From: a virus
Lineage: Duplodnaviria; Caudoviricetes
Direction: 5' to 3' (one strand)
IMG/VR virus record: IMGVR_UViG_3300025909_000005
DNA length: 64,000 nt
Positions 1 to 64,000 of the stretch are shown one piece after another. The number at the start of each line of letters is the position of its first letter. The stretch's first letter is position 1. The notes beneath the pieces were generated by a model, which was given only the letters and a program-made list of their open reading frames with translations, made no database searches and was not told where the DNA came from. The position numbers were made by a program, and so were the translations under genes.

Positions 1-145
1 ATGATGAAATCATTGAGCACGAAATCAACATCACGGTGCGGTTTCGTGGTACAATGTCAGAGTACGAGGCAGTTGCCGACTGCGTGTGCGACGCTGAGTC
101 CATGATCAGTGAATTCATCTCTCAACTCGGCTGCGAGGAACTCTG

Positions 146-457
146 ATGACTAAGCCTTTTACCCCACGTGATGCAGTCGCCGCTCATGCGGAAACCATTC
201 CAGACCTCGTGATCGATGTCGTCAACGGCCTTCTGGCGGAGGAAAGCCGTGGCACCAGCCGTCGCATCACCTTCACGTCGAAGGAAGTGTCGAAGCGTAT
301 CAAGGCCCTACTCCCAGACCATGTCAAGTTCGAGGACCGCTGGCTCGACTTCGAGGGCGTCTACCGACGTTACGGCTGGAAGGTGTCCTATGACGGACCC
401 GGTTACAACGAGTCGTACGATGGCTTCTACATCTTCGAGAAGAAAGACGAGGACTGA
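146..457 (+). CDS. hypothetical phage protein
   Basis: 103 aa ORF, phage-like codon usage, coupled to next ORF. Confidence 0.7.
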   Translation: MTKPFTPRDAVAAHAETIPDLVIDVVNGLLAEESRGTSRRITFTSKEVSKRIKALLPDHVKFEDRWLDFEGVYRRYGWKVSYDGPGYNESYDGFYIFEKKDED

Positions 458-699
458 TGGCCTACTCAACCCCTGGCGTCTCCATCTACTGCACCATCTA
501 CGCGACGATCAACGATCGCGTAGAGGAGTTCAAGAACAAGAAGGGCGAGATCGAGGCGCGCACCATCGAAGGTGAAAAGGTCTGCGAGATGCTGAACGTC
601 GGCCTGACGCCAGGCGCCTTCCACTCCCTCTACACCCAGTTCAAGCGGCAGCACCCGACAGCTGTCGTCCGCTTTGGCAAGGAATACAAGCCATCATGA
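457..699 (+). CDS. hypothetical protein
   Basis: 80 aa ORF, TGATG overlap with previous gene. Confidence 0.7.
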   Translation: MAYSTPGVSIYCTIYATINDRVEEFKNKKGEIEARTIEGEKVCEMLNVGLTPGAFHSLYTQFKRQHPTAVVRFGKEYKPS

Positions 700-1487
700 G
701 CACCACCCGACAGTACCGCTACGCCGATCGTCTGATGACGATCGAGGGACTCAACCTCTCGTACGGCAGCAAGACGATCCTTCGCGACATCAACCTCGTG
801 ATCGACGACATCATCCGCCCAGAGATCACGCAGGGCCAATGCGTCGCGCTGCTCGGCCCCTCGGGCATCGGCAAGACGCAACTCTTTCGCTGCATCGCAG
901 GCCTACAGCGCCCCACGTCTGGCATCGTCCGGATCAATGGTGACAAGGACCACGTGAAGGCTGGTGAGATCGGTGTGGTTCAACAGAGCTACCCATTGCT
1001 CGCTCACCGCACGATCCTCAGCAACCTTCTGCTCGTGAACAAGGACAAGTCGAAGGTGATAGAGCTCCTCACTCGCTTCGGCCTCGAGGAGCACGCGGAC
1101 AAGTACCCCATTCAGCTGTCAGGTGGTCAGCGTCAACGCGTCGCGATCATCCAGCAGATGGTCTGCTCACGCCACTTCCTGCTGATGGACGAGCCGTTCT
1201 CGGGCCTCGACATCATCGCGAAGGACAAGGTCTGCAGCCTCATCAACGAGGTCAACCACGTCGACGAGCTGAACACGACCATCTTCACGACCCACGACCT
1301 CGAGTCCAGTGTACAGATCGCTGACCACATCTGGGTCCTTGGTCGCGAGAAGGACAAGCCTGGTGCCACCGTCATCAAGACGATCGACCTCATCGAGCGA
1401 GACCTCGCCTGGTCACCGGACATCACGAAGCACCCCAACTTCCAACCAACGGTGAACGAGCTCAAGGAGCTCTTCAAGACGCTATGA
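696..1487 (+). CDS. ABC transporter ATP-binding protein (NitT/TauT-like)
   Basis: Walker A GPSGIGKT, signature LSGGQRQRV, Walker B LLMDEPF, H-loop THD. Confidence 0.92.
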   Translation: MSTTRQYRYADRLMTIEGLNLSYGSKTILRDINLVIDDIIRPEITQGQCVALLGPSGIGKTQLFRCIAGLQRPTSGIVRINGDKDHVKAGEIGVVQQSYPLLAHRTILSNLLLVNKDKSKVIELLTRFGLEEHADKYPIQLSGGQRQRVAIIQQMVCSRHFLLMDEPFSGLDIIAKDKVCSLINEVNHVDELNTTIFTTHDLESSVQIADHIWVLGREKDKPGATVIKTIDLIERDLAWSPDITKHPNFQPTVNELKELFKTL

Positions 1488-1825
1488 ACGGCGACACATA
1501 CCACTTCAAGGCGCTCAAGCGCCACCTTCGCGTCTCCTCTATCGACGGCATCACACCGCTCCGCTACAGTGAGGAAGGTGGGCCTATCGACGTCTTCGGC
1601 GATGGCGTAGTCGAGCACGTGCCTGAATCAGGGTTTGCAAGCTTCTCCTTCCTGAGCGGTGGGCGGTGGCAAGAAGTCTCGATCAGCTTCGACACAGAGA
1701 CCTATCACCGCCGCGGCATCAAGGCCGAGAGCGTGTGGCCCGCTCTCCGCGCCTTCAAGGCGGACTACGAAGAGCTGGTTCGGCAATTCCATGGGTGGTC
1801 GCGCCCTCGTCTGGCCATCGACTGA
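1484..1825 (+). CDS. hypothetical protein
   Basis: 113 aa ORF, ATGA overlap. Confidence 0.65.
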   Translation: MNGDTYHFKALKRHLRVSSIDGITPLRYSEEGGPIDVFGDGVVEHVPESGFASFSFLSGGRWQEVSISFDTETYHRRGIKAESVWPALRAFKADYEELVRQFHGWSRPRLAID

Positions 1826-1848
1826 TCAACCTGCGTTTGTGAGTGTCT

Positions 1849-1872
1849 AACCTGTCACAGGTTGCTTACAAT
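1849..1872 (+). promoter_or_regulatory. sigma70-like promoter with perfect palindrome AACCTGT-C-ACAGGTT upstream of -10 TACAAT
   Basis: palindrome 1849-1863, TACAAT 1867-1872, intergenic. Confidence 0.55.
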
Positions 1873-1898
1873 AGCTCATCAACAACCAAAAGGACATC

Positions 1899-3002
1899 AT
1901 GCCGAAGCTCAAGGTTCTCCCGAAGGCGCTCATCGTCGCTGCAGTCGTCGGTGGTGGCGCGTTCGCTGCCTACAAGTTCATGCCGAAGAAGACCGAAGTG
2001 GCACAAGCCACTGAGACGGTCACGACCCCCGCTCCAGCTCCCGTCACCGTCGCGCAAGCACCGGTTCCCGCTCCCATCGCCCAGCCGCCTGCCGTCCAGA
2101 ACGACGCACCTGCTGCAACCGAGGCAGCCACCATTCCCGGCCCGGGCGGCAAGCTCCCTGGTGCAGGCATCGCGTCCGGCCAGAAGACCGGCACGAACTG
2201 GCCGATGGCCGAGAACATCGTCAAGGTCTGCTCGACGAGCGCCTACCCGCTGCGCAACGTCATCAGCGACGGCTCGATCGACAATCTCAACAAGATCTAC
2301 ACGGACCCGAACACGCAGTTCGGCATCGCGCAAGAAGATGCGATGGCCTACCAGAAGCAGATCGACCCGAAGATGATGTCGCGCGTTGTCGCCGTCTTCC
2401 CGTTCTTCTCGGTCGAAGTGCACGCGATCGCCGCCAACGGCTCACCGATCCACAACCTGGCCGACCTCGAAGGCAAGCGCGTCATCGAGGGCCCTGAAGG
2501 TTCCGGTACCTGGGTGACCACGCAGATCATCAAGCAGGTCACGGGCATCCACTGGCAGACCGTCGAGGGCAACCTCTCCCAGAAGGACGGCCTCAAGGCC
2601 GTCGAGACCGGCGCCGCAGACGTTGAGTTCATCGTCGCTGGCCAGCCGATCCAAGTCCTCACCGGCGCGAGCGGCATCCAGCTCGTCAACATCAAGGATC
2701 CGCGTCTCGACAAGTACGGCTACTACACGAAGACGATGCTCCCGACGGGCACGTACCCATGGCAGAGCCAGCCCGTCTCGACCTACAAGGTCAACAACGT
2801 GCTCGCGACGTTCGCGTACAAGTCGCAGTACCAGAAGGAAATCGGCGACCTTGTCGGCTGCATCACGAAGAACATGGACCAGCTGCAGGCAACCGGTCAC
2901 CCGAAGTGGCGCGACGTCGACCCGCTGGACATCGATCGCGTGAAGTGGCCGGTTCACCCCGCCGCCGTGGCCGCCATCAAGCGTGAAGCGAAGCACAAGT
3001 GA
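1899..3002 (+). CDS. TAXI-family (type 2 periplasmic) solute-binding protein with N-terminal membrane anchor and Pro/Ala linker
   Basis: N-terminal hydrophobic helix, PAP-rich linker, motifs LADLEGKRV..GPEGSGT, ADVEFIVAGQP. Confidence 0.75.
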   Translation: MPKLKVLPKALIVAAVVGGGAFAAYKFMPKKTEVAQATETVTTPAPAPVTVAQAPVPAPIAQPPAVQNDAPAATEAATIPGPGGKLPGAGIASGQKTGTNWPMAENIVKVCSTSAYPLRNVISDGSIDNLNKIYTDPNTQFGIAQEDAMAYQKQIDPKMMSRVVAVFPFFSVEVHAIAANGSPIHNLADLEGKRVIEGPEGSGTWVTTQIIKQVTGIHWQTVEGNLSQKDGLKAVETGAADVEFIVAGQPIQVLTGASGIQLVNIKDPRLDKYGYYTKTMLPTGTYPWQSQPVSTYKVNNVLATFAYKSQYQKEIGDLVGCITKNMDQLQATGHPKWRDVDPLDIDRVKWPVHPAAVAAIKREAKHK

Positions 3003-3196
3003 GCGAGTTCCGCGCGATCTTCGAAGGTAGAGGGCAGGGCTTGCACAACACAAGCCTGACCCTCGAGCTGGATGGCGAGGACATCTACTACTTTCGGGCC
3101 GACGACATCGGCTACAACGGACTCGACTCGATCGCGATCATGTACCACAACATCGCCGTCAAGCTCGGCCACACCTACGTGGAGCAGGATCGATGA
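2999..3196 (+). CDS. hypothetical protein
   Basis: 65 aa, GTGA overlap. Confidence 0.6.
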   Translation: MSEFRAIFEGRGQGLHNTSLTLELDGEDIYYFRADDIGYNGLDSIAIMYHNIAVKLGHTYVEQDR

Positions 3197-3414
3197 GCGC
3201 CAAGTCTGAGGCTGCAGGAGTCGCCAGCAAGTTCATGGATCGCGCCATCAAGAAGCGTGAGAAGGAATGGAAAGAGGGTGATGCCTCCAACCCACCTCCA
3301 CTGGGCTTGCTCATGACTGACGTCGCTGAGCTGATGGCGAGGGAGATCGTTCGGCTGCAGCGGAAGATTCACAAGCTGGAGAATCCTCCAGTGCCTGAAA
3401 GACCGTGGAAATGA
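3193..3414 (+). CDS. hypothetical protein
   Basis: 73 aa, ATGA overlap. Confidence 0.6.
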   Translation: MSAKSEAAGVASKFMDRAIKKREKEWKEGDASNPPPLGLLMTDVAELMAREIVRLQRKIHKLENPPVPERPWK

Positions 3415-3923
3415 AGTGGCCCCTCTTCTTTGCCTACATGGTTGCGTCGTACGTGGTTGGAACGTGGATCGGTGACACCTCTGACTCCATCTGGCTCTAC
3501 GCGCTCATCACCGCACCAGGCACGTTCTTCCACGAGTCCATGCACTGGCTTACGGCAGCAGCGTTGCATGGCAATCCTGGAAGCATGCACCTGATTCCAT
3601 CGGGTGACGCACTCGGGTACGTGGCTGTGGAGCCCAACTGGTACAACGCAGCCACGATCGGTGCAGCTCCACTCGTGCTCGCTCCCTTCGCCGGGCTCTT
3701 CCTTGGCCTTGCAACGAGTGCTGGCTTCTCGTGGAAGGCGCCGCTCTACCTGTACCTCGCCTGCTGCTCATGGGCAGCCTGCATTCCATCAGGCGCCGAC
3801 TGGGAAATCGCCCGCTCTTCGGCAATTTCATGGCCAATTGCCCTCGTCATTCTTGGTTCACTCACCGCGCTTATCATCTGGCTGCTGATGCGCTGCGTGG
3901 GAACTCAGGATACAAAGCACTGA
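3411..3923 (+). CDS. membrane metalloprotease, peptidase M50-like
   Basis: multiple TM segments, HExxH (HESMH) in a TM helix, later AAPL and GAD motifs. Confidence 0.65.
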   Translation: MKWPLFFAYMVASYVVGTWIGDTSDSIWLYALITAPGTFFHESMHWLTAAALHGNPGSMHLIPSGDALGYVAVEPNWYNAATIGAAPLVLAPFAGLFLGLATSAGFSWKAPLYLYLACCSWAACIPSGADWEIARSSAISWPIALVILGSLTALIIWLLMRCVGTQDTKH

Positions 3924-3993
3924 ATCACCCTTTTGTGTTATAATGAACTAAGCGGTCGAACCGCGTCACCTACTTTCGTTTGGAGATTTTGAA

Positions 3994-4584
3994 ATGGCAA
4001 AACAACTTTACGTGTCGTCCGCGGTGCAGGTCGCACTACTCAAGGAAGTCCTCATTCCCGAGATGGCAACGGGCTTCTGGAAGGATCACCGCCCCGCCGA
4101 CCACGCAGCGCAGTGGGCTGACGTCGAGATCCTGGTCTCCGATACCGACACCCTCGGCCCAGTCGACTTCAAGATCCCCCGCCTCTACAACTTCGTCAAC
4201 CCCGACTTCATCAAGCCGAACGAGGCCAAGCTCGTGGCAGCAGCCCAGTCCGCCAAGGCGTCGAGCAACTTCCGCTCCGTCAAGAAGGAACTCATCGAGC
4301 TCTCGCGCATCGTCGGCGGCCGTCTCACCGACAAGAACGCCAACCCGACCAAGGCCAATCGCGGCAACAACAAGGTCGGCACCATCCAGGAGAAGTCGAA
4401 GGACATCGTCAAGGAAGCCGGCAAGACCGTGAAGAAGGTCAAGAAGGACACCGAAGGCGACGTCACCGTCACGAAGACGGCCAACGGCGGCACCGTGATC
4501 CGCCGCGCGGTCACCCGTGCTGTCGAGACCACGGCCTTCTCCAGCCCGTTCGCAATGGGCCAGGCAATCGCCGACGGCCAATAA
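3994..4584 (+). CDS. hypothetical protein with Lys-rich C-terminus
   Basis: RBS GGAG, upstream TGTTATAAT promoter at 3936-3944. Confidence 0.75.
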   Translation: MAKQLYVSSAVQVALLKEVLIPEMATGFWKDHRPADHAAQWADVEILVSDTDTLGPVDFKIPRLYNFVNPDFIKPNEAKLVAAAQSAKASSNFRSVKKELIELSRIVGGRLTDKNANPTKANRGNNKVGTIQEKSKDIVKEAGKTVKKVKKDTEGDVTVTKTANGGTVIRRAVTRAVETTAFSSPFAMGQAIADGQ

Positions 4585-4594
4585 GGAGACCAAC

Positions 4595-4873
4595 ATGGGA
4601 TGCTACATCAACCCGACCAACGGCCAAACCAAGGAGCAGTGGCTCGCTGAGCACAGCGACGGCCCCTCCACGACCGGCAAGGCTGGCATCATCGTCAACG
4701 ACTATTACCCCGTCTGCCTCGTCGACAACGGCGCGTTCACCGCTGCCGCTGTCTGCTACAACGGCAGCGAGCTCGAGACGTTCAAGCGCGACGACGGCCG
4801 CCGCAAGGCCTGGTTCCAGGTCCACAAGGACGACCTCTACACGGTCTCCGATCTGGCCAGGTACGAGCGCTGA
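4595..4873 (+). CDS. hypothetical phage protein
   Basis: RBS TAAGGAG, MGCYINP start. Confidence 0.75.
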   Translation: MGCYINPTNGQTKEQWLAEHSDGPSTTGKAGIIVNDYYPVCLVDNGAFTAAAVCYNGSELETFKRDDGRRKAWFQVHKDDLYTVSDLARYER

Positions 4874-4874
4874 C

Positions 4875-5078
4875 ATGATCACCATCACGTGGCATGACGT
4901 CGCCATCGCAATCTTCATCATCGGCCTCCTTGGCCTGATCGGTGGAACGTGGTGGATGGGTCGCCCCGATGACGACGTCGGTTCTGGCACGTCAGGTGCG
5001 CTGGGCGGCACCATCCTTCTCTGGATCATCTTCGTCCCTGTGACGATTGCTGGTCTCATTTCCATGTTCGTGTTCTGA
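4875..5078 (+). CDS. small membrane protein
   Basis: two hydrophobic helices. Confidence 0.65.
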   Translation: MITITWHDVAIAIFIIGLLGLIGGTWWMGRPDDDVGSGTSGALGGTILLWIIFVPVTIAGLISMFVF

Positions 5079-5085
5079 GGAAACA

Positions 5086-5358
5086 ATGAGCTCTGGTCAA
5101 AAACAATGCGCTGAAGACGAGGACGACTGGGACGCCCTCAAGAAGAGAGCGGGCGTCGAGGATACGAACTGGCAGGTCTACAGCAACGAGGCGACTGCCG
5201 CCCGCCGCATCTTTCAAGCAGAAGGCTCCACAGGGATCATGCTGAAGCTGAAGGTCAAGCACGAGATCGAACGTGCAAACCTTCACCGCAAGCAGATGGA
5301 TGAACTGCGCAAGCTCGCCGACGCCCAGGAAACCCTCCGCGAGATGAGCAAACTCTAA
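5086..5358 (+). CDS. hypothetical protein
   Basis: RBS GAGGA, ATG 5086. Confidence 0.65.
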   Translation: MSSGQKQCAEDEDDWDALKKRAGVEDTNWQVYSNEATAARRIFQAEGSTGIMLKLKVKHEIERANLHRKQMDELRKLADAQETLREMSKL

Positions 5359-5459
5359 CCTGCGTAAGTTCGGACTTTTTCGCAAGAGTTCGACTTACAA
5401 TGTAAATACAGTCAGAGAGAAAGACTCTCTACGTCAACCGCCTATCGAGGAGCTCGAAC

Positions 5460-6584
5460 ATGGCATCGAAAGTTCTGACCGTCTACATCGGTCGTTTCCA
5501 ACCACTTCACAACGGACATGTCCACGTTCTGACGAATGCGCTTCGCACGTCGGACCACACGCTGGTGCTCGTCGGCAGCTCGTTCCGTTCCCGCACGATC
5601 AAGAACCCCTTCACGTTCGACGAACGTAAGGAAGTGCTCATGGCCTGGCACGACGACTCGGAGCTCGACAAGAAGAGCCTGACCGTTCTGCCACTGCGTG
5701 ACCAGCCCTACTCAAACTCCAAGTGGATCGAGTCGGTGCAGAAGACGGTCCACAACTTCATGATCGAGAAGCATCTCGACCCCCGCACCACTGAAGTTCG
5801 CCTCACCGGTTCCGACCGTGACGAGTCGACCTGGTACCTGCAGGCCTTCCCGCAGTGGAAGCTGGCGCTCTGCGCTCCAGTTCCTGCCGGCCGCGACCTC
5901 TCAGCCACCAACCTCCGTCATGAGCTGTTCGGCGCCATGCTTGGCACGGCCATCAAGGACGACACCCCTCGCATCACGCAGTTCTTCATCGAGAAGTTCC
6001 GATTCGGCGAGGAGTTCGCGCTCCTCAAGGCCGAGTACGACTTCATCGAGAAGTACAAGAAGGCCTGGAAGGCAGCACCCTACGCACCCTACTTCCTGAC
6101 CGTCGACGGCGTCGTGATCCAATCCGGCCACGTGCTGGTCGTCCGCCGCGGCGCCCTCCCTGGCAAGGGCCTGCTCGCTCTGCCTGGTGGCTTCCTCGAT
6201 CAGAACGAGCGCCTCGCCGACGGCGTGGTTCGTGAACTCATCGAGGAAACGGGTCTGCGTCTGGCTGACGGCAAGAACGCCGAACGCATCACGAAGTCGA
6301 TGCTGCAGGGCGCCATCAAGGCGAAGGAAATCTTCGACGATCCGAATCGCTCGCTGCGTGGTCGCACCGTGACGACTGCCTACCTCATCCGCCTCGATGA
6401 CACCAAGCCGCTTCCGAAGGTGAAGGGCCAGTACGCACCGCTCCACGAGACCGGCGGCAAGCTCGTCGTCGAAACGGCTGACGCGTTCTGGATGCCGATC
6501 GCCGACGCGCTGCGCGACAGCTCGGTGTGGTTCGAGGACCACTACTACATTCTCGAGACGATGCTCGGCTTTGCGAAGGACTGA
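5460..6584 (+). CDS. nadM: bifunctional NMN adenylyltransferase / Nudix hydrolase (NadM-Nudix, NatV-like)
   Basis: GRFQPLHNGH (HxGH) motif; Nudix box PGGFLDQNERLADGVVRELIEETG. Confidence 0.93.
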   Translation: MASKVLTVYIGRFQPLHNGHVHVLTNALRTSDHTLVLVGSSFRSRTIKNPFTFDERKEVLMAWHDDSELDKKSLTVLPLRDQPYSNSKWIESVQKTVHNFMIEKHLDPRTTEVRLTGSDRDESTWYLQAFPQWKLALCAPVPAGRDLSATNLRHELFGAMLGTAIKDDTPRITQFFIEKFRFGEEFALLKAEYDFIEKYKKAWKAAPYAPYFLTVDGVVIQSGHVLVVRRGALPGKGLLALPGGFLDQNERLADGVVRELIEETGLRLADGKNAERITKSMLQGAIKAKEIFDDPNRSLRGRTVTTAYLIRLDDTKPLPKVKGQYAPLHETGGKLVVETADAFWMPIADALRDSSVWFEDHYYILETMLGFAKD

Positions 6585-6737
6585 ATGGCAAGATCAAAAT
6601 GCTGCGCCAAGTGCTTCGGCGTTCTCGAGTATGAAGGCACACCAGTTACAGGCGCTTTTGGCTGTAACTGTTCAAACACCCCATTGTCAGTTTGGCCTGA
6701 CGGCAATGGCACCCAAACACAAGGCCACAAGGAGAAA

Positions 6738-7508
6738 ATGATGACCGGATTCCAATTCCCAGGCAGCGACAAGCTGATGAACCGCCTCTTCCGCCGCGCC
6801 GATGGCGTCGTGTGGGACCTCATGACCGGCCGCGTCGGCGTCCAGTCGAAGGAAGGCATCTCGACCCTGACCGGCGAAGGTGATGACGCTGAAGTCAGCA
6901 TCAACATGTTCGACCAGTTCGGCATGGAAGTTCCCGCCTTCGCGCAGTCCACGCCCGTCGAGGCCGTCAACATCGGCGACCTGATCTTCTTCGGCTCGAC
7001 CGAGAAGCCGGGCTGGGTCGTCGACAAGAAGTACGGCGTCAAGCCGACGGGCTCCACGACTGCCACGAAGCGCAAGACGGCCGCATCTGCTGCCGTCGCA
7101 ACGACCGAGGAAGACAAGAAGAACGTGCAGTTCACCCTCATGAAGGTCGACGGCCAGCGCACCACGTGGAAGCCACCGAAGGTTCAACTGCTCGGCATGG
7201 GCGGTGATGGCGTCATGGTCATTCGCTCGCTGCTGACGATGCTGCCTGGCGGACAGAACGCCCTCGGCGGCATGCAGAACAACCTCGTCATGATGATGCA
7301 GATGTCTGCGATGTCCGGTGACGGTGGTGGCATCGACATGGAATCCCTGATGCCGATCATGCTCATGAGCGCGATGGGCAACGGCGATGGTGGTGCAGGC
7401 GGCAACAACATGATGCAGACCATGATGCTGATGTCCATGATGAAGGGCGGCAACGGCCTCTTCGGCAGCAAGAAGACGGGCTCAAGCAACAGCCCTTTCA
7501 ATCGCTGA
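6738..7508 (+). CDS. hypothetical protein with Met/Gly-rich low-complexity C-terminus
   Basis: RBS AAGGAG; tail MMMMQMSAMSGDGGG...MMLMSMMKGG. Confidence 0.8.
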   Translation: MMTGFQFPGSDKLMNRLFRRADGVVWDLMTGRVGVQSKEGISTLTGEGDDAEVSINMFDQFGMEVPAFAQSTPVEAVNIGDLIFFGSTEKPGWVVDKKYGVKPTGSTTATKRKTAASAAVATTEEDKKNVQFTLMKVDGQRTTWKPPKVQLLGMGGDGVMVIRSLLTMLPGGQNALGGMQNNLVMMMQMSAMSGDGGGIDMESLMPIMLMSAMGNGDGGAGGNNMMQTMMLMSMMKGGNGLFGSKKTGSSNSPFNR

Positions 7509-7603
7509 CCGACGACAGCGACGTAGAGGCGAAGTTCCACTCGGGGCTTCGTTCTCTGACGTACCCTGAGCTTCAGGTTCTCAGTGACGTCACAATCGTC
7601 GGA

Positions 7604-8008
7604 ATGCGGTTCTACAAGGGCGCGCACGACTACCTTCACACGGTAGGACGCGAGGTCCGCGATACCGAAGAGCAGTGCCTGTACCTGGTGCCGGAGGCCT
7701 CAAATGAGTTCGACAGCAACGCGGTGATGCTGCACAACGGAAAGATCAAGCTCGGGTCTGTCGCAGCAGAAAGTGCTGCCAAGGTTCGTCGGATCATGGC
7801 CGATTGGAAAGCAGAATCGGCGAAGAAGGCAGCTGCGGCGGGCGCAAAGCATCCCGAGTGGGCAGATGATGTCATAGTTGTACGGATGGCACCAATTTCA
7901 AGTACAAAGCAAGACTTTGCCCACGTGGCAAGCTTGAAGGTCTACGGGAAGTATCGTATCAACGAGCGTCTCGCTAGGAAGTTTTCAGACAAACATCGGA
8001 AGGAATGA
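7604..8008 (+). CDS. HIRAN-domain protein (true start uncertain; frame is open far upstream)
   Basis: (IVG)MRFY..LYLVPEASNEFDSNAVMLHNGKIKLGSV resembles the HIRAN core. Confidence 0.6.
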   Translation: MRFYKGAHDYLHTVGREVRDTEEQCLYLVPEASNEFDSNAVMLHNGKIKLGSVAAESAAKVRRIMADWKAESAKKAAAAGAKHPEWADDVIVVRMAPISSTKQDFAHVASLKVYGKYRINERLARKFSDKHRKE

Positions 8009-8916
8009 TCATGGGTGGTTCACGTTGGTCAAATGACGACTATGTGTCGTACGCACGCACTACAAACTACGTCAACAAGTCGCGCGACGAAGTCTTCTCT
8101 CACAAGGTTGGTGAGAAGCTGGATCCGCGCAACGTCAAGGTCGGCAAGGGCGACCGCAAGGGCCTGCAGCTTCGCGAGTCCATCATCTCCGAGCAGAACC
8201 CGGACCCGACGCCGATCATCTTCGGTCTCGACGTCACGGGCTCCATGGGTGCGGTCGCCGAGCAGATCGCGAAGACCGAGCTGCCGAAGCTGATGACGCA
8301 GGTGCACGAGACAGGTGTCGTCTCCGACCCGCACGTCATGTTCATGGGCATCGACGACGTCTTCGCTCAAGGCCACGGCGCCCTGCAGGTCTCGTACTTC
8401 GAGCCTGACCTGAAGATCGTCGAGCAGCTGCGCCAGATGTGGCTCGTCGGCAACGGCGGCGGCAACGGCTCAGAGTCGTACGACCTCGCCTGGTACTTCG
8501 CTGGCCACTACACGTACCTCGAGAACTTCGAGAAGACGGGCAAGCCTGGCTTCTTGTTCACGTTCGGCGACGAACCGGCTCCGTACCAGACGGTGTCCAA
8601 GTCCGACCTCCAGACCATCTTCGGTCCGGGCGAGTACGAGAACACCCCGCCGGAATCGAGCCTGCGCTCCGCTCAGGCGAAGTTCCAGGTCTTCCACATC
8701 ATCGTGGAACGCGGTCGCGCCGACCGTGCAACGCGTGACAGCTGGACGAAGATGCTCGGCAACAATGCCATTTTCCTGCGTGACCCGCAGTACCTGACGG
8801 AAGTCGTCATCGCGACCATGGCAATCGCCGGTGGCCGTGACATCAACGAGGTCATCTCCGAGTCGCGTGTTCCCGAGGAACTGCGCTACGCCTTCAGCAA
8901 TTCGCTGAAGGGCTGA
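8005..8916 (+). CDS. vWA-domain protein
   Basis: MIDAS-like FGLDVTGSMG, later FTFGDE. Confidence 0.8.
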   Translation: MIMGGSRWSNDDYVSYARTTNYVNKSRDEVFSHKVGEKLDPRNVKVGKGDRKGLQLRESIISEQNPDPTPIIFGLDVTGSMGAVAEQIAKTELPKLMTQVHETGVVSDPHVMFMGIDDVFAQGHGALQVSYFEPDLKIVEQLRQMWLVGNGGGNGSESYDLAWYFAGHYTYLENFEKTGKPGFLFTFGDEPAPYQTVSKSDLQTIFGPGEYENTPPESSLRSAQAKFQVFHIIVERGRADRATRDSWTKMLGNNAIFLRDPQYLTEVVIATMAIAGGRDINEVISESRVPEELRYAFSNSLKG

Positions 8917-8921
8917 TGTAC

Positions 8922-8959
8922 GTGGGTCCTACTCTGTGATACAATGGAGTAGGACCCAC
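8922..8959 (+). promoter_or_regulatory. extended -10 promoter (TGTGATACAAT) in the loop of a perfect 13-bp inverted repeat
   Basis: GTGGGTCCTACTC / GAGTAGGACCCAC. Confidence 0.65.
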
Positions 8960-8971
8960 AATGGAGCAAGC

Positions 8972-10279
8972 ATGGCAGGATCACGAATCGCACCAGTACT
9001 CGCAGTGATTGGAGCTGGTTACGGTGACGAAGGCAAGGGCCTCTTCACCGACTACCTTGCCCGCAAGCACTCGAGATTCCAAGGCACGAAGGTTCCTCTC
9101 GTCATGAGAGGAAACGGTGGTGCACAAGCTGGCCACACTGTCGTCGATGGCACGAGGCGTCACGTCTTTGGCCACATCGGCTCAGGCACGATGGCTGGTG
9201 CTCGTACCTACCTCGCTGAGAACTTCATCGTCAACCCCATGGCCTTCGCTCCTGAACTGGAGAAGGTGAAGGCCCTTGGCATGGACCCGACCGTCTATGC
9301 CCACTCCAACTGCCGTGTCACAACGATCTTCGACATGGCGCTGAATTCCCTGGCCGAGCTCTTCCGAGGTCGCGCCCTTCACGGCTCATGCGGCTACGGC
9401 ATCAACGAGACCGTGACTCGCAACGAGGCGGGCTACTACCTCACGATGGCTGACATCCGTGCAGGCACCGCAGTTCTCGCAACCAAGCTCGAGGACATCC
9501 TTCGCGAGTACGTACCGACCCGGCTCTATGCCATCGGCTACCAGGAATGGGACCGCGACTCGGCCACCCCGCAAGTCAGAGCGCAGGCGGACGTCTACCT
9601 CAAGACCGTCATGGTGCAACAGGACGATCGTGCGGCCCACTGCAGCGCCCTCGCATCGAGGATGCAGAAGGACGTTCACTCGATCCACCTCTACGACCCG
9701 AAGTCGTTCACGTGGTCAGGCGAGCCGATCATCTACGAAGGTGCACAAGGCCTGCTGCTCGACGAGTACCACGGTACGTTCCCGCACGTGACCCGCTCCG
9801 TGACAGGCGTCGCCTCCGCTGTTCGTGCTGCCGCTGAAGCTGGACGCACTCAAGTTCAGCCGTACTACATCACGCGCTGCTACACGACCCGCCACGGTGC
9901 GGGTCCCCTGTACAAGGAAGGCGAGATCATCACCGATGGCGTCCGCTCGCTTCCTGATGAAACGAACATGCCGAACCAGCACCAGGGCACGCTGCGCTTC
10001 GCACCGCTGAATCTCGGCCACCTTCGGAACGCAATCGAGCGAGACATGGAACGTGCACGTCACGTCGGCCAGGTCTTCAACATCGAGGTCCTTCAGCCGA
10101 AGCTTGTCGTCACCCACCTCGACCAGCTCGGCCGCAAGGTGCAGTTTGCTGGATGGAGCTACCTTGTCGAGAGTGAAGCTGCTGCGAAAGCAATCGGCAA
10201 CTTCCTCGAGGTGTCCGTCTCGCACGTTTCCTACGGACCTGAAGCAAAGGATGTACGAGAGTTCACCTCTGAGCTATAA
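8972..10279 (+). CDS. purA: adenylosuccinate synthetase-like protein (divergent PurA family)
   Basis: GAGYGDEGKG P-loop, GAQAGHT, EGAQGLLLD, FPHVTRS, TRHGAGP. Confidence 0.85.
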   Translation: MAGSRIAPVLAVIGAGYGDEGKGLFTDYLARKHSRFQGTKVPLVMRGNGGAQAGHTVVDGTRRHVFGHIGSGTMAGARTYLAENFIVNPMAFAPELEKVKALGMDPTVYAHSNCRVTTIFDMALNSLAELFRGRALHGSCGYGINETVTRNEAGYYLTMADIRAGTAVLATKLEDILREYVPTRLYAIGYQEWDRDSATPQVRAQADVYLKTVMVQQDDRAAHCSALASRMQKDVHSIHLYDPKSFTWSGEPIIYEGAQGLLLDEYHGTFPHVTRSVTGVASAVRAAAEAGRTQVQPYYITRCYTTRHGAGPLYKEGEIITDGVRSLPDETNMPNQHQGTLRFAPLNLGHLRNAIERDMERARHVGQVFNIEVLQPKLVVTHLDQLGRKVQFAGWSYLVESEAAAKAIGNFLEVSVSHVSYGPEAKDVREFTSEL

Positions 10280-10338
10280 TGTTTCCATACAGTCGTGATA
10301 GACACGACTGCCCATCAACTTGATTAGGAGCTAATCAA

Positions 10339-11811
10339 ATGTCTGAAAAACTCGTTCCCTACACCCCGAAGCGCCTCACGTACAACCCGCTGATGCGCAC
10401 GGACAGCTACAAGTTCTCGCACGCCTTCTCGTACCCGAGCAACGCCACTGGCATGTTCTCGTACATCGAGGCCCGCACCGGCGGCCAGGACATCATCGTC
10501 CCTTTCGGCCTGCAGATCTGGCTGAACGAACACCTCTCCATTCCCATCACCGCAGAGAACATCGACGAGGCCGAGCTCTTCGCAGCTGCCCACGGTGAAC
10601 CCTTCAGCCGCGCGGCCTGGGAGAAGGTCCTCAACAAGTATCACGGCTACATGCCCGTGACCATCCGCGCCGTTCCCGAAGGCACGCCGGTTCCGAGCGG
10701 CAACGCCCTCGTGACCATCCAGTGCGAGGACGAAGAGCTCGTCGGCGAAGTCAACAGGATTCTCGTCTTCTGGATCGCCTCGTACCTCGAGACGCAGATG
10801 CTGCGCGCCTACTGGTACCCGACCACTATCGCCACCCTCGACCGTGCGACGAAGCTGCAGATCAAGCGCTTCTACGAAATCGCCGGTGCCGACCTCAACT
10901 TCCTGCCCTTCTCGCTGCACGACTTCGGCGGCCGCGGCGTTTCGTCCGGCGAGACCGCTGCCATCGGCGGTGCCGCCCACCTGCCGTCCTTCATGGGCTC
11001 GGACACGGTCGAAGGCGTTCGCTACGCCAACTTCTACTACGACGAGGCCATGTCGGCCTTCTCCGTCCGTGCGACGGAGCACTCGGTCGCCTGCTCGTTC
11101 GGCCTGTCGGATGAAGACGAGATCGCGTACATCGCCCACCAGCTGAAGGTCTTCGAAGGCAATGGCAACATCATCTCGATGGTCGGCGACTCGAAGAGCA
11201 TCAAGCGCTTCGCAAAGCACCTGTGCACGACCTTCCGTGACCAGATCATGGACCTCCATGAGCGCCTCGGCATGAAGATCGTCTGCCGCCCGGACTCCGG
11301 CGATCCGCTCGAGATCATTCCGATGCTGCTGAAGATGTTCGCTGACGCGTTCCCGACCACGAAGACCAGCGCCGGCTACATCAAGCTCTACCCCGGCATC
11401 GGCATCCTGCAGGGCGACGGCGTCGATCGCATGACGATCCTCACCATCCTCGGCAACATCATGGCCATGAACTTCTCGCCGGACAACATCGTCTTCGGTT
11501 CCGGTGGCGGCCTGCTGCAGAAGGTCAACCGCGACACGTTCAAGTTCGCGATGAAGGCCTCTGCGATCAAGGTCGACGGCAAGTGGAAGGGCATCGTCAA
11601 GGACCCGGAAACCGACCCCGGCAAGAAGTCGAAGGAAGGCATCCTGACCCTCGCGACGAACGGCCTCGGTGACTACCTCACGGTGCGCCTCGACAACTCC
11701 GAGAACCCGTACCCGCGCGGCTATCACGATGCCATGGTCACGGTCTACGACAAGGGCCAGTTCTACAACCATACGACGCTGGCTGAAGTCCGCGCCCGCT
11801 GCGCGGTCTAA
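10339..11811 (+). CDS. nadV: nicotinamide phosphoribosyltransferase (NAMPT/NadV)
   Basis: TDSYKFSH, LHDFGGRG, ATEHS, RPDSGDP, ILQGDG, GSGGGLLQKVNRDT, KDPETDPGKKSK. Confidence 0.93.
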   Translation: MSEKLVPYTPKRLTYNPLMRTDSYKFSHAFSYPSNATGMFSYIEARTGGQDIIVPFGLQIWLNEHLSIPITAENIDEAELFAAAHGEPFSRAAWEKVLNKYHGYMPVTIRAVPEGTPVPSGNALVTIQCEDEELVGEVNRILVFWIASYLETQMLRAYWYPTTIATLDRATKLQIKRFYEIAGADLNFLPFSLHDFGGRGVSSGETAAIGGAAHLPSFMGSDTVEGVRYANFYYDEAMSAFSVRATEHSVACSFGLSDEDEIAYIAHQLKVFEGNGNIISMVGDSKSIKRFAKHLCTTFRDQIMDLHERLGMKIVCRPDSGDPLEIIPMLLKMFADAFPTTKTSAGYIKLYPGIGILQGDGVDRMTILTILGNIMAMNFSPDNIVFGSGGGLLQKVNRDTFKFAMKASAIKVDGKWKGIVKDPETDPGKKSKEGILTLATNGLGDYLTVRLDNSENPYPRGYHDAMVTVYDKGQFYNHTTLAEVRARCAV

Positions 11812-11813
11812 TC

Positions 11814-12158
11814 ATGATGCGGGTCGTGTACATCGCGGTCCCCAGTCGTGGGGTTGTCAATGGCAACCTCACCTCTGGCTTCATCGAGGAGATGGCAATC
11901 CTCACTGAAGAGAACCGCAACTGCTGCTTCATCTCGCCCATGCTGCAGAACTACCAGCTCCTTGGCTACATGCGAGTCCATGGCGCCGAGTGGGCGGACT
12001 GGGAGGAGCACTGCACCGCGCTCATCAAGAAGTGTGATGAGATGTGGGTGATCAAGTATCGCGGCTGGGAGGAGTCTACTGGCGTGAAGGTCGAGACCTC
12101 GATCGCCAAGGCTGCTGCCATTCCGGTAGTCTACAAGGAAAGCGTCTGGGCTGAGTGA
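11814..12158 (+). CDS. nucleoside deoxyribosyltransferase-like (DUF1937/DUF4406-type) protein
   Basis: VYIAVP...ISPM...W...KCDEMWV...GWEESTGV..E pattern. Confidence 0.6.
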   Translation: MMRVVYIAVPSRGVVNGNLTSGFIEEMAILTEENRNCCFISPMLQNYQLLGYMRVHGAEWADWEEHCTALIKKCDEMWVIKYRGWEESTGVKVETSIAKAAAIPVVYKESVWAE

Positions 12159-12646
12159 TGGACAACAGAGGCAAGCGTCACACTCGCATCGTGAGCTGGC
12201 AGCATTCTCCAATGTGGACGTATGCGGAGCAGGCGGAGTGGCTTGGATTGCAAGGCCTCAAACACCCGCGGCTTAATAAGGCGGCTGACGAGTGGATGGC
12301 GAACACGTGGACCTACGACACCCTCTCTGACGCCGCAAAGCAGTGGATGAAGGAGAATGTCAAGGACTGGGAGGATGAGGAGGCGCTGTACTCCGCCCAG
12401 TACAAGGGCAAGAAGCTTCGCTTCAGGTGCAAGCGCTGTACCGAGTGGTACTCGATCTCGTACTCGCACTGCAAGCGCGGCGGGTGGGGGTCTGAGTACG
12501 AACACACGGACGGTGGCAGCCACTTTCCATGTCGCACACCTGAGGAGCAGATGGCAGAGTGGGACAGGCAGTGGAGGGATTACCAGCGCATGCAGGAGCA
12601 GTGGGCCAAGGAGCCATACGACCCTCACGCACCGAGTGGCTTCTGA
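12155..12646 (+). CDS. hypothetical Trp-rich protein with CxxC
   Basis: 163 aa ORF. Confidence 0.65.
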   Translation: MMDNRGKRHTRIVSWQHSPMWTYAEQAEWLGLQGLKHPRLNKAADEWMANTWTYDTLSDAAKQWMKENVKDWEDEEALYSAQYKGKKLRFRCKRCTEWYSISYSHCKRGGWGSEYEHTDGGSHFPCRTPEEQMAEWDRQWRDYQRMQEQWAKEPYDPHAPSGF

Positions 12647-12690
12647 CCCCACTGTGATATAATGGGTCATCAGCCACTGAAGGACCCAAT

Positions 12691-13005
12691 ATGACTCCCG
12701 AATACAAGGCCTCGTCCGTGATGATCCTCGCGGTGGCCTACAAGACCGTCTCCGCAAAGAAGGGGAAGGGCGAGACCGTCACCCACGAGAACGCCATCGG
12801 CCTGATCCCTTGGAACGTGGAAAAGGACCCACTGCCCGTCGGCTGGAAGTCCGGCAAGAGCCGCGTCGATTTCCGCACCATCTCCATTGGCTGGACCCGC
12901 GATGCGGGCAAGAGCTTCATCAACCACATGGACCTGCTTGAGAAGTACGGTCACCTCGGCGGGATCGGTATGGTCGAAGCCGAGTACCCGAAGGACAAGG
13001 AATGA
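12691..13005 (+). CDS. hypothetical protein
   Basis: RBS AAGGA; hairpin-embedded TGTGATATAAT promoter upstream. Confidence 0.7.
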   Translation: MTPEYKASSVMILAVAYKTVSAKKGKGETVTHENAIGLIPWNVEKDPLPVGWKSGKSRVDFRTISIGWTRDAGKSFINHMDLLEKYGHLGGIGMVEAEYPKDKE

Positions 13006-13541
13006 GAAACACCCACCAGTACCCCGTCACCCTCGAAGAGGTGAACAGCATGATCAAGGGCGTCGATCTCGGTGGCCCTGACGCTCCAATCGGCAGCATC
13101 GATCCGCTGGCCCTACACCTGCTCAAGGGCTTCCTCGACACACCGAAGGTGCAGAAGGCGCTGGGTGCCTACCTCGAAGAGGTTCAGCCCAAGTCAACTG
13201 ACAAGGGACTCGATGCGCTGACGCTCAGCACCATTCGCAACCTCTTCTCGTACGCCTACGGCCGCCGCCCGTTCACGCACATCTACAGTGCCGACTACGC
13301 CGGCATCTCGACCCGCGGCTCGTACGTGTACGACCTCAACAAGGACAACCCGCACACGAAGGTTCGGCTCTACGTTCGCCTCGATCGCATGCGCCTGCGT
13401 GGTGAACTCGATGAAGACCTATTCCAGGACGTGCCACGAATCGAGACCCTGCCTGAGCTGAATGCGCTCAGTGATGAGCCCATCTCCGGCATCGGTGCGC
13501 TTCTCCGGGACCTCCGAAACCTTTTCCCAGGACGTAGCTGA
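13002..13541 (+). CDS. hypothetical protein
   Basis: 179 aa, ATGA overlap. Confidence 0.7.
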   Translation: MRNTHQYPVTLEEVNSMIKGVDLGGPDAPIGSIDPLALHLLKGFLDTPKVQKALGAYLEEVQPKSTDKGLDALTLSTIRNLFSYAYGRRPFTHIYSADYAGISTRGSYVYDLNKDNPHTKVRLYVRLDRMRLRGELDEDLFQDVPRIETLPELNALSDEPISGIGALLRDLRNLFPGRS

Positions 13542-13556
13542 TCCTACTTCATGCCA

Positions 13557-13562
13557 TAAATA
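13557..13562 (+). promoter_or_regulatory. T4-type late promoter TAAATA (also at 15607, 16040, 23954, 31930, 33668, 35617, 36660, 37920, 44582, 48683, 63169, 63726)
   Basis: recurrent TAAATA a short distance upstream of RBSs or RNA genes; matches the gp55-dependent consensus. Confidence 0.75.
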
Positions 13563-13594
13563 AGTGATCTGGAAAAGATCACTTAGAGGCATGA

Positions 13595-14959
13595 ATGAGA
13601 ATCGACCACCTGTACCGTCCGATCCTGCTCGAGTACAAGCGCGACATCACCGCAAAGAACTGGGGCGAGAAGCTCCTGAAGCGCTACAACGAAGACACGG
13701 GTCAAAAGCCTGAGATCAAGGTTGGTCGCAAGCCTGGTGACAACGAAGCCGCAATCAACACCCTCCTCGAGCACATCGAGGCGATGGACCCAACCAAGAA
13801 CAAGCAGTACACCGAGTGGCTCATTCGTCAGTACCTGAAGGGTCAGTTCCTGCTTGAAGACAGTGAGCGAGTCAAGGGAACCCTTGTCAACTTCGAGTCG
13901 CGCAAGCGCCGTATGGAGAACGCCGACATCGGCAAGTACACGTACCACTCGCTCGAGGACGCAGTCGACGCGCACGCCAAGAAGGAAGATGACGAGATCG
14001 ACCTTGACAAGGCTGACGCCACTGACGGTGATGACCCTGACGCCAAGATCAAGGACGTAAAGGTCCTGTACAAGGGACCGCTCGGCCTGCTCGCCATCCC
14101 TCTGACGAAGGAAGCTTCGTGTGAGATTGGTCGCGGCACCAAGTGGTGCACCGCAGCAACCGGTTCGGGCAACTACTTCCACCACTACTCCAAGCCAGAC
14201 AAGCCGCTCATCGTCTGGAAGGACAAGAACGGTGAGAAGTACCAGTTCCACTTCGACACTGACCAGTACATGGACGCGCAGGACCGTGCAATCCCTCAGT
14301 CGAAGCTTGAGGACATGCGCAAGAACAACCCAGTGCTCCGCAAGATGTTTGCGAAGTACGAGGGCGAATTCGGCACCGATCCTGCCAAGGCCATCCGTTA
14401 CGCCCGTCGTTTCGGCAAGCTTGGTCCAGATGTTGAGAAGGCCATCATCAAGTCTGGTCCAGAGAACGTTTACAACTACGCTGTTGCCATCAACCGCCGC
14501 TTCCCCGAGGGCGAGGACACCCTCATGAAGGGACCGATCCGCAACACACTGGACTACGTTGGCAAGTTCCTGAAGGGTGAGGGTCTCTCAAAGGAGAACC
14601 TCAAGATCATCGCGTCGAGCCCAGTCTCTGCAGTCGGCTACGCCGTGCAGATGAAGAAGCCATTCCCTGAGGGTGAGGATGCCATTGCATCTGACCCAAC
14701 AGCATCTGCTGAGTACGCAAAGTCGGTCATCAAGGGTCGTTGGCAACCAGGTGAGTCTGCGATCTCACGAGATGCAGAAGCCACGGTCTCTTACGCAAAG
14801 GACGTTCTCAAGGGTCGCTTTGAGCGCGGTGAGGACAGCCTTGAAAACAACAAGACAGAGGCGTATCGCTACGTCCACTACCTCCGCAGCCTGATCCCTG
14901 GATCCCAGTACAAGGACATCGAAGAGCTGCCAGACATGGCACCAGGCTGGAAGAAATAA
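13595..14959 (+). CDS. late protein with GTKWCTA domain and C-terminal YA..V.KGR..EGE repeats (possibly virion-associated)
   Basis: late promoter; GRGTKWCTAA...KYQFHF...QYMDAQDR; about 23-aa tandem repeats. Confidence 0.75.
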   Translation: MRIDHLYRPILLEYKRDITAKNWGEKLLKRYNEDTGQKPEIKVGRKPGDNEAAINTLLEHIEAMDPTKNKQYTEWLIRQYLKGQFLLEDSERVKGTLVNFESRKRRMENADIGKYTYHSLEDAVDAHAKKEDDEIDLDKADATDGDDPDAKIKDVKVLYKGPLGLLAIPLTKEASCEIGRGTKWCTAATGSGNYFHHYSKPDKPLIVWKDKNGEKYQFHFDTDQYMDAQDRAIPQSKLEDMRKNNPVLRKMFAKYEGEFGTDPAKAIRYARRFGKLGPDVEKAIIKSGPENVYNYAVAINRRFPEGEDTLMKGPIRNTLDYVGKFLKGEGLSKENLKIIASSPVSAVGYAVQMKKPFPEGEDAIASDPTASAEYAKSVIKGRWQPGESAISRDAEATVSYAKDVLKGRFERGEDSLENNKTEAYRYVHYLRSLIPGSQYKDIEELPDMAPGWKK

Positions 14960-14968
14960 GGAACGAAC

Positions 14969-15613
14969 ATGCCAAACGCAGTTGTAAAGAGCTACGCCAA
15001 GAAGACTGGAAAGTCGCCTGAGCACATCGAAGGATGGTGGAAGGAGGCCGAGAAGGAAGCCAAGAAGAAGTTCCCAAAGAAGGGCCCTCACTACTGGGCG
15101 TACGTGAACGGCATCGTGAAGCGCCGTGGTGGCATCAAGGAGGTCATCGGCTTCCGTGACTTCGTTGACCTGCTCTCAGAAGAGGATGGCGGTGAGAAGG
15201 AGTCAGCGCTCTCCAAGATGTCCAAGGAACACGGTCCTGTCCTGGACAGGATCGAGAAGATCAAGGACCTTGGGCGCACCTTCGACAAGGCTCTCAAGGC
15301 TGACGGAGATGAGAAGGCGAAGGGCAACTACGCGCACTGGCTGAAGACGACCGACAAGTACCGAGTCGCCTACTTCACCGACACCGATCTCGACATTGAA
15401 ACCGTCCTCGTCTTCCGCGGCCACAAGTGCTTCGGCCTGGCATCGAAGAACGACAGCGACGCAATCATCGACTTCAAGTTCGTGCCAATGGAACGCAGCG
15501 ACTGGCAGGCGATCGAGGACTTCAGCTTGGACAACCTTGACTCCTCGGCTACAATCACTGATGAGAACCTCGACCACTATGTTGAGATGATTCTCCAGGC
15601 CACTCATAAATAA
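14969..15613 (+). CDS. hypothetical late protein
   Basis: RBS TAAGGA; basic N-terminal domain. Confidence 0.75.
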   Translation: MPNAVVKSYAKKTGKSPEHIEGWWKEAEKEAKKKFPKKGPHYWAYVNGIVKRRGGIKEVIGFRDFVDLLSEEDGGEKESALSKMSKEHGPVLDRIEKIKDLGRTFDKALKADGDEKAKGNYAHWLKTTDKYRVAYFTDTDLDIETVLVFRGHKCFGLASKNDSDAIIDFKFVPMERSDWQAIEDFSLDNLDSSATITDENLDHYVEMILQATHK

Positions 15614-15650
15614 ACCAGAGCACAGGTTGAGGCCTGTGCTATAATAGAAA

Positions 15651-16000
15651 CATACTGCAGCAATGCAGTTGTATTGTCGTAATTCGGCATGACTTGAAGG
15701 ATTTGAGACGCGGGTTCGATTCCCGCCGGCTCCACCACAAATCATCTTAGCAAGAACCTTACGCCAACGTTGTGGCAAGGAAAGCAGCAAGGGTGATTTG
15801 TCATGGGGCCGACCAGGCTATCGATCAGGTTACGGAGATGATTGACGCGACACGTCGTAGTGACGTTAAAAACTCGTCTAGTAAACGCAAACGACTCCAA
15901 CTACGCGATCGCCGCTTAATAACCGGCCCGCGCGCGGCATAAGCCACCGTGTAAAAGAATGAGCTAGGACGGACCCGAGGAGCAATCTTTGGGTCCGTCT
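15651..16000 (+). ncRNA. ssrA: two-piece (circularly permuted) tmRNA: acceptor piece ~15651-15737, intervening hairpin 15738-15804, coding piece from 15805; tag (A)ANDSNYAIAA
   Basis: T-arm and CGGCTCC-A-CCA lie upstream of GGGGCCG (7-bp acceptor with G3.U70); tag ORF GCA AAC GAC...GCC GCT TAA at 15887-15919; promoter TATAAT 15640; 3' hairpin 15968-15999. Confidence 0.92.
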
Positions 16001-16068
16001 GCCTTTCCAGGTCGATGGACCTGACTTTCGCTTCCATCGTAAATACGTTCAACTTCAAAGGAGTTGAG

Positions 16069-16503
16069 ATGATGACCCACCTTCTGGCCGCTGTAGTTGC
16101 AGTTGGCCTGGCCGCAGCAACACCCACACCTCGTCAACCCGTGTGGGATGACATAGCGAGTTCGAAGGTGTTCAAGATCAGTCTGGACCTAAAGTCGGTA
16201 GACGTCAAGGCAGACAACACGGTTCATTCTCAGCTGAAGGTCACGTACAACGTGCCCATCCCTGTGAAGGGAAAGAAGAAGACAGGGCACTACTACATCG
16301 AGCAGGTAACTGCAGACTGCGGTGCCGACAAGCTCGTCGTGACTGGTGCCACACTGTTCTCAAAGGACGGTGAGCCTTTGGCGCAAGACGACCACCTCAA
16401 CATGGACCTGCCAAACAACCACATCGATGGCACGTTTGTCACGAGCTTCATGGACCTCATGTGTAACGGCGGCAAAAATACGATTCCTGCGATCAACGTT
16501 TGA
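16069..16503 (+). CDS. secreted/periplasmic protein (adhesin-E-like fold, tentative)
   Basis: signal peptide, two Cys, late promoter. Confidence 0.7.
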   Translation: MMTHLLAAVVAVGLAAATPTPRQPVWDDIASSKVFKISLDLKSVDVKADNTVHSQLKVTYNVPIPVKGKKKTGHYYIEQVTADCGADKLVVTGATLFSKDGEPLAQDDHLNMDLPNNHIDGTFVTSFMDLMCNGGKNTIPAINV

Positions 16504-16532
16504 GTTATAATGACTCATCGACGGTAAATACT

Positions 16533-16651
16533 GAAGGATGTTGTAGCTCACCGGGAGAGCGGCCCCGAGGACGGGGTGTCCAATCATGTTCAGTCGGGTT
16601 CGCCCGTCATGCGTGATAGCGTAGGTGGTTCGATTCCATCCACAACCTTCA
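16533..16651 (+). ncRNA. tRNA-like RNA with irregular acceptor stem and expanded anticodon/variable region
   Basis: TAGCTCA..GAGC D-arm, GGTGG-TTCGATT-CCATC T-arm, about 45 extra nt. Confidence 0.5.
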
Positions 16652-16666
16652 GTGTTATTGTTCGAC

Positions 16667-16738
16667 GCCTCGGTAGCTCAGTGGTAGAGCGGATGCCTCT
16701 AAAACGTCGGGTCGTGGGTTCGATTCCCACCCGGGGCA
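16667..16738 (+). tRNA. amber suppressor tRNA (anticodon CTA), no encoded CCA
   Basis: GCCTCGG/CCGGGGC acceptor, loop CTCTAAA, canonical D and T arms. Confidence 0.85.
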
Positions 16739-16753
16739 CAGATAAGGATGACC

Positions 16754-16960
16754 ATGGGACGTAGACTTTCCCTGCATGAAATGAATGCCATCAGGCATGA
16801 GGACGATGTTCGCAACTCGCAGATCAAGCGAGGCGAATGGAAGCCGAAGACAAACAACAACTATCACTGCGTGTGTGGTTGTGGTGCGTTCGCATGCGTG
16901 TTCGTGAGCTCAATTCCGCAGACGGTCCTGCCCATGGACGAACGATCAAATGTCTCTTAG
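16754..16960 (+). CDS. small Cys-containing protein between the two suppressor tRNAs; its TAG stop lies inside the second tRNA
   Basis: RBS TAAGG; HCVCGCG motif. Confidence 0.55.
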   Translation: MGRRLSLHEMNAIRHEDDVRNSQIKRGEWKPKTNNNYHCVCGCGAFACVFVSSIPQTVLPMDERSNVS

Positions 16961-17026
16961 CTCAATGGGTAGAGCGACGGTCTCTAAAACCGTATGTTCC
17001 GGGTTCGAGCCCCGGAGGGACGGCCA
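16951..17026 (+). tRNA. amber suppressor tRNA (anticodon CTA), G73, CCA encoded
   Basis: perfect ACGGT/ACCGT anticodon stem, loop CTCTAAA, TGTCTCT/AGGGACG acceptor. Confidence 0.9.
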
Positions 17027-17029
17027 AAC

Positions 17030-17275
17030 ATGTCTGCATTGAAGCGTATCGTTGCTGAGGCTGACGCCGACCCGAAAGGGTACGAGAAGGTGAATGACTT
17101 CTGGCAACAGTTCTTCGACTCGGTAAAGTTCGACAAGGTGAATGACACCGCCATGGTCGAATTTCGCGTCGAGCTGAACATGATCGACGAGGTGCGTGAG
17201 CTGCAGGAAGACCTGGAAAATTTCGAGCAGCTCGAGGCTCAGTTTCGACATCAAATCTCTGGAGACCAGAAGTGA
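17030..17275 (+). CDS. hypothetical protein, ADADPxGY N-terminal family
   Basis: MSALKRIVAEADADPKGYEK. Confidence 0.65.
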   Translation: MSALKRIVAEADADPKGYEKVNDFWQQFFDSVKFDKVNDTAMVEFRVELNMIDEVRELQEDLENFEQLEAQFRHQISGDQK

Positions 17276-17451
17276 AGCGCGTTACCATCACCGATGTCAA
17301 GCTACCTGACGCAGCGATCGAGGTGTACAAGATGTACGCCAAGCTGCTGAAGGACCAGGGGAAGTCTGTTCCCGAGCACGAAGAACTGCTGGAGTACGGC
17401 GAGTACTTCAACGTTCGTCTGAACGCAGACGGAACGTGGGAGCTGGTGTAA
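17272..17451 (+). CDS. small hypothetical protein (59 aa)
   Basis: GTGA overlap, RBS GGAG, ends TAA. Confidence 0.55.
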   Translation: MKRVTITDVKLPDAAIEVYKMYAKLLKDQGKSVPEHEELLEYGEYFNVRLNADGTWELV

Positions 17452-17492
17452 TCTAGTGTGTACTTCCCGGGGACGGGTAGTATAATGGCTTC

Positions 17493-17750
17493 ATGAACAA
17501 ACACATCCTCAAGCTGCTCGAAGAGATCAACAAGCGCAACACCACGCTGCGTGACATCTTCAAGATGAACGTCGAGGTCTACGACCTGACGAAGCCCCTG
17601 ACGAACGAGGAGATCGACAAGCTCCTCGTCCACTGCGAGGTCGAGCTCTCTCCCGAGGTCCTCACCTGCGACGGCGAACGCCGTGTTCCGAAGGGTCGTG
17701 TCGCCATGCTGACGAAGGCGCAGGAAGCCCTGCGTGCCGCGAAGCAATGA
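17493..17750 (+). CDS. hypothetical protein
   Basis: promoter TGTACT-N16-TATAAT directly upstream. Confidence 0.7.
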   Translation: MNKHILKLLEEINKRNTTLRDIFKMNVEVYDLTKPLTNEEIDKLLVHCEVELSPEVLTCDGERRVPKGRVAMLTKAQEALRAAKQ

Positions 17751-18070
17751 GCATCCTCGGCCGACTCGCTGCAGCCGCTGACGCGGACCCGGAAGGGTAC
17801 AAGAGGGCGACGCAGCCGAAGTTCGACTTCTGGAAGGCGGGCCGCGGGAAGACGAGCATTCGACTGCTTGAGGAGCTTGCTGGCGACTTCAACATTGACA
17901 CGCACATGTTTCAATTGGAACGATCACGCGTGATCACTGAGACGGCCCGAGGTATTCAACAGGACATGCTCCGCTACCTTGAGAATGATCTTGCGATCAC
18001 CAATGCTCTGATGCCGCGCCAGCGCGCGATCTTGAGCATTGACACCTCTGGTTCGATGGGGCAGCTGTGA
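17747..18070 (+). CDS. hypothetical protein, ADADPxGY family
   Basis: MSILGRLAAAADADPEGYKR. Confidence 0.65.
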   Translation: MSILGRLAAAADADPEGYKRATQPKFDFWKAGRGKTSIRLLEELAGDFNIDTHMFQLERSRVITETARGIQQDMLRYLENDLAITNALMPRQRAILSIDTSGSMGQL

Positions 18071-18381
18071 GCACACTCTCAAGGATCATCGCAGCTGCTG
18101 ATGCAGACCCTGAGGGGTACGAGTCCGCAACGACGCCGCTCTACAACCGGCTTCTTAAGGCGTTAGGCAAAGTGGAGATTCGTTCGATTTTAACGCCTCA
18201 GCTTTCAGATCAGCACATCGGTCGTGGCTGGCGTCAACTGGCAGATGTACTGCTGATTGCGCCACCGCGAACAGGCAAGTCTGCGATCCGCAACGAGCTG
18301 ATCGTGCTGCGCAGCAAAGAGCGACCTGCGTCTCCGAATGTTCATTTCGACCCACAGTGGTACAATAAATACATCGACTAA
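18067..18381 (+). CDS. hypothetical protein, ADADPxGY family
   Basis: MSTLSRIIAAADADPEGYES. Confidence 0.6.
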   Translation: MSTLSRIIAAADADPEGYESATTPLYNRLLKALGKVEIRSILTPQLSDQHIGRGWRQLADVLLIAPPRTGKSAIRNELIVLRSKERPASPNVHFDPQWYNKYID

Positions 18382-18533
18382 CAAGTTGTAGTTCCGATCA
18401 ACAACCGACGAGGCACCCGAAATGTAAGTCCGACCCTGAGTTTCATCACACAGGCTAACGATTTTGAGTTTCGAGTTTCATGGGAACCTTCTCCATGGTA
18501 AAAAGGTTCCCCAACTTCCCAAGGAAGACCATC

Positions 18534-18890
18534 ATGCAATCGTAGATCCGCGAAGACGCCAAGACCTATCTGTACACCATCTCTCGCCGCGACATCCCTC
18601 TCGCGCAACAAGCTGTGCAAGCCGGCCACGCCGCCCTTGAACACGCTTACCTCTACGGCCGTCCGGCCGACCATCACCCCTCCTACATTCACCTGACGAT
18701 TCGAGACAAGGAACGGCTCGAGAAGCAACGGCGTGCGCTCCAAGAAGCTGGCATTCCGACGGCCGAGTTCCACGAACCGTACAAGGACTGGGGTCTCACC
18801 GCCATTTCCTGCCTCCTCACCGAGGAACAACGTCACCACCTGAAGGGGCTCCAGCTGTGGCGCCTCCCCACCCAAGGAGAAGAAGCATGA
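18534..18890 (+). CDS. peptidyl-tRNA hydrolase type 2-like protein with in-frame TAG at codon 4 (readthrough required)
   Basis: RBS AAGGA 8 nt before ATG CAA TCG TAG; frame continues YLYTISRRDIPLAQQAVQAGHAALE...FHEP...LTAI. Confidence 0.75.
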
Positions 18891-19291
18891 ACTACACCAT
18901 CATTGTCCATGAAGAAGCCCGCCATGGTTACGACCGCTGCGGCGACGGCTGGAACGAACCTGGCACCTTCGAGGTGTTCTGCACCTCTGATCAAACCGAG
19001 TTCGTGAAGAAGTGGGCTGAGTTCGACCTGAAGCAGCCATCCGGTTGCTGGGACGACTTCCAGATCCTGTACGATGGCGTGCCGACGGAATTCGATGACG
19101 CGCACTACGAGCTGGAGCGACTCAAGGACATCGAGTACGCCGCGCTGAAGAAGCAGGCCGAGGCAGACAAGCTGGAGGCGAAGCGTCGCGCCGAGGAAGA
19201 AGCCAGGGTGAAGGCGGCTCGTGCCGTCGAAGCTCAACGACAAGCAGACCTCGCGCAGCTCGAGGCCCTCAAAAAGAAGCTGGGAGTCTAA
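18887..19291 (+). CDS. hypothetical protein with coiled-coil C-terminus
   Basis: RBS AAGGAG. Confidence 0.7.
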   Translation: MNYTIIVHEEARHGYDRCGDGWNEPGTFEVFCTSDQTEFVKKWAEFDLKQPSGCWDDFQILYDGVPTEFDDAHYELERLKDIEYAALKKQAEADKLEAKRRAEEEARVKAARAVEAQRQADLAQLEALKKKLGV

Positions 19292-19292
19292 C

Positions 19293-19817
19293 ATGAAGAT
19301 TACGTACAAGGAAAATCCGCTGGCAACCGTCATCGAGCTCGATGACCATGAGAAGGAGGTCATGCGCCTGAAGCTCAAGCTGGAGATCTACGAGGACCGT
19401 GCCTTCGCCGCCCACTGGGCCCTCGCAAACATTGGCAACGAGCTGCGTGGTCAGATTCGAACGAAGGACATGGCCATCGAGCAGGCCATGAAGGAACTTG
19501 ACCCTGACTACTTGCTTGCTGAGGATGGTGAGGGTATCGAGAAGCGGACTGACGATCTACTGACGTGGTACCTTCAGGAACTCCAGTCATGGCACGACGG
19601 TGACTGCACGGCCTTCCCCGCGTCTTGCTGCAAGTGCCATGCCGAGGACATGCTTGGTCTCAATACGATCAAGGGAATTGGCAAGCACCAAGGGTACGCA
19701 CTGAGCCAGTACTTCGCCCGTGGTCGCACGCTCAATGAGCTCATCGAGGACGTGTCCCTGAAGCAGGAGCTTCGTGACTGGCTCAGTGAACATCGCGAGC
19801 GGCTATCTAGCCACTAA
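19293..19817 (+). CDS. hypothetical protein with DCTAFPASCCKC motif
   Basis: RBS GGGAG. Confidence 0.7.
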   Translation: MKITYKENPLATVIELDDHEKEVMRLKLKLEIYEDRAFAAHWALANIGNELRGQIRTKDMAIEQAMKELDPDYLLAEDGEGIEKRTDDLLTWYLQELQSWHDGDCTAFPASCCKCHAEDMLGLNTIKGIGKHQGYALSQYFARGRTLNELIEDVSLKQELRDWLSEHRERLSSH

Positions 19818-19851
19818 TGCTATTACCCGCTCGCTCACTAAGGAAAGTAAC

Positions 19852-20421
19852 ATGACGTAGGTTTTCTCCCCCAAGCTGCAGGCTCTTCGTGAGAAGATGG
19901 CCGCCTGCAACCAGACCCAAGGCCAGACCATTCTCCAGCACGGCGAGTCCGTGGCCGAGTGGTACAAGGACCTGATTGGTGCACGCACACGTGAGTGGCG
20001 CCTGCCTGACTGGTTCGATCCCGCCCTCTTCGAGCTCTGCCCAGATGTGGGGACGATGGAGCGCTACCACATCTACCATGATTGTGGTAAGCCGTACTGC
20101 CGTACGGTTGACGAAGAAGGTCGTCAACACTTCCCTGACCATGCCCGTATCAGCGCCTCCATCTGGCGCGTGACCGGTGGCGACGCGGCTGTTGCTCGTC
20201 TCATCGAACACGACATGGACATGCACACCCTCAAGCCGGCAGATGCCGACACCTACCTGCACCTGGACATTGCTCCAGCTCTGCTTCTCACCGCCCTTGC
20301 TGAACTGCACTCCAACGCCGACATGTTCGGCGGGATCGAGAGCACGTCCTTCAAGATCAAGTTCAAGAACCTCAACAAGCTCGGCAACCGCCTCATCAAC
20401 CGCATCAAGGAGATCGCATAA
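19852..20421 (+). CDS. HD-domain phosphohydrolase with in-frame TAG at codon 3
   Basis: RBS TAAGGA 7 nt before ATG ACG TAG; in frame with ATG 19897; HG..V, YHDCGKP, HFPDHA, HDMDMH. Confidence 0.75.
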
Positions 20422-20663
20422 TGGACCGCACTGAATACCTGGCTGAAGTCGCCACCTGGATCAACAACTACAACGAACTCTCGGAGAAGATCCGCAAGGC
20501 TCGTACTGCCTACAAGCAGGCCCAACGAGAAGGCGAGTCGGTCTACAAGACCCTCGGTGAGTACGAACGCCTGAAGCACGAAGCCACGGCTGAGCTCAGC
20601 AACCGAGAGGAGCTCAAGGAGGAGGCGCGCCTGGCCTGGGAAGCTCGACGCCAACCTGCATAA
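20421..20663 (+). CDS. hypothetical coiled-coil protein
   Basis: 80 aa. Confidence 0.65.
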   Translation: MDRTEYLAEVATWINNYNELSEKIRKARTAYKQAQREGESVYKTLGEYERLKHEATAELSNREELKEEARLAWEARRQPA

Positions 20664-20729
20664 GCCAGCCACACCAGGTCGATCTGGAGTTACAATAGAT
20701 ATAAGAGCCCACACTCATAAAAGGCTCTC

Positions 20730-21038
20730 ATGAAGCGCGAAAAAGAAATCACAGATCGACTTTGGTACAAAGCACGTTTGACCCCCGTTGCAGCAGGCCT
20801 TTTCACCGAGGCCTTCTACCCGCCCGCAAAGCGGGGTAGCGGGGCACAGTACGTCTTCTTCACGCAAGTGGACACCACTCCTACCTCTCAGAAGGTGGTC
20901 GTGGCCTCGAAGATGTCTGAAGCTGGTCTGAGGATGATGACGCGAGACCTGGCCCAGATGTGCCTGATCCCTGGGGACAAGGCAACGAAGGCTGAAATGT
21001 CTCAGCTCAATGAGCTGAGCAAGAACCTCAAACTCTGA
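20730..21038 (+). CDS. hypothetical protein
   Basis: upstream TACAAT promoter. Confidence 0.65.
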   Translation: MKREKEITDRLWYKARLTPVAAGLFTEAFYPPAKRGSGAQYVFFTQVDTTPTSQKVVVASKMSEAGLRMMTRDLAQMCLIPGDKATKAEMSQLNELSKNLKL

Positions 21039-21040
21039 CA

Positions 21041-21268
21041 ATGAAGATCATCACTCGTTCGAAATCGGCTGGACTCGTTTCATTCAGCACTAACAGGGTT
21101 CACGCCCTCGGTACTGATTGGGCAACGGGTGATCCAATCCTTCCGGTCACCGTCGACATCCGCATTCCCGCTGACAACATCGACAGGCTTATCGACGATG
21201 CGCGGGCCAACGACCTGGACGTGATCGACTACATCGCCAGCCTGCTGCAGAAGAAGATCGAGACATGA
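21041..21268 (+). CDS. hypothetical protein
   Basis: 75 aa. Confidence 0.6.
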   Translation: MKIITRSKSAGLVSFSTNRVHALGTDWATGDPILPVTVDIRIPADNIDRLIDDARANDLDVIDYIASLLQKKIET

Positions 21269-21585
21269 GACCAAATCAGAAGCGTTACCTTGGCCACGTG
21301 AACCCAGCTCGCGAGCTGATCCGTCAGCTTGCCGACGAGGCACTGAACTTCCGCATGTGTATGAGCGTTCGGTTCCCAAGCAAGCCAGGTGACGTTATTC
21401 TGAACCTCCCGCCTGAACAGAGGGCAGCTCTCGCCAACCTAAAGCCCGAGGACCTCATGAACGACCGCTGGCCAAACGGCGTGTGGTCTGGCATGAACCT
21501 TGAAAAGCTGCCAACATGTGGCAGCAGATCACTGTACGACCTCGACTATGACAGAACGTCGCCGCCACTTGCACCTAGACCTTGA
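21265..21585 (+). CDS. hypothetical protein
   Basis: 106 aa, ATGA overlap. Confidence 0.55.
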   Translation: MRPNQKRYLGHVNPARELIRQLADEALNFRMCMSVRFPSKPGDVILNLPPEQRAALANLKPEDLMNDRWPNGVWSGMNLEKLPTCGSRSLYDLDYDRTSPPLAPRP

Positions 21586-22126
21586 GTCGACCCTCATCGC
21601 CCCCGTTCCAACAGGAACTGGAGGCTGGTATCACACCGACCTCTACCCTGCTGGCATCGTGCGAACGAAGGAGTACATCCGCCGGTGGCAGCCGCACTCG
21701 ATCAACATCTTCTCGTTCGCCATCTGGAACGACGAGGAGCGCCAGAACTTCAACCTCGGCTGCCGCCCCAGTCTGGAGAAGGCGCTTGGTGTCAAGTTCG
21801 ACGCCGTGCCAACCGTCGAGGAAATGTGCAAGGTCCTGATCCCCATCTTCCGTCGTGAGCTCTCACGAACTGAGCTGCTCCAATTTCTTGGTAAGCAGAT
21901 CGCGTTTCGAGAGTGCATGCACGCGCGTGGTCTGAAGGGCAACATCGATCCTGGAATTGATGTCACTCTTCTTGACGACGTGGTGTATAATGAAAGCTTC
22001 AACTGGCCCGAGATGAAGATCAGCGGCCACATCCTGAACATCGACCAGATGGAGCACGTGCATGACCCCGACTCAAGACCGATCACTAAGTCAAGTTCTC
22101 CTGGACCACTGGGCTGGGATCGGTGA
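21548..22126 (+). CDS. HAD-like protein
   Basis: HLDLESTL (motif I-like) and LLDD (motif IV-like). Confidence 0.55.
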   Translation: MTERRRHLHLDLESTLIAPVPTGTGGWYHTDLYPAGIVRTKEYIRRWQPHSINIFSFAIWNDEERQNFNLGCRPSLEKALGVKFDAVPTVEEMCKVLIPIFRRELSRTELLQFLGKQIAFRECMHARGLKGNIDPGIDVTLLDDVVYNESFNWPEMKISGHILNIDQMEHVHDPDSRPITKSSSPGPLGWDR

Positions 22127-22391
22127 GAACGTCGACGAGCAGTCCAAGAAGTACTACAAGGACAAGCTCGAGCACGGCACCTGGATTGTCGAGTTCACGA
22201 AGGCAGACGGGAGTGCAGCCGTCATGGAGTGCACCCTCGATCAGAAGCTGACACCGCCGTTGAAGACCGGTTCGACACCTCGACCGGAATCCCCGACCCT
22301 GATTCACGTTTACTCGCTGGACCGCAAGGGCTGGCGCAGCTTTCACGTGACCACTGTCAAGTCATTCTACCAGAAACCGGAGGAACTATGA
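22062..22391 (+). CDS. T4-like SH3/WYL_2-type protein
   Basis: VEFTKADG..MECTL...VYSLDRKGWRSF. Confidence 0.7.
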   Translation: MTPTQDRSLSQVLLDHWAGIGENVDEQSKKYYKDKLEHGTWIVEFTKADGSAAVMECTLDQKLTPPLKTGSTPRPESPTLIHVYSLDRKGWRSFHVTTVKSFYQKPEEL

Positions 22392-22789
22392 GCGAGAAAA
22401 GCGACGAAGAGCTCAGGGAATCTGTTCGCGCCCGGAGCCTTGGCAACTTCATGCAAAACCTCCAAGCAAGGTTCGACGCAAAGCGCGCGGAACTTCTTGC
22501 AAAGTACGGGCTTGACTTTGAGAAGAGGGTCACCACGTTCGGGATAAATAAGGCTGAGCAAGGAGTAATCGACGACTGGCTGGCTCAAGTCCAGGCAGAA
22601 GTCGTGGCCAAGCAGAGCAAAGAACAGCAGGACCTTGGCGCAGGCCAACCCTACTACGGAGCAGTTGGAGGCGGCGTGAGCTACACGTTTACACCGACTT
22701 CCCTCGGCATGATATTGACTGTCAAGGAAGCCATCACGGGCAAGGAGCTGAACGTCACCGATGCCCTCGACTGGTACTTCTACGACTAA
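22388..22789 (+). CDS. hypothetical protein
   Basis: RBS GGAGG. Confidence 0.65.
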   Translation: MSEKSDEELRESVRARSLGNFMQNLQARFDAKRAELLAKYGLDFEKRVTTFGINKAEQGVIDDWLAQVQAEVVAKQSKEQQDLGAGQPYYGAVGGGVSYTFTPTSLGMILTVKEAITGKELNVTDALDWYFYD

Positions 22790-22808
22790 CAGAAGAACCC
22801 TCACAACA

Positions 22809-23399
22809 ATGAAGAAGCTTTTCCTCTCCCTCGCTCTTGCGCTGACGACTGGTCTGGCCAGCGCCGCCGCAACTGTCGGCATCTCGACTGACCTCGATCG
22901 TGCAACAGGTACGAGCAGCCTCGGCATCAAGACGATGTCCGAGACCAAGGCATCTGTCACCGAGTCCACCCGAGTCGGTGCTGTCGATGCAGGCCTGCTC
23001 GCGCTGCGCTTCAATGACTCAGCTCGCGCTCCAAACGCCAATGGCTTTGAAGTCGGCTACGGCAATGGCATCAGCTTCCAAAGTGTTGGCGTGACAGCTC
23101 GCATCGCGGCTGGTCGTCTGAACTTCGTTGATTCGAACGGCGGTGGTTTCACCGGTCACACGAAGTACTACAGCGTCGAAGCACAAGCCTCTATCCGCCT
23201 GACCGACCACATCGACGCCTTCATTGGTGCTCGTCACCGCAATGGCCTCGGCGACTACTACCCGTCTGCCAACAAGATCCAAGTCGGCCTTGACTACGCA
23301 GTCAACAAGCACTTTGACGTGCGCGTCGGCTACGGTCGTTCCCACCAAGATGGCACCAGCTTCAACGGCGTTGGTGTCGCAATCGGGTACACCTTCTGA
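22809..23399 (+). CDS. outer-membrane beta-barrel protein
   Basis: signal peptide, alternating amphipathic strands, C-terminal VAIGYTF. Confidence 0.75.
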   Translation: MKKLFLSLALALTTGLASAAATVGISTDLDRATGTSSLGIKTMSETKASVTESTRVGAVDAGLLALRFNDSARAPNANGFEVGYGNGISFQSVGVTARIAAGRLNFVDSNGGGFTGHTKYYSVEAQASIRLTDHIDAFIGARHRNGLGDYYPSANKIQVGLDYAVNKHFDVRVGYGRSHQDGTSFNGVGVAIGYTF

Positions 23400-23704
23400 T
23401 GCTAGTCCAAGGAATCAAGCTGGTCACAGGCCAGGAGCTCGTCGCTGAAGTTGTTCACGGTGTGGTTGGTGGCGGTGGTGTGGAGCTGAAGAACCCGCTC
23501 CTCCTGATGGTGGCGCCAGGGAAGGACGGCCTCGCCGTCAACTTCTTCCCATGGACGATCATCGCCGAGGGCAACATCACCGTGAACTCGCACGCGATCG
23601 TGGCGCGCTACGACGTGCCAAGCGACGTCGAGGCAGCCTACATTCAGAACACGTCTGGCATTCAGATCGTGTCTGGTATGCCGTCGCAACTTCTGCAGGG
23701 CTGA
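23399..23704 (+). CDS. Sm-like protein typical of T4-like phages
   Basis: IKLVTGQELVAEV...KNPL...FFPW. Confidence 0.6.
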   Translation: MLVQGIKLVTGQELVAEVVHGVVGGGGVELKNPLLLMVAPGKDGLAVNFFPWTIIAEGNITVNSHAIVARYDVPSDVEAAYIQNTSGIQIVSGMPSQLLQG

Positions 23705-23705
23705 C

Positions 23706-23936
23706 GTGAACTTCGTCGAAATCTTCGGTGAGCTCCCGCCTGAGCTTGGAGACATGCTCGTAGAGGCGCTGGAGAAAGCGGAGATTCCAGCAGACGCCAC
23801 GAACATGGAGGTGTTCCTCGCTGCGCACGCGGTTGTCGACGACATCCTGGCGCACCTCGAGAACTACCCACCATCAACACATGTCTGCTGGTTGCTGAGA
23901 CAGGTTCCTCAAGCAATCGTCGACCAGGTATCCTAA
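23706..23936 (+). CDS. hypothetical protein
   Basis: 76 aa. Confidence 0.55.
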   Translation: MNFVEIFGELPPELGDMLVEALEKAEIPADATNMEVFLAAHAVVDDILAHLENYPPSTHVCWLLRQVPQAIVDQVS

Positions 23937-23939
23937 TCG

Positions 23940-23972
23940 AAGGCCGATCACTGTAAATAGGTGATCGGCCTT
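23940..23972 (+). terminator. 12-bp hairpin (terminator-like) with late promoter TAAATA in its loop
   Basis: AAGGCCGATCAC-TGTAAATAG-GTGATCGGCCTT followed by TCTTCT. Confidence 0.7.
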
Positions 23973-23993
23973 TCTTCTATCCAGGACCACCAC

Positions 23994-24671
23994 ATGAAAC
24001 TCGAAGACATCTGCATCAACGAAGAGGACGGCAAGCTGACTGCCCTCGCTGATGCCGCTGAGCAGCACCACCCTGACATCAAGGACGTGGTCAAGAACTT
24101 CCCCAACACCTACAAGAAGGCGATCCACGTTCTTCTTGCCAAGAGCCGCCTCATGTACAACGGCAAGGCGATCTATGATGGCTCCCACAACGGTGAAGCG
24201 ATCGAAGACGCCTACGCAGCCGCGAAGGAAGCAGTGAAGGGCCAAACAGTGGAAGTCGACGTTGACATGGACGGCTCACACGCCGACATGGACGACGCCA
24301 CCTCGTACACGATCGAAGCCGAGGTTGACGACGCAGAGCCGGTCTGGGCTGGTTACTCTGTCAAGAACGGTGATCTCTACGTTGGTCTTGACGCGTGGCT
24401 GAACGAGAATGAATTCAATGAGAAGTGGGACCATAACTTCGAACGCACGTTCGGTGAGGACCACGACCTCGACAACCCTGACCATGACAAGATCTTCCAA
24501 GCTGCTTGGAAGACATGGATCGAACACCAACACTTCCAGGGCGTGCTTGTTCGCGTCAGCGGCGACCATGCTGAAGTTGTAGAGACTCGCCCAGGCGGCT
24601 TCCACAAGGGCATCCTTCACGGCCACGGCAGCTACGAAATTTCTTCTCAGAAGATCATCCCTCTCGAATGA
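23994..24671 (+). CDS. acidic late protein
   Basis: late promoter, RBS AGGA. Confidence 0.75.
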   Translation: MKLEDICINEEDGKLTALADAAEQHHPDIKDVVKNFPNTYKKAIHVLLAKSRLMYNGKAIYDGSHNGEAIEDAYAAAKEAVKGQTVEVDVDMDGSHADMDDATSYTIEAEVDDAEPVWAGYSVKNGDLYVGLDAWLNENEFNEKWDHNFERTFGEDHDLDNPDHDKIFQAAWKTWIEHQHFQGVLVRVSGDHAEVVETRPGGFHKGILHGHGSYEISSQKIIPLE

Positions 24672-24874
24672 CAGCCACGCCTAATCCTATGGAACGAGTT
24701 GCGGCCCTTGAGAAGCAGGTCATTCTCCTGCTGAAGGTGACGAAGGAGCAGGAGACGCGGATCAAGAAGCAAGAGGCGGCAATTGCAGCCCTGAGGAAGG
24801 AGCATGCTGCCCACAAGGATCATGTCAACCTCATTCAACGTGGCGTACACGATCTTCAGAACAGGGTCAAGTGA
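24668..24874 (+). CDS. coiled-coil hypothetical protein
   Basis: 68 aa, ATGA overlap. Confidence 0.6.
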   Translation: MTATPNPMERVAALEKQVILLLKVTKEQETRIKKQEAAIAALRKEHAAHKDHVNLIQRGVHDLQNRVK

Positions 24875-24929
24875 CAAGTCAACCTGCACAAACGTCCACG
24901 CTTTTCGGGCGAAACGCATATATAATCTC

Positions 24930-25040
24930 ATGAACGCAAACCTTACATCACTCGCCGCTTTGGTCGCACTGCTTCCTGGATCAGGTTGCAGCTCGCTGTC
25001 CCCTGCTGCGGTCTATGTAACAAAGGGTTCCCGAATCTAA
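24930..25040 (+). CDS. 36-aa near-leaderless small ORF
   Basis: TATAAT at 24921, ATG 24930, followed by a terminator. Confidence 0.35.
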   Translation: MNANLTSLAALVALLPGSGCSSLSPAAVYVTKGSRI

Positions 25041-25058
25041 CGAGTGCTAAGCTCTAGA

Positions 25059-25097
25059 CGAAGGGACCCTCTGAAAAGACGGTCCCTTTGTTGTTTT
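25059..25097 (+). terminator. intrinsic terminator
   Basis: AAGGGACC...GGTCCCTTT followed by GTTGTTTT. Confidence 0.65.
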
Positions 25098-25104
25098 CAA
25101 GGTT

Positions 25105-25332
25105 ACAAAATTTGTGTGTACAAGCACGCAGCCGATGATAGAATAGCTTCATCGGTTGAAAAACTGATAACGAGTTAGGTCTTCCAAACAAAGACTGCGT
25201 CCGCAGATGGACTCTCTGAGACGGGAAAATTCTGCAGTTTGAACACTGATTGCAAAATTTGTGTACAAGCAAACGAAGTTGTTGTAAAATAGCTTCTTCA
25301 GTCAAACAACGGTTTGATTGGTTCTTTAACAA
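25105..25332 (+). promoter_or_regulatory. tandem promoters plus boxB-like hairpin and boxA (rrn-like leader) of the tRNA array
   Basis: P1 TGTACA-16-TAGAAT, P2 TGTACA-17-TAAAAT, shared CAAAATTTGTG upstream; hairpin 25299-25320; GGTTCTTTAACA 25320-25331. Confidence 0.7.
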
Positions 25333-25339
25333 TTTGAGA

Positions 25340-25456
25340 TGCCAACAGCTTACGCTATCTGGCGACAATCGAGATTGGTTCACTTCATCGCGGGCTCCGG
25401 GGTGTTGGACTAGTAGAAGGTCTCGTAGCTTGATAGACGTAAGAGGACTGTTGGCA
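25340..25456 (+). ncRNA. 117-nt rod-shaped structured RNA of unknown family
   Basis: TGCCAACAG/CTGTTGGCA, CTTACG/CGTAAG, CTATC/GATAG, CGAGAT/GTCTCG stacked stems. Confidence 0.5.
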
Positions 25457-25540
25457 GTGGAGCAAGGGTCTCGGTAGCCTTGCTTAAATTCCCATGTGCC
25501 CTCACAAGAACACGTGGAGTCCATCACAACAGTCCATTCT

Positions 25541-25615
25541 GGGTCCTTAGCTCAGCGGTAGAGCCCCTCCCTTACAAGGAGATTGTCGTAGGTTCGATCC
25601 CTACAGGACCCACCA
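25541..25615 (+). tRNA. tRNA-Val(TAC)
   Basis: cloverleaf, loop CTTACAA, CCA. Confidence 0.9.
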
Positions 25616-25683
25616 TATCAAAGCGCTCCATGGTAGCGTAAGTCTTTTCATGCGGCCGCCGGTCGAGCGTTTTGATATGGTAA

Positions 25684-25808
25684 GGTGTTTGTGGGCAAGA
25701 GACGAAGCCGCCTGCGATTAAGTGGGTTCCAAGTCAATGAGTAGCGTCACCCTTGGGGTCGCGAAAAGCGAGCAAACACGCTGGTTTGAATCCAGCCAAA
25801 CACCACCA
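25684..25808 (+). ncRNA. tRNA-like RNA with 8-bp acceptor, 5-bp T-stem and about 58-nt variable domain
   Basis: GGTGTTTG/CAAACACC-A-CCA; GCTGG-TTTGAAT-CCAGC. Confidence 0.6.
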
Positions 25809-25906
25809 TATCAAAGCACACTCGGTTGTGGCAAGATCAACCAACGTCTGCAGCGTATCCTGCCCAAGGGATCGTGGTTGCGCCTAGTGTGCTTTGATAT
25901 GGTAAT

Positions 25907-25995
25907 GTACGTGCTGTCCTAGGAGAGATAAGTGGATTGTAAATCCGCGGCATAAAAGTAAGTCTGAGTGGGTTCGAATCCCACCGCGTACACCA
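25907..25995 (+). tRNA. tRNA-Tyr(GTA), atypical D-arm
   Basis: loop TTGTAAA, long variable arm, CCA. Confidence 0.75.
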
Positions 25996-26004
25996 ACAGA
26001 ATTT

Positions 26005-26081
26005 GGGCTTGTAGTATTGGGGTTACGGCAGCGCCTTGCAAGTGCTGTGTCAGTGGGGTTCGATTCCCCCCAGGTCCACCA
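26005..26081 (+). tRNA. tRNA-Ala(TGC), atypical
   Basis: G3.U70, loop CTTGCAA, CCA. Confidence 0.75.
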
Positions 26082-26188
26082 AAATTCGCTGCGGCAACGG
26101 TCCTTCATGACGACTGCAGAGAAATGGAACATGAAGGCTGGTCGAACTACCTCCTTGCGAGACCTGCAAAATAAATCGTGGAGGTAAT

Positions 26189-26281
26189 GGAGATGTTAGC
26201 CGAGTTGGCCTAGCGGCAGCGGTCTTGAAAACCGAAGGTTCAGAAATGGACGTGTGAGTTCGAGTCTCACCATCTCCGCCA
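26189..26281 (+). tRNA. tRNA-Ser(TGA)
   Basis: loop CTTGAAA, long variable arm, G73, CCA. Confidence 0.9.
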
Positions 26282-26286
26282 TTGAG

Positions 26287-26492
26287 TTTGTTTTGATCTA
26301 AGTGTGGCTATTGGTTGCTGACAAAGTTCTGCGCTGTCTAGAGCAAGGGACCGAATCGGTGGCTGATATCGTGAAGTTCAAGTAGGGTTCGATTCCCAGC
26401 GGTTGAGGCCGTACAGGTGTCTTGCATGAATCGTTTGCCAGTCAGGAGCTAGACCTCCACCGATCCGTAACGGGCGCTTAGATCAAAACGAA
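26287..26492 (+). ncRNA. structured spacer RNA closed by an 18-bp stem
   Basis: TTTGTTTTGATCTAAGTG/CGCTTAGATCAAAACGAA; internal ATCGGTGG/CCACCGAT; T-loop-like GGGTTCGATTCCC. Confidence 0.55.
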
Positions 26493-26495
26493 TTT

Positions 26496-26571
26496 GGGGG
26501 ATTAGCTCAGCTGGGAGAGCGGCTGCTTTGCAAGCAGTAGGTCAACGGTTCGATCCCGTTATTCTCCACCA
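26496..26571 (+). tRNA. tRNA-Ala(TGC)
   Basis: canonical, G3.U70, CCA. Confidence 0.93.
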
Positions 26572-26655
26572 AAACAAGAAGGTTGTAGGTAGACGGTCTC
26601 TATGGCGCGTACCCGGAAGGGCAACGGCTACGAGTTGGAACCTTCACGAATAATT

Positions 26656-26732
26656 GTCGGGGTGGGAGAGTGGTCCATCCGAGGAGCTGCAACCTCCTAG
26701 ACGCATCGGTTCGATTCCGGCTCCCGACTCCA
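26656..26732 (+). tRNA. tRNA-Cys(GCA)
   Basis: loop CTGCAAC, U73, CCA. Confidence 0.85.
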
Positions 26733-26811
26733 AACATGCAACCGATCTGGCAGGCTTATCGGCAAAATATTCGCCTGTCAAACCTTTTTGTTGCACTTAC
26801 ACGAGACCTCG

Positions 26812-27207
26812 ATGATCTGCAAAGGCTGCGATAAGGAAACTTCGAATCTGAAATACTGTGACAATGCTTGTCAGCAAGTAGCTCAGACGAAGGCCAAAGT
26901 TGAAGCGTTCCTCGAAGGAAAATACGTCGGCAAATTCATGCAGTACGGGACCGGTTCCTGGCCGCGTAGAATGCTGATCGAACATTTTGGTTACAAGTGC
27001 AATGCGCCGGGTTGCACTGTCGCTGATACGTGGCTAGGAAAACCAGTCACGTTGGAAGTGAACCACATTGATGGCATTGCGACAAACAATGTCCTAACGA
27101 ATTTAGAATTCCTGTGCCCCACCTGTCACTCGCAGACGCCCAACTTTCGGGCTCTCAACAAGGTTTCAGTTAGAACGCACAGGAAGCCCCGAGCCCCTTT
27201 AGCATAG
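26812..27207 (+). CDS. HNH endonuclease inserted in the tRNA array
   Basis: LEVNHIDGIATNNVLTNLEFLCPTCHSQT; AT-richer than flanking genes; stop inside tRNA-Thr. Confidence 0.85.
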   Translation: MICKGCDKETSNLKYCDNACQQVAQTKAKVEAFLEGKYVGKFMQYGTGSWPRRMLIEHFGYKCNAPGCTVADTWLGKPVTLEVNHIDGIATNNVLTNLEFLCPTCHSQTPNFRALNKVSVRTHRKPRAPLA

Positions 27208-27267
27208 TGGCACTGCATCCGCCTTGTAAGCGGGAGATCGTCTGTTCGATTCAGACAAGGGGCACCA
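27193..27267 (+). tRNA. tRNA-Thr(TGT)
   Basis: loop CTTGTAA, CCA. Confidence 0.9.
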
Positions 27268-27275
27268 AGAATTTT

Positions 27276-27362
27276 GCGGTCGTGATGGAATTTGGTAGTC
27301 TTCACGCGTTGAGAACGCGTGGCTCTTAGAGCGTGCGGGTTCGACTCCCGCCTTCCGCACCA
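27276..27362 (+). tRNA. tRNA-Leu(GAG)
   Basis: loop TTGAGAA, long variable arm, CCA. Confidence 0.85.
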
Positions 27363-27368
27363 AGTTAT

Positions 27369-27447
27369 CTGTGTGTATTGTCAGTCTGGTTAGACGGCTG
27401 AGTTTGGAACTCGGAGGTCGCAGGTTCAAATCCTGCCACACAGACCA
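27369..27447 (+). tRNA. tRNA-Pro(TGG)
   Basis: loop TTTGGAA, C1-G72, A73. Confidence 0.85.
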
Positions 27448-27475
27448 AGTTATTGTGATACAATGAAAGTTCAAT

Positions 27476-27552
<77 letters not shown>

Positions 27553-27607
27553 TTCACCTACTCGCGTGAAGTAAACGCAGCTGACATCTTCAACAACGGA
27601 GTATGTC

Positions 27608-27889
27608 ATGCGAGTATCAGTGAAGCAAGTTGTTAACGTAGCATTCGCCCACCATGGCGCTCGTACGTTGTCTCCTGGCTGCCTTGGCGAAAATCCTTCG
27701 GGATGGACGATCACAGGTGAAGTGATGGAAGACTACGTTGAGTGGGTCAACTACTTCGAAGCAACGCATCCTACTCTCGGGTGGGTACGCGGCGACTACG
27801 AAGGAATTGTCGAAGCGAAGTCGAAGAAGGCGTACGCGCACTTCATTGAACACCACCCTCCACAAGAGTGGGACTACTGGGACATCTAA
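27608..27889 (+). CDS. hypothetical protein within the tRNA array
   Basis: RBS GGAG, 93 aa. Confidence 0.7.
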   Translation: MRVSVKQVVNVAFAHHGARTLSPGCLGENPSGWTITGEVMEDYVEWVNYFEATHPTLGWVRGDYEGIVEAKSKKAYAHFIEHHPPQEWDYWDI

Positions 27890-27958
27890 CGCCCTTCCTC
27901 TGCGTCATGAGGCTGCTTACCGCCAACGGGGAGAGCGTAAGTTAACAGTTGGATTTTA

Positions 27959-28034
27959 GCGGGCGTAATTCAGTTGGTAGAATGCTTCCTTGCCAAGGAA
28001 GTCGTCGTCGGTTCGAGTCCGATCACCCGCTCCA
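27959..28034 (+). tRNA. tRNA-Gly(GCC)
   Basis: loop TTGCCAA, U73, CCA. Confidence 0.92.
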
Positions 28035-28039
28035 AATTT

Positions 28040-28471
28040 ATGACACCAATCCAAGATTACATTCAGCTCCCACGAGAAACAAGACGTTCGCATCTTGATC
28101 TCACTGCTGAGTGCTCGAAGATCGGTGGAACGTCGAAGGAGTTCAAAGGGCTTCTTGCTTACCATCTTGGAACAACGATTCCATCTGGTCGTCAAGTTTT
28201 CCTCTGCCATGCATGCCATAATGGAGCTTGCTCCAATGTCAAGCACCTCTACTGGGGAACTCCAAAGGACAACTACATTGACTGTGTAGAAGATCGTGGA
28301 ACACTCCATGAAAGAAGTTTGAAAATTCACGGTCAAGAGTTTCTTGCAAAGCGCTACACGAGTGGAAGCTCAGCAGGCGGAAAGGGAAATTCTGGAAGAC
28401 CAAAATCCGAAGAGCACAAGCAAAAGATCGCTGAATCTCTGCGGAAGAAGAAAAATGCGGCTATGGTGTAG
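28040..28471 (+). CDS. HNH/His-Cys-type homing endonuclease with NUMOD3-like tail
   Basis: CHACHNGACSNVKHLYWGTPKDN; KSEEHKQKIAESL; stop inside the next tRNA. Confidence 0.8.
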   Translation: MTPIQDYIQLPRETRRSHLDLTAECSKIGGTSKEFKGLLAYHLGTTIPSGRQVFLCHACHNGACSNVKHLYWGTPKDNYIDCVEDRGTLHERSLKIHGQEFLAKRYTSGSSAGGKGNSGRPKSEEHKQKIAESLRKKKNAAMV

Positions 28472-28530
28472 TGGTAACCCATGACATTGCCAATGTTAAG
28501 ACGCGAGTTCGATTCTCGCTAGCCGCTCCA
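28457..28530 (+). tRNA. tRNA-Gly(GCC)
   Basis: loop TTGCCAA, U73, CCA. Confidence 0.88.
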
Positions 28531-28688
28531 AACACGTTCTGGTTTCGCTAATGAAGCGTAGTCAGATAGACAGACGATCCCGTGTAGTTCGTCTGCGACA
28601 TGCGCCAGCACGGTGGAAAAGTCCACAACTGTGGCCAGCGAGCATTGCTGATTACGAGTAGGGAGTGAAGCTCCGCGGCCCTACACAT

Positions 28689-28775
28689 GCGGGTGTGGTC
28701 CATAGGCGGGCACCAGCCTTCCAAGCTGGCAGTGCGCAAGCACGCAAGTGGGTTCGAGTCCCATCACCCGCTCCA
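28689..28775 (+). tRNA. tRNA-Gly(TCC) with long variable arm
   Basis: loop CTTCCAA, U73; V-arm GTGC-GCAA-GCAC. Confidence 0.8.
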
Positions 28776-28781
28776 AATTCT

Positions 28782-28867
28782 GGGTTCTGAGCAGCACTGG
28801 CGACTGCACCGGACTGTAAATCCGACGCCTTCGGGCATACTTGGTTCGACTCCAAGAGGACCCACCA
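28782..28867 (+). tRNA. tRNA-Tyr(GTA)
   Basis: loop CTGTAAA, long variable arm, CCA. Confidence 0.88.
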
Positions 28868-28872
28868 AATTT

Positions 28873-28947
28873 GCGGGAGTAGCTCAGTGAAAGAGCAGCC
28901 GGTGTATAACCGGACGGTCGTAGGTTCAAGTCCTACCTCCCGCACCA
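28873..28947 (+). tRNA. atypical tRNA, apparent anticodon TAT (Ile) with G33; D-loop lacks GG
   Basis: perfect acceptor and T arms; loop TGTATAA. Confidence 0.55.
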
Positions 28948-28949
28948 GG

Positions 28950-29230
28950 AATTTCAGAAGTACATGCCGCGGCGGAAGCACGACGGCTCCAAGAATTCCC
29001 ACGTGGCGGCGTGAATCCGCTAGTTTGTATAGTCTGTCACTTAACATGACTTTCGTCGCCATTACGTTACTGGTAGGCGTCAACTCAGGACCCCTGGCTT
29101 TCGACTCAAAATCGAAGGAGATACGAAGCTGCTGATGTCGGTGTTGTGAGAACCTTTTCGTTAGGGGAACTCTCTAGGTGCTTGAGCCAAATCTCTTGAA
29201 GTCGTGAGGGTGGAACCTGGCGCAGAAATT
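28950..29230 (+). ncRNA. about 280-nt structured spacer RNA, unknown
   Basis: non-coding; AATTTC/GAAATT ends, CATGACTT/AAGTCGTG, TGGCT/AGCCA stems. Confidence 0.4.
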
Positions 29231-29232
29231 TC

Positions 29233-29349
29233 GGGGACCTAGCTCAGTAGGTAGAGCACTGGATGAAAACGTTGCTGCATAGGTCGACCTTCAATGCACA
29301 ACGAAGTACGTACCGGCTGTCCGAGGTTCGAGCCCTCGGGTCCCCACCA
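29233..29349 (+). tRNA. tRNA-Phe-derived RNA with about 41-nt hairpin inserted in the anticodon loop
   Basis: perfect acceptor, D and T arms; GAGCA-CTGGA-TGAAAA, then insert CGTTG..CAACG, then ACCGG-CTGTC. Confidence 0.65.
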
Positions 29350-29354
29350 GAATT

Positions 29355-29493
29355 TGACAACCGATAGATTAGGATTATCATCCAAGCAGGTATACGTAGG
29401 TTCGAATCCTACACGGTGCGCAAGTGCCGTTCGACAAGTGGTAAAGTCACCCGCCTCGCCGCAAGGCATTTTCCTGTCGCTCCTTTGTTGTCA
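29355..29493 (+). ncRNA. circularly permuted tRNA-like module
   Basis: order: 3' anticodon strand, T-arm, 3' acceptor strand, GCAA loop, 5' acceptor strand, D-arm, 5' anticodon strand; outer TGACAAC/GTTGTCA stem. Confidence 0.65.
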
Positions 29494-29502
29494 CTTAGAT
29501 TT

Positions 29503-29588
29503 GCGGTTGTGATGGAATCTGGTAGTCTTCCTGTGCTCAGAACGCAGGGCCTTCGGGCGTGTGGGTTCGAATCCCACCTTCCGCACCA
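29503..29588 (+). tRNA. tRNA-Leu(CAG)
   Basis: loop CTCAGAA, long variable arm, CCA. Confidence 0.87.
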
Positions 29589-29593
29589 AACAA

Positions 29594-30001
29594 GTGTCCT
29601 ACTCTAGGATTAGTCATAGGAACGACCGGGAAATCATAACCGGATGTAAGCAAACCTATGGAGTGAGAGAGGAATGAGATTTTCCTCACGATTTAGCTCA
29701 CGTACCATGTGTACGAGGAGTATACGGCATCGTTCTGCGATGCTAGCCTATTTGATTGATGCCCTTAGCGGGGACAGTGTGGTGGCACGGATCGTTTTGC
29801 GGTAGTCACCTATGCATGAAGGTTCTTCCCAAGAGTAAGCAAACGTGAGGGGAGACGTCAATCACCAGTTGTCGTAACTGCAGCCTAAGGGTATGCAGTA
29901 CCGGCGCTTCGCCTGCCAATGGCTCCAGGTAGGGACGCACAGTGTGCCGAATCCGTTCAAGCCGGTTTGAGAATAAGGCTGCGTGCCGAATATAGGACCA
30001 C
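29594..30001 (+). ncRNA. about 410-nt structured RNA between tRNA-Leu and tRNA-Ser, unknown family
   Basis: closing GTGTCCTA/TAGGACCAC; several long-range pairings; no credible ORF. Confidence 0.5.
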
Positions 30002-30005
30002 AATT

Positions 30006-30097
30006 GGAGACATGGCAGAGAGGCCGATTGCGCCGGTTTGCTAAACCGGAGATCCACGAAAGTGGGTCCGTGGGTTCGAATCCCACTGTCTCCTCCA
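30006..30097 (+). tRNA. tRNA-Ser(GCT)
   Basis: loop TTGCTAA, long variable arm. Confidence 0.92.
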
Positions 30098-30104
30098 GAA
30101 TTTT

Positions 30105-30189
30105 GCACTCGTGGCGTAATTGGTAGCCGCGCTAGCTTGAGGTGCTAGAGGGGAAACCCGTGCTGGTTCGAGTCCAGTCGAGTGCACCA
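30105..30189 (+). tRNA. tRNA-Leu(GAG)
   Basis: loop TTGAGGT, long variable arm. Confidence 0.9.
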
Positions 30190-30317
30190 GAATGAACTCC
30201 CCTTCGAGGGAATCGCCGAACGTGGTAGGCGTAGAGCGCATGGCTAAGATCGATGATGCAGTGCGAGGCTAAGTAAAGACAACTCTTTCGGGTTATCAGA
30301 CCAAACCCGACCAACAT

Positions 30318-30409
30318 GGAGAAATGGCAGAGAGGCCGATTGCACAACCTTGGAAAGGTTGAGACCGGGTCAAACCGGTCCGTGGGTTCGAATCCCACTT
30401 TCTCCTCCA
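30318..30409 (+). tRNA. tRNA-Ser(GGA)
   Basis: loop TTGGAAA, long variable arm. Confidence 0.92.
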
Positions 30410-30525
30410 TGAAAGAAGACTGGCGTTCCATGCCCGGCCAAAAACCGTAATGCACATGAAAGTGTGGGGCTGTCAGGGAGAAATATGGTGGAAGTAAATC
30501 TCCTTCATCTTCATGAACAAGATTT

Positions 30526-30600
30526 CAGGGTGGGAGGCGTGTGGCAGCCGATGACGTCCGGAGCGTTGTAGTCAGGGTTCGACTCCCTGCACCCTGACCA
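30526..30600 (+). tRNA. tRNA-Pro(CGG), atypical loop (C33)
   Basis: C1-G72, A73, loop TCCGGAG. Confidence 0.65.
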
Positions 30601-30721
30601 GATTTACCTCGCGAGAGGGCTGCCCCTTGTCTACGGACCTGGGGACCAGCAAAGGAACAGCACATCGTGGTTTGCGGCTGTTCCCTTCACCAGCACAGGC
30701 TGGAGGAAGTCCACGAGATCA

Positions 30722-30797
30722 CGGTGCATGGAGTGAGAGGTTAACCGGCTGTGTAACATACAGTCTGATGTAGGTTCGAGTCCTACTGCACCGACCA
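30722..30797 (+). tRNA. atypical or pseudo tRNA (apparent loop GTAACAT)
   Basis: perfect acceptor and T-arm, weak D-arm. Confidence 0.5.
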
Positions 30798-30802
30798 ATT
30801 TC

Positions 30803-30885
30803 GTTTCGATAGCTCAAGGGACAGAGCACGTGGCCCAAGAGGTAGGTACGATGGAAAGCGGTTCGACTCCGCAACGAAACATCCA
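30803..30885 (+). pseudogene. degenerate tRNA-like gene
   Basis: D and T arms recognisable; anticodon arm irregular. Confidence 0.4.
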
Positions 30886-31051
30886 ATTTGAAGCGTTAGC
30901 ATGAGAGAATCCTGCATGCCTAATTGTCGTTTGTCCGAGGTCCGACTGGTTGTCGATGAACGATTACAGCGACGTGGATCGGCCGATCCTAGCTGTTTGT
31001 GACTACCTGGTTGTGGGGAGTAACGGTCCCACCGCTTCAATTCAATTTCAT

Positions 31052-31126
31052 GGGGGCAGCAATGGGTTGCGGTTCTCGCTGGCAGCGAGGATGTCTAGAC
31101 GAGTTCGATTCTCGCGGTCTCCACCA
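31052..31126 (+). tRNA. tRNA-Ala(GGC), atypical
   Basis: G3.U70, loop CTGGCAG, CCA. Confidence 0.7.
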
Positions 31127-31475
31127 GATTTGATCCAAGGCATTAGCCGCCCCTAGGCAAGTCCCAACGAAAGTTGAGGTGGAACGCAGTGTTGAAGCGT
31201 TGAGGATCGCCCGAACAAGTCACGGCTTGGAACTCCGCAGTGCGCCATGGAACTCTGCGTCGATAAGAGAAGGCAGTCGTGCACCAATTTGAGAGCTAGA
31301 TGCGGATACGGGACACCCACGTCGGAAAACCCTTCCACCGCCATGACAGAACGTAGACGAGCTAGTGGATGCAGCATGAAACCTCGTAGGCGTGGTTGCC
31401 GTAGAGGAAGTTCCCTGCTCTAGGCCAACCTACGCAGGCAATCACTGCTCTCAATGAACATGGTATAATGAACTC

Positions 31476-31691
31476 ATGATCCTCTGCAGCTGCGCGAACA
31501 TTCCTGAGAGCGTTGCTCGAGAGAAGCTTAAGACGCAAACGCTGTCTGAGTTCATGATCGAAACGAATTGCGCGATGCAGTGCGGCTCCTGCTGGCAGGA
31601 CCTCCTTGACATCGCAGATGAATACGACAACCGATCGACCAGGGTTATCTCCCATTCGACAACCCCTGGTCAACCTCCTTCGTTGTCATGA
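31476..31691 (+). CDS. bfd: bacterioferritin-associated ferredoxin-like [2Fe-2S] protein
   Basis: MILCSC...CAMQCGSC; own TGGTATAAT promoter. Confidence 0.7.
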   Translation: MILCSCANIPESVAREKLKTQTLSEFMIETNCAMQCGSCWQDLLDIADEYDNRSTRVISHSTTPGQPPSLS

Positions 31692-31695
31692 TTGC

Positions 31696-31772
31696 GCCCT
31701 TGTACGCTAATCGGCAGTGCGGCTCCCCTTAAAATGGAGTGGTTGTGGGCTCGAATCCCACCTTGGGCACCA
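31696..31772 (+). tRNA. tRNA-Leu(TAA), short variable loop
   Basis: loop CTTAAAA, A73, CCA. Confidence 0.78.
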
Positions 31773-31778
31773 ACCCTG

Positions 31779-31926
31779 TTGGCAAATGTTAGAGCAACCG
31801 CTTGATCTTGGATTATCTACTTTTATTGGTTAAAAACCCGGATACGTTCGACTCGTGTCATCCCTTTATGCCGGTGCACGGAAGGGAATTCTCCAAATCG
31901 CCTTTTGTTGCCCTAACATTTGCCAA
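31779..31926 (+). ncRNA. structured spacer RNA with perfect 14-bp closing stem and a T-arm module
   Basis: TTGGCAAATGTTAG/CTAACATTTGCCAA; GATACG-TTCGACT-CGTGTC. Confidence 0.5.
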
Positions 31927-31958
31927 TGATAAATAGTCCTCCAACAGGAGGACGATGA

Positions 31959-32303
31959 ATGTTGCTGAACGAACTGCTCGAGCTAAACGAAATGGCCGAG
32001 CTTGAAGAACTCTTCGAGAAGGAATGGTCTGACGCGGTGACGCACCGCAAGCCAGGCACCTTCGCCCCAAAGGGAACGCACTCCAAGTCCGCTGAAGAGA
32101 TCTTCAAGATCTACAAGCGACACAGGGTCTCTCCACATGGAGACGGCTCTGCAATTCAGATGCTGCAGTTCTTCATCAACCGTGCCGGAAAACGTCTGAA
32201 GCCGGAACGGAAACAGGAACTTGAGAAGGCCATTCGAATGCTTCAGGCGGACAACGCCAAGATGAAGGCAGAGAAGAAGGCCAAGGAAAAGAAGGACGAC
32301 TGA
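31959..32303 (+). CDS. DUF3175-like late protein
   Basis: KEWS...MLQFFINRAGKRL; late promoter. Confidence 0.65.
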   Translation: MLLNELLELNEMAELEELFEKEWSDAVTHRKPGTFAPKGTHSKSAEEIFKIYKRHRVSPHGDGSAIQMLQFFINRAGKRLKPERKQELEKAIRMLQADNAKMKAEKKAKEKKDD

Positions 32304-32307
32304 TTGT

Positions 32308-32381
32308 AGCGGGCGAGTGTGATGGTAGCACGTTGGGCTCATAACCCAGAGGGCCGGTTCGATTCCGAGGCGCCGCAACCA
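32308..32381 (+). tRNA. initiator-like tRNA-Met(CAT), irregular stems
   Basis: three G-C pairs closing loop CTCATAA, 1:72 mismatch. Confidence 0.65.
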
Positions 32382-32649
32382 AATCCGTAAGGATCGTGGA
32401 GATTCGCACATCTCCTAGTATAAAGTGGGCGGCTCGCGACCGCAATGACTCGGCTACCTGAGACTTCCTAACGGTGCTCATACGCGGCTAACAGAGTCCA
32501 CGACGGGTCCTAGCCCGTCACGAACAAATGGCATGCAGACGTGTATGCAAAGTCCCACGCCGGAACCAAGGACCTTCACAGGCACCAAAGACGGTGGGAA
32601 AAGGTGGGCGACGAACAGGGCAGAGCACCCTTCCTGTTTCACGAATTTA

Positions 32650-32728
32650 TGCGGAGGGCCGGCCAGCAGTCGGACGAGGTCTCATAAGCCACGGTAAAGA
32701 TGGGTGCGACTCCTAATCTCCGCTACCA
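32650..32728 (+). tRNA. tRNA with CAT anticodon (Met/fMet/Ile2), atypical
   Basis: loop CTCATAA, T-loop TGCGACT, U1.U72. Confidence 0.6.
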
Positions 32729-32745
32729 TAACTAGAAGGAAGCCC

Positions 32746-33075
32746 ATGAAGAAGATCCTCCTCGCGCTCAGTGCGCTCGTCTCCATTTCCGCCCTGGCTG
32801 CTCCTCAAGCTCCGGCCCCACAAGGAAGCTTTGAAACCCGCCCCGGCTGTATCTGGTCTCATGACGTTGCGCGATGCGCCGTGGACAATCACTCACGGGT
32901 AAACTTGAGCTGCACCGTGCATGTCTTCGGTCGCACCGAAAGGGGCTTCAAGATCGGCAACACACGCACCGTATCGGTTCCAGCCTTCAAGTACAACGAC
33001 GACGCTCGCCTCTATGCCGCTGAAGGCGACAAGCTCGTCAAGGTCGATGCAGAAGCAACCTGCTCGCCTGAATGA
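32746..33075 (+). CDS. small secreted protein
   Basis: signal peptide MKKILLALSALVSISALA, four Cys. Confidence 0.75.
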   Translation: MKKILLALSALVSISALAAPQAPAPQGSFETRPGCIWSHDVARCAVDNHSRVNLSCTVHVFGRTERGFKIGNTRTVSVPAFKYNDDARLYAAEGDKLVKVDAEATCSPE

Positions 33076-33084
33076 AAACGCGCG

Positions 33085-33157
33085 GTCTCGGTATCTTAAC
33101 TGGTAAAGACGCCTCCCTTATAAGGGGTAGATCTAGGTTCGAATCCTAGTCGAGACA
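33085..33157 (+). tRNA. tRNA-Ile(TAT), no encoded CCA
   Basis: loop CTTATAA, A73, canonical T-arm. Confidence 0.75.
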
Positions 33158-33168
33158 CACAGAACAAC

Positions 33169-33245
33169 GCGGGTGTGACGCAATTGGTAGACGTACTGGA
33201 TTTAGAATCCAGGTCCTGAGGGTTCGAGTCCCTCCACCCGTACCA
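33169..33245 (+). tRNA. tRNA-Leu(TAG), short variable loop
   Basis: loop TTTAGAA, CCA. Confidence 0.85.
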
Positions 33246-33250
33246 AACAT

Positions 33251-33340
33251 GGATTGTGCGGAGCATGGCGCTCAACTGCCCTCGAAAAGCAGCGTGTCGG
33301 TGATGAGCCGGCAGGGGTTCGATTCCTCCACTCTCCGCCA
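33251..33340 (+). tRNA. tRNA-Ser(CGA)
   Basis: loop CTCGAAA, long variable arm, G73. Confidence 0.8.
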
Positions 33341-33485
33341 AGATATGGAAGACGCGGCGTCGAAACCGCGTGGTAGTTCGGCCGAACGGTCCGGTAGCGG
33401 GTGGCCACCTGCGAAAGACTTAGAACCTGATTTGGCTCGCGGGGTTCGACTCCTCGCAGGTAAAACCAACTTCCATTTGAACTCT

Positions 33486-33563
33486 GCCCTTGTACGCTAA
33501 TTGGAAGACGCGCGCGAGCTCAAACCTCGTGGGTTGTCGGTTCGAATCCGACCTTGGGTACCA
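33486..33563 (+). tRNA. tRNA-Leu(CAA), short variable loop
   Basis: loop CTCAAAC, CCA. Confidence 0.8.
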
Positions 33564-33714
33564 CCATATGGCATCTCAGATTGAGACCCCACCCCACACT
33601 GATTTGCGATCTGTAGCTTTTACAGATCGCATGTTGTCGTTCCCGGCCCCGCCAGCCGGTGTCCGGATAAATACCCATACGTGCTACGATGTTGTAGCTC
33701 TTCCTCAAGGAATC

Positions 33715-34104
33715 ATGATGACCAAGCTTACCCTCTCCGCTCTTGCGGCAGGCCTCCTCGCCCTCTCGGCAGGTGCCTTCGCAGACGAACCCGTCCTCAA
33801 GGCAACGCCAAACAAGGACGCATACCTCTACTCCAACACATGGGATCGTGCTGACCTTGGCGTCCGTGGCTACGGCTGCGTTCTCCCATGGAAGTACGCA
33901 GGCAAGGTCGCTCTCGGCCACGACACCGTCGTGCGCGTTGAAGTTGGCGACATCACGACCTTCGTCGACTGCCACTACGCACCAGAAGTAGTGAAGCAAA
34001 CTGTCGTCGAACAGACGGTCCAAGTCACCGAAGAACCAGCACCGGCTCCAGCTCCTGAACCAGCTCCAGCACCGGTCGAAACCAAGAAGCGAGTCAAGGA
34101 ATGA
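33715..34104 (+). CDS. secreted late protein with Pro-rich tail
   Basis: late promoter 33668, signal peptide. Confidence 0.75.
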   Translation: MMTKLTLSALAAGLLALSAGAFADEPVLKATPNKDAYLYSNTWDRADLGVRGYGCVLPWKYAGKVALGHDTVVRVEVGDITTFVDCHYAPEVVKQTVVEQTVQVTEEPAPAPAPEPAPAPVETKKRVKE

Positions 34105-34337
34105 CACTTCAACGTCTCAAGGCCGCGATGAAGGACAAGACGCTCTTGCGTCGAGTTCTTCTTCGATATGACGGACGCTACTCAGTTGGCGTCGGCTCAG
34201 AGGGCGATGAGTACGTTCTGAATCTTCATGTTGAACCCACCACACCGCTGTACGACTTCCCATTCGTCATTGACGTCGAAAACGAGATCGTGCGCGTTGT
34301 GGTGAAGGATGACTTCACAGTCCCTGTACTTTCGTAA
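34101..34337 (+). CDS. hypothetical protein
   Basis: ATGA overlap. Confidence 0.6.
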   Translation: MTLQRLKAAMKDKTLLRRVLLRYDGRYSVGVGSEGDEYVLNLHVEPTTPLYDFPFVIDVENEIVRVVVKDDFTVPVLS

Positions 34338-34387
34338 GGGACTTCTCCTAGACACAGAGCCGCAAACGGCGGTCACAGTAAGGAGAG

Positions 34388-34702
34388 ATGATGGACAACA
34401 AGAATCCACCGGACGTACCTCAGCAGCCTGAAACTGAGGAAGAAAAGCTGAAGCGTCTCCAGCAAGAAGCTGAGATTCGCAAGGTTGGCCCGAACGCACC
34501 TGACGTTCACACGGGCGATGACACCGTTGGGGTTGGCATGCCAGCTGCACAGCCAGTTTCGCAAGGCAACTCCCTTCCACAGTCAGCCATTCCTGTGAAG
34601 AGCAAGTTCGAAGGAGCCGACTTCTACAACCCACAGGATGCAGAGAACTCTGCCATCCAGAAGGAGCGCGCTAATAGCGGCGCCCAGAAGACGGAGGAGT
34701 AA
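34388..34702 (+). CDS. hydrophilic hypothetical protein
   Basis: RBS TAAGGAG. Confidence 0.7.
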   Translation: MMDNKNPPDVPQQPETEEEKLKRLQQEAEIRKVGPNAPDVHTGDDTVGVGMPAAQPVSQGNSLPQSAIPVKSKFEGADFYNPQDAENSAIQKERANSGAQKTEE

Positions 34703-35148
34703 TGGACGCAATTCAACTCCTGATCGATGACCACAACGCGGTCAAAGAGAAGTTTGCGCAGTTCGAACACATCGACAACTTGAACAACGCCGACGAGAAG
34801 ATCACGCTGTCACACGAGATCTGTGCTGCTCTAGCCACTCACATGGCGATCGAGGAAGAGCTCTTCTACCCGGCTGCTCGTGCCCTCTTCGACGACAAGG
34901 ACGATGAACTCGTCGATGACGCCGTGAAGGAACACAAGCACGCTCGCTCGTTGATGAAGGACATTCAGACTCTTGAGGTCGGTGTTCGCCTCAATCTCGA
35001 GATGAAGGCGCTCAAGCTCATGATCGAAGACCACGTCAAGGACGAGGAAGGCACCATGTTCCCTAAGCTTCGTCAGCTTGGCATGGAGACGACCCAGCTC
35101 GGTGAAAAGATGGCTCAACGAAAGAAGGAACTTTCACCGAACGTGTGA
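34702..35148 (+). CDS. hemerythrin/HHE cation-binding domain protein
   Basis: LLIDDH, HMAIEEELFYP, EH, HVKDEEGTMFP. Confidence 0.88.
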   Translation: MDAIQLLIDDHNAVKEKFAQFEHIDNLNNADEKITLSHEICAALATHMAIEEELFYPAARALFDDKDDELVDDAVKEHKHARSLMKDIQTLEVGVRLNLEMKALKLMIEDHVKDEEGTMFPKLRQLGMETTQLGEKMAQRKKELSPNV

Positions 35149-35161
35149 TATAATCACCACA

Positions 35162-35564
35162 TGCTCAATCACCCGGCCTAACGCTGGCTTCACGGCTAGA
35201 ACAAGTTCGGGGCTGCACAGGACAGGGCTTGTCGCTCTGTGGAAGAAGCGGTCGTGCGTTGGAAACTGCCTTTAAACTCGAAAGGGTCGGAAGCTCCAGC
35301 AACGTTCAATCGTGGTCGATCTCTCGCGGTAACAGTGAGAGCTCTCTATTGCCACTTTAGCTTTGCTTGACCACAACGACTCCGCAGCAAGTCAAACAGA
35401 CCTCGTCGACGCTGTCCGCTGAGGGGTCGGGTTGATGCACCTATGATCCGGATTGGAACCCGGGGAGGACGTCGGTCACACGGCGTAGTCAAATGTTAGG
35501 AACCATCGGCGGTTGTGAATGCCTGATGGAGAAAGTAGAACCCCGGCTATGAGGTGATTGAGCA
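35162..35564 (+). ncRNA. rnpB: RNase P RNA, bacterial type A-like
   Basis: P1 TGCTCAATCACC/GGTGATTGAGCA; P2 CCTAAC/GTTAGG; P4 AG(T)TCGGGG/CCCCGGCT; P5 GCTGC/GCAGC followed by AAG; P6 GGACA/TGTCC; CR-IV AGTCAAATG; CR-V AGAACCCCGGCTA; own TATAAT promoter. Confidence 0.88.
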
Positions 35565-35706
35565 CCTTTTACAAACACATCTCCATAAAAGAAGCAGATG
35601 AAGCACTTGTCCCTGCTAAATACTAGCAAGGATGAAGTTGAGATTCTTCCCGAATGCCGGTTCCCTCACGGACCCGAGAAGCATTCCAACCTTTTAAGGA
35701 GATGAC

Positions 35707-36267
35707 ATGACTGACATGACCAACAAGGATGCAGCACAGAACTCGGCACCAGATGCCAAGGTTCTTCCTGCTTCCCAGCAGCCAGCAGCAACTGGCACGT
35801 CGACGAACTCGCTGCCTGTGACCCCACAGACCGCTGACGCCGCACACGTTGCCAACGCAAACCTGCCTCGCGCCGCAGTTCCAACCACAAACGCCGTTCC
35901 AACGGCCAAGATGACGGACTCGACGAAGGAAGAGCAGTCGAACCTGAAGTCCATCGTTGACAAGACGAAGGACATGTCGGAGTACGACAAGCAGGAAGCC
36001 TACGCCAAGATGGCTGAGGACAAGCTCGGTGAAGACAGCTACCGCAAGGCAGCTCGTCTCGAACGCGAGCGTGAAGCTGCTCTCGCCGAAGGCGACCCAA
36101 CCCGTGACCCTGTTGCAAAGCAGAAGGCCATGGACATGACGGTCGTCCAGCCAGGCGCAGTTGCTGACGCACAGAAGATCAAGCAAGTCGGCAAGGAAGC
36201 ACTCGCTGATCAAGCGAAGGCACGTGGCACTGACGGCGACGTCAACCCACAGTTCGTTCAGAAGTAA
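35707..36267 (+). CDS. hydrophilic late protein
   Basis: late promoter 35617, RBS TAAGGAG. Confidence 0.75.
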   Translation: MTDMTNKDAAQNSAPDAKVLPASQQPAATGTSTNSLPVTPQTADAAHVANANLPRAAVPTTNAVPTAKMTDSTKEEQSNLKSIVDKTKDMSEYDKQEAYAKMAEDKLGEDSYRKAARLEREREAALAEGDPTRDPVAKQKAMDMTVVQPGAVADAQKIKQVGKEALADQAKARGTDGDVNPQFVQK

Positions 36268-36377
36268 GAAAGATGGGAGGGCTTCGGCTCTCCCACTTCA
36301 GCCCAGGGAGGGCCAGCCACCAAGATGATGGTGGCCAGTGATGTGAAGACGGAGAGTGTTTCCGTCGGGAGACCATC

Positions 36378-36662
36378 ATGGACCTTTGGACCACATGGGC
36401 AGATCACTACGCCTCTGGTGAAGGCCGGACGCTGATGGCCCAGATCTCGTACTGTCAAGACGAGACAGATGCCAGACAGAAATTCAAACAGACTTTCGGG
36501 GACTTCTTCGCAGTTGGCTGTGGAGCGGGCCCCGGTGTCGTTACAAACGCAGTGACGAACTACCTGTTCTCCGAGCGTCACCTGCACCTGATCAAGTCAG
36601 AAGTAGGAAATGCAAAGAGCTTGGACACTCACGTGCAGTTTCATATCAGCTTCGTCCAGTAA
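36378..36662 (+). CDS. hypothetical protein
   Basis: RBS GGGAG. Confidence 0.7.
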   Translation: MDLWTTWADHYASGEGRTLMAQISYCQDETDARQKFKQTFGDFFAVGCGAGPGVVTNAVTNYLFSERHLHLIKSEVGNAKSLDTHVQFHISFVQ

Positions 36663-36690
36663 ATAGAAGTTCCAGATACAGGAGACTTAC

Positions 36691-36942
36691 ATGAAGGTAG
36701 ATGAACTGTTCGAGGCGAAGTGGTCAGCGGACGTCAAGGAGAAGAAGCACCCTCCAGAGGGACTCTTCAAGGATGGCTCAGCTGAAAAGATTGCAGCGTG
36801 GGCATTGAAGTCGCATGGTGGAGACAAGGCAAAGGCCATGGCTTCCCTGAACTTCTACAACAACCGCGCAGGCAAGAACGAAAGCGCAGAAATCAAGGCG
36901 AAGGTAAACGCCGCAAAGAAGATTGTTTCCGCCAAGGAATAA
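36691..36942 (+). CDS. DUF3175-like late protein (paralog of 31959)
   Basis: AKWS...SLNFYNNRAGKN; late promoter. Confidence 0.65.
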   Translation: MKVDELFEAKWSADVKEKKHPPEGLFKDGSAEKIAAWALKSHGGDKAKAMASLNFYNNRAGKNESAEIKAKVNAAKKIVSAKE

Positions 36943-37010
36943 CAAACTTTGAGATGATAGACATAGACTCCAATCCTTGGAGCCCATGTTCAATTGATGA
37001 AGGAATTACC

Positions 37011-37523
37011 ATGAAGAAGACTCTTGTAGCAGTCGCCGTAGCGGCATTGTCGCTCGGCGCGTTTGCGCAAACCGCACAGACGCAAACCATCCAAGTGCAG
37101 CACCACGAGGAACACCACGATCGCGATCGTCATGATGATCGTCGTGGTGACCGTGATGGCGATCATCGCGGTTGGCACCGTGACAACCACGGCAACTGGG
37201 TTCGTGACCTCGCAATCGGCGCCGGCATCGGCCTGTTGATCAACGGCATCGAACACAACAACGAAGCAGCTCAGCAAGATCAATGGCGTGACCGCGAAGA
37301 GTGGCGCCACCGCTACCATCGTTGGGATCGTGGCTACTACCTCGACGACAACGATCAGCCATACATCGAGCCAACTGTCACCGTGTCCTACGAGTGGGAC
37401 CGCTACGGTCGCAAAATCCGTGTAACGCGTACCCAAACTTGTGTAGAATCTACACTGGATGCGTATGACAACGCCGTGTGCACCCGCTGGGAAATCACGA
37501 CTGAACGTCGTTACGTTCGCTAA
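37011..37523 (+). CDS. secreted His/Arg/Asp-rich protein with glycine-zipper-like segment
   Basis: signal peptide, HHDRDRHDDRRGD, LAIGAGIGLLING. Confidence 0.75.
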   Translation: MKKTLVAVAVAALSLGAFAQTAQTQTIQVQHHEEHHDRDRHDDRRGDRDGDHRGWHRDNHGNWVRDLAIGAGIGLLINGIEHNNEAAQQDQWRDREEWRHRYHRWDRGYYLDDNDQPYIEPTVTVSYEWDRYGRKIRVTRTQTCVESTLDAYDNAVCTRWEITTERRYVR

Positions 37524-37582
37524 ATCTACGGAGGGGCTTTCGCCTCTCCTAGAAGTTCTCACTAACCATGGAGATGAATGAG

Positions 37583-37891
37583 ATGATCAAGACCCTTATT
37601 GTAGCTGCGCTTGCAGCAATGTCCCTCGGCGCAGTCGCTGCCGAAACCGTCGTCACAAAGACGGTGGACACCCACCATGAAATGCGTGATCAAGGTCGCC
37701 ATGAAGGCCACCCATACCGCCATGACATGGGCCACCACTACGGCTGGCGCCATCACCGTCACCACCGCCACGTAGTGGTCGTGCGTGACACGGAAGTGCG
37801 TCACATGCACCGTCACCACCGCCATCACATGATGCGCGACGGCAGCGTTGATCGCCATGTCGTTGTAACGAAGGACGTGCACTCGCACTAA
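37583..37891 (+). CDS. secreted His-rich protein
   Basis: signal peptide, about 25% His. Confidence 0.7.
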   Translation: MIKTLIVAALAAMSLGAVAAETVVTKTVDTHHEMRDQGRHEGHPYRHDMGHHYGWRHHRHHRHVVVVRDTEVRHMHRHHRHHMMRDGSVDRHVVVTKDVHSH

Positions 37892-37972
37892 GAAAACGCG
37901 GTGGTTGAAAGACCACCCGTAAATACTTCGTGAGCGGCAATTCCGCGGCTCAACGTTGATTAGGAGACTCAC

Positions 37973-38149
37973 ATGCTGTACTACGCACTTGTCTTCTTTG
38001 TCATCGCCGTTATCGCTGGTCTGCTTGGCTTTGGTGTCATCGCCACTGCTGCTGCCGGCGTAGCGAAGATCCTCTTCTGGATCTTCCTGGTTGTCTTCCT
38101 CGTCGCGCTCGTCGTGGGCATGATGGGTGGACGTGGGCCAAGGCTGTAA
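37973..38149 (+). CDS. DUF1328 (UPF0391) small membrane protein
   Basis: [40 protein letters not shown]; late promoter, RBS TAGGAG. Confidence 0.88.
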
Positions 38150-38167
38150 CGACGTCGCAAAGACACC

Positions 38168-38189
38168 AAAGGACCTTCGGGTCCTTTTT
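38168..38189 (+). terminator. intrinsic terminator with TTCG loop
   Basis: AAAGGACC-TTCG-GGTCCTTTTT. Confidence 0.85.
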
Positions 38190-38325
38190 CTTTGCCCGCC
38201 TCAATCAGGCTAACCTCATGTACTTCGAACACAGCAGGTTGTACAATGAACCTCTGAGCGTATAAATAGACCGTCGCGAACGAGCGACAGTGTTTCATTT
38301 TACAGTTTCGTTTGAAAGGTTTTCC

Positions 38326-39378
38326 ATGAAGAACTACGTAGGCATGTCCCGTGACCACTCCTCGTCAATGCAAGGGATCGCCAAGGCCGCAATGGCCGAC
38401 TACAACGGTACCGTCAACGCCATCAAGGCCGGCGCCGTGGCAAACAACCAAGACACCATTCTGTCAACGGTCCGTTTCGCCAACCGAGTTCAACGCGAAC
38501 TCGTCAACTCCAACGTTCAAGTCTTTCAGCCCATCACGAGCTACCCTGCGAACGGCATGACTGCGCTGTGGGACTCCATCTGGGAACTGATGGACATCAT
38601 GGAGTCGGTACCTGATGCCGACGACCCGAACGTTTCGTTTCTGATCCTCGCCACCACCGACGGCGAAGAGAACAACTCCGATCACACCATCGATCAACTG
38701 CTTGCGCGTATGTACGAGAAGACCCGTACGGACCGCTGGACGTTCGTGTTCCGTGTGCCACGTGGTGCTGCACGTCGTCTGATCCAGCTGGGCATCCCAG
38801 AGGGCAACGTCCTCGAGTGGGACACGACCTCGCGCGGCATGGCAGTCGCTCAACAGCAGAGCGAGCAGGCCTTCACGCAGTACTTCAACGACCGCTCGAC
38901 GGGCATGAAGTCGACGACGAAGTTCTACGCGAACCTCGCCGACGTCTCCATCAAGGACATCCAGCAGTACGCTGCCAACGGTGACCTCACCGACATCTCT
39001 AGCGAGGTCAAGTACTTCCCTGTCTCCAACATCGAGGCCGGCACGGCGATCCGTGACTTCGTCGAGCAGAAGACGGGTGCTCCTCTCCTGAAGGGCGCCG
39101 CGTTCTACCAGCTCGTGAAGACGGAACCGAAGGTGCAGGCCAACAAGCGCATCGCGATCCGCAACAAGACGACCGGCGCGGTCTACGCAGGCGACGCTGC
39201 ACGCCAGATGCTGGCTCTCCCGCTGATCGGCACGGTGCGTCTCGCGCCTGACGAGCTCGGCGACTTCGAGGTCTTCATTCAGTCCACCTCCGTGAACCGC
39301 AAGGTCGACGGTGGCACCAAGCTGATGTACTGGGACCAAGTCGGCAAGGCCTTCAAGGAAGGTCCGTCGGCACGCTGA
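38326..39378 (+). CDS. vWA-domain protein
   Basis: DHSSSMQG, GMTALWD, ATTDGEEN. Confidence 0.82.
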   Translation: MKNYVGMSRDHSSSMQGIAKAAMADYNGTVNAIKAGAVANNQDTILSTVRFANRVQRELVNSNVQVFQPITSYPANGMTALWDSIWELMDIMESVPDADDPNVSFLILATTDGEENNSDHTIDQLLARMYEKTRTDRWTFVFRVPRGAARRLIQLGIPEGNVLEWDTTSRGMAVAQQQSEQAFTQYFNDRSTGMKSTTKFYANLADVSIKDIQQYAANGDLTDISSEVKYFPVSNIEAGTAIRDFVEQKTGAPLLKGAAFYQLVKTEPKVQANKRIAIRNKTTGAVYAGDAARQMLALPLIGTVRLAPDELGDFEVFIQSTSVNRKVDGGTKLMYWDQVGKAFKEGPSAR

Positions 39379-39380
39379 TC

Positions 39381-39986
39381 ATGCGTACCTACGACTTCGA
39401 CGAAGTTGCTAACAGATTGCTGGCCTCCGGAGACGGGGTCAGCCTTCTCAAGCACCTCTACCGTGATGAACTGGAGAAACAACAAATGTTCGACAAGCAA
39501 GCTCAGCGCGCCCGCGCTCAATCCCTCACTGACTCCCTCGCAGCCCAAGGCCTCGTTCCGCCCAAGCTCCCTGTCCCAGCGCCAACTCCTCGTGTGGTGG
39601 TGGCTACGCCAGAACAGGCGCAACAAGACCGTGACGCGTTCAAGCGTCAGTACGGCAAGTCCTGGCCGTTCCCTACCGGTCTCGCAGCGCCAGTGACGCA
39701 GTCGCCTCCCTTCCCGAGCGGCCCGCTCGATGAGCCGTCGGTGCCTGGTACGAAGCGGAAGGCAGCTCGCTTCGTCAAGGACGCGGCTGACAAGACGCTG
39801 CACATCGGCGACAAGGTGGCCTGCTCGCAGTACATGGGCTCGGCCCTCTTGATCGGTGTCGTCACCGGCTTCACGCCGAAGATGGTCCGCCTGGAGGTCA
39901 ACAAGCCTTCGTACGATCGCCGCACACGTCAGCGCAGACCGACTCGCAGCGTCGTCAAGAACCGTCTCTACATCGTCAAGATCTGA
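39381..39986 (+). CDS. hypothetical protein with Pro-rich linker and C-terminal SH3/KOW-like region
   Basis: IGDKVA..GVVTGFTPKMVRL. Confidence 0.65.
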   Translation: MRTYDFDEVANRLLASGDGVSLLKHLYRDELEKQQMFDKQAQRARAQSLTDSLAAQGLVPPKLPVPAPTPRVVVATPEQAQQDRDAFKRQYGKSWPFPTGLAAPVTQSPPFPSGPLDEPSVPGTKRKAARFVKDAADKTLHIGDKVACSQYMGSALLIGVVTGFTPKMVRLEVNKPSYDRRTRQRRPTRSVVKNRLYIVKI

Positions 39987-40792
39987 TGAGCTGGCTGATC
40001 ATCGGTTCAGTGGCGGCGTACCACTGGTTTCCCGACTACCGCGAGCCGCACGACCTTGACCTGCTGACACCGGCAGGCATCACGTCAAGCGACCTCAGCG
40101 AGTGCTTCGTGGACGCGCAGTGGCACGACGCGGCCAAGCTGGTGATGACCTACTCAGTTGACAAGGTCTTCGCGGACCCAAACGTCCTCTTCACTCTCAA
40201 GGTGTCTCACGCAAATTGGGACATCAAGTGGAAGAAGACGATGTGGGACATTGGCTTCCTCAAGAAGAAGGGGTGCACGCTCATCCTTCCTCTTCACGAG
40301 GAACTGACGAAGGTCTGGAAGGTGGTGCACGGGAAGAAGCGCGTCAACATGCGCCAATCTCGTGAGACCTTCTGGAAGGACGCTGTTGTTCGCATCTACG
40401 ACCACGAGGACCTACACACCCTCGTGGCGTTCTATGATCGCCCACTTCACGAGACGATTCGCCCAGATCCAGAGACGGTGTGGTGTTCGGTTGAGACCTT
40501 CAACAGCCTCGACCCTGAGGTGCAGTACGAGCTGTGCCTCGAAGAGATGATGGCCACTGCGATCGAACGGTCGCGGCTGACCCCCGAAAGTTCGCGCATT
40601 GACAAGCTTCAGGCAATGTCAAACGCGTACTTCAAGTTGTGCACGTCAATGACCACGGGCTGGTTTGCACGGCACTTGATTTTGAACCAAAGAGAACTTT
40701 TGTCCGAAAGGAAAGAGAAATGGATGAACAAGCTGAACTCAGCCCTGAGCAATCTATCCTCCTTGCCGGTACTGACCCCGGCAAATGGATGA
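39986..40792 (+). CDS. phage nucleotidyltransferase-like protein
   Basis: N-terminal IIGS..(HDLDLL) GS/DxD pattern; HEDLH. Confidence 0.6.
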   Translation: MSWLIIGSVAAYHWFPDYREPHDLDLLTPAGITSSDLSECFVDAQWHDAAKLVMTYSVDKVFADPNVLFTLKVSHANWDIKWKKTMWDIGFLKKKGCTLILPLHEELTKVWKVVHGKKRVNMRQSRETFWKDAVVRIYDHEDLHTLVAFYDRPLHETIRPDPETVWCSVETFNSLDPEVQYELCLEEMMATAIERSRLTPESSRIDKLQAMSNAYFKLCTSMTTGWFARHLILNQRELLSERKEKWMNKLNSALSNLSSLPVLTPANG

Positions 40793-41133
40793 ACGCGTAC
40801 ATCGACCAGTTCGAGCTGCGCCAAGAAGGGCGCTGGCGCGCCGGTCAGCCCGACATGTACGAACTGGAAGACGCTGACGACTTGCTCGGCGGGCTGCGCC
40901 CGTACCTCGTGCACTCAGAGGGAGGTGGTGAGGGTGAAGGCGAGTCGGTTGACCGCGTCTTCGCAATTGCGGCACCTGGTCTTTCACTATCGGACGGTAA
41001 GGTCGATGGTGCCCTCGCCTACGTGCGTATCACCGGCTACTACACCTCCGAAGAAGGTACGGAATGGGACAGCAGTTGGGAACCCGTCGAGCCGCGCGCG
41101 GTCGTGGTGACTCAGTACTTCAACAAGGGCTGA
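40789..41133 (+). CDS. acidic hypothetical protein
   Basis: ATGA overlap; GGGEGEGE motif. Confidence 0.65.
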   Translation: MNAYIDQFELRQEGRWRAGQPDMYELEDADDLLGGLRPYLVHSEGGGEGEGESVDRVFAIAAPGLSLSDGKVDGALAYVRITGYYTSEEGTEWDSSWEPVEPRAVVVTQYFNKG

Positions 41134-41134
41134 C

Positions 41135-41527
41135 ATGACACAAGACAACAGCAACGCAGCAATCGCTGACCGGCAGCTGAAGTGGCTCGAGGCTTTCCTC
41201 GAGAAGCACGAGATCGAACAGTACGATGTTGACGAACTTCGCTCGCAGCTCGAAGACGAGGATGCAGAAGTTCTCGAGCACGAGGGCCTGACTCTCGTCG
41301 AAGTCGACTCGAACGGCGGCTACGAAGGTGGCGGCGAGGACCAAGACGTCACGTTCGCCGTGGTGTCTGTAGAGGATGCCAAGGACTTCAACTTGATGCG
41401 TGACGTCAACAAGGCGCTCACGTTCGTGCAGGCCTCAGGCCCATTCGACTCGTGGGGCGGTGAGGAGTGGAATGACTGGGAAGTCATGAAGCCCGTTCCC
41501 TCGTACGTTTTCCATCCTTTCGTGTAA
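41135..41527 (+). CDS. acidic hypothetical protein (probable paralog of previous)
   Basis: GGYEGGGE..F...G..SW.G.EW. Confidence 0.7.
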   Translation: MTQDNSNAAIADRQLKWLEAFLEKHEIEQYDVDELRSQLEDEDAEVLEHEGLTLVEVDSNGGYEGGGEDQDVTFAVVSVEDAKDFNLMRDVNKALTFVQASGPFDSWGGEEWNDWEVMKPVPSYVFHPFV

Positions 41528-41561
41528 AAGGTGGTATAATGGTCAGATAGAAAGGAACGAC

Positions 41562-41765
41562 ATGAAAACTTCCCCTATCTGGCACCAAGCCTGGATTCGT
41601 CCAGGTGTCTACGAAAACTTCCACGGCGGTGCACCGATCCAACTCAAGGGCCACATGCACGGCCAGTGGAATCCCTCCAGCGGGGTGTTCACGTTTGCTG
41701 GCCGAGATGGTCAGAACGTGGTCCTCGCCAACTCGGAGCAGTTGGAGATTGAAGATGACGAGTGA
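41562..41765 (+). CDS. hypothetical protein
   Basis: TGGTATAAT promoter, RBS AAGGA. Confidence 0.65.
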   Translation: MKTSPIWHQAWIRPGVYENFHGGAPIQLKGHMHGQWNPSSGVFTFAGRDGQNVVLANSEQLEIEDDE

Positions 41766-41979
41766 AGCTGAGCGTCTGTGGGCAGGTTTCATTCAGCTCT
41801 TGAATGAGCGGCGGCCCCTCGGCAAGCACGATGACTTCATCCCGCACAAGTCGTTCATCGGCCCGATCGACGGCTACAAGAAGATCTTCCTCGAAGCTGC
41901 TCGTAACATGGACAAGGAAGAAAGTGGGATACAGCACAACATTTCTGGGGCTGGCGAAGTTCCGCAAACCCCTGACTGA
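41755..41979 (+). CDS. hypothetical protein
   Basis: RBS GGAG. Confidence 0.5.
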   Translation: MTSEAERLWAGFIQLLNERRPLGKHDDFIPHKSFIGPIDGYKKIFLEAARNMDKEESGIQHNISGAGEVPQTPD

Positions 41980-42286
41980 CGAGCAGCTCGGTATCATCCA
42001 GAGCTACATCGACGACGAGAGCGCAGACCTCGAGCTGGCTGGTCGAGATGAGGACGGCAACTGGATCGACTACGATGCACTGAAGTGGAACGGAGCCGAG
42101 AAGACCTACGACATGGTCAGGTGGCTCTTCGAAATTGGCGAGCTCCTGCAGGAGAACGATCCTGAGCAGGGCTTTGCTGATGGCTACCTCGAGGCGTACG
42201 GCGAAAGCGCGGGCGACCTGTGGTGTGTCAAGTTCAAGGATGGCCTCGCCTACGAGGTCGGCGCAAAGTTGGTACCAGACGAATAG
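41924..42286 (+). CDS. hypothetical phage protein (MGYST.F family); ends in TAG
   Basis: GTG start after AAGGA; LKWNGAEKTY..GESAGDLW. Confidence 0.65.
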   Translation: MGYSTTFLGLAKFRKPLTDEQLGIIQSYIDDESADLELAGRDEDGNWIDYDALKWNGAEKTYDMVRWLFEIGELLQENDPEQGFADGYLEAYGESAGDLWCVKFKDGLAYEVGAKLVPDE

Positions 42287-42295
42287 GAGAGAAGC

Positions 42296-42403
42296 ATGAA
42301 GCAAGAAATGGCAGCAATGAATGTCGCGAGCATCGTCGCGATGGTCCTGTCGGCAGGCCTGATCGTTGGCCTGATCTGGGCCGCGGTCCACTTCTATGGT
42401 TGA
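42296..42403 (+). CDS. 35-aa membrane peptide
   Basis: RBS TAGGAG, one TM helix. Confidence 0.55.
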   Translation: MKQEMAAMNVASIVAMVLSAGLIVGLIWAAVHFYG

Positions 42404-42477
42404 GGTGAGCTGCGCGTAACGTTGTACTTTTGCGGTCGGTGTGGATATAATCTATTCATACCAACGGAGTTAGTCAA

Positions 42478-44010
42478 ATGACCGACCGCAAGTACAAGTT
42501 CATGCAGAAGCCGTCTGTTCAGCAGTTCGGCTTCTTCGAGTGGATCATCCACGGAACCGGCTCGTGCATTCTCGAGGCGGTCGCCGGTGCTGGCAAGACC
42601 ACGACCCTGCTCGAAGCGCTCTCGATGATGAAGGGCCGGAAGTTCTTCGGTGCCTACAACAAGAAGATCGCCGAGGAGATCGCGCAACGTGCCGGTATGC
42701 TGCCTGGTCTGACCGTCCAAACGATCCACGCTGCCGGTATGAAGGCCTGGCGCGGAGTCGCAGACAAGTACATGAAGGTGGAAGGCGGCAAGTGCCGCGA
42801 CATCTTCCGCCAGATGACGTTCCGCCAGATCGAGTACGCCATCCTCGAAAGTCCGGTGCTCCAGCTCGTCTCGCTGGCCAAGCAGGCCGGCTTCGGCATC
42901 GAGACCATCCCCAACACGGACCCTGATGTTCGTGACAACTGGATGGCTCTGATCACCCACTTCAGTGTCGAGGTCTTCGATGAGAAGCGTGGTCGTGACA
43001 ACACCGACGCCATCATTGCACTCTCGAAGGAACTCTTCCAACGGTCTTCCGAGTGCTGCCGCAAGATCATCGACTTCGACGACATGATCTGGGCTCCGCT
43101 CTACTTCAACTGCTCGATCGAGAAGTTCGACTGGGTGCTGATCGACGAAGCGCAGGACACCAACGCCACCCGACGCGAGCTCGCTCTGCGGATGCTGCAC
43201 GACAAGTCACGCCTCGTCGCAGTCGGCGACCGCCACCAAGCTATCTACGGCTTCACCGGTGCGGATGCCAAGGCCCTCGACATGATCGGCGATGCAGTGA
43301 ACGCAGCTCGCATGCCGCTCACCACGACCTTCCGCTGCCCGAAGGCGGTCGTCCAGTACGCAAAGACATGGGTCAACCACATCGAAGCTCACGAGACGGC
43401 TCCTGAAGGTCTCGTTCGCCACGCACCGATCGAGGACCTCTACAAGGAAGTCAAGGTCGGCGATGCCATCCTCTGCCGCTTCAACGCGCCGCTGATCAAG
43501 TACGTCTACCAGCTGATCGCCAAGGGCATTCCTGCTCGAGTCGAAGGTCGTGAAATCGGCGACGGTCTCAAGCAGCTCGCGAACCGCTGGAAGGTCAAGA
43601 CGATCGACGCGCTGCTCGAGAAGCTGGAGGAGTTCAAGGAGCGCGAGGTCGAGAAGCTGCTGGCCAAGGACCAAGGCAAGAAGGCCCAGGACGTGGCCGA
43701 CAAGGTTGAGTGCCTGCGGATCATCATCAACCGCGTGTTGGCCAAGGGTGCTGTCACCAAACCGCCGCAACTCGCAGTCATCGAAGAGATCGACGCGATC
43801 TTCGGTGGTGATCCTGACCAGCCGGTCGTGCTGCTCTCTTCGATCCACAAGTCGAAGGGTCGTGAATGGCACAAGGTGATCTGGTTGGTCACCGGCCCGT
43901 CTGGCTTCGCTCGCCTGCCCTGGGAGCTGGAGCAGGAAGACAACCTCTGCTACGTTGCATCGACCCGTGCCAAGCACGAGCTGGTGCTGATCGAAGTCCC
44001 GAAGAACTGA
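42478..44010 (+). CDS. superfamily I (UvrD/Rep-like) DNA helicase
   Basis: AVAGAGKTT, IDEAQD, VGDRHQAIYGFTGA, TFRCP, SIHKSKGREW, YVASTRAK. Confidence 0.93.
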   Translation: MTDRKYKFMQKPSVQQFGFFEWIIHGTGSCILEAVAGAGKTTTLLEALSMMKGRKFFGAYNKKIAEEIAQRAGMLPGLTVQTIHAAGMKAWRGVADKYMKVEGGKCRDIFRQMTFRQIEYAILESPVLQLVSLAKQAGFGIETIPNTDPDVRDNWMALITHFSVEVFDEKRGRDNTDAIIALSKELFQRSSECCRKIIDFDDMIWAPLYFNCSIEKFDWVLIDEAQDTNATRRELALRMLHDKSRLVAVGDRHQAIYGFTGADAKALDMIGDAVNAARMPLTTTFRCPKAVVQYAKTWVNHIEAHETAPEGLVRHAPIEDLYKEVKVGDAILCRFNAPLIKYVYQLIAKGIPARVEGREIGDGLKQLANRWKVKTIDALLEKLEEFKEREVEKLLAKDQGKKAQDVADKVECLRIIINRVLAKGAVTKPPQLAVIEEIDAIFGGDPDQPVVLLSSIHKSKGREWHKVIWLVTGPSGFARLPWELEQEDNLCYVASTRAKHELVLIEVPKN

Positions 44011-44020
44011 AGGAACGAAC

Positions 44021-44257
44021 ATGAGTAAGAAAGTACGGGCAGATGGCCCGCCCGAACCGGTGCCAACGCACTTCGAAATCTTCCACTGGGCCGGCGGCAT
44101 CAAGGACCTGGAGCCGACGCACCCGCACCGCTCGCTTCGCCCCGTCGAGGAGTACTACGCCGTGGCTGAGCAGCTCCACAAGATGGGCTACCACGTCATG
44201 CTGATCCCGAACCGCATGTACCTGGCCGTCGACACCCGCACCTTTGGACAACGCTGA
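44021..44257 (+). CDS. hypothetical protein
   Basis: RBS AAGGA. Confidence 0.65.
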   Translation: MSKKVRADGPPEPVPTHFEIFHWAGGIKDLEPTHPHRSLRPVEEYYAVAEQLHKMGYHVMLIPNRMYLAVDTRTFGQR

Positions 44258-44258
44258 C

Positions 44259-44531
44259 ATGTCACGCATTCAAGACCTCACCATCTCCCTGCAGGGCCGC
44301 ATCTACGCGGAGGACTACTATCCCACTCTATGGGACCGCGCCCTCATGAAGCACAACTGCTCAGTCGCGACCATCGATCAACACGAGGAGTCCGACCGCA
44401 CGTGCGTCGCCCTCGCGAACACGTTCTGGGCCCTGCTGCCCGACTCTCCGGTGATCCACACGGGTCCGTTCAACGCGCTGTGCGACCTCTGCGTCGAGGA
44501 CTACCGCGAGCCTGACGACAAAGCAGTGTAA
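44259..44531 (+). CDS. hypothetical protein
   Basis: 90 aa. Confidence 0.6.
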   Translation: MSRIQDLTISLQGRIYAEDYYPTLWDRALMKHNCSVATIDQHEESDRTCVALANTFWALLPDSPVIHTGPFNALCDLCVEDYREPDDKAV

Positions 44532-44592
44532 GTTCTTCAAGTCGCTGAGGGTCAAAGCTCGGTGACACCCGCGCTGACGCCTAAATATCTTC

Positions 44593-45699
44593 ATGATGAA
44601 GATGACAAGGCGTCAGATGTGGGTCGCCTTCTGGGTGCTGTTGGTGTTGAACACCTACCTTGCCTGCAAGGTCTACGAGGGGATGTTCTACATGGAACCA
44701 ACCCCACGCTGGGTCGTACCCATCGCCTCTGAGCAGGCCCCTGAGCCAGTCATCGTTTCTCCTGCTGAGCAGATCGCAAATGAAACTGCCGAGATTCAGC
44801 GTGAGGCAAAGCGAGCCGCCGTTCTAGCTGAGGGGACTCGCTACCTGAACGGCAAGGTGCTCGCTGCGGTCATCGACTTGCACCAGCACAACAACCTGAA
44901 CCCGACCCTGCTGTCTCGATTTGAGCCGCAGATCACCGCACCTGACACGTTCGCTGCTGAGAGCGCGCTGACAGAGGCGCACACTTTTGAGAACGACCCT
45001 GAGCAGTTGAAGGTTCTTCAAGACCTGCGCAACGACCTTGACCTCATCACGAAGTATCGTGCTGACATGCAGAAGAAGCTGAATGCTGCCGACGAGAAGG
45101 CGGCACTGCAGCCTACACAGCTCGAAGAAGACACTCCTGCCTCAACGCCTGAGCCTCAGCAAGAGGAGCCTGCACCTGAGCCGGACCCAGCTCCTGTGGA
45201 TCCAACAATCCCACCTGACCTGACGCAGTCGATTCCTGACCAGCCTGCAGCTCCCGAGTACAAGGCGCCTGTCAGTCCATGGGAACGCCCACTGAACATC
45301 AGCTCTAAGGACGGTGCCTTGATTGGTGCTGTCAACCAGCGGCTGCAGGAGTACAACGACGCAGTGAAGCAAGTGAGTGACCTCATCACTTCCATTGTCG
45401 AACGTCAGAAGAGAATCGCCGATCTCAAGACCCAGCCCGCCACACCTCAGAAGAAGTACACGGGCCTGGTGTTCGTCGCCAACACGTCGAAGCTTGCAGT
45501 GAATGACCAGCTCTTCGAGTGCAAGTTTGGTCTCCTGTTCTGCGACTACGTCGGCACAGTAACCGGTCTTCGAACCCAACCAATTGAGTCACAGTCGCCG
45601 TGGAGTGGTGGTAAAATGAATGGATACGCTGCTGAGGTGGAGTTCACCAAGCCGCAGGCCCAACATCAACCTATCCTCTTCATCTACGAGCCTCTATGA
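44593..45699 (+). CDS. membrane-anchored late protein (coiled coils, Pro-rich linker, C-terminal domain)
   Basis: late promoter 44582, N-terminal TM helix. Confidence 0.75.
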
Positions 45700-46295
45700 T
45701 CCATTCTCCCTTCTTTCGTGAGGAGGGTGCCCGCGTTTCCGATCAGGTCGAAGTCTGCCCTGGTGTTCGGATGGGTGCCCACTCCTACATGAACGGTGGC
45801 CGCATCAACAGCGGCTCGTACATCGGTCGGTACTGTTCGATCGGCTACAGCGTCACGATCGGCGTGGGTCACCACGACAAGGACCTCATGTCCACGTCTC
45901 CTTGGTTCAACTCGGAGAAAGGTCCGACCGTTAGGCACGTAGGTGATGACCAGTCCGTTCGAGTCGTGATCAAGAACGACGTGTGGATTGGCGATGGCGT
46001 CATCATCCTGAATGGAGTCACCATCGGAAATGGTGCCGTGATCGGCGCAGGCGCGGTCGTCACACACGACATTCCTGACTACGCGATTGCCATCGGCGTG
46101 CCCGCGAAGATCTACGAGATGCGGTTCGACCCACCAACCATCGAGCGGCTGCTCAAGCTGAAGTGGTGGGACATCGACCCGTCTGCCCTGAAGAGCCGCC
46201 CTCTTCACTTCACCGATGAAGACATCGCGTACTGGGAACTCCAGTCGATGGACAACCCAGCTCTTCGACCAAAGTTCGCTCTCGAAAAGAGCTGA
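45696..46295 (+). CDS. hexapeptide-repeat O-acetyltransferase (CatB/Vat-related)
   Basis: [46 protein letters not shown]. Confidence 0.85.
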
Positions 46296-46329
46296 GAACA
46301 AGTTACAATTGCTCTTTACGGAGAGCACT

Positions 46330-47001
46330 GTGGCACGCGATCACCTTTTCACTGGCGAAACCTGGCTCAAGGAGCAGAAGCTCATTCAGCCAGAAGAGCT
46401 GCGTTCGACCCCGATCAAGTACGTCTTCTTGGACATTGATGGCGTGCTGAACTCTTCGGGCTCATGCCTCGTGAAGACTGGTCCGATTCGTGACTCGATT
46501 CAAATGGAGAGCTTTCAGCACCTCCACATGGTCTGGGCTGATGAGGACTTCCAGCTCGACTACCGGAAGCAGGACACGATCGACACCGCGGATCCGACTG
46601 CCGTTGCGTTGATGACGCGGCTGCTCGTCAAGGGCCACTGCAAGCTGGTCATGAGCTCCTCGCACCGCTACTCCTTCCGAGATCACCCACGTCTACCGTG
46701 CGGTTATAACTCAAAGGAGCACCGCGTCTGGCTGGCCCTGTACCTCCAGGCCATGGGCCTGGGCTTCTTTGGTGAGCTCGACATCACACCTGACCTTCAC
46801 TGCGAGCGCGGCCATGAGGTCGACATGTACATTGAAAATGTGCTCCAAGACGGTGATAAATACGTGATCATCGATGATGGTGCAGATTTCTTCTCGCACC
46901 AGAACCTGGTGAAGACAGATCCCACGGTCGGTTTCACGCACACGAACTACCTCGAGTGCTGCAAGATCCTGGGTATCGACGAGTCCTCACTCATCTACTA
47001 G
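46330..47001 (+). CDS. HAD-superfamily (Swiss-Army-knife RNA-repair-like) phosphatase; ends in TAG
   Basis: FLDIDGVLNS, SSSHR, YVIIDD. Confidence 0.75.
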   Translation: MARDHLFTGETWLKEQKLIQPEELRSTPIKYVFLDIDGVLNSSGSCLVKTGPIRDSIQMESFQHLHMVWADEDFQLDYRKQDTIDTADPTAVALMTRLLVKGHCKLVMSSSHRYSFRDHPRLPCGYNSKEHRVWLALYLQAMGLGFFGELDITPDLHCERGHEVDMYIENVLQDGDKYVIIDDGADFFSHQNLVKTDPTVGFTHTNYLECCKILGIDESSLIY

Positions 47002-47008
47002 GAATCAC

Positions 47009-47248
47009 ATGGACATCATTCAACCCGGCGACGTCGTTCAGCTCCGCTCTGGCAGCCCAAACATGACAGTCGTGAATGCGAACGATGGCTTCGCAACCCT
47101 CGTCTACTACAACACGCTCAATGGAATCATCTGCTCTGTGAGCACGCGTGTGGAGACCCTGCGCCACGCCACCGAACGTCCCATCAACCCTGCCGATCAA
47201 GCCCAACTGCGGAACACCGGCGTCCTTGCGAAGTCGAGCCTGTCATGA
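47009..47248 (+). CDS. YodC/DUF2158-like protein
   Basis: PGDVVQLRSGSPNMTV. Confidence 0.7.
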   Translation: MDIIQPGDVVQLRSGSPNMTVVNANDGFATLVYYNTLNGIICSVSTRVETLRHATERPINPADQAQLRNTGVLAKSSLS

Positions 47249-47475
47249 AGAAGCTTTCCGACAAGAAGAAGGTAGAGCTGTTCGAAGGGGTCTGTGGCCG
47301 CCTGAACTACCACTACACCATCACTGGCAGCGAGAAGGCCCGTCAGCGCATCTCTGACGAACTGTCGAACTACGCAGCTCTCACGAAGATGGTGAAGGCC
47401 GCTCAAGGCACGCCGAAGGCAGAACAGTACGAAGCTGACCTGACGAAGTGCATCGAAACCTTGAAGGCACTCTGA
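47245..47475 (+). CDS. hypothetical protein
   Basis: ATGA overlap. Confidence 0.65.
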   Translation: MKKLSDKKKVELFEGVCGRLNYHYTITGSEKARQRISDELSNYAALTKMVKAAQGTPKAEQYEADLTKCIETLKAL

Positions 47476-47666
47476 TGGGCAAGCTCATCTGGACCTACCA
47501 GCCACCAGCTCACTACGGTGAAGATGCATGGCCACGTACGGTCTCGCTGCCCTACACCATCGATCCCAACAACTTCACTGCCAACTTCACCGTCAGCATG
47601 GAAGCCCTGCAGGACATCGTCTCCCTGATCCAAAGCTACGGCGTCAACATCAAGATTCAAGAATGA
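47475..47666 (+). CDS. hypothetical protein
   Basis: TGATG overlap. Confidence 0.55.
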   Translation: MGKLIWTYQPPAHYGEDAWPRTVSLPYTIDPNNFTANFTVSMEALQDIVSLIQSYGVNIKIQE

Positions 47667-47941
47667 ACTTCCGTCCACTACAGAACTACGTCCTCGTTGA
47701 GCGCGATGAGGACAAGCAGGTCTCCTCGATCATCTCCATGATCAAGCAAGAGAAGGCCGATCGAGGTACCGTCATCGCTGTCGGTCCAGGAAAGAGGAAC
47801 CCGAAGGGTGAGCTCGTCCCGACCGTCGTGCAGGCGGGTGACCGCGTTGTCTTCCAGAAGTACGGTGGCCAGATCGTGAAGGTCGAAGGCCAGGAGTTCT
47901 TCCTTGTTCGCGAAGAAGAGATCTTCGCCGTTCTACGATGA
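47663..47941 (+). CDS. groES: co-chaperonin GroES
   Basis: FRPLQNYVLV, GTVIAVGPG, GDRVVFQKYGG, VREEEIFAV. Confidence 0.92.
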   Translation: MNFRPLQNYVLVERDEDKQVSSIISMIKQEKADRGTVIAVGPGKRNPKGELVPTVVQAGDRVVFQKYGGQIVKVEGQEFFLVREEEIFAVLR

Positions 47942-48171
47942 GCTCGTTCAACGACATCACTGGCCAGCAGATGAAGACGAAGGCCAGCACAGATGCCTAC
48001 CGCGATGGGTGGGACACGATCTTCGGCAAGAAGAAGGAGCCTGTGAAGATCTCACTTGACGGCATCGAGACGGTCACGCCTGAGATGCGGAAGCAGATGG
48101 AAGAAGCTGCTCGTCAACCTGACCATCGCCAACAGGAAGCACTGCCTGTTCCAAAGGACGAGCAAGAGTGA
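47938..48171 (+). CDS. hypothetical phage protein
   Basis: NDITG...YRDGWDTIFGKK. Confidence 0.65.
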   Translation: MSSFNDITGQQMKTKASTDAYRDGWDTIFGKKKEPVKISLDGIETVTPEMRKQMEEAARQPDHRQQEALPVPKDEQE

Positions 48172-48183
48172 TATAATGGTCGT

Positions 48184-48432
48184 ATGACTAAGCTCTACGA
48201 CCCCAACGTCTTCCACGTTCATGTGTTTGTCGACTACGGCATGCACATCGAGGTGACGCACCTTCCAACCGGCAAGGAGAAGAAGTTCTTCATCGCTGTG
48301 GCGGGTGAAGAGGAGTTCGTTCCGATCTACGAGCGCCACATGGACTCCCTGACCGACGACTTGCTCCTGCAGTGGTTCGAGCCGAAGGGCGGCAAGCCCA
48401 AGAAGGAAAAGAAGAATGTCAGCCAAGCGTAA
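48184..48432 (+). CDS. hypothetical protein
   Basis: near-leaderless after TATAAT 48172. Confidence 0.65.
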   Translation: MTKLYDPNVFHVHVFVDYGMHIEVTHLPTGKEKKFFIAVAGEEEFVPIYERHMDSLTDDLLLQWFEPKGGKPKKEKKNVSQA

Positions 48433-48685
48433 GCTTGTCTACGTCATCGTCGACCGTGACAACGAAGGTCGCGCTCCGATTCGGGGCATCTACCTGAGTT
48501 GGAAGAAGGCGCTGCAGGCACTCGACAAGATGGGCAGGTCTGACAACTACTACTACGGCAACCACATTGACGTGCACGAAGTTGGTGGTCAGATCGTCGT
48601 GTGTTGCGCGGATGAAGCGCCGTACAACCATGAGACCAAGAGGCGAGATGGGCCGATGTGGCAACCATCAAAGGCCCTGCGATAA
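48416..48685 (+). CDS. hypothetical protein
   Basis: 89 aa. Confidence 0.6.
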   Translation: MSAKRKLVYVIVDRDNEGRAPIRGIYLSWKKALQALDKMGRSDNYYYGNHIDVHEVGGQIVVCCADEAPYNHETKRRDGPMWQPSKALR

Positions 48686-48770
48686 ATACCAAGTGCATCT
48701 TACAGGTTCATCAGGCCCATCGCGTATGGGATTTGGAGGAAACCTGCGGGGAGGTGAGAAGCCTTCCTAT

Positions 48771-48847
48771 GCGACTGTAGTTCAACTGGATAGAATGCGG
48801 GCCTCCTAAGCCTGAGGTTGTGGGTTCGAACCCCGCCAGTCGCACCA
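48771..48847 (+). tRNA. tRNA-Arg(CCT), isolated
   Basis: canonical cloverleaf, loop CTCCTAA, CCA. Confidence 0.92.
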
Positions 48848-48883
48848 GTTTACTTTTGTCCCGGCCTATGGTATAATGGGCCT

Positions 48884-49072
48884 ATGGACAAAGAGCTCCC
48901 TCCGAAAAAGATGCCCGAGTGCTGCGACTTTGCAGCAGCGAAGGCCAAGCATCCCGAATGGGACTCTCTCACGACGCGCAAGAAGAACGCGCTGGCTCGT
49001 GATGAGATGTTTCACCGCGAATACCACGCACTAGCATGCGCGATCATGCAAACTGGGAGCAACCGTGGCTGA
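48884..49072 (+). CDS. hypothetical protein
   Basis: near-leaderless after TTTACT-17-TATAAT. Confidence 0.55.
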   Translation: MDKELPPKKMPECCDFAAAKAKHPEWDSLTTRKKNALARDEMFHREYHALACAIMQTGSNRG

Positions 49073-49397
49073 CGCCATCGCCCTTTGGGAAATCCTCGTC
49101 CCCACTGAAATCCGCCAGCAGCCTGGCAAGGTGTACCGCACCCGCTACCACCGCGTGTGGGATGCCAAGGTTCGCGCCATCACCGGCGGCCTGACGATTC
49201 TACCGCCTGCCAAGGGCCAGTGGATCTCGCCAGACGACGAACTCTTCATCGAACGTATGATCCCGGTTCGCATCGCCTGCACGCGCGAGCAGATCGACAA
49301 GATCATCGACATGACGCTGGTCTACTACGACCAGCTCGCTGTCCTCTGCTACAAGATCAGCGAGGAAGTCATCATCAAGCACCGTGAGGTCAAGTAA
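49065..49397 (+). CDS. conserved-looking phage protein
   Basis: WEILVP...WDAKVRAITGGLTI...GQW...ERMIPVRIAC. Confidence 0.7.
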   Translation: MADAIALWEILVPTEIRQQPGKVYRTRYHRVWDAKVRAITGGLTILPPAKGQWISPDDELFIERMIPVRIACTREQIDKIIDMTLVYYDQLAVLCYKISEEVIIKHREVK

Positions 49398-49618
49398 TGG
49401 ATTGGATGAAGTTTCTCCACATCGCCGTCTGGACGTTCGCCATTGGCGTTACGATCATCACCGTGCTCTCGCTGGCCTTCTTCGCGTGGCGCGAGTTCAC
49501 CACCGAGGGTCGGCTGGACAAGGCCCTCGATGCACTCAAGGGCCGGGTCTACAGCTTCCGGATGTCACTTCTCGTCTACACCGTCTTTGCGTGGATCGCA
49601 GTGGCTTGCCTGCGCTGA
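49397..49618 (+). CDS. small membrane protein
   Basis: two TM helices. Confidence 0.6.
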   Translation: MDWMKFLHIAVWTFAIGVTIITVLSLAFFAWREFTTEGRLDKALDALKGRVYSFRMSLLVYTVFAWIAVACLR

Positions 49619-50179
49619 GCGCACCAGGTGACCGTGAATCAGCTGCATTGAGATGTCATCACCGACGATGCAGACCGTCAGGTCTGAGTCAGGCGTGACC
49701 TGACGTGAGTCGCGCTGGCCAAGCACCCGCTCTGCGATCTTCTTGAGGAAGTCTAGAGCACCGTGACGTTCATGCTCGGGGACCAGACGAAGGTTCCTCG
49801 ATTCGATGAACAGGACTGGCTTGCCAAGTACAGGATTCCAGTCTCGGTTGCACTCGCGCTCAACAGTGTCAATCACGAACTGAGCGATCGCCTCGCTGCG
49901 GTTCTGGTGACGGTGCTCAGGGAAAACCTCAATGTGCTCGAGTGAGATCGTGCGGCGTTCCACACCGTCGGCGAAGAACTGGTAGGCTGAGAACTTGCTC
50001 TTACCGATCAGCACACCACGGTGAACCATGTGCAGGTCCCAGTGACGGTTGCGCCAATCGAGCTTGTGGAGGTGAAGTGCTGGAAAGTTGAAGTCGAGGT
50101 TCGTTACGACACCATCATCCTCGCCTGCCGGAGCAATGACGATGTCCACTCCATCCTTGTCGTAGATCAGGTCCATCAT
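49565..50179 (-). CDS. hypothetical late protein
   Basis: coupled downstream of the glycosyltransferase. Confidence 0.6.
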   Translation of the reverse strand: MMDLIYDKDGVDIVIAPAGEDDGVVTNLDFNFPALHLHKLDWRNRHWDLHMVHRGVLIGKSKFSAYQFFADGVERRTISLEHIEVFPEHRHQNRSEAIAQFVIDTVERECNRDWNPVLGKPVLFIESRNLRLVPEHERHGALDFLKKIAERVLGQRDSRQVTPDSDLTVCIVGDDISMQLIHGHLVRSAQASHCDPRKDGVDEK

Positions 50180-51222
50180 GCCTCCAAGTAGTTGAGCCAG
50201 CGGCGACGAGAAGCAGATGCGTAGATCGACAGACCGGCGCGGTTGTTGTGGATGAAGAACTTCTTGTTGCTCATGATGAGCTCAAGCTTGCGCAGGCAGT
50301 CACCGACAGATTGAGGGTCGCCGTACGTTGGGTAGGCCCAAGAAATCTCCTTCGAGACGATGATTGGGCGGCCAACGAGGGTGGCATCGGCGGCGACGAT
50401 GTTGAACGTCTCGGAGATGGAGAGCTGCATGAGCAGGTCAACCTGTGACAGAGAGTTCAGGAAGGTCTCGCGATCTTCCCAGTCATGTACGATAAGCTCA
50501 GCACCGGCGTTGGACAGCAGCGAGGTAACGTTCCGAGATACTGGAGCGCCACCTGAGTCCATGCGGCCATTGGTGTGGAAGCGGAGCTGCTTGCCCTGCT
50601 TCTCTGCAAACTCGAGAGCAATGAAGGCCTGCTGAAGCTGGTTCTTCAGAGGACGGAAGGCGCCGAAGCAGGCGATGTCCAGGTGATCCTTTGCCGATGT
50701 GTCGAGGTTTTGGATGGGAAACGGAGAGTAGTCAACCGGGTAGCAGTTCGGCAGGTACACGACGTTGTTGGTGTTGCCGAGCATCTTCTTCGACAGCCAT
50801 GAGATCTGCTCATGGGCGCGAGGAGCGTTCGGTGAAACGATAACGCCCTGCTGCAGGTACTGGGCAATCCAATCCATCGCAATTCCTTCTGTCGCGATGA
50901 ACGGAATTTCGGAGTGAATGCGAACGTGCCAGTTGACAGCTTGGTGGCGCTGAATACGCAGCAGCTCGGTGAACTTGGCAGGGGTAACCCACAGACCTTC
51001 GATGAAGACGTCTGTTGGTTGGTAGGCGGTTACAACACGGTCGATGTCGTTGGCGTCGATGACCAGTTCAATCTCGGCTTCTCGGCCGGCAGCATTGAGC
51101 TCATCGACAACGAACTTAGCCGAGTTCCACATGCCTGTAGCGATCTGATAGGAGCCCGAGTAGCTCGGGTCCTGCGAGTAATCCTCGCGACGCTTCAAGA
51201 TGAAGAGGGAACGGGTGGTCAT
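50176..51222 (-). CDS. GT-B (family 1/4-like) glycosyltransferase
   Basis: IACFGAFRPLKNQ, SISETFNIVAADA..VGRPIIVS; minus-strand late promoter TAAATA at 51250-51255. Confidence 0.78.
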   Translation of the reverse strand: MTTRSLFILKRREDYSQDPSYSGSYQIATGMWNSAKFVVDELNAAGREAEIELVIDANDIDRVVTAYQPTDVFIEGLWVTPAKFTELLRIQRHQAVNWHVRIHSEIPFIATEGIAMDWIAQYLQQGVIVSPNAPRAHEQISWLSKKMLGNTNNVVYLPNCYPVDYSPFPIQNLDTSAKDHLDIACFGAFRPLKNQLQQAFIALEFAEKQGKQLRFHTNGRMDSGGAPVSRNVTSLLSNAGAELIVHDWEDRETFLNSLSQVDLLMQLSISETFNIVAADATLVGRPIIVSKEISWAYPTYGDPQSVGDCLRKLELIMSNKKFFIHNNRAGLSIYASASRRRWLNYLEA

Positions 51223-51332
51223 TTGTAGGGGTCTCCAGGTGGTCTGGCCTATTTATGGGCTGACCTAAAGCCAGGATGAGTTATGAGTCTGGGCATTGTA
51301 GAATGAGCTTACACGTAACAATGGAGTGTATC

Positions 51333-51947
51333 TTGGAACTTTTTGGATTTGTAGTTGGCACCTGGACACTTGCGGTCTTCGCACTGTTCTTCGTTGCCAT
51401 GGTCATCGGAACGATGTTCGACCGCACCCACGCGGAAGCACCAAAGTGGTGGATCTTCTCAGCAGGGTTGGTCGCTTTCCTGATCTGGCAGTACAACAAC
51501 GGTGCAACCTGGCGTGACCTGCTCGTCATTCCCTGGGGCCACATCGTCTGCTACGCCCTGATCGGCGTCGCCTACTCCGTTGTCGAGTTCCTGATCGAGC
51601 TGCGCCGTTCGAAGCGCTACTGGTCAAAGGAGTGGTCTGACTACCTGAAGAACGCCAAGGAAGATCAAGCAACGATCGTTCGTGACTTCGTGAGCCGCTT
51701 CGGTGGCAACCAGTACCGCATCATCGGTGTGGTCTCGTCAGCAGACAAGAAGGCAATCGAACCTCGCGTGAACCGCAAGCAGCTCGCAGAGAACGTGGGC
51801 TGCTGGACGATCTTCTGGCCGTTCTACCTCGTCAGCCTCGTCCTTGGTGACCTGCTCCGTGAGTTCTTCCGTGCTGTCGCCGACTTCATCGCCTCGATCT
51901 CTGGTCGTCTCGTTCGCGTGACGTTCAAGGACGTCTTCAAGTTCTGA
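51333..51947 (+). CDS. membrane protein
   Basis: TTG start after GGAG; four TM segments. Confidence 0.7.
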   Translation: MELFGFVVGTWTLAVFALFFVAMVIGTMFDRTHAEAPKWWIFSAGLVAFLIWQYNNGATWRDLLVIPWGHIVCYALIGVAYSVVEFLIELRRSKRYWSKEWSDYLKNAKEDQATIVRDFVSRFGGNQYRIIGVVSSADKKAIEPRVNRKQLAENVGCWTIFWPFYLVSLVLGDLLREFFRAVADFIASISGRLVRVTFKDVFKF

Positions 51948-51949
51948 TC

Positions 51950-52144
51950 ATGTTTCCTACAGACTACCGCCTCGTCGAGCGTGCACTTCAAGCAAGCTAC
52001 AAGCTGCGGGGCCTGCAGGAAATCCTCAAGCTCTTGAAGGATTTCCTCAGCCGTGGAACCATCGAGGACTTTGCAGCAGATCCATTAGGGATCGCTGTGA
52101 AGTTTCCCGATGAGGACGACTTCAACTACATCTCACTGACATGA
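51950..52144 (+). CDS. hypothetical protein
   Basis: 64 aa. Confidence 0.55.
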   Translation: MFPTDYRLVERALQASYKLRGLQEILKLLKDFLSRGTIEDFAADPLGIAVKFPDEDDFNYISLT

Positions 52145-52662
52145 AAATCACAGACACCCAGGTCCTCTTCTGGCGGACCGCTGACATCTACTCCAACTGG
52201 CACCCAAGCGAGTTCACTCTCCCGTACTCGTTCGATGTCGATGTCAAGGGGTTTGTCTTTGACAACGCAGAGCAGGCGCTGATGTTCTACAAGGCCCAGA
52301 TGATGGGCGATGAAGAGACGTCACTGAAGATCTTGGCGGCCAAGGGGCAACACCCGAACGTGGTGAAGCAGCTTGGCCGCCAGGTGAAGAACTGGAATGA
52401 GAAGATGTGGGTGGCGGGCCGCGAGCAGGTCATGGTGGAGATTCTCGTTGAGAAGTTTCACCAGAACCCGAATCTTGAGGACCAACTCCTTGCGACCGGC
52501 ACCCGTCGCATTGTTGAGGCCTCGCCCGTTGACAAGATCTGGGGCATTGGATTGGAAGAGAACGACCCACGCTGCGCTGACGAAAGCCAGTGGCAGGGGT
52601 TGAACCTACTAGGAGATACGCTCGAAAAGACGCGCAGCATTCTCCTTCAGTGGCCCGCATGA
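52141..52662 (+). CDS. NADAR (YbiA-like) protein
   Basis: YSNWHPS, AEQALMFYKA, LGRQV, KFHQN, EASPVDKIWGIG, GLNLLG. Confidence 0.9.
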   Translation: MKITDTQVLFWRTADIYSNWHPSEFTLPYSFDVDVKGFVFDNAEQALMFYKAQMMGDEETSLKILAAKGQHPNVVKQLGRQVKNWNEKMWVAGREQVMVEILVEKFHQNPNLEDQLLATGTRRIVEASPVDKIWGIGLEENDPRCADESQWQGLNLLGDTLEKTRSILLQWPA

Positions 52663-52677
52663 TACAATAGAACAGTA

Positions 52678-53676
52678 ATGAAGAACATCCTGAAGACCTT
52701 TGGCCCAAACGAGAGTGGCCGTGACTTTGTCATCGGCGACCTCCATGGCGCGTACGACTGCTTTGAGAACCTCCTGCGTGGCATCAACTTCGATGAGAAG
52801 CGCGATCGCATGTTTTCCGTCGGCGACCTCGTCGACCGTGGTCCGAAGCCGCTCGAGTGCCTCGGTCTTCTGCGCAAGAACTGGTTCCATGCTGTGCTCG
52901 CCAATCACGAGCAGATGATGTACGAGGGCTTCAACGGCGGTTACATGGGCGCCTACTGGTTCATGAACGGCGGTGGGTGGGGCATGTCTGCTTGGAACGT
53001 GGCTGAGGCCATCAAGAAGCGCGACTCAGGCCTGCTCGACCCGCAGAACATGCCCATCATCACGGACGATGACTTCGAACTGCTCGACCTACTGCCGCTC
53101 GTTGAAGAGCTGCCGTACCTGATCACGATCAACCACAAGAGTGGGAAGAAGTTCCACATCATCCATGCTGAGCTGCCACCCGGTCATCAGATCACCGATG
53201 ACACTCTGTCCAGCCCTGGCAAGGTCGAAGAGTTGGCCACGATTCAAACGCAGAACGGCGGCGACACGATGTGCTGGGGTCGCTACCTCTTCATGCCGTT
53301 CTACGACCGTGACCTGAACAACCGCAACAAGGTGCTGCGCATCATCAAGCGCGGCCACGCCTTGGGCATGTTCAATGACAAGCTGTCGCACATCATCTCT
53401 GGTCACACGATTCTGAAGCGCCCGCTGACGATTCTCGGTCAAACGAACATCGACACTGAAGCATACGGCTCGTACCCGGAGAAGCGCGGGTCGCAGTACG
53501 GCGTTGCTGGCTACGAGCGGCCTGCTCCTCAGTGGAAGGGTTTGACGTGCGTCAACTTGGATGACTGGACGTTTGTCAACGCGACACCCACCCAGTTTCG
53601 CGAAGTCGAGCCGATGGTTGTAAATAGACAGGATCTTCTGGATTTATCGGAAGATGAGGAGCCCAAAGATGAGTGA
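52678..53676 (+). CDS. metallophosphoesterase (PphA/NinI-like Ser/Thr phosphatase)
   Basis: GDLHG, GDLVDRG, ANHE, HAE, SGHT. Confidence 0.87.
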   Translation: MKNILKTFGPNESGRDFVIGDLHGAYDCFENLLRGINFDEKRDRMFSVGDLVDRGPKPLECLGLLRKNWFHAVLANHEQMMYEGFNGGYMGAYWFMNGGGWGMSAWNVAEAIKKRDSGLLDPQNMPIITDDDFELLDLLPLVEELPYLITINHKSGKKFHIIHAELPPGHQITDDTLSSPGKVEELATIQTQNGGDTMCWGRYLFMPFYDRDLNNRNKVLRIIKRGHALGMFNDKLSHIISGHTILKRPLTILGQTNIDTEAYGSYPEKRGSQYGVAGYERPAPQWKGLTCVNLDDWTFVNATPTQFREVEPMVVNRQDLLDLSEDEEPKDE

Positions 53677-53878
53677 GATTACCATTCGAATTCCTGTTTC
53701 ACCAGAGCAGGAAGAAGTCATCGCCCTTCACCTGCTGAAGGGAACTGTCTTGGGCATGGTCGAAGACGAGAGAGCGTGGATGCTCGCTCACGCCCGCAAC
53801 CTCCATCCCGGCTGCACGATCAAGGCAGCCGACCTGGACGTTGGTGAGGGTGAATGGGTCCTCGACCTTGAAGTGTAA
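53669..53878 (+). CDS. hypothetical protein
   Basis: RBS GAGGAG. Confidence 0.55.
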   Translation: MSEITIRIPVSPEQEEVIALHLLKGTVLGMVEDERAWMLAHARNLHPGCTIKAADLDVGEGEWVLDLEV

Positions 53879-53929
53879 CAGTTGAACACGTCAACCCTGT
53901 TCGATGTATAATGGGACATCGACAAACGA

Positions 53930-54136
53930 TTGACACCCAGGATCATGTACCGCACCACCCGTCGTGAAGACAACGAAGACAACGTCATTCGCATTGAGCG
54001 TCAGAAGCCCCGTGCTCGCGAGCTCAATGAGACCCTGATGCGTCGCAAGGGCGGTCCGATGAAGAATCCGAAGGACGTCTCTCGCTCCAAGGAAAAGCAA
54101 GCGCTCCGTCGAGGCGACTACAACCTCGAGGAATGA
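53930..54136 (+). CDS. basic hypothetical protein
   Basis: after hairpin-embedded promoter. Confidence 0.55.
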   Translation: MTPRIMYRTTRREDNEDNVIRIERQKPRARELNETLMRRKGGPMKNPKDVSRSKEKQALRRGDYNLEE

Positions 54137-54345
54137 CCATGCACAAGATGAAGGCAGGAGATCTGGTTCGCTTGAACCCGGTCAACATGCAGCCCGCAGA
54201 CCCTCTGCTGGTGCACTCGAACCGCGCCTTCAAAGTGCTGAGCTTCACCGAAGACGGAGTCAACATCGAATCCGTCAAACGCTCGCAGATGATGCACATC
54301 GTCATCTCGGGCATCCGCCGCAACGAGCTACAGTACATCGTATAA
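54133..54345 (+). CDS. hypothetical protein
   Basis: ATGA overlap. Confidence 0.55.
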   Translation: MTMHKMKAGDLVRLNPVNMQPADPLLVHSNRAFKVLSFTEDGVNIESVKRSQMMHIVISGIRRNELQYIV

Positions 54346-54762
54346 ATGGATGAAGACCTGAAGTATGTCGAGAATGAACTCTCGATGAAGTTGAGGGGTG
54401 CGCTCCTCGGCAAGACACTCAATGCGTTTGGCGACGATGGCTTCGGTCAACGTGGCCAACACCCATTTGCGAAGTTCTACAAGATTCTCGACGTCGATGT
54501 TGGCACGTACTTGAAGACATGGAAAGACAAGGGCGACACGATCGAAGCGCAGCTCGTCATTCGCCTCGAAGACTACCACTGGCCAACTCTCGATGCAATC
54601 ACCGATCAGAACCTCGAACTGTCGCTCACGAAGCTCCTCACGGATGCTGGCATGAAGCGCAGCGACCTCGAATTCGTCAACATAAAGACCCAGGTGGTCT
54701 ACGTCGGCTACTCAAGCATGGCCTTCAACCTCGATGTCCCATCTTTGATGGACTGGGCTTAA
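54346..54762 (+). CDS. hypothetical protein
   Basis: 138 aa. Confidence 0.6.
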   Translation: MDEDLKYVENELSMKLRGALLGKTLNAFGDDGFGQRGQHPFAKFYKILDVDVGTYLKTWKDKGDTIEAQLVIRLEDYHWPTLDAITDQNLELSLTKLLTDAGMKRSDLEFVNIKTQVVYVGYSSMAFNLDVPSLMDWA

Positions 54763-54794
54763 CACGTCTTCCTTACTTTGGTGTATAATCGACC

Positions 54795-54992
54795 ATGAAT
54801 CACGCAGAGCTGCAAGCCATCGTCAACGAGAACATGGACAACGCGTTGGACAACGCGCCCGAGTTCATTAAGACGGCGTCAAACCTCGCCATCGCCGAGG
54901 ACATGCTGGAGTACTGTGCAGACTTCGAGTTCCTCGACCTATCGCCTGACGACCTGGTCCCCTTCATCGAAACATGGTGGAACAAGGTATGA
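54795..54992 (+). CDS. acidic hypothetical protein
   Basis: near-leaderless after TATAAT. Confidence 0.6.
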   Translation: MNHAELQAIVNENMDNALDNAPEFIKTASNLAIAEDMLEYCADFEFLDLSPDDLVPFIETWWNKV

Positions 54993-56095
54993 AGATCTAC
55001 ATCGTCGGTGGCGCAGTTCGCGACGCCGCAATGGGCCTGAAAGCTAAGGACGAGGACTACGTCGTCGTTGGCGCGACGCCTGAAGAGATGCTGGCCAAGG
55101 GCTTCAAGCAGGTCGGCGCAGACTTCCCAGTTTTCCTGCACCCGCAGAGCGGTGATGAATGGGCTCTGGCACGGACGGAACGCAAGTCAGGTTCCGGCTA
55201 CCTGGGCTTCGACGTCGAAACTGACGGCGTGACGCTGGAAGAAGACCTGTCGCGTCGCGACCTGACGATGAACGCAATGGCCATCGCCATTGGCTCCACA
55301 GAGATCATCGACCCATTCGGCGGTCTGAACGACATCAAGAACAGGGTGCTGCGCCACATCGGCCCGGCCTTTGCTGAGGACCCGCTGCGCGTCATCCGCC
55401 TGGCTCGCTTCTTTGCTCGCTACGAAGACTTCGTCGTCGCTGAGGAAACTGCCGAGCTGTGCAAGCAGGTGGTCAACAGCGGTGAGCTGGATGCCCTGCC
55501 GTTCGAGCGCTTCTGGGCCGAACTGGAGAAGGTCTTCACTGAGAAGCGGCCTGATCGCTTCTTCCAGGCGCTGCACGAAATGGGTGCGCTGAAGAAGGTG
55601 CGGTTCTTCCAACGCGTCTTTGGCGACACGCCGATCCAAACGCTGATGGGCGTTGCTGAAAAGCTGAAGCTGTCTCAAGAACAGCGCGTTCGTCAGTTCG
55701 TCGCCCTCGTCGGCACGCAGAAGGAACTGAAGAACGTTGCGGCGTCGACCGAGATCATGGACGTGCACCGCAACCTGCGCTTCGCGCGTTCGATCAAGAA
55801 GGTCGTCAACCGAGAAAGCGTGCATGCCTTCATCAAGCAGGCAGGCGGCTTTCAACGCGGTGAACACCACCTGACTCAGCAGTCGCTGGATGCACTGGAC
55901 GCGATCTCGTTGTCTCATCAACTGGGTCTGGATGACTTCTCTTCGCTGGCAGAGGGCTGGTTCATGATGGCCTGGATGAACGCCACGCGTGTAGGACAAG
56001 CCGACTTCCCTGAGCTCTCGGGCAAGGAGCTGGGCGAGGCCATCAAGAACAAGCGCATGGACCTGATCATGAGCTCGATCAACATGTCAACCTGA
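54989..56095 (+). CDS. cca: tRNA nucleotidyltransferase (class II CCA-adding enzyme, short form without HD domain)
   Basis: IVGGAVRD, DEDYVV, ALARTERK, EEDLSRRDLTMNAMA, DPFGG, EDPLRVIRLARF. Confidence 0.93.
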   Translation: MKIYIVGGAVRDAAMGLKAKDEDYVVVGATPEEMLAKGFKQVGADFPVFLHPQSGDEWALARTERKSGSGYLGFDVETDGVTLEEDLSRRDLTMNAMAIAIGSTEIIDPFGGLNDIKNRVLRHIGPAFAEDPLRVIRLARFFARYEDFVVAEETAELCKQVVNSGELDALPFERFWAELEKVFTEKRPDRFFQALHEMGALKKVRFFQRVFGDTPIQTLMGVAEKLKLSQEQRVRQFVALVGTQKELKNVAASTEIMDVHRNLRFARSIKKVVNRESVHAFIKQAGGFQRGEHHLTQQSLDALDAISLSHQLGLDDFSSLAEGWFMMAWMNATRVGQADFPELSGKELGEAIKNKRMDLIMSSINMST

Positions 56096-56155
56096 ACAAT
56101 GGTGTGTATTTCTGGTCACACCGGTCTATAATTCATCATCAACACAAGGAAGCAA

Positions 56156-56440
56156 ATGTCCCGTCAAAGCAAGAATGCTCGCAAGCTGGCCAAGGCCAAG
56201 GAAATCACTGCCCTCCACCTGAAGGGTGAGAAGGCCGCAGCGAAGACCACGCCGCTGCACGGCAAGCGCTGGACGTACCGCCAGAACCCCGAAGTCGCGA
56301 AGCGCATCGCTGAGCAGATCAAGGCCACCTCGGCACCGACCGAGAAGACCTCCGGCAAGAAGATCCTCGAAGGCGCTGGTGGCGCATCGAAGCCTGCCAA
56401 GGGAACTGGCAAGGCCGCTTCGCAAGGCAAGGCCCTCTGA
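56156..56440 (+). CDS. small basic protein
   Basis: Lys/Ala-rich, RBS AAGGA. Confidence 0.7.
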   Translation: MSRQSKNARKLAKAKEITALHLKGEKAAAKTTPLHGKRWTYRQNPEVAKRIAEQIKATSAPTEKTSGKKILEGAGGASKPAKGTGKAASQGKAL

Positions 56441-56580
56441 CCTGAATGAATCCGATTGTAAGACGCGTGAGCGGCTTATAATCAACCACTCATCAAGCAA
56501 CGGCAACGTTAGCAGATGAACTCCCTGTGGGGTAACATTAGTTACCTCGATGATCGTTACTCCTAAAAGGAAGTTACCAA

Positions 56581-57396
56581 ATGAAGAAGTCTTTCCTGGC
56601 TCTCGCAGCCCTCGCTCTGGTCGGCTCGTCCGCATTCGCATGTGAAGGCGGCAACTGCACCATCAGCGGCGTCTCCGGCTCCTACGCCACCGTCAAGGGC
56701 AGCAACACCGTCGTGAGCGGCTCCACCGCCCAGTCGTCTTCGTCCGGCGCCGGCTCTTCGAGCACGTCGTACGCAACGAACACCACGACCGCAACGACCA
56801 CGGTCGGCGCGTCGGCAGCTGCCAACTACGTCGGTGCCAACTGCGACACCACGCTGAGCGGTTCCGCATCGGTGAACGGCTCGGTCGCCCTGACCTCGAC
56901 GTCGGCCGCTGGCAACGTCTCCACCGGCAACGGCTCCGGCTTCGCAGCCGCTGGTGGCCTGGCACAAGGTTCGGTCTCCGGTTCCGGTTCGACTGGTGGC
57001 GTCAGCGCCAACGGTTCGGCTGAACTCGGCGGCGTGACCGGTTCCGCATCCGCTTCCCTCGCTTCCGGCGTTCTCGCTGGCAAGAACCAGGGTGCTTCAG
57101 AAGGTGCCGTCGCTGGCGCCTCCTTCACCTCGAGCATCGCCCTCGGCGTGACGACCACCGGCACCTGCGACCACGGCTGCACGACCACTTCGGACACGAA
57201 GACGGCTTCGACGACCGCCATCGCCACGTCGTACACCGACCAGGCCAAGGGTTCCTTCACGCTCAACGGCGTGACCCTGTCGAACGCGGCAGCTGGCAGC
57301 CTGACCAACGCAACGTCGAGCGCCACGGCTCTCGGCGGTGCACAGGCCGTCGTCGGCAAGACGGTCTCCGTCATCGACGTCAACGCGCAGCACTAA
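56581..57396 (+). CDS. secreted Ser/Gly/Ala/Thr-rich protein
   Basis: signal peptide; low-complexity beta-rich composition. Confidence 0.8.
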   Translation: MKKSFLALAALALVGSSAFACEGGNCTISGVSGSYATVKGSNTVVSGSTAQSSSSGAGSSSTSYATNTTTATTTVGASAAANYVGANCDTTLSGSASVNGSVALTSTSAAGNVSTGNGSGFAAAGGLAQGSVSGSGSTGGVSANGSAELGGVTGSASASLASGVLAGKNQGASEGAVAGASFTSSIALGVTTTGTCDHGCTTTSDTKTASTTAIATSYTDQAKGSFTLNGVTLSNAAAGSLTNATSSATALGGAQAVVGKTVSVIDVNAQH

Positions 57397-57415
57397 GCTC
57401 TCGAGCTGAATGCAA

Positions 57416-57441
57416 GGAGGGACTTCGGTCCCTCCCTTTCC
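57416..57441 (+). terminator. TTCG-loop hairpin (terminator or processing site)
   Basis: GGAGGGAC-TTCG-GTCCCTCC-CTTTC. Confidence 0.7.
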
Positions 57442-57463
57442 TCCTCTCCCCTCTGGAGTACAT

Positions 57464-58192
57464 ATGAAGAAGATTCTCACGGTTTCCGTGTTGATGCTGG
57501 CGTGTTTCGCAGCTTCAGCAGGTACCACCAGCTCGGGCTCCGGTTCGGGTGCAGGTGGTTCGCAGAAGACGGACGTGACCTCGACCGCTGGAGCGACCTC
57601 CAACAACGGTGGTCAGCAGAACGCGCAGAACATCACGTTCACATCACCTGGTGAAACGACCTCGACAATCACGTCGACGGCCACTGTGAACCAGAACGTC
57701 AGCGGCACGCAGACGATCAACAACAACCAGAACGTCAGCGGCGGTACCGATTCGCACGAGCGCATCGACTACGGCACGCAGATCATCCGCAACACGCCAT
57801 CCGTCTCGGGTCCGCCGCTGGTTTCCAGCAACGACACCTGCATGGGCTCGGCTTCCGGTTCGGCCAACATCCCCGGTTTCGGCCTCTCCGTCGGCAAGAC
57901 CTACACGGACGCCAACTGCGTGATGCTGAAGAACGCGCGTGAACTGTGGAACATGGGCATGAAGGGCGCTGCAATGGCTCGCATGTGCATGGACGCGGAA
58001 AACCGCGAAGCACTCGAGATGACCGGCTTCACCTGCCCGCAGACCCTGCGCGCTCGTGGCCAGGCCTACAACGCCGGTGCCACCACGACGACCGTCGTGA
58101 CCACGCCAGCCGCTCCCGCAGCTGACTCATCGGTCTACACGGGCAACGACCCGATCGTTCGTCGCCGCCTCGGCCTTCCGGTCAAGGAATAA
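57464..58192 (+). CDS. secreted protein with Thr/Asn-rich N-terminus and Cys-containing domain
   Basis: signal peptide; TCMGSASG...ANCVMLKNARELWNMG..AAMARMC. Confidence 0.8.
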   Translation: MKKILTVSVLMLACFAASAGTTSSGSGSGAGGSQKTDVTSTAGATSNNGGQQNAQNITFTSPGETTSTITSTATVNQNVSGTQTINNNQNVSGGTDSHERIDYGTQIIRNTPSVSGPPLVSSNDTCMGSASGSANIPGFGLSVGKTYTDANCVMLKNARELWNMGMKGAAMARMCMDAENREALEMTGFTCPQTLRARGQAYNAGATTTTVVTTPAAPAADSSVYTGNDPIVRRRLGLPVKE

Positions 58193-58204
58193 GGAGCTGA
58201 CGCC

Positions 58205-58615
58205 ATGATGAAGCATCTTCTGTTTGCCGTCATGGCAGTCGCCGTTACGGCGGCTTCTGCCCAGACCGTCACCGCCCCTGTCGTCGGTATCGAACGCGAG
58301 ACCCTCGGGTCCGGCACCCCAGGCCAATACGGCTGGGAACAAGCCCAACCCGTTCTCGAGAACGACATCTTCCACGCACCGCAGTACCTGCCGTACTACC
58401 CGACCGCAGCGACCATCTGGCCGCGGATCATTGAAGTTCCATGCGTCCACGTCGGCAATGCGCTGAAGTGCGAAGGCTACCACTTCGACGGCATCTACCG
58501 CGCCGAGTACCTGTTCTTCACGCCGAAGATCGTTGAACCTGCCAAGTCGACCGTCGTGGTCGTCCCAGGTCCCGTGATCCTCAAGGAAGTTCCCGTCAAG
58601 AAGATGAAGGAATAA
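58205..58615 (+). CDS. secreted protein
   Basis: signal peptide; FHAPQY..YPTAATIWPR..EVPC..CEGY..RAEYLFF. Confidence 0.8.
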   Translation: MMKHLLFAVMAVAVTAASAQTVTAPVVGIERETLGSGTPGQYGWEQAQPVLENDIFHAPQYLPYYPTAATIWPRIIEVPCVHVGNALKCEGYHFDGIYRAEYLFFTPKIVEPAKSTVVVVPGPVILKEVPVKKMKE

Positions 58616-58616
58616 T

Positions 58617-58814
58617 GTGGTCTACGCCGTTATCGCACTGATCATTGGCATCGTCTGGCCCCTTATCGGGATACTCGTTGCAGGTCGTGATGACGGCAAT
58701 CGGACCTCAGGGCCACTGGGACTGTGGCTCCTTTTCTTTGTCTTCCCAGGTGCAGCAGTGGCGATCATGTCACTGCTCTTCATCTGCTACCTTCTGATCG
58801 TGCATCACACATGA
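58617..58814 (+). CDS. small membrane protein
   Basis: two TM helices. Confidence 0.55.
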   Translation: MVYAVIALIIGIVWPLIGILVAGRDDGNRTSGPLGLWLLFFVFPGAAVAIMSLLFICYLLIVHHT

Positions 58815-59179
58815 CCGTCGTCGTCTCAATCCTGCTTGCCACCATCTGCTTCACGAAGGCACCAGACGCTCCGCAAGAGTGCCACAATGCCCTCATTGGT
58901 GCAGCAACACCACGTGGTGAGTACACGCTTCAGCAGCGGCTCGTTGAGAGTCCCGGCTACGGCGGCGACGTTCTTCAGTTCAAGGAAGACTCAAAGGATG
59001 GTGAAATCTTCGCCATTCACCGGGTTTGGCTGCTACGACCGTGGGAGCACCGCGAGCAGCGAATCAAGTCGAAGGACCCGAAGGTGAGGCACATCACCAA
59101 GGGTTGCATCAACGTGGAGCCGGCCGTCTACGCAGAACTGGTCGACTGCTGCTCCAACCAAAAGCTGATCATTCAGTAA
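58811..59179 (+). CDS. L,D-transpeptidase (YkuD)-like protein
   Basis: TPRGEY, FAIHRVW...ITKGCINV. Confidence 0.7.
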   Translation: MTVVVSILLATICFTKAPDAPQECHNALIGAATPRGEYTLQQRLVESPGYGGDVLQFKEDSKDGEIFAIHRVWLLRPWEHREQRIKSKDPKVRHITKGCINVEPAVYAELVDCCSNQKLIIQ

Positions 59180-59206
59180 CCACTTTCTCAACTTTGGAAC
59201 TTTACC

Positions 59207-59512
59207 ATGGGACAACCTCCGATCAAGGCCATCACCGAAGCAGCTGACGCGGTCACTACCGCCACGAAGGCGCTGTGGGATCACATCAACTCCCTCGCCG
59301 GCGAGCAGCGTGACAAGGCCATCGCCTACCAGCAGCGCCTCGAGAAGGAAGCAGCCGAGCACCCGAACGGCATGAACGGCGTCATCCTCGACCACCTGAA
59401 GCACAACAACATGCTCATGATGGAACACCTGCACGAGACAGCTGAGCACTTCGCCGGCATCATCGGCAGCTTCCACGTCGGCAAGGCGAAGGAAGACTCG
59501 AAGGCCGAGTGA
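59207..59512 (+). CDS. helical hypothetical protein
   Basis: 101 aa. Confidence 0.65.
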   Translation: MGQPPIKAITEAADAVTTATKALWDHINSLAGEQRDKAIAYQQRLEKEAAEHPNGMNGVILDHLKHNNMLMMEHLHETAEHFAGIIGSFHVGKAKEDSKAE

Positions 59513-59546
59513 TCCTCTAGGTCGTTAGCGACCACTCATCTCTTTC

Positions 59547-59599
59547 AACGGCTCCTTAGCGTGTGATAAAATGAATCATACGTAAGGAGCCGTTTTCGT
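59547..59599 (+). promoter_or_regulatory. long hairpin enclosing the -10 (TGATAAAAT) and sequestering RBS TAAGGAG
   Basis: AACGGCTCCTTA(G)CGTGTGAT / ATCATACGTAAGGAGCCGTT followed by TTCG. Confidence 0.7.
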
Positions 59600-60022
59600 A
59601 TGGGTAAGATGATTTACACGGGTGGTGGTGCGAAGAAGCACGACAAGAAGAAGCCGGGCTGGCAAGCAGCTCAGCAGCAGGAAGCCGAGTGGCTTGCTGG
59701 GATCAACTCAATGAAGGCCTTCAGCACGAGCAAGTGGAAGGGAGCCAAGAAAGCGGCTCCGAGTCCGGTCGTTGGTGTTGTCAAGAGGCAGGTGATCGAC
59801 GGTGTCGTCGTTCAATCCGTGCCGATGGGCGTGGGTGGTGGCACCAAGAAGGTGATTCGCCCTGAGATCGAATACAAGGGCAATGACGAGATGGTCGAAC
59901 GTGAGCGCATTGCCAGGGAGCGAAGGTTCAACATCGCTCCAGCATACAACAAGGGTGGCGACGTGTTCGTCACTGAAGAGGAGCTGGCAAACCAGCTTCG
60001 TGGCAACAAACGGAGAGGCTGA
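59600..60022 (+). CDS. basic hypothetical protein
   Basis: C-terminal IAPAYNKGG motif. Confidence 0.75.
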   Translation: MGKMIYTGGGAKKHDKKKPGWQAAQQQEAEWLAGINSMKAFSTSKWKGAKKAAPSPVVGVVKRQVIDGVVVQSVPMGVGGGTKKVIRPEIEYKGNDEMVERERIARERRFNIAPAYNKGGDVFVTEEELANQLRGNKRRG

Positions 60023-60213
60023 TGACACTGGACGAATACATCAACATGCTCGTGGAATTTGCCGCGTCGAACCCTGGCTCGATCAACATGGACGTGTTCA
60101 CCAGCGGCTACTACGAGCCGAGCATGCCAATCATTGTCGAAACCGAGCCTGGTGACTTTCCAGCAGACTGGAACATGCCGGACCAGTTCATTCACCTCGA
60201 CCAGAACGACTGA
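60022..60213 (+). CDS. hypothetical protein
   Basis: TGATG overlap. Confidence 0.6.
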   Translation: MTLDEYINMLVEFAASNPGSINMDVFTSGYYEPSMPIIVETEPGDFPADWNMPDQFIHLDQND

Positions 60214-60356
60214 CATGGAAATCGTCCACGCGTTAATGTTGTTGCTGTACGCGGTGACGGTTCTCCCACTGATCTACCTGATCGCATACGTGTGCCTAAC
60301 CGTCGGCGTCATCGCTACGGTGGTGGTACTTTTTCTTTTGATCCAGAGGAAACGAA

Positions 60357-60614
60357 ATGAAGCTGCACGAACTCATTCACGAACCGACTCTGGCGGTGAG
60401 GACACAGAGGGCCCTTGAGGGCATGGACTGGAACTTCGACCTTGACGCGACAGATGAGCTGCGCATGGACCGGGGCCAGAAGAAGCTCAAGGAAATCGAG
60501 CGGCTGATCGGCGCGCTGCACTCAGCAAAGCCGGACGTGGCGCAGAACATGTGGGAGACCCACTGCCCGTGGGCGCGTCCAGGATCCCTTCCACTGGGAG
60601 TGCTGCGTCGGTGA
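60357..60614 (+). CDS. hypothetical protein
   Basis: RBS GAGGA. Confidence 0.6.
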   Translation: MKLHELIHEPTLAVRTQRALEGMDWNFDLDATDELRMDRGQKKLKEIERLIGALHSAKPDVAQNMWETHCPWARPGSLPLGVLRR

Positions 60615-60778
60615 CTCCATACTTCGTTGCCATCGTCATCGAGCTTGCGCTCATCTACGGCGTGACACCGTTTCTTTCAAGGTACGGTGACTACGTCGCA
60701 CTCATTTTCGGTGGTGTCATGGTCATGCTGTTGATCATGACGCTCTTTGTTGCCGTCCTACTGAAGGCCATTCCATGA
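60611..60778 (+). CDS. small membrane protein
   Basis: GTGA overlap, two TM helices. Confidence 0.5.
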   Translation: MTPYFVAIVIELALIYGVTPFLSRYGDYVALIFGGVMVMLLIMTLFVAVLLKAIP

Positions 60779-60981
60779 GCTACGGCCTTCGTGAGATCGC
60801 AAGGGACTTGATCGCTGGTCGTCTTCAGCTCTCCTCTGAGGAGCTGGCACGCGAGCGCATCAAGGTGTGTGAGGTATGCCCGTCGTTCAGGGCTGGAACA
60901 AGAACGTGCGCGCTGTGCAACTGCCAGCTCGACATGAAAACAAAAGTGCTGCGTGCCGAGTGCCCAGCAGAAAAGTGGTAA
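60775..60981 (+). CDS. small Cys-rich (zinc-binding) protein
   Basis: RIKVCEVCP..CALCNC..KTK..AECPAEKW. Confidence 0.75.
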   Translation: MSYGLREIARDLIAGRLQLSSEELARERIKVCEVCPSFRAGTRTCALCNCQLDMKTKVLRAECPAEKW

Positions 60982-61532
60982 TGCTAAGAGTCGACGCCCC
61001 CATTACGCAAGAACATTGGAAACCCATCTTTGACGTCATCGTCAGGAACTTTCAAAAGGGAAACTACGAGAAGCTTCTCGGCAAGCCAGTCTACAAGATG
61101 TTTGTACGTGGTCCATGGGGACACACGAACTGGATCTACGTCCTTGCCCGCAAGCCGCATGGTACGTTTGAGATTCAAGGCTGGCTGTTCCTAGCGCAGA
61201 AGACGAATTGGAACTGCTGGGAGGTGGCGCAGTCGTACATCTTCACAGCGTGGCGAGGTCGAGGGCTGGGCACAAAGCTCTACTCGGCTGTGATCCACGA
61301 CGGCGTGCTGCTCGCTTCTGGCAGCCAACAGTCAAAGACTGGACGAGCGATGTGGAAGTCGCTTATCAAGAGCGACAAGTTCAACATCTGGGCCCATGAC
61401 TTCTCGAACCTCGAGATCTTTGGACCAGTTACATACGACCCGGAAACAGATGAACTGTGGAGCGAGCTCGAGATCTATGAGCGAACTTTCTGGGAAGCCA
61501 ATGACATTCGCCTACTGGCGCTAAGGAAGTAA
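60981..61532 (+). CDS. GNAT-fold acetyltransferase-like protein
   Basis: AWRGRGLGTKLY..SQQSKTGRAMWKSL. Confidence 0.65.
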   Translation: MLRVDAPITQEHWKPIFDVIVRNFQKGNYEKLLGKPVYKMFVRGPWGHTNWIYVLARKPHGTFEIQGWLFLAQKTNWNCWEVAQSYIFTAWRGRGLGTKLYSAVIHDGVLLASGSQQSKTGRAMWKSLIKSDKFNIWAHDFSNLEIFGPVTYDPETDELWSELEIYERTFWEANDIRLLALRK

Positions 61533-62345
61533 ATGACATCAGGACTCGTTACAGCAACCATGACTGAGACGGTCGGTGGTGAGTTCATCGACCTCACGGA
61601 CCCGGAGCTGGAGAAGATCCACCTTCACGACATTGCCTGGGCAATCAGCCGACAGTCGCGCTACGCTGGACACACGATGAGCAAGATCCCCTACACCGTT
61701 GCCCAGCACACGGTGATGGTCTCACGCTACGTGGAGGAGGCGCTCACGCCCGACACTGAGCTGTATGGACAGTTTCGTCGCTACCTGGAGGAGCAGTTCA
61801 AGCTGGCTCTGAATGGGCGCAAGGCTTCAGAGAAGACCAACGAAAGCTGCGACAAGTGGAGCCGCGCGCTCGACAAGCACATTCAGTTCTCAAGTGAAGG
61901 CATGGACACGCATCGTCGCATGTACACCCGCCACGGTCTCATGCACGACTACGCCGAGTACATCCTCGTTGACCTTCCAACTCCAGTGAAGCGCCTGCCT
62001 GGCGTCTACGAGGCGTACAAGAAGTACGAGCTCATCTGGGATGCAGCGATGTACAAGAAGTTCCAGCTCGGCTACGGCCCTGAGGGCCTCATGAGCGGAC
62101 CGATCAAGCACCCTGAAATGTGGGAGTTTGGTCTGATCGTCGTGGCTTGGGCTGACATGTACGCGCTGCTGCTTGAAGCGTACCACTTCATGCCATCCCG
62201 TGCAAAGAACTGGAACATCAACATCGAGGGCCCGTCTCTCTCGAAGATCTACAACTTCCGCTGGCCAGTTTCGAACGAGCAGGCCTACCTTGAACTTGTC
62301 GCGCGCCATGAGGAGCTCGACAACCCGGAGCTGATCTATGAATAA
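61533..62345 (+). CDS. HD-domain 5'-deoxynucleotidase (YfbR/YfdR-like)
   Basis: DIAWAISRQSRYAGH, YTVAQH, LMHDYAEY..DLPTPVK. Confidence 0.82.
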   Translation: MTSGLVTATMTETVGGEFIDLTDPELEKIHLHDIAWAISRQSRYAGHTMSKIPYTVAQHTVMVSRYVEEALTPDTELYGQFRRYLEEQFKLALNGRKASEKTNESCDKWSRALDKHIQFSSEGMDTHRRMYTRHGLMHDYAEYILVDLPTPVKRLPGVYEAYKKYELIWDAAMYKKFQLGYGPEGLMSGPIKHPEMWEFGLIVVAWADMYALLLEAYHFMPSRAKNWNINIEGPSLSKIYNFRWPVSNEQAYLELVARHEELDNPELIYE

Positions 62346-63171
62346 GCTGCTTGCCCTACTCGCACTCGTGGCCGGTGCCAACGCGAGCGCCGCTCGTCTG
62401 CCACAAGTTGCGCCACTTCCACTGGACCAGTGCAAGTCTCAGGCCCTCTACGGGTTCCCGACGACTACGAAGCCAAACGTTACGATCGTGTGTCGCGCTG
62501 GCTACGTGACAGCTTACGACACCGTCAACAAGACGCCCGTGTGGGAAGCCTACGTCCTGACTCCCGAGCACGCCACTGGCTGCTCGAAGCGGTCGAACGC
62601 GTTCGCACATGACGACTCCGTTCCACAGTCTGGAAACCCGAAGGACTTCGCAGGGGTTCTCATCAAGCGGCCGGATGGCACGGTGTACGGCATCGACCTT
62701 GGTCACGGCGTGAACGACTTCGACCAACGCTGGTCAGACCTCAGCGAGCAGCAGTCGTTCCTCATGACGAACATGTGGGTGCAGTTCGCTCAGTTCAATC
62801 GTGGCGTCTGGAAGAAGCTCGAGGACTCGACTCGTGGCTGGGCTGTCACACGTGGCCATCCGATCCAGATCTACATCTCGGCCCAGTATGGCCCTACGAG
62901 CCAGCACATCCCAGCTGGTGAGGTCGTGCCCGAGAAGTTCACCAAGATCCTGATCGACACGGTCACCGGTGAAACGGCCATCTTTGACTTCGAGCACAAG
63001 GCTTGGCCAAAGGCTGACCTCAACCAGTTCCTGGCACCGATCGCTCAGGTGCAGGCCGAAGACCAAGTCACGTTCCCACTTCCTGCAAACCACTCCTACG
63101 TCTCACAGATCTGGGAGCGCACGATGAAGAACGTGAACAAACTTCATGCAGAGGTCTGCCCACTCCAATAA
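62338..63171 (+). CDS. secreted DNA/RNA non-specific endonuclease (NucA/EndA family)
   Basis: signal peptide; TPVWEAYVL, DLGH, SFLMTNM..Q..FNRGVWKKLE. Confidence 0.82.
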   Translation: MNKLLALLALVAGANASAARLPQVAPLPLDQCKSQALYGFPTTTKPNVTIVCRAGYVTAYDTVNKTPVWEAYVLTPEHATGCSKRSNAFAHDDSVPQSGNPKDFAGVLIKRPDGTVYGIDLGHGVNDFDQRWSDLSEQQSFLMTNMWVQFAQFNRGVWKKLEDSTRGWAVTRGHPIQIYISAQYGPTSQHIPAGEVVPEKFTKILIDTVTGETAIFDFEHKAWPKADLNQFLAPIAQVQAEDQVTFPLPANHSYVSQIWERTMKNVNKLHAEVCPLQ

Positions 63172-63200
63172 ATAGGTCTCCAATCCTAAGGAGACACTAG

Positions 63201-63614
63201 ATGGAATTCGAACTCAAGAAGCTGCAAGCCCTCGCAGAAGCCAAGCGCCACAAGAAGAAGCCAGTCGACATGGACGACGATGGCGACAAGGACGATGACG
63301 CGAAGCGCTTTGGTGCACCTCGTGCAAAGAAGGTTGCGGACGCAGAGCGCCCATCCACGAAGGGTGCCAAGGCTGACCTCGACGAAGCACGTCGCCACAA
63401 GGCCAAGGCTCTCACCGACAACGAAGACCCACGCGTAGCCGCTGGCGAGAAGAAGAACGGCAAGGCAGCCGCTCTCGGTGCGCCAGATGCCAAGCGAGTC
63501 AAGGTCAAGGCTGAGCCACCTGTTGCCGTCGGCAAGGGCAAGGCACCGATGAAGGGCAAGGGTTCTCTTGCCAAGGTCGAAGCCGCAGCAGCTGCTTACA
63601 AGGGCAAGAAGTGA
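63201..63614 (+). CDS. Lys/Ala/Asp-rich late protein
   Basis: late promoter 63169, RBS TAAGGAG. Confidence 0.7.
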   Translation: MEFELKKLQALAEAKRHKKKPVDMDDDGDKDDDAKRFGAPRAKKVADAERPSTKGAKADLDEARRHKAKALTDNEDPRVAAGEKKNGKAAALGAPDAKRVKVKAEPPVAVGKGKAPMKGKGSLAKVEAAAAAYKGKK

Positions 63615-63754
63615 GCTGGCCAAATGGAGGCTCTCGCTGAGCGCGCGCACGGATAATAGCATTAGTGGCTAGATAGCACCAAGTAAAGGGCTCCCTCGTA
63701 GAGCCCTTTCTCTTGCCCGGGCCAATAAATACCCCACATAACGGAGAACACCCA

Positions 63755-64000
63755 ATGGCTTTTACCCACCTCAAAGAACTCGTCAGCCTGAACGAGAGCC
63801 GTCCAGGCAATGGCTTCTTCCAAGAAGCCCGTCAGTACGGCGACCAGAGCGAGTTTTCGGATGAGTTCTACGACCTTCTCACACAGATCACCAAGATGAA
63901 GAAGGTCATGAAGAACCCGAAGTGGATCGACTACATGCAGACCTTCGATCGTCAGAACGACTCTTCGACTGAAGGCCCAGCCAAGGACGCAAAGTCGTTC
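63755..64000 (+). CDS. late protein, truncated by the window end
   Basis: late promoter 63726, RBS GGAG, open to window end. Confidence 0.65.
   Translation, partial: MAFTHLKELVSLNESRPGNGFFQEARQYGDQSEFSDEFYDLLTQITKMKKVMKNPKWIDYMQTFDRQNDSSTEGPAKDAKSF

What the first reader, a model, noticed from the sequence alone, without database searches (positions are those of the whole stretch)
18521..18890. PTH2-like peptidyl-tRNA hydrolase interrupted by TAG at codon 4
The sequence AAGGA-N8-ATG CAA TCG TAG ATC CGC GAA GAC GCC AAG ACC TAT CTG TAC ACC ATC TCT CGC CGC GAC continues in frame. The YLYTISRRD strand and the QQAVQAGHA helix, which resemble the start of the PTH2 fold, lie between the TAG and the next possible start (GTG 18615). 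There is no ATG, GTG or TTG in between, so an intact domain needs readthrough. Without readthrough the product is the tripeptide minigene MQS.
Basis: partly seen in the sequence, partly recalled or inferred. Interest (0 to 1): 0.88.

Follow-up and report, generated by a model that had tools for sequence, protein, structure and literature searches.

The report
Suppressor-tRNA-gated phage PTH2-like gene
A giant phage has put a TAG stop codon at the fourth codon of a small tRNA-hydrolase-like gene and carries two TAG-reading tRNAs next to it, and the same pairing recurs in dozens of distant phages, so it looks like a natural translational switch and gives these puzzling phage tRNAs a concrete target.

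Summary
The sequence reads AAGGA-N8-ATG CAA TCG TAG (TAG at 18543-18545), then 114 open codons to TGA at 18888-18890. No ATG, GTG or TTG occurs before GTG 18615.

The protein has a PTH2 fold (pLDDT 91; TM 0.70-0.76 to archaeal Pth2 and PTRHD1). GTG 18615 lies inside the invariant QQAxQAxHA motif, so the 91-aa form would lack strand 1 and five invariant or near-invariant residues.

Two tRNA-CUA genes and a tmRNA lie 1.5-3 kb upstream. TAG is not recoded across the window. Only this gene and an HD-domain gene (TAG at 19858) carry the gate.

Among 110 dereplicated homologues, 37 have the same "SD, start, 0-3 codons, stop" leader: 34 TAG, 2 TGA, 1 TAA. Twenty-five of the TAG cases have a tRNA-CUA nearby and none has a tRNA-UCA. 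One complete relative has TGA in both gated genes, and its only suppressors are two tRNA-UCA.

Best reading: translation depends on the phage's own suppressor tRNA. The enzyme activity and the purpose of the gate are inferred, not shown.

I found no paper describing this, and the XacN1 paper calls the suppressor targets unknown. Earlier reports of this scan reached the same reading on other genomes.

The parts
15573..16010 (+). Phage tmRNA (permuted, beta-proteobacterial type; tag ANDSNYAIAA). It is the first element of the conserved order tmRNA, suppressor tRNA(s), PTH2-like gene, HD gene.
   Evidence: ARAGORN places it at 15645-16010. Rfam gives beta_tmRNA 91.9 bits and tmRNA_permuted 102 bits. 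A tmRNA sits in the same relative position in L009, L010, L014, L015, L048 and L051-L058.
16667..16739 (+). Amber suppressor tRNA 1. Anticodon CUA, G1-C72, A73, no encoded CCA.
   Evidence: ARAGORN. Rfam tRNA 62.4 bits.
16951..17026 (+). Amber suppressor tRNA 2. Anticodon CUA, U1.G72, G73, encoded CCA.
   Evidence: ARAGORN. Rfam tRNA 61.9 bits. About 78% identical to mycobacteriophage tRNA-Trp genes.
18521..18525 (+). Shine-Dalgarno AAGGA, 8 nt before ATG 18534.
   Evidence: Read directly. An SD-like motif precedes the leader start in 36 of 37 gated homologues.
18534..18545 (+). Leader mini-frame ATG CAA TCG TAG. The gate codon TAG is at 18543-18545 and is followed by A.
   Evidence: Across homologues the leader sense codons vary while the stop is kept, and the base after the stop is A in 27, G in 9, C in 1 and T in 0.
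18534..18890 (+). Full PTH2-like gene. It encodes 118 aa if the TAG is decoded, and the stop TGA at 18888-18890 overlaps the next gene's ATG at 18887.
19839..19844 (+). Shine-Dalgarno TAAGGA of the HD gene, 7 nt before ATG 19852.
   Evidence: Read directly.
19852..20421 (+). Second gated gene: ATG ACG TAG (TAG at 19858-19860), then a 186-aa HD-domain protein. Its conserved N-terminal helix lies before the internal ATG 19897.

Best explanation
This is a translational gate opened by the phage's own suppressor tRNAs.

Ribosomes start at AUG 18534, which has an AAGGA Shine-Dalgarno 8 nt upstream, and meet UAG at codon 4. If RF1 wins, only fMet-Gln-Ser is released. If one of the two phage tRNA-CUA (16667-16739, 16951-17026) decodes the UAG, the 118-aa PTH2-fold protein is made. 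The gate sits in the non-conserved N-terminal tail, so the identity of the inserted residue does not matter.

The HD-domain gene 1 kb downstream carries the same gate (ATG ACG TAG). Output of both proteins is therefore tied to the amount of processed, charged suppressor tRNA relative to RF1.

Status of each step:
- Shown by comparison: the gate is conserved, it is specific for the stop codon that the neighbouring suppressor reads, and it is restricted to these two genes.
- Inferred from fold only: the PTH2-like protein cleaves an ester-linked peptidyl or acyl group from tRNA 3' ends, and the HD protein is a phosphoesterase acting on tRNA 3' ends.
- Speculative: the purpose of the gate. It may scale tRNA recycling and ribosome rescue (together with the adjacent tmRNA) to the level of read-through, it may delay these enzymes until the phage tRNA pool is built, or it may feed back on the suppressor itself.
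For: (1) Anatomy. SD-N8-ATG-2 codons-TAG, with no canonical start for 24 codons.

(2) The region after the TAG is needed. R14, D16, Q21, Q22 and A23 and strand 1 precede GTG 18615. Pfam PTH2 hits only the long form.

(3) Two high-scoring tRNA-CUA genes lie 1.5-1.9 kb upstream on the same strand.

(4) TAG is otherwise a stop codon and is rare. It ends 3 of 99 confident ORFs, and no other gene has an in-frame TAG.

(5) Conservation. Of 110 homologues dereplicated at 90% identity, 37 are strictly gated (34 TAG, 2 TGA, 1 TAA). Leaders are 1-8 codons including the start, mostly 1-4 and most often 3, and their sequences differ. At least 6 more have the same leader plus TAG. Cultured phages with the gate include Serratia BF, Ralstonia RsoM2USA, Acinetobacter ME3, Pectobacterium CBB, Xanthomonas XbC2 and XacN1. 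Their records leave the gene unannotated or start it too late.

(6) Match of stop codon to anticodon. Twenty-five TAG-gated representatives have a tRNA-CUA in the flanks and none has only a tRNA-UCA. L015 has TGA gates in both the PTH2-like gene (ATG GAA TCG TGA) and the HD gene (ATG ACA TGG TCG TGA). Its complete 342,591-bp genome holds two tRNA-UCA and no tRNA-CUA. In the tree it nests among TAG/CUA relatives.

(7) In that complete genome, the ATG-led TGA gates found are exactly these two genes.

(8) The base after the stop is a purine in 36 of 37 cases. From my own knowledge, this is the context that favours suppression in E. coli (Bossi 1983; Miller and Albertini 1983).

(9) Functional link between the two gated genes. 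They are fused into one gated ORF in XacN1 and in L114.

(10) The fold of the PTH2-like protein matches archaeal Pth2, Bit1 and PTRHD1. The fold of the HD protein matches the C-terminal part of the CC-adding tRNA nucleotidyltransferase.
Against: There are no protein or ribosome-profiling data, so decoding of the UAG is inferred only.

The stop/anticodon covariation rests on one lineage (L015), although that lineage shows four coordinated changes.

Nine TAG-gated representatives show no tRNA-CUA in the DNA fetched. Some are short contigs, but several have about 6 kb on each side, so the tRNA would lie farther off.

L116 has a TAA gate and no suppressor tRNA was seen in 10.7 kb.

In the opal-type genome, TGA still ends about half of the genes, so suppression must be partial.

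The Pfam PTH2 score is below the gathering threshold (12.8 versus 23 bits). The position aligned to Pth2's lysine is an invariant glutamine, so peptidyl-tRNA hydrolase chemistry is uncertain.

Crude ORF counts in some relatives show TAG still used as a terminator.
Confidence: 0.8

Rival explanations
1. No suppression takes place. The 1-4 codon leader is a tiny upstream ORF, and after termination the ribosome restarts at the next codon (ATC here) or at another non-canonical codon. The protein would then be made without any suppressor tRNA.
For: The codon after the stop is ATT, ATC, ATA or GTT in 22 of 37 gated representatives, and these are weak near-cognate starts. In L059 and L121 a canonical ATG or GTG directly follows the TAG.
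Against: Twelve of 37 have AAC, AAT, ACA, ACC or CAC after the stop, which differ from ATG at two positions. Three more have GTA or GTC, which differ from GTG only at the third base. A restart mechanism would work with any stop codon, yet 34 of 37 gates use TAG in genomes where TAG ends only 3-13% of genes. It also does not explain why both gates are TGA where the suppressors are tRNA-UCA.
Confidence: 0.08
2. The real product is the 91-aa protein that starts at GTG 18615, as a gene caller would annotate it. The upstream frame would be open by chance.
For: It is the longest standard ORF. PHROG 34073 scores both forms alike, but that profile has only 77 positions and matches only the C-terminal residues 50-110.
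Against: GTG 18615 encodes V24 inside the invariant QQAVQAGHA motif. Strand 1 and R14, D16, Q21, Q22 and A23 would be lost. Homologues align from residue 8-10. No SD precedes the GTG. Pfam PTH2 does not hit the short form.
Confidence: 0.03
3. The phage uses genetic code 15 (TAG read as an amino acid) throughout, as in crAss-like and Lak phages, and this is simply one recoded codon among many.
For: Suppressor tRNAs are present. More distant relatives of the gene, with low GC and a plain start, do show internal TAGs and a tRNA-CUA directly after the gene.
Against: Only two in-frame TAGs occur in about 100 genes of the window, and both are at codons 3-4. Three ORFs end in TAG. Reading TAG as sense adds little ORF length compared with the other stops.
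Confidence: 0.03
4. The leader is the functional product. It would be a lambda-bar-like minigene whose abortive translation sheds peptidyl-tRNA, and the downstream PTH2-like frame would be secondary or decaying.
For: Leaders are 1-4 codons long and end in a stop codon, which resembles minigenes. The link to a Pth-like protein is suggestive.
Against: The last sense codon varies (TCG, TTG, CTC, AAG, CTG, GCC, ACT, CAC and others), and six leaders are start-stop only, so no particular tRNA is targeted. The downstream frame is under strong purifying selection across sequences only 25-80% identical.
Confidence: 0.04
5. This is a pseudogene or a sequencing error.
For: There is an in-frame stop at codon 4.
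Against: The same DNA occurs in contigs from two samples (L089, L090). The feature is kept in dozens of divergent phages, including cultured ones.
Confidence: 0.01

Closest known systems
Stop-codon-recoded phages with phage-encoded suppressor tRNAs (code 15 TAG to Gln, code 4 TGA to Trp; Borges et al., bioRxiv 10.1101/2021.08.26.457843)
   Same: A phage-encoded suppressor tRNA is needed to translate phage genes that carry in-frame stops. That paper proposes that this times the expression of lysis and late genes.
   Different: Here the genome keeps the standard code. Only two genes carry one stop each, placed at codons 2-5 in a dispensable leader, so the stop acts as a switch and not as a codon for a needed residue. 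The targets are tRNA-end enzymes, not lysis or structural genes. That paper does not mention a hydrolase or Pth next to the tRNA.
prfB (RF2) autoregulation by an early in-frame UGA (PMC12421855)
   Same: An in-frame stop near the start of the ORF makes protein output depend on the balance between termination and an alternative decoding event (abstract).
   Different: prfB escapes by +1 frameshifting and senses its own product. Here the frame does not change, and the escape is by a dedicated suppressor tRNA.
Archaeal and eukaryotic peptidyl-tRNA hydrolase 2 (Pfam PF01981; PDB 2zv3, 3erj, 1wn2, 1xty, 1q7s) and PTRHD1
   Same: The fold is the same over the full length, with TM 0.63-0.76. The profile hit to 2zv3 has E 1e-4. 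Both share the R-x-D-L ... A-Q-x-x-H-A pattern.
   Different: Pth2's GKGK-x-x-AQ is replaced by an invariant QQAxQAxHA. The Pfam score is below threshold. The family is tied genomically to suppressor tRNAs. Activity is untested.
Suppressor tRNAs of standard-code jumbo phages (XacN1 PMC5852040; RsoM2USA PMC8504454)
   Same: These are the same kind of phage and the same tRNA-CUA genes. Both phages hold a gated homologue.
   Different: Those papers looked at terminal stops only. The XacN1 authors state that they could not identify target genes. The RsoM2USA paper only infers that there are several potential targets. The early-leader stops described here are candidate targets.
HD domain and C-terminal region of class II tRNA nucleotidyltransferases (Aquifex CC-adding enzyme, PDB 3wfo-3wfs)
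   Same: The gated HD protein superposes on residues 254-449 of that enzyme, with TM about 0.65. It has the H...HD...D signature.
   Different: It is a stand-alone 186-aa protein. The Pfam HD score is below threshold (18.6 versus 22 bits). The window's own CCA-enzyme-like gene (54974-56095) shows no HD match.

Membership tests
PTH2 (peptidyl-tRNA hydrolase 2, PF01981) | Pfam HMM score at or above the gathering threshold (23 bits) | tested here: not met
   The 118-aa form scores 12.8 bits (E 0.14). The 91-aa form gives no hit.
PTH2 (peptidyl-tRNA hydrolase 2, PF01981) | PTH2 alpha/beta fold over the whole domain | tested here: met
   The model has pLDDT 91.3. Foldseek gives 3erj TM 0.76, 2zv3 TM 0.70 and 1q7s TM 0.65, all with probability 1.00. 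PTRHD1 and archaeal Pth2 fill the Swiss-Prot list. The family profile hits 2zv3 at E 1e-4.
PTH2 (peptidyl-tRNA hydrolase 2, PF01981) | Catalytic residues reported for Pth2: the Lys of the GKGK loop, and an Asp and Thr of the D-x-G-x-T segment (recalled from the S. solfataricus mutagenesis literature, not checked here) | tested here: not met
   In the HMM alignment to 2zv3, the Lys aligns with invariant Q21, the Asp with invariant E77, and the Thr with D or Y. The His of AQxxHA is kept.
PTH2 (peptidyl-tRNA hydrolase 2, PF01981) | Hydrolysis of peptidyl-tRNA, or complementation of pth(Ts) | not testable with these tools
   This needs an enzyme assay.
Programmed stop-codon read-through by a cognate suppressor tRNA | In-frame stop with a conserved, needed coding sequence downstream in the same frame and an in-frame start with an SD upstream | tested here: met
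Programmed stop-codon read-through by a cognate suppressor tRNA | A tRNA whose anticodon matches the stop is encoded by the same genome, and the stop and anticodon change together | tested here: met
   The window has two tRNA-CUA. There are 25 TAG/CUA representatives and no mismatches. L015/G002 has TGA in both gates, two tRNA-UCA and no tRNA-CUA. Only one switched lineage was found.
Programmed stop-codon read-through by a cognate suppressor tRNA | Full-length protein observed, with a residue inserted at the stop | not testable with these tools
   No proteomic or ribosome-profiling data were examined.
Genome-wide TAG reassignment (code 15) | In-frame TAG in many conserved genes, and TAG not used as a terminator | tested here: not met
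   There are two in-frame TAGs in 64 kb, and three ORFs end in TAG.
prfB-type frameshift autoregulation | The downstream ORF is in the +1 frame relative to the start | tested here: not met
   The start, the stop and the downstream ORF are in one frame in all 37 gated representatives.
HD phosphohydrolase superfamily (PF01966), for the second gated gene | H...HD...D metal-binding signature and the HD fold | tested here: met
   H27, H73-D74, H94 and D118 are invariant. The fold matches HD-containing proteins. The Pfam score of 18.6 bits is below the 22-bit threshold.

The most novel reading that the evidence does not exclude
In standard-code jumbo phages, the long-unexplained suppressor tRNAs act mainly as regulators. 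The tRNA is the key and an early stop codon is the lock on two dedicated genes, a PTH2-like hydrolase and a CCA-enzyme-like HD phosphoesterase, both of which act on tRNA 3' ends. The lock and key can be re-coded together (UAG/CUA to UGA/UCA), which makes this a naturally orthogonal translational switch. The tight pairing of this protein family with suppressor tRNAs, even in fully recoded phages, would mean that the protein services the suppressor tRNA itself, for example by recycling or limiting it.
Probability: 0.55. Interest if true: 0.88.

Novelty: new variant of a known kind. Interest (0 to 1): 0.82.

Why it matters
Many jumbo phages that keep the standard genetic code carry amber or opal suppressor tRNAs, and no target has been found for them. 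The XacN1 paper says so explicitly. This finding supplies concrete and testable targets.

It also shows that annotation pipelines systematically miss or truncate these genes. Examples are BF, RsoM2USA, CBB, XbC2 and ME3, and a 77-position PHROG profile.

It points to a natural tRNA-operated switch whose codon and anticodon have co-evolved. That is of interest for phage gene regulation, for understanding how stop-codon reassignment begins, and as a ready-made orthogonal expression gate.

It also defines a PTH2-fold subfamily (QQAxQAxHA) and an HD partner that are genomically tied to suppressor tRNAs. Their biochemistry is unknown.

Tried and rejected
- **Whole genome of the window.** It is not held. 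I used the complete genome of the relative L015 instead.
- **Complex of the HD and PTH2-like proteins.** The job gave no verdict (score 0.00). This is not evidence either way.
- **Structured leader RNA at 18382-18560.** The fold is not better than shuffles (z -0.58). There is no Rfam hit other than the tmRNA and tRNAs. No convincing promoter or terminator was found near the gene.
- **Near-identical phages in GenBank.** None were found, only tRNA-level matches.
- **Orthology of the CUA and UCA tRNAs.** The sequences are too diverged to say whether the anticodons mutated or the genes were replaced.
- **TAG avoidance as a general rule.** It is clear in the window (3%) compared with the opal-type relative (13%). 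Crude counts in short loci of other relatives are mixed, so I do not lean on it.
- **RaK2.** It has a plain ATG, and I saw no tRNA-CUA and no adjacent HD gene within 20 kb either side. The whole genome was not scanned, so this is only weak support.
- **Literature.** Five searches found no description of the gate.
- **Amino acid inserted at the TAG.** It cannot be told from sequence. tRNA 2 has U1.G72 and G73, which resembles Gln or Trp tRNAs.

Full report
**Observation.** AAGGA lies at 18521-18525, followed by 8 nt, ATG 18534, CAA, TCG and TAG 18543-18545. ATC follows, and the frame stays open to TGA 18888-18890. The read-through product is 118 aa. The first ATG, GTG or TTG after the TAG is GTG 18615, 24 codons on. 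A contig from a second metagenome sample carries the identical leader (L090), so this is not an assembly error.

**Setting.** The window looks like part of a large phage. The ORFs with coding-like codon usage that were scored lie on the + strand and tile the window. GC content is 57%. It holds 28 tRNA genes and a tmRNA. Two of the tRNAs have the anticodon CUA (16667-16739 and 16951-17026). Both score about 62 bits against Rfam tRNA. They lie 1.5-1.9 kb upstream of the gene on the same strand, just after the tmRNA (15573-16010).

TAG is not reassigned in general. Of 99 ORFs with good codon usage, 63 end in TGA, 33 in TAA and 3 in TAG. Reading TAG as sense joins coding sequence at only two places. 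A direct scan for an SD, a start, at most 5 codons, a TAG and at least 60 open codons returns two sites. One is this gene. The other is an HD-domain gene at 19852 (TAAGGA-N7-ATG ACG TAG).

**The protein.** Pfam PTH2 gives only a weak hit to the 118-aa form (E 0.14, 12.8 bits) and none to the 91-aa form. I aligned 29 homologues taken from viral contigs (A1). The invariant residues are R14, Q21, Q22, A23, Q25, A26, H28, L58, F75, E77 and T85, numbered from the residue after the TAG.

GTG 18615 encodes V24, in the middle of the QQAVQAGHA motif. The 91-aa form would therefore lose strand 1, the R-x-D motif and half of the signature. The profile of A1 finds archaeal Pth2 structures over their full length (2zv3 at E 1e-4, 1rzw at 3e-4). 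The AlphaFold model is confident (pLDDT 91.3), with strand 1 at residues 7-14. It superposes on Pth2 from several archaea, on human Bit1 and on PTRHD1, with TM 0.63-0.76.

The fold assignment is therefore sound. Enzymatic equivalence is not. The residue aligned with the Pth2 loop lysine is an invariant glutamine, and the aligned aspartate is a glutamate. The roles of those Pth2 residues are from my memory of the literature.

**The gate is conserved.** tblastn against cultured phages found 41 records, mostly jumbo phages, aligned from residue 8-10 of the query. Reading the DNA shows the same device in several of them:
- Serratia BF: ATG ACG CAC TAG AAT
- Ralstonia RsoM2USA: ATG TTG TAG ATT
- Acinetobacter ME3: ATG ACT TAG ATT
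- Pectobacterium CBB: ATG GCA CAA TAG AAT
- Xanthomonas XbC2: ATG GCT CAC TAG AAT
- XacN1: ATG AAG TAG ACC

The public records either leave the gene unannotated or start it at a later codon.

Three scans of IMG/VR and JGI metagenomes gave 164 further loci. I dereplicated them at 90% identity, which left 110 genes. Of these, 37 have no canonical start between an upstream in-frame stop and the first strand, and they have an in-frame start 1-8 codons before that stop. An SD-like motif precedes 36 of the 37 starts. The stop is TAG in 34, TGA in 2 and TAA in 1. The next base is A in 27, G in 9, C in 1 and T in none. Six more genes have the same leader plus TAG, followed by a canonical start or by a fused domain.

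The leader sense codons are not conserved. Six leaders are a bare start-stop. Selection therefore acts on the stop codon and its position, not on a leader peptide.

**Link to suppressor tRNAs.** Within about 6 kb, 25 of the 34 TAG-gated representatives have a tRNA-CUA and none has only a tRNA-UCA. Some of the other nine sit on short contigs, while several have about 6 kb of flank on each side.

The one informative exception is L015. Its PTH2-like leader is ATG GAA TCG TGA GTC. Its HD leader is ATG ACA TGG TCG TGA GTC. The two tRNAs in the syntenic position both have the anticodon UCA.

I fetched the whole record of L015, which is 342,591 bp with terminal repeats and is rated complete. It holds two tRNA-UCA and no tRNA-CUA. 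A genome-wide scan for ATG-led early TGA gates returns exactly these two genes. In the protein tree, L015 nests within the TAG/CUA phages as sister to L014. This makes it a derived switch of lock and key together. It is a single lineage, so the statistics are thin, but four coordinated changes are hard to explain if the stop is not read by those tRNAs.

Stop-codon usage also moves in the expected direction. TAG ends 3% of genes in the window and 13% in the opal-type genome. I treat this as supportive only, because short loci of other relatives give mixed counts.

**The second gene and the module.** The HD protein has an invariant H...HD...D signature, and its conserved N-terminal helix lies before the internal ATG 19897. 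Its model has pLDDT 96. It resembles the C-terminal part of the Aquifex CC-adding tRNA nucleotidyltransferase, and more weakly other HD phosphohydrolases.

In about 20 loci it carries an early TAG, typically ATG ACG TAG GTT. In CBB, XbC2 and BF it has a plain start but a conserved internal TAG at codon 47, which has split the annotation. In L054 the TAG is elsewhere. In XacN1 and L114 the HD and PTH2-like domains are fused in one ORF behind a single gate. The two proteins are therefore functionally linked, and both are repeatedly made dependent on amber suppression. A tmRNA often lies just upstream. The window also encodes a CCA-enzyme-like protein without an HD match.

**A wider pattern.** The tree has two large clades. 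Clade I contains jumbo-phage-like genomes with a mostly standard code, and nearly all of its genes are gated. Clade II contains lower-GC genomes, some with internal TAGs. Its genes have a plain ATG, and a tRNA-CUA typically starts within about 10-60 nt of the end of the gene. Across all plain-start representatives, 50 of 72 have a tRNA-CUA in the flanks. The QQAxQAxHA subfamily is thus tied to suppressor tRNAs in both settings, which suggests that its role concerns those tRNAs or their consequences.

**Mechanism.** I consider suppressor-tRNA-dependent translation the best explanation (about 0.8).

The rivals fare poorly:
- *Restart at a non-AUG codon.* This does not explain why TAG is used almost exclusively, why the stop follows the anticodon, or the codons after the stop (12 of 37) that differ from ATG at two positions.
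- *The 91-aa form.* This would cut the invariant motif.
- *Code 15.* This is excluded for the window.
- *A minigene role for the leader.* No conserved last codon supports this.
- *Decay.* This is excluded by conservation.

What the proteins do is inferred from fold only: ester hydrolysis at tRNA 3' ends, and phosphoesterase action on tRNA ends. Why they are gated remains open. The gate could scale rescue and recycling to the level of read-through, delay the enzymes until the phage tRNA pool is mature, or feed back on the suppressor.

**Prior knowledge.** Five full-text searches found no description of this device. The XacN1 paper read through the 18 terminal ambers in silico, found no added sequence similarity, and concluded that targets could not be identified. 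The RsoM2USA paper only notes the tRNA. The recoding survey of Borges et al. and the theta-ribozyme paper do not mention a hydrolase or Pth next to suppressor tRNAs. The nearest concepts are timing of lysis genes by recoding in alternatively coded phages and the early stop in prfB.

Earlier follow-up reports of this same scan, on three other genomes, reached the same reading. These are unpublished AI notes. It adds the opal switch in a complete genome, the gated HD partner, the XacN1 fusion and the tree.

Noticed in passing
window 19839-20421: The HD-domain gene has the same gate (TAAGGA-N7-ATG ACG TAG). Its conserved N-terminal helix lies before the internal ATG 19897. Its fold resembles the C-terminal part of CC-adding tRNA nucleotidyltransferase.
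   Followed up: yes
L044 4440-5303 (Xanthomonas phage XacN1 ORF364): The HD-like and PTH2-like domains are fused in one ORF behind ATG AAG TAG. The annotated start is the ATG five codons after the TAG. The XacN1 paper reported no targets for its two tRNA-CUA.
   Followed up: partly
L045 5327-5890, L046 5327-5890, L001 921-1480 (CBB, XbC2, BF): The HD gene directly follows the PTH2-like gene. It has a plain ATG but a conserved internal TAG at codon 47 (..ELDTG#GD..). GenBank splits it into two small ORFs.
   Followed up: partly
L116 about 5970-6000: One homologue has a TAA gate (ATG CAA CCG TTT TCG TAA GTA). No suppressor tRNA was seen in the 10.7 kb fetched. It may be an ochre version or a decaying gate.
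   Followed up: partly
window 41804-42403: One of the three TAG-terminated ORFs (160 aa) is followed in frame by 38 codons with coding-like usage (score 0.46) before a TGA. This could be a C-terminal read-through extension.
   Followed up: no
window 15573-16010: The phage tmRNA matches both Rfam beta_tmRNA and tmRNA_permuted (two-piece form). Its tag is ANDSNYAIAA. An Adhesin_E-like ORF (16015-16503) lies between it and the suppressor tRNAs.
   Followed up: partly
PHROG phrog_34073 (database, matched by window 18681-18863): This PHROG profile is only 77 positions long and covers just the C-terminal two thirds of the domain. It was probably built from gene calls truncated by the gate.
   Followed up: no
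L023-L043 and L117-L168 (clade II loci): In lower-GC phages, the PTH2-like gene has a plain ATG and a tRNA-CUA begins roughly 10-60 nt after its stop. Some copies hold internal TAGs, which suggests fully recoded genomes.
   Followed up: partly
window 18482-18513: There is a 9-bp hairpin (GGGAACCUU...AAGGUUCCC) in the 150-nt spacer before the gene. The overall fold of the leader is no better than shuffles.
   Followed up: partly
window 8936-11811 and 54974-56095: Genes for an adenylosuccinate-synthetase-like protein and NAMPT (nucleotide/NAD salvage), and a CCA-adding-enzyme-like gene that lacks an HD domain.
   Followed up: no

What the first reader, a model, noticed from the sequence alone, without database searches (positions are those of the whole stretch)
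19839..20421. HD-domain gene with TAG at codon 3 behind a strong RBS
TAAGGA-N7-ATG ACG TAG GTT TTC TCC CCC AAG CTG CAG GCT CTT CGT GAG AAG ATG is in frame with the called ORF at 19897, which has only a weak RBS. The YHDCGKP...HFPDHA motif resembles HD domains used in RNA end healing. The phage CCA enzyme in this window lacks such a domain, so this protein could supply it in trans (inference).
Basis: partly seen in the sequence, partly recalled or inferred. Interest (0 to 1): 0.8.

Follow-up and report, generated by a model that had tools for sequence, protein, structure and literature searches.

The report
Amber-gated HD phosphohydrolase gene in phage
A giant phage keeps a TAG stop as the third codon of a conserved HD-type (tRNA-enzyme-like) gene and carries its own TAG-reading tRNAs 3 kb away; dozens of distant phages do the same, so the protein is probably made only when that tRNA overrides the stop.

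Summary
It is not chance. Of 72 non-redundant relatives, 49 begin ATG, 0-10 codons, TAG, and two begin ATG-x-TGA. These include the isolated phages XacN1 and RsoM2USA. The 12 codons after the TAG encode a conserved helix that AlphaFold2 places in the fold. Some relatives have no canonical start after the TAG. The window carries two tRNA-CUA genes (16667, 16951). TAG ends about 1 of 87 genes. Only one other gene in the window has the same early TAG, a PTH2-like gene at 18534. The two TGA-type contigs carry tRNA-UCA.

Best reading (about 0.7): translation starts at 19852, the phage suppressor tRNA reads the TAG, and a 189-residue HD protein results. Nothing here is experimental.

The fold is closest to the HD domain of CC/CCA-adding tRNA nucleotidyltransferases. 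The recurrent fusion partner is PTH2, not the CCA enzyme.

This scan has already noted the same lock-and-key design on this genome (PTH2 gene) and on at least 35 other genomes. I found no description of it in the papers searched. The XacN1 paper states that the targets of its suppressor tRNAs could not be identified.

The parts
19839..19844 (+). Shine-Dalgarno TAAGGA, 7 nt before the gate ATG
   Evidence: In relatives with GC >= 0.45, 12 of 13 gate ATGs have an SD and 0 of 13 M13 ATGs do.
19852..19857 (+). Proposed true start ATG plus codon 2 (ACG)
   Evidence: An in-frame ATG lies 1-11 codons before the TAG in 49 of 72 non-redundant relatives.
19858..19860 (+). In-frame TAG (codon 3), followed by G at +4
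   Evidence: The base after the gate TAG in relatives is A 34, G 11, C 4, T 0. At ordinary stops T is about 30%.
19861..19896 (+). Twelve codons (VFSPKLQALREK) encoding most of N-terminal helix alpha-1
   Evidence: Conserved in longer homologs and in the six-frame reading of relatives. Modelled as helix 4-15 at pLDDT about 94. Codon score is +5.6 bits over 12 codons.
19897..20421 (+). Rest of the HD-domain gene as called by ORF finders (174 aa plus TAA)
   Evidence: Invariant H27, H73-D74, H90, H94, D118, D120. pLDDT 97.
16667..16739 (+). tRNA with CUA anticodon no. 1 (G1-C72, A73, no encoded CCA)
   Evidence: ARAGORN; sequence.
16951..17026 (+). tRNA with CUA anticodon no. 2 (U1.G72, G2-C71, G10, G73, encoded CCA)
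   Evidence: ARAGORN; sequence.
18534..18890 (+). PTH2-like gene with the same design (AAGGAAG-N6-ATG CAA TCG TAG ATC); the first canonical start lies 24 codons after the TAG
   Evidence: Of 23 sequences aligned as family members (one, L024, proved unrelated), 15 hit PF01981. PTH2 is fused to the HD domain in other phages.
15645..16010 (+). Phage tmRNA just upstream of the suppressor tRNAs; the same order recurs in relatives
54974..56095 (+). Phage CCA-type nucleotidyltransferase without an HD domain (context only)
   Evidence: Pfam PolyA_pol head plus RNA-binding domain, 373 aa.

Best explanation
The HD gene starts at ATG 19852 behind the TAAGGA ribosome-binding site. Its third codon, TAG, is decoded by one or both phage-encoded tRNA-CUA species (16667, 16951). 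The product is then a 189-residue protein whose first helix lies between the TAG and the ATG that ORF finders pick.

Without a working suppressor tRNA, ribosomes loaded at the strong SD release a dipeptide, and little or no complete enzyme is made. The TAG therefore acts as a one-codon translational gate. It couples synthesis of this enzyme, and of the neighbouring PTH2-like enzyme, to the presence and charging of the phage's own suppressor tRNA.

Shown by sequence and comparison: the anatomy, its conservation, the match between stop codon and anticodon, and the fold.

Inferred: that read-through happens at all, and which residue is inserted. Gln or Lys is most likely. tRNA no. 2 has GlnRS-type elements known from E. 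coli (weak 1-72 pair, G73, G2-C71, G10, U35). Homologs carry Q, E or K at columns where others carry TAG.

The enzyme is a metal-dependent phosphohydrolase of the HDIG type. It most resembles the HD domain of CC/CCA-adding enzymes. Because it is repeatedly fused to PTH2, I infer that it acts on tRNA 3' ends together with PTH2 (confidence about 0.4).
For: 1. Anatomy: strong SD, ATG, ACG, TAG, in frame.
2. Conservation: 49 of 72 non-redundant relatives (GC 23-61%) have ATG-x(0-10)-TAG, and one more has the ATG 13 codons before the TAG. The TAG sits at varying distances from the conserved Met (5 to about 130 codons), so the feature is maintained rather than one inherited site.
3. The isolated phages XacN1 (ORF364) and RsoM2USA (gene 91) have it.
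4. The residues after the TAG are conserved and fold as helix 4-15. Ungated relatives also start 10-14 residues before that Met.
5. L033 and L034 have no ATG, GTG or TTG in the 120 codons after the TAG, and L067 has none before the domain.
6. tRNA-CUA is present in the window, within 6 kb of the HD gene in about 30 loci, and in all large TAG-gated genomes examined: G003, XacN1, G005, G011, plus a weak candidate in G014. The RsoM2USA paper also reports one.
7. The two loci with ATG-x-TGA lie on contigs that carry tRNA-UCA. No tRNA-CUA was seen there.
8. The +4 base after the gate TAG is A or G in 45 of 49 and never T. Ordinary stops have about 30% T. By established E. coli work, a purine at +4 favours amber suppression.
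9. TAG is nearly unused as a terminator: 1 of 87 genes in the window, 8 of 374 in G003, 4 of 402 in XacN1.
10. Only two genes in the window carry the design.
Against: - There are no expression, Ribo-seq or proteomic data.
- In this window an ATG (19897) lies 12 codons after the TAG, so reinitiation cannot be excluded for this gene on its own.
- The TGA/UCA covariation rests on two related phages, probably one evolutionary event. In both, the TGA is also the stop of an in-frame upstream ORF.
- One complete gated genome (G014) has only a sub-threshold tRNA-CUA candidate (25 bits).
- Five fragmentary gated contigs showed no suppressor.
- Several relatives carry tRNA-CUA next to an ungated HD gene (L013, L017, L019, L022, L026 and the Rak2-like group). 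The gate is therefore not obligatory.
- The isotype of the suppressor tRNAs could not be assigned by similarity.
Confidence: 0.72

Rival explanations
1. Mini-ORF plus reinitiation. Ribosomes start at 19852, terminate at the TAG after two codons, and some reinitiate at ATG 19897. The real protein is then the 174-aa form, and the ATG-ACG-TAG is a leader minigene like the lambda bar minigenes. It would tune expression, or perhaps titrate tRNA or Pth.
For: ATG 19897 exists 36 nt after the TAG, and a Met at that position is nearly invariant in the family. The SD-ATG-x-stop shape is that of a minigene. The gated genes include a peptidyl-tRNA hydrolase homolog, which is the enzyme that clears minigene products (established knowledge).
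Against: - The Met is also conserved in homologs that clearly start further upstream, so it is a structural residue.
- The 12 intervening codons are conserved as protein and modelled as part of the fold.
- L033, L034 and L067 have no canonical start after the TAG. The PTH2-like gene has none for 24 codons, which cover its first strand.
- There is no SD at 19897 or its equivalents (0 of 13).
- The gate ATG is always in the frame of the gene, which reinitiation does not require.
- Reinitiation explains neither the match between stop codon and anticodon nor the absence of T at +4.
Confidence: 0.12
2. Non-canonical initiation at the codon directly after the TAG (GTT here; ATT, ATA or CTT in relatives). 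On this reading the ATG-x-TAG is irrelevant or acts as a coupling device.
For: The codon after the TAG is ATT in 21, GTT in 7 and ATA in 4 of 49 relatives. ATT and ATA are rare but known bacterial start codons.
Against: - GTT and CTT are not known start codons. AAC, AAA, AAT, GGC, GCT, ACC and ACG also occur at this position.
- The SD is placed for the ATG, which lies up to 11 codons upstream of the TAG. In the window the SD would be 16 nt from the GTT.
- This reading does not explain linkage to, or covariation with, suppressor tRNAs.
Confidence: 0.04
3. The phage uses a reassigned code (TAG as a sense codon genome-wide, code 15), and this TAG is one of many.
For: tRNA-CUA genes are present and TAG is almost absent as a terminator.
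Against: - Reading TAG as sense merges almost no ORFs. Only two in-frame TAGs in 64 kb have coding sequence on both sides of the stop and an in-frame start.
- Whole genomes G003 and XacN1 show no excess of such sites over TAA and TGA controls.
- Code 11 gives normal coding density in the loci.
Confidence: 0.02
4. A broken gene or an assembly error.
For: A stop at codon 3 would normally mean a pseudogene or a wrong start call.
Against: The same design appears in about 50 independent assemblies and in two sequenced isolates. The protein is under strong conservation (29 invariant columns, pLDDT 97).
Confidence: 0.01

Closest known systems
Stop-codon-recoded phages with phage-encoded suppressor tRNAs (TAG to Gln 'code 15', TGA to Trp 'code 4'; bioRxiv 10.1101/2021.08.26.457843)
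   Same: A phage-encoded tRNA reads a stop codon inside phage genes. The reassigned stop is depleted as a terminator. Regulation of translation timing has been proposed.
   Different: In recoded phages, hundreds of in-frame stops are spread through late genes and coding density collapses under code 11. Here the genome reads normally in code 11. Only two genes carry one stop each, always within the first dozen codons, and both are tRNA-related enzymes.
Suppressor tRNAs of jumbo phages XacN1 and RsoM2USA (PMC5852040, PMC8504454)
   Same: These are the same phage group and the same tRNA-CUA genes. Both genomes contain a homolog of this HD gene.
   Different: The XacN1 authors read through the 18 annotated amber stops and reported that they could not identify target genes. 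The RsoM2USA paper only counted TAG triplets. The in-frame TAG lies upstream of the annotated starts of XacN1 ORF364 and RsoM2USA_91, so that approach would miss it.
prfB (RF2) autoregulation through an early in-frame UGA (established knowledge)
   Same: An early in-frame stop in a translation-factor gene makes its synthesis depend on how that stop is handled by the translation apparatus.
   Different: RF2 uses a +1 frameshift and senses release-factor level. Here the frame is unchanged and the sensed component would be a suppressor tRNA.
Synthetic amber-suppressor gates and feed-forward loops (PMC7969014)
   Same: A TAG placed early in a gene plus a separately expressed suppressor tRNA gives an AND gate and low leak.
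   Different: Those are engineered circuits. This would be a natural counterpart.
HD domain of class II CC/CCA-adding tRNA nucleotidyltransferases (Aquifex aeolicus O67911, PDB 3WFO-3WFS; the E. coli CCA enzyme HD domain has 2',3'-cyclic phosphodiesterase and phosphatase activity, established knowledge)
   Same: This is the best fold and profile match (E 3e-4 and 7e-5, TM 0.65-0.66; profile E 1.5e-4). The HDxGKP and downstream His motifs align.
   Different: The phage protein stands alone at 189 aa. Identity is about 20%. It has a distinctive C-terminal MFGG-x-S-x-SFKIK motif. Fused relatives are joined to PTH2, not to a nucleotidyltransferase head.

Membership tests
HD metal-dependent phosphohydrolase superfamily (PF01966; TIGR00277 HDIG) | Conserved H...HD...H...D metal ligands | tested here: met
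   H27, H73-D74, H90, H94, D118 and D120 are invariant in 34 sequences.
HD metal-dependent phosphohydrolase superfamily (PF01966; TIGR00277 HDIG) | Score above the curated family cut-off | tested here: not met
   PF01966 scores 18.8 bits against a cut-off of 22. TIGR00277 scores 21.4 against 27.6. One relative (P0056) has a precomputed PF01966 hit.
HD metal-dependent phosphohydrolase superfamily (PF01966; TIGR00277 HDIG) | All-alpha HD fold | tested here: met
   The model has pLDDT 97. The top matches are HD domains: CC-adding enzyme, PhnZ, PgpH, YfbR and GlnD.
HD metal-dependent phosphohydrolase superfamily (PF01966; TIGR00277 HDIG) | Phosphohydrolase activity | not testable with these tools
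   Needs enzymology.
HD domain of CC/CCA-adding tRNA nucleotidyltransferases | Covalently joined to a PolyA_pol (PF01743) head domain | tested here: not met
   The protein stands alone. None of the longer relatives found carries PF01743. The window's CCA enzyme is a separate gene 35 kb away.
HD domain of CC/CCA-adding tRNA nucleotidyltransferases | Closest structural and sequence relative | tested here: met
   3WFR and related entries give E 3e-4, TMq 0.65. O67911 residues 254-449 give E 7e-5. The profile against the PDB gives E 1.5e-4.
Stop-codon-recoded phage (code 15) | Many genes with in-frame TAG and poor coding density under code 11 | tested here: not met
Stop-codon-recoded phage (code 15) | Phage-encoded tRNA-CUA and depletion of TAG as a terminator | tested here: met
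Gene gated by a cognate suppressor tRNA (programmed read-through) | The in-frame stop is conserved among diverged homologs, with protein conservation downstream and an in-frame SD-ATG upstream | tested here: met
Gene gated by a cognate suppressor tRNA (programmed read-through) | A suppressor tRNA with matching anticodon in the same genome | tested here: met
   The window, G003, XacN1, G005 and G011 carry tRNA-CUA, and G014 has a weak candidate. The RsoM2USA paper reports one. The TGA-type contigs G001 and G002 carry tRNA-UCA. Fragmentary contigs were uninformative.
Gene gated by a cognate suppressor tRNA (programmed read-through) | Read-through product observed | not testable with these tools
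   Needs proteomics or ribosome profiling.
Lambda bar-type minigene | SD-ATG-one or two codons-stop | tested here: met
   One search shows this shape. Unlike bar, however, the frame continues into a conserved gene.
Lambda bar-type minigene | Toxicity through peptidyl-tRNA drop-off in Pth-limited cells | not testable with these tools
   Needs genetics.

The most novel reading that the evidence does not exclude
The early stop codons in the HD and PTH2 genes form a conserved natural sensor of suppressor-tRNA activity. The phage would make its tRNA-end repair and recycling enzymes only once its own stop-reading tRNAs are matured and charged. This could work as a time-delay or feedback circuit that manages the consequences of stop-codon override: read-through, stalled ribosomes and peptidyl-tRNA, with the adjacent phage tmRNA as a third part. 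Alternatively it could counter host attacks on tRNA 3' ends. If so, it would give the long-unexplained suppressor tRNAs of standard-code jumbo phages such as XacN1 a defined target set.
Probability: 0.3. Interest if true: 0.9.

Novelty: new variant of a known kind. Interest (0 to 1): 0.78.

Why it matters
Many jumbo phages that use the standard code carry amber or opal suppressor tRNAs. Their purpose has been an open question: the XacN1 paper looked for targets and found none. A conserved stop at the very start of two tRNA-related enzyme genes gives those tRNAs concrete, testable targets. XacN1 and RsoM2USA are cultured phages in which the idea can be tested directly.

The finding also shows a systematic annotation error. 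Gene callers cut off the first helix of the HD protein, and the first strand of PTH2, in hundreds of database entries.

If confirmed, it would be a natural version of the amber-suppressor gates used in synthetic biology. It might also represent a step between standard-code and recoded phages.

Tried and rejected
- Whole genome of the window: none is held.
- Nucleotide search of isolated phages: only a 74-nt weak match to Xoo-sp13.
- Assigning the suppressor tRNAs to an isotype by similarity to 254 typed phage tRNAs: no consistent nearest type.
- Length-only gene calling for stop usage in the loci: too noisy in GC-rich DNA. I replaced it with a codon-usage model.
- Genome-wide search for further gated genes in G003 and XacN1: nothing convincing beyond the HD(-PTH2) gene, and background was equal to the TGA control. 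The scan also missed the known G003 HD gate at its score threshold, so it is not exhaustive.
- Suppressor search in five fragmentary gated contigs: none found, which is uninformative at 18-58% completeness.
- RNA structure around the gate: z = +0.81, nothing.
- Promoter and terminator scan of 18300-20700: nothing on the + strand.
- Complex prediction of HD with the PTH2-like protein: no verdict (score 0.01, controls not run).
- PTH2 gene of the two TGA-type phages: ungated, so no second covariation.
- Pyrrolysine: ARAGORN's label 'tRNA-Pyl' only reflects the CUA anticodon. Both tRNAs are ordinary cloverleaves, so I did not pursue it.

Full report
**The observation**

TAAGGA lies at 19839-19844, followed by seven bases and ATG at 19852. 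ACG and TAG (19858-19860) follow. Twelve sense codons then lead in frame to ATG 19897, the start that an ORF finder picks for the 174-aa ORF 19897..20421. The upstream gene ends at 19817 in another frame. The 12 codons have the same codon-usage score per codon as the rest of the gene. The product gives a sub-threshold Pfam HD hit.

**What the window is**

The window comes from a large phage with 57% GC. It holds 28 tRNA genes and a tmRNA. It also carries NAD-salvage genes, a helicase and a CCA-type nucleotidyltransferase. No close relative exists among isolated phages.

Two of the tRNAs have the anticodon CUA (16667-16739 and 16951-17026). They lie just after the tmRNA and 3 kb upstream of the finding.

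With a codon-usage gene model, TAG ends about 1 of 87 genes in the window. Reading TAG as sense merges almost nothing. This phage therefore uses the standard code but avoids TAG.

**Homologs**

The protein has more than 1200 relatives in metagenomes, many on contigs of 100-500 kb. Most are called at 174-179 residues. The longer ones carry an N-terminal helix that matches the window's 12 'untranslated' codons. The window reads SPKLQALREKM; P0064 reads TPQLEILREKM and P0027 reads NDLQILREKM.

The DNA of two close relatives showed why most are called short:
- L001 reads GGAG-N5-ATG, four codons, TAG, then the helix.
- L002 reads TAAGGA-ATG, five codons, TAG, inside the helix. Its TAG sits where the window has Q.

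**Eighty IMG/VR loci**

I fetched 80 loci and read each in the frame of the gene. They reduce to 72 non-redundant loci spanning GC 23% to 61%.
- 49 begin ATG, 0-10 codons, TAG. One more has the ATG 13 codons before the TAG.
- Two begin ATG-x-TGA, and none begin with a TAA of this kind.
- The ATG-to-TAG distance is most often two codons.
- The TAG lies at many different distances from the conserved Met. The feature is being maintained rather than inherited as one site.
- In GC-rich loci, 12 of 13 gate ATGs have an SD. None of the 13 internal Met codons does.
- The base after the TAG is A in 34, G in 11, C in 4 and never T. About 30% of ordinary stops in these phages are followed by T. In E. coli a purine at that position favours suppression over termination (established knowledge).
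- Forms of the protein fused to a PTH2 domain put the ATG-x-TAG at the start of the whole fusion. In L033 and L034 there is no ATG, GTG or TTG in the 120 codons that follow. L067 has none before the domain. In those genes nothing but read-through, or a non-canonical start, can make the protein.

**Isolated phages**

XacN1 ORF364 is preceded by AGAGGA-N8-ATG AAG TAG. RsoM2USA gene 91 is preceded by AGAGGA-N7-ATG AAA TCG TAG.

The XacN1 paper reports two CUA suppressor tRNAs. It states that reading through the annotated amber stops revealed no targets (PMC5852040). The RsoM2USA paper leaves the question open (PMC8504454). These in-frame TAGs lie upstream of annotated starts, so that approach would miss them.

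**Link to suppressor tRNAs**

- A tRNA-CUA gene lies within 6 kb of the HD gene in about 30 loci. The order is often tmRNA, tRNA-CUA, PTH2, HD.
- Among large gated genomes, G003 has two, XacN1 two per terminal repeat, G005 one and G011 two.
- G014 is complete and gated. It has only a sub-threshold candidate 4 kb upstream of the gene (25 bits).
- Five fragmentary contigs showed none, which says little.
- The two loci with ATG-x-TGA lie on contigs with tRNA-UCA and no detected tRNA-CUA. These two phages are related to each other, and their TGA also ends an in-frame upstream ORF. I count this as one supporting event, not two.
- TAG is a rare terminator genome-wide in G003 (8 of 374) and XacN1 (4 of 402).

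**Specificity**

In the window only two TAGs have an in-frame ATG just upstream and coding sequence downstream. One is this gene. The other is 18543, in a PTH2-like gene that reads AAGGAAG-N6-ATG CAA TCG TAG ATC. The first canonical start of that gene is 24 codons further on. That stretch is conserved across the family right up to the TAG and should form the first strand of the fold. I aligned 23 candidate sequences of that family; one (L024) proved unrelated. Fifteen of the 23 hit PF01981.

The same two domains are fused in other phages, in both orders. In XacN1 the only convincing gated gene in the whole genome is the HD-PTH2 fusion.

**The protein**

AlphaFold2 with 34 sequences gives pLDDT 97. 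Residues 4-15, which are the codons after the TAG, form the first helix.

The best structural matches are the HD domain of the Aquifex aeolicus CC-adding tRNA nucleotidyltransferase (PDB 3WFO-3WFS, E 3e-4, TM 0.65; AFDB O67911 residues 254-449, E 7e-5). A profile search of PDB sequences finds the same protein (E 1.5e-4) with HDxGKP aligned. The metal ligands are invariant.

The window's own CCA enzyme (54974-56095) has no HD domain. However, no relative is fused to a nucleotidyltransferase head, whereas many are fused to PTH2. A complex prediction of HD with PTH2 gave no verdict.

**Mechanism**

I conclude that the gene most likely starts at 19852 and needs the phage tRNA-CUA to pass codon 3.

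An early position has three plausible advantages (inference):
- Failure costs only a dipeptide.
- The residue inserted does not matter structurally.
- From minigene work in E. coli, release factors act poorly on very short nascent chains, which would favour the suppressor.

The residue is probably Gln or Lys. tRNA no. 2 has U1.G72, G2-C71, G10, G73 and U35, which are GlnRS identity elements in E. coli. In phages with two suppressors, one has A73 and one has G73. Homologs carry Q, E or K where others carry TAG.

The purpose of the gate is not shown. The module of tmRNA, suppressor tRNAs, PTH2 and HD suggests that the enzymes deal with tRNA ends or with by-products of stop-codon override.

**Rivals**

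- Reinitiation at 19897 cannot be excluded for this gene alone. It fails for relatives without a downstream start. It also does not explain the constant frame, the SD placement, the +4 bias or the codon-anticodon match.
- Initiation at the codon after the TAG fits ATT and ATA but not GTT, CTT, AAC, GGC and the others seen.
- Genome-wide recoding and pseudogenisation are excluded and by conservation.

**Prior notes**

This scan has already recorded the same design on this genome, for the PTH2 gene and for the module as a whole. It has also recorded it on at least 35 other genomes. One later check there stressed that nothing is experimental, and I agree. In the paper library I found recoded phages and engineered amber gates, but no description of this gene-specific gate.

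Noticed in passing
window 41804-42403: This is the only gene in the window that ends in TAG (42284). Thirty-eight further in-frame sense codons with coding-like codon usage follow (score +15 bits). With amber suppressors present, it may yield a C-terminally extended form.
   Followed up: no
window 17030-17272, 17747-18070, 18067-18381: Three paralogous small ORFs lie between the suppressor tRNAs and the PTH2-like gene. They share an N-terminal motif (..AADADPEGY..). None has a Pfam hit.
   Followed up: partly
L063 4190-4738: Three tRNA-like elements share the same acceptor and T arms (AGUCAGG...CCUGAC) but have 25-72 nt insertions, or an odd arm, where the anticodon arm should be. They lie just upstream of a gated PTH2 gene in a complete 373-kb phage genome that lacks a clear tRNA-CUA.
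   Followed up: partly
window 15645-16010; L006, L010-L014, L016; XacN1 37201-37621: A phage-encoded tmRNA (ARAGORN marks it with an asterisk; tag ANDSNYAIAA in the window) sits next to the suppressor tRNAs in many relatives. The order tmRNA, tRNA-CUA, PTH2, HD is conserved.
   Followed up: partly
L085 3431-4558 (RsoM2USA genes 92 and 91); also L040, L044, L048, L067: In about ten relatives the gate stop is also the stop of a long in-frame upstream ORF. Read-through would then also make a fusion of the upstream protein with the HD protein.
   Followed up: partly
L013, L017, L019, L022, L026, L069-L081: These relatives have a tRNA-CUA next to an HD gene that has an ordinary start with no early stop. 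The linkage of the HD gene to suppressor tRNAs is therefore wider than the gate itself.
   Followed up: partly
window 5460-6584 and 10339-11811: NAD-salvage genes (a cytidylyltransferase-like domain plus NUDIX, and NAMPT/NAPRTase), as described for other jumbo phages.
   Followed up: no
P0126: A 479-aa protein labelled Symbiodinium microadriaticum carries this phage-type HD domain fused to sulfotransferase domains. It sits on a 619-kb contig and may be contamination or a transfer.
   Followed up: no

What the first reader, a model, noticed from the sequence alone, without database searches (positions are those of the whole stretch)
25105..25335. tRNA array leader mimics a bacterial rRNA operon (P1/P2, boxB, boxA)
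Two near-duplicate promoters about 145 nt apart (CAAAATTTGTG..TGTACA-16/17-TARAAT-AGCTTC) are followed by a 9-bp hairpin directly abutting GGTTCTTTAACA, a 10/12 match to E. coli boxA TGCTCTTTAACA. This boxB-boxA order is that of rrn leaders, which recruit NusA/B/E/G. Inference: the phage uses host rRNA antitermination to transcribe about 10 kb of mostly untranslated, Rho-sensitive RNA.
Basis: partly seen in the sequence, partly recalled or inferred. Interest (0 to 1): 0.72.

Follow-up and report, generated by a model that had tools for sequence, protein, structure and literature searches.

The report
Ribosomal-type boxA leader on phage tRNA array
A giant soil phage starts its 8-kb block of tRNA genes with two promoters, a small hairpin and a copy of the "boxA" signal that bacteria use to keep RNA polymerase going through ribosomal RNA genes; a dozen related phages keep the same signal, so the phage probably borrows the host's rRNA transcription machinery, though no experiment shows it yet.

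Summary
That motif is the only match in the 64-kb window to the published functional boxA consensus GYTCTTTAANA.

It is not chance. Thirteen syntenic phage lineages from IMG/VR and JGI metagenomes keep tandem TGTACA-N16/17-TAnAAT promoters, usually a co-varying 5' hairpin, and the boxA block in front of the same first gene, tRNA-Val(UAC). Two relatives carry extra promoter-hairpin-boxA cassettes, tandem in the leader or inside the array.

The TGTACA promoter is the ordinary promoter class of the clade (35 co-oriented copies in one 350-kb relative). Only the tRNA-array promoters are followed by boxA. The phage's exact 16-mer also sits in real rrn leaders and 16S-23S spacers of beta- and gammaproteobacteria.

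Recruitment of host NusB/NusE and protection from Rho remain inference. The host is unknown, no RNA data were available, there is no boxC, and boxA position 2 varies. I found no paper on this. The same scan noted similar boxA leaders on other jumbo phages.

Verdict: new variant of a known kind, interest about 0.6.

The parts
25057..25098 (+). Intrinsic terminator that closes the upstream unit (stem GGGACC..GGTCCC plus a T-rich tail)
   Evidence: dG -22.9 kcal/mol, z -4.6. The same AAAGGGACC..GGTCCCTTT hairpin stands before the promoters in relatives L142, L144 and L145.
25106..25144 (+). Promoter P1: A/T-rich CAAAATTTGTG, -35 TGTACA, 16-nt spacer, TG-extended -10 TAGAAT
   Evidence: It belongs to the clade-wide promoter class TGTACA-N16/17-TAnAAT: 35 co-oriented copies in G406, 0 in the reversed-pattern control.
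25151..25168 (+). 5' hairpin of the P1 transcript (ATCGGTT..AACTGAT); no boxA follows it
   Evidence: It is homologous to the AGCTTCATCGGTT hairpin of the two L160 cassettes, where a boxA does follow.
25253..25290 (+). Promoter P2: CAAAATTTG, -35 TGTACA, 17-nt spacer, -10 TAAAAT
25298..25321 (+). boxB-like 5' hairpin, 10 bp, AACG loop, abutting boxA
   Evidence: dG -8.7 kcal/mol, z -2.5. A hairpin sits at this position in 11 of 13 lineages, with different stem sequences.
25321..25331 (+). boxA GTTCTTTAACA (extended form GGTTCTTTAACAATTT, 25320-25335)
   Evidence: 11 of 11 to GYTCTTTAANA (PMC5725501). Unique in the window. 28.9-bit outlier. Conserved in 13 lineages. The same 16-mer occurs in rrn leaders and spacers.
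25336..25356 (+). Conserved block GAGATGCCAACAGCTTACGCT, the 5' strand of a long-range leader helix
   Evidence: Conserved as GRATGCCAACAGCTYAYGCTG in most lineages. In the MFE fold it pairs with 25438-25455.
25438..25455 (+). 3' strand of the leader helix (CGTAAG..CTGTTGGC)
   Evidence: Strain L001 swaps the enclosed segment 25357-25525 but keeps both strands.
25541..33563 (+). tRNA array: 25 tRNA genes starting with tRNA-Val(UAC), other small RNAs and a few small ORFs
33601..33635 (+). Intrinsic terminator at the end of the array
   Evidence: 12-bp stem, dG -17.7 kcal/mol, z -5.0.

Best explanation
The stretch is the leader of an 8.3-kb, mostly untranslated transcription unit that holds the phage's main tRNA array.

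Proposed sequence of events:
1. Host RNA polymerase starts at two tandem phage promoters, P1 and P2.
2. The P2 transcript begins with a small hairpin followed at once by a boxA (GTTCTTTAACA).
3. As in bacterial rRNA operons and CRISPR arrays, host NusB-NusE(S10) binds the boxA RNA. With NusA, NusG and SuhB it converts the polymerase into a processive form that resists Rho.
4. That polymerase can finish the long ribosome-free transcript, and it may also help the RNAs fold.

Shown here: the elements, their order, their uniqueness in the window, their conservation, and their modular reuse in relatives.

Inferred: the start sites, Nus binding, and protection from Rho.
For: 1. The site is a perfect match to the functional boxA consensus GYTCTTTAANA (PMC5725501). 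It is the only match in 64 kb on either strand and a 28.9-bit outlier under a matrix built without it.

2. Synteny and conservation. In IMG/VR relatives (HD-gene protein 54-74% identical) the array also starts with tRNA-Val(UAC) and is preceded by the same parts: terminator, 2-3 TGTACA promoters, boxA block. A metagenome scan added seven more lineages. The leaders cannot otherwise be aligned.

3. Modularity. L160 has two tandem promoter-hairpin-GTTCTTTAAAA cassettes plus a third boxA. L158 has two further cassettes (promoter, ATCGT..ACGAT hairpin, GCTCTTTAAAA) inside its array. These copies lack the downstream GCCAAC block, so boxA behaves as a unit of its own.

4. Specificity. Relative G406 has 35 promoters of this class, all on one strand. 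Three of its four GYTCTTTAANA matches lie in the tRNA-array leader and the fourth lies in coding DNA.

5. Position 1 (G) was left free in the metagenome pattern. It is G in 11 of 12 true relatives and in 3 of 76 chance hits.

6. The exact 16-mer GGTTCTTTAACAATTT lies in rrn leaders or 16S-23S spacers of beta- and gammaproteobacteria, each right after a hairpin. In Ca. Desulfobacillus the rrn promoter's -10 is 26 nt from boxA, against 29 nt at phage P2.

7. A strain about 96% identical overall has no difference across 24899-25430, against 3-5 differences per 100 nt in the flanking genes.

8. No NusB or NusG family was found in five relatives, three of them at least 97% complete.

9. The downstream unit is largely untranslated and ends at a strong terminator.
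Against: - No boxC-like GU-rich element follows boxA.
- boxA position 2 is G or A in 5 of 13 lineages, which departs from the Y of the gammaproteobacterial consensus. Three leader copies carry one further core mismatch (L140, L144, L266).
- Conservation runs about 25 nt past boxA into a helix strand. Part of the constraint may therefore serve processing or folding.
- The array RNA has G above C. Only 5% of its 80-nt windows are C-rich and G-poor, against 12% in coding DNA, so special Rho sensitivity is not evident.
- The host is unknown, so a match to its own rrn boxA is untested.
- A more distant relative with a complete genome (G411) has no such leader.
- In G406 the strict motif is no more frequent genome-wide than its reversed control (4 against 5). 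The evidence there is its clustering and position, not its count.
- There are no transcription or binding data.
Confidence: 0.68

Rival explanations
1. The conserved block is an RNA processing or folding signal rather than a Nus site. On this reading it is a single-stranded A/U-rich RNase E-type cleavage site next to a 5' stabilising hairpin, plus the 5' strand of a leader helix (perhaps an RNase III stem) that releases the leader from tRNA-Val. The likeness to boxA would then be incidental.
For: Conservation extends beyond boxA into GRATGCCAACAGCTYAYGCTG, which pairs with a stretch before tRNA-Val. 5' hairpins also follow promoters that have no boxA, namely window P1 and L142 P2. boxA position 2 is not constrained as the consensus predicts.
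Against: The boxA motif recurs without the GCCAAC block in four cassettes of two relatives, each time right after a promoter and hairpin. The core matches the Nus consensus at 10-11 of 11 positions in all 13 lineages, and G1 is kept. A generic A/U-rich cleavage site would not need this exact word. The two roles are not exclusive.
Confidence: 0.15
2. The hairpin plus the T-rich GGTTCTTT is a promoter-proximal intrinsic terminator or attenuator that limits transcription into the array.
For: The consensus scan lists 25298-25321 plus TTCTTTAACA as terminator-like.
Against: The stem is weak and AU-rich (-8.7 kcal/mol) compared with the phage's real terminators (-22.9 and -17.7). The T run is short and interrupted. 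Conservation covers AACAATTT, which a terminator does not need. In L145 and L144 the leader boxA has no hairpin before it. No alternative antiterminator pairing was seen.
Confidence: 0.05
3. The motif is a DNA-level operator for a phage or host regulator, or it is bound by a phage-specific RNA-binding factor instead of NusB-NusE.
For: The clade uses an unusual palindromic -35 (TGTACA), which hints at factor-dependent promoters. The host factors are untested.
Against: The motif is asymmetric and always on the transcribed strand. Its distance from the last -10 varies from 9 to 155 nt, which fits an RNA signal better than an operator. Its word is that of real rrn boxA elements.
Confidence: 0.07
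4. Chance resemblance in a recently duplicated promoter region.
For: In AT-rich relatives the motif occurs at background frequency.
Against: It is unique in the window. It is conserved at the homologous place in 13 lineages whose leaders otherwise cannot be aligned. It is reused in cassettes.
Confidence: 0.03

Closest known systems
rrn leader and spacer antitermination signals (boxB-boxA-boxC) and the rrn antitermination complex (NusA, NusB, NusE/S10, NusG, SuhB, S4) (PMC4807359, PMC6614797, PMC10250234)
   Same: Tandem promoters, then a hairpin, then boxA about 25-35 nt into a long untranslated stable-RNA transcript. The word is the same as in real rrn operons of beta- and gammaproteobacteria. 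Second copies lie inside the unit in one relative, like the 16S-23S spacer boxA. tRNA genes are also part of rrn operons.
   Different: It sits in a phage and heads tRNA genes only. There is no boxC. The promoters are the phage clade's own TGTACA type without a GC-rich discriminator. Binding of Nus factors is untested.
boxA elements upstream of CRISPR arrays (Stringer et al. 2020, eLife 9:e58182, PMC7665894, as cited in PMC7862264)
   Same: A boxA is placed at the head of a long, repetitive, untranslated array so that distal units are still transcribed. The proposed mechanism is suppression of Rho-dependent termination.
   Different: Chromosomal defence locus versus phage tRNA array. There the effect was measured; here it is predicted.
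boxA-regulated genes outside rRNA (suhB, rpsJ and others; consensus GYTCTTTAANA; PMC5725501)
   Same: The consensus is the same, matched 11 of 11 by the window's site.
   Different: Those sites repress or autoregulate protein genes. Here the expected effect is processivity on non-coding RNA.
Lambda nut sites (boxA-boxB with N protein) (PMC2800207, PMC2724277)
   Same: A phage uses the host NusB/NusE-boxA interaction to make polymerase resist termination.
   Different: In nut, boxA precedes boxB and a phage N protein is required. Here the hairpin precedes boxA (the rrn order) and no N-type protein is evident. The lambda boxA (CGCUCUUA) is a weakened variant, while this one fits the rrn consensus.

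Membership tests
rrn-type boxA (NusB-NusE binding RNA) | Sequence fits the functional consensus GYTCTTTAANA | tested here: met
   GTTCTTTAACA at 25321-25331, 11 of 11, the only match in the window.
rrn-type boxA (NusB-NusE binding RNA) | Lies on the transcribed strand shortly after a promoter, at the head of a long untranslated RNA | tested here: met
   It lies 29 nt after the -10 of P2. The promoter class is validated by 35 co-oriented copies against 0 in the control in G406. The 8.3-kb unit is mostly non-coding. The start sites themselves are predicted, not mapped.
rrn-type boxA (NusB-NusE binding RNA) | Conserved in relatives as a sequence island | tested here: met
   Found in 13 lineages, with extra copies in cassettes. 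Position 2 varies (T, C, G or A).
rrn-type boxA (NusB-NusE binding RNA) | Matches the boxA of the host's own rrn operons | tested here: inconclusive
   The host was not identified. The exact 16-mer does occur in rrn leaders and spacers of several beta- and gammaproteobacteria.
rrn-type boxA (NusB-NusE binding RNA) | Bound by NusB-NusE, and boxA-dependent readthrough of Rho-dependent terminators | not testable with these tools
   Needs binding and reporter assays. No RNA run was listed.
Complete rrn leader (boxB-boxA-boxC) | Hairpin (boxB) directly upstream of boxA | tested here: met
   Hairpin at 25298-25321. A hairpin is present in 11 of 13 lineages with covarying stems.
Complete rrn leader (boxB-boxA-boxC) | GU-rich boxC (TGTGTGGG-like) shortly after boxA | tested here: not met
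   No such element lies in 25332-25540. It is present in the real rrn leaders L027 and L164.
Lambda-type nut site | Order boxA then boxB, with a phage N-type protein | tested here: not met
   The order is hairpin then boxA. No search for an N protein was made.
Intrinsic terminator or attenuator | Stable GC-rich stem followed by an uninterrupted U tract | tested here: not met
   dG -8.7 with 3 GC pairs and tail GGUUCUUUAAC, against -22.9 and -17.7 for the phage's own terminators.

The most novel reading that the evidence does not exclude
This phage clade has evolved a portable promoter, 5' hairpin and boxA cassette, which it duplicates in front of and inside its tRNA arrays. Each cassette would load the host's rRNA antitermination complex, turning the array into a pseudo-rRNA operon. 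The array would gain rRNA-like speed, resistance to Rho and co-transcriptional folding help. It might also draw Nus factors away from the host's rrn operons during takeover.
Probability: 0.3. Interest if true: 0.75.

Novelty: new variant of a known kind. Interest (0 to 1): 0.62.

Why it matters
Many large phages carry long tRNA arrays, and how these ribosome-free transcripts escape Rho is not known. A conserved rrn-type boxA at the head of such arrays, and inside some of them, gives a concrete and testable answer. It extends Nus-factor antitermination from rRNA, CRISPR arrays and lambdoid nut sites to phage stable-RNA operons without an N protein.

It is also practical. It gives a simple sequence mark for the start of phage non-coding operons. 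Because boxA variants differ between bacterial groups, it may also give a clue to the host. The promoter-hairpin-boxA cassette could serve as a compact part for expressing long non-coding arrays.

Tried and rejected
- RNA evidence: no RNA holder was listed for 24800-27800, so no reads were laid.
- Relatives through the ORF just upstream (23961-24671): it is an ORFan, and only fragments of the same phage came back.
- Cultured jumbo phages that share tRNA-Val or NAMPT similarity (Stenotrophomonas RAS14, Ralstonia RsoM2USA): their tRNAs are interspersed with genes or few in number, so they are not comparable.
- Host through the phage tmRNA. BLAST against 401 Pseudomonadota genomes gave only T-arm hits.
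- Host through the tmRNA family. The phage tmRNA fits the beta two-piece family RF01850, but only 1 of 61 sampled genomes of that order has such a tmRNA. That genome's single GTTCTTTAACAATT match is not in an rrn operon. The host stays unknown.
Eight are in rrn operons.
- Metagenome scan for the boxA-GCCAA block: 109 hits, most of them chance in AT-rich DNA, and 12 distinct true relatives.
- Consensus fold of the leader between boxA and tRNA-Val: the alignment fails beyond the first 35 columns and no consensus structure came out.
- Rfam: no family in the leaders of the window or of L158 and L160.
- More distant relatives (G411-G415): strict motif at background level. In G411 both matches near the array lie in coding DNA, and the array leader has no boxA.
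- Minus-strand ORF 25054-25527 over the leader: no family and not conserved, so rejected as a gene.
- The idea that P1 and P2 are rrn-like promoters: rejected, because TGTACA promoters are the clade's general class.

Full report
**What is in the window**

The window comes from an uncultured giant phage (57% G+C). Its closest cultured relatives are only about 44% identical in protein sequence. Earlier notes of this scan describe it as a T4-like rhizosphere jumbo phage of more than 350 kb. I did not verify that.

On the + strand, 25 tRNA genes run from 25541 (tRNA-Val UAC) to 33563. Upstream lie the following:
- a small lipoprotein-like ORF (24930-25040);
- a strong intrinsic terminator (25057-25098, dG -22.9);
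- promoter P1: TGTACA, 16 nt, TG-extended TAGAAT ending at 25144;
- promoter P2: TGTACA, 17 nt, TAAAAT ending at 25290;
- a 10-bp hairpin (25298-25321, dG -8.7);
- GGTTCTTTAACAATTT (25320-25335).

P1 and P2 share an A/T-rich CAAAATTTGTG, the -35, the -10 and AGCTTC, while their spacers differ. That is the pattern expected of constrained promoter elements. The array ends at a second strong terminator (33601-33635, dG -17.7). The unit is about 8.3 kb long, not about 10 kb.

**Is the boxA more than chance?**

The published functional consensus for gammaproteobacteria is GYTCTTTAANA (PMC5725501). The window holds exactly one match on either strand, and it is this site. TTCTTTAACAATTT with up to two mismatches occurs once against 0.08 expected. 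A weight matrix built only from the relatives' sites gives this site 28.9 bits. The next best site in 128 kb scores 10.6, and the best in 30 shuffles scores 16.

**Relatives**

The ORF just upstream is an ORFan. The HD-domain gene 5 kb upstream (19897-20421) has relatives on large IMG/VR contigs. Earlier notes had said it is widely kept. In L140, L141, L142/L143, L144 and L145 (54-74% protein identity) the gene order is the same, and a tRNA array starting with tRNA-Val(UAC) follows 4-6 kb later.

All of these leaders hold the same parts:
- the GGGACC..GGTCCC terminator (seen in L142, L144 and L145);
- two or three tandem TGTACA-N16/17-TAnAAT promoters;
- a boxA block: TGCTCTTTAACAA in L141 (13 of 13 to E. 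coli), TGGTCTTTAACAA in L142, AGCTCCTTAACAA in L140, AGTTCTTTAAAAA in L145 and AGTTCATTAAAAA in L144.

Apart from this block the leaders cannot be aligned.

A metagenome scan with a pattern that left boxA positions 1 and 2 free returned mostly chance hits in AT-rich DNA. It also returned 12 distinct true relatives, each with TGTACA promoters upstream and tRNA-Val(UAC) downstream. In these, position 1 is G in 11 of 12, against 3 of 76 among the chance hits. Position 2 is T, G or A, and it is C in two of the IMG/VR relatives. Thirteen lineages in all share G-N-TCTTTAACAATTT-R-GAATGCCAACAGCTYAYGCTG.

A strain about 96% identical (L001, L007) has no difference across 24899-25430, against 3-5 per 100 nt in the flanking genes.

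**A modular cassette**

In L160 (contig G406, 97% complete) two tandem copies read as follows: promoter, AGCTTCA, hairpin TCGGTT..AACCGA, GTTCTTTAAAA. They precede a third boxA that carries the GCCAAC block. In L158 (G409) two further cassettes lie inside the array: promoter, hairpin ATCGT..ACGAT, GCTCTTTAAAA. This recalls the second boxA in the 16S-23S spacer of rrn operons.

These copies lack the GCCAAC block, so boxA is a unit of its own. A small hairpin starting 7-8 nt after the -10 (that is, at the predicted 5' end) precedes boxA in 11 of 13 lineages, with different and compensating stem sequences. Such hairpins also follow promoters without boxA (window P1, L142 P2). They may therefore also, or instead, stabilise the 5' end.

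**The promoters are ordinary; the boxA is special**

TGTACA-N16/17-TAnAAT occurs 35 times in G406, always on the gene-sense strand, and 0 times in the reversed-pattern control. The counts are similar in G407 and G408. P1 and P2 are thus real members of the clade's general promoter class. They do not mimic rrn promoters.

Of G406's four GYTCTTTAANA matches, three lie in the tRNA-array leader and one in coding DNA. The signal goes with the untranslated array, not with the promoter class. The raw count in G406 (4) is no higher than the reversed control (5), so position and clustering carry the argument. More distant relatives (G411-G415) show only background matches, and G411's array leader has none.

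**Comparison with real rRNA operons**

The host could not be identified. However, the phage's exact 16-mer lies in the following places:
- the rrn leader of Neptunicella marina and of a Paceibacterota MAG;
- the 16S-23S spacer of Ca. Desulfobacillus denitrificans (both operons), Methylonatrum, a Francisellaceae MAG, a Pseudomonadales MAG and an uncultured gammaproteobacterium.

In each case it comes right after a hairpin. In Desulfobacillus, Rfam confirms 16S, two tRNAs and 23S. The leader there reads TTGACC, 17 nt, TATAAT, 26 nt, TGTTCTTTAACAA, then a boxC-like GGTGTGGGTGC. The phage P2 leader has the same spacing (29 nt) but no boxC. The phage tmRNA fits the betaproteobacterial two-piece family, which agrees loosely with a beta- or gammaproteobacterial host.

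**The downstream unit**

Most of 25.3-33.6 kb is non-coding. Codon scoring, homology and conservation support only a few ORFs:
- an HNH endonuclease ORF (26788-27207);
- three small genes near the 3' end (31476-31691; 31959-32303, DUF3175; 32704-33075);
- possibly 27608-27889.

The RNA strand has G above C. Only 5% of its 80-nt windows are C-rich and G-poor, against 12% in coding DNA. Special sensitivity to Rho is therefore assumed, not shown. Faster elongation or folding help, as described for the rrn complex (PMC10250234, PMC8632103), may matter as much.

No NusB or NusG family was found in five relatives, so host factors would be used.

**Known biology and novelty**

Nus-factor antitermination at boxA is textbook for three cases:
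- rrn operons (PMC4807359, PMC6614797);
- lambdoid nut sites, where boxA precedes boxB and N is needed (PMC2800207);
- CRISPR arrays (Stringer et al. 2020, cited in PMC7862264).

Four full-text searches found no paper on boxA heading phage tRNA arrays. The one four-term hit concerned BOX-PCR primers. Earlier notes of this same scan report host-type boxA elements before RNA operons of Bacteroidota jumbo phages. The theme has therefore been seen before on other DNA. I did not test those cases.

I rate this a new variant of a known kind. The sequence-level findings are solid. The mechanism is well motivated but unproven (confidence 0.68).

Noticed in passing
window 25336-25525; L001 (IMGVR_UViG_3300005457_000177): Right after boxA a conserved strand (GATGCCAACAGCTTACGCT) pairs with CGTAAG..CTGTTGGC at 25438-25455 and encloses a strongly folded segment (z -3.6). 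The 96%-identical strain L001 keeps both strands but carries a different insert in place of 25357-25525. This looks like a swappable module inside a leader helix, perhaps a processing stem.
   Followed up: partly
G406, G407, G408 (IMG/VR relatives); window 25117 and 25262: The clade's general promoter class has a palindromic -35 (TGTACA) 16-17 nt before TAnAAT. It occurs 35, 13 and 20 times in the three records, nearly all on one strand, and 0 times in the control. A palindromic -35 kept this strictly may point to a phage factor or an unusual host sigma preference.
   Followed up: partly
L160:14800-14960 (- strand) and L145:14020-14070: A conserved RNA-like motif (GGGAAGCTGAAnCCGAGAAATCGGnnCAGTGAAAnGCC) lies in the leaders of two relatives, between or after the boxA cassettes. 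It is absent from the window and has no Rfam match.
   Followed up: partly
window 25615-25905: Between tRNA-Val and tRNA-Tyr lies a tRNA-like element with acceptor and T arms (GGTGTTTG..CAAACACCACCA) but a very long internal insert. Hairpins built on the repeated word ATATCAAAGC flank it. ARAGORN and Rfam do not call it.
   Followed up: no
window 24921-25040: A 36-codon ORF with a lipoprotein-type signal (LPGSGC) starts 3 nt after a TATAAT box, so the mRNA would be leaderless. It lies in the 532-nt stretch that shows no difference between strains.
   Followed up: no
window 26788-27207 and 31462-31691: An HNH homing-endonuclease ORF sits inside the tRNA array, with two copies in relative L142. 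A conserved 71-codon ORF follows a TG-extended -10 (TGGTATAAT) by 7 nt, which suggests an internal promoter with a leaderless mRNA just before tRNA-Leu(UAA).
   Followed up: partly
window 15528-15556: A promoter-like TGGACA, 17 nt, TACAAT stands just before the two-piece tmRNA gene. No boxA follows it. The short RNA loci of the window (tmRNA, suppressor tRNAs, RNase P RNA, tRNA-Arg) all lack boxA.
   Followed up: partly
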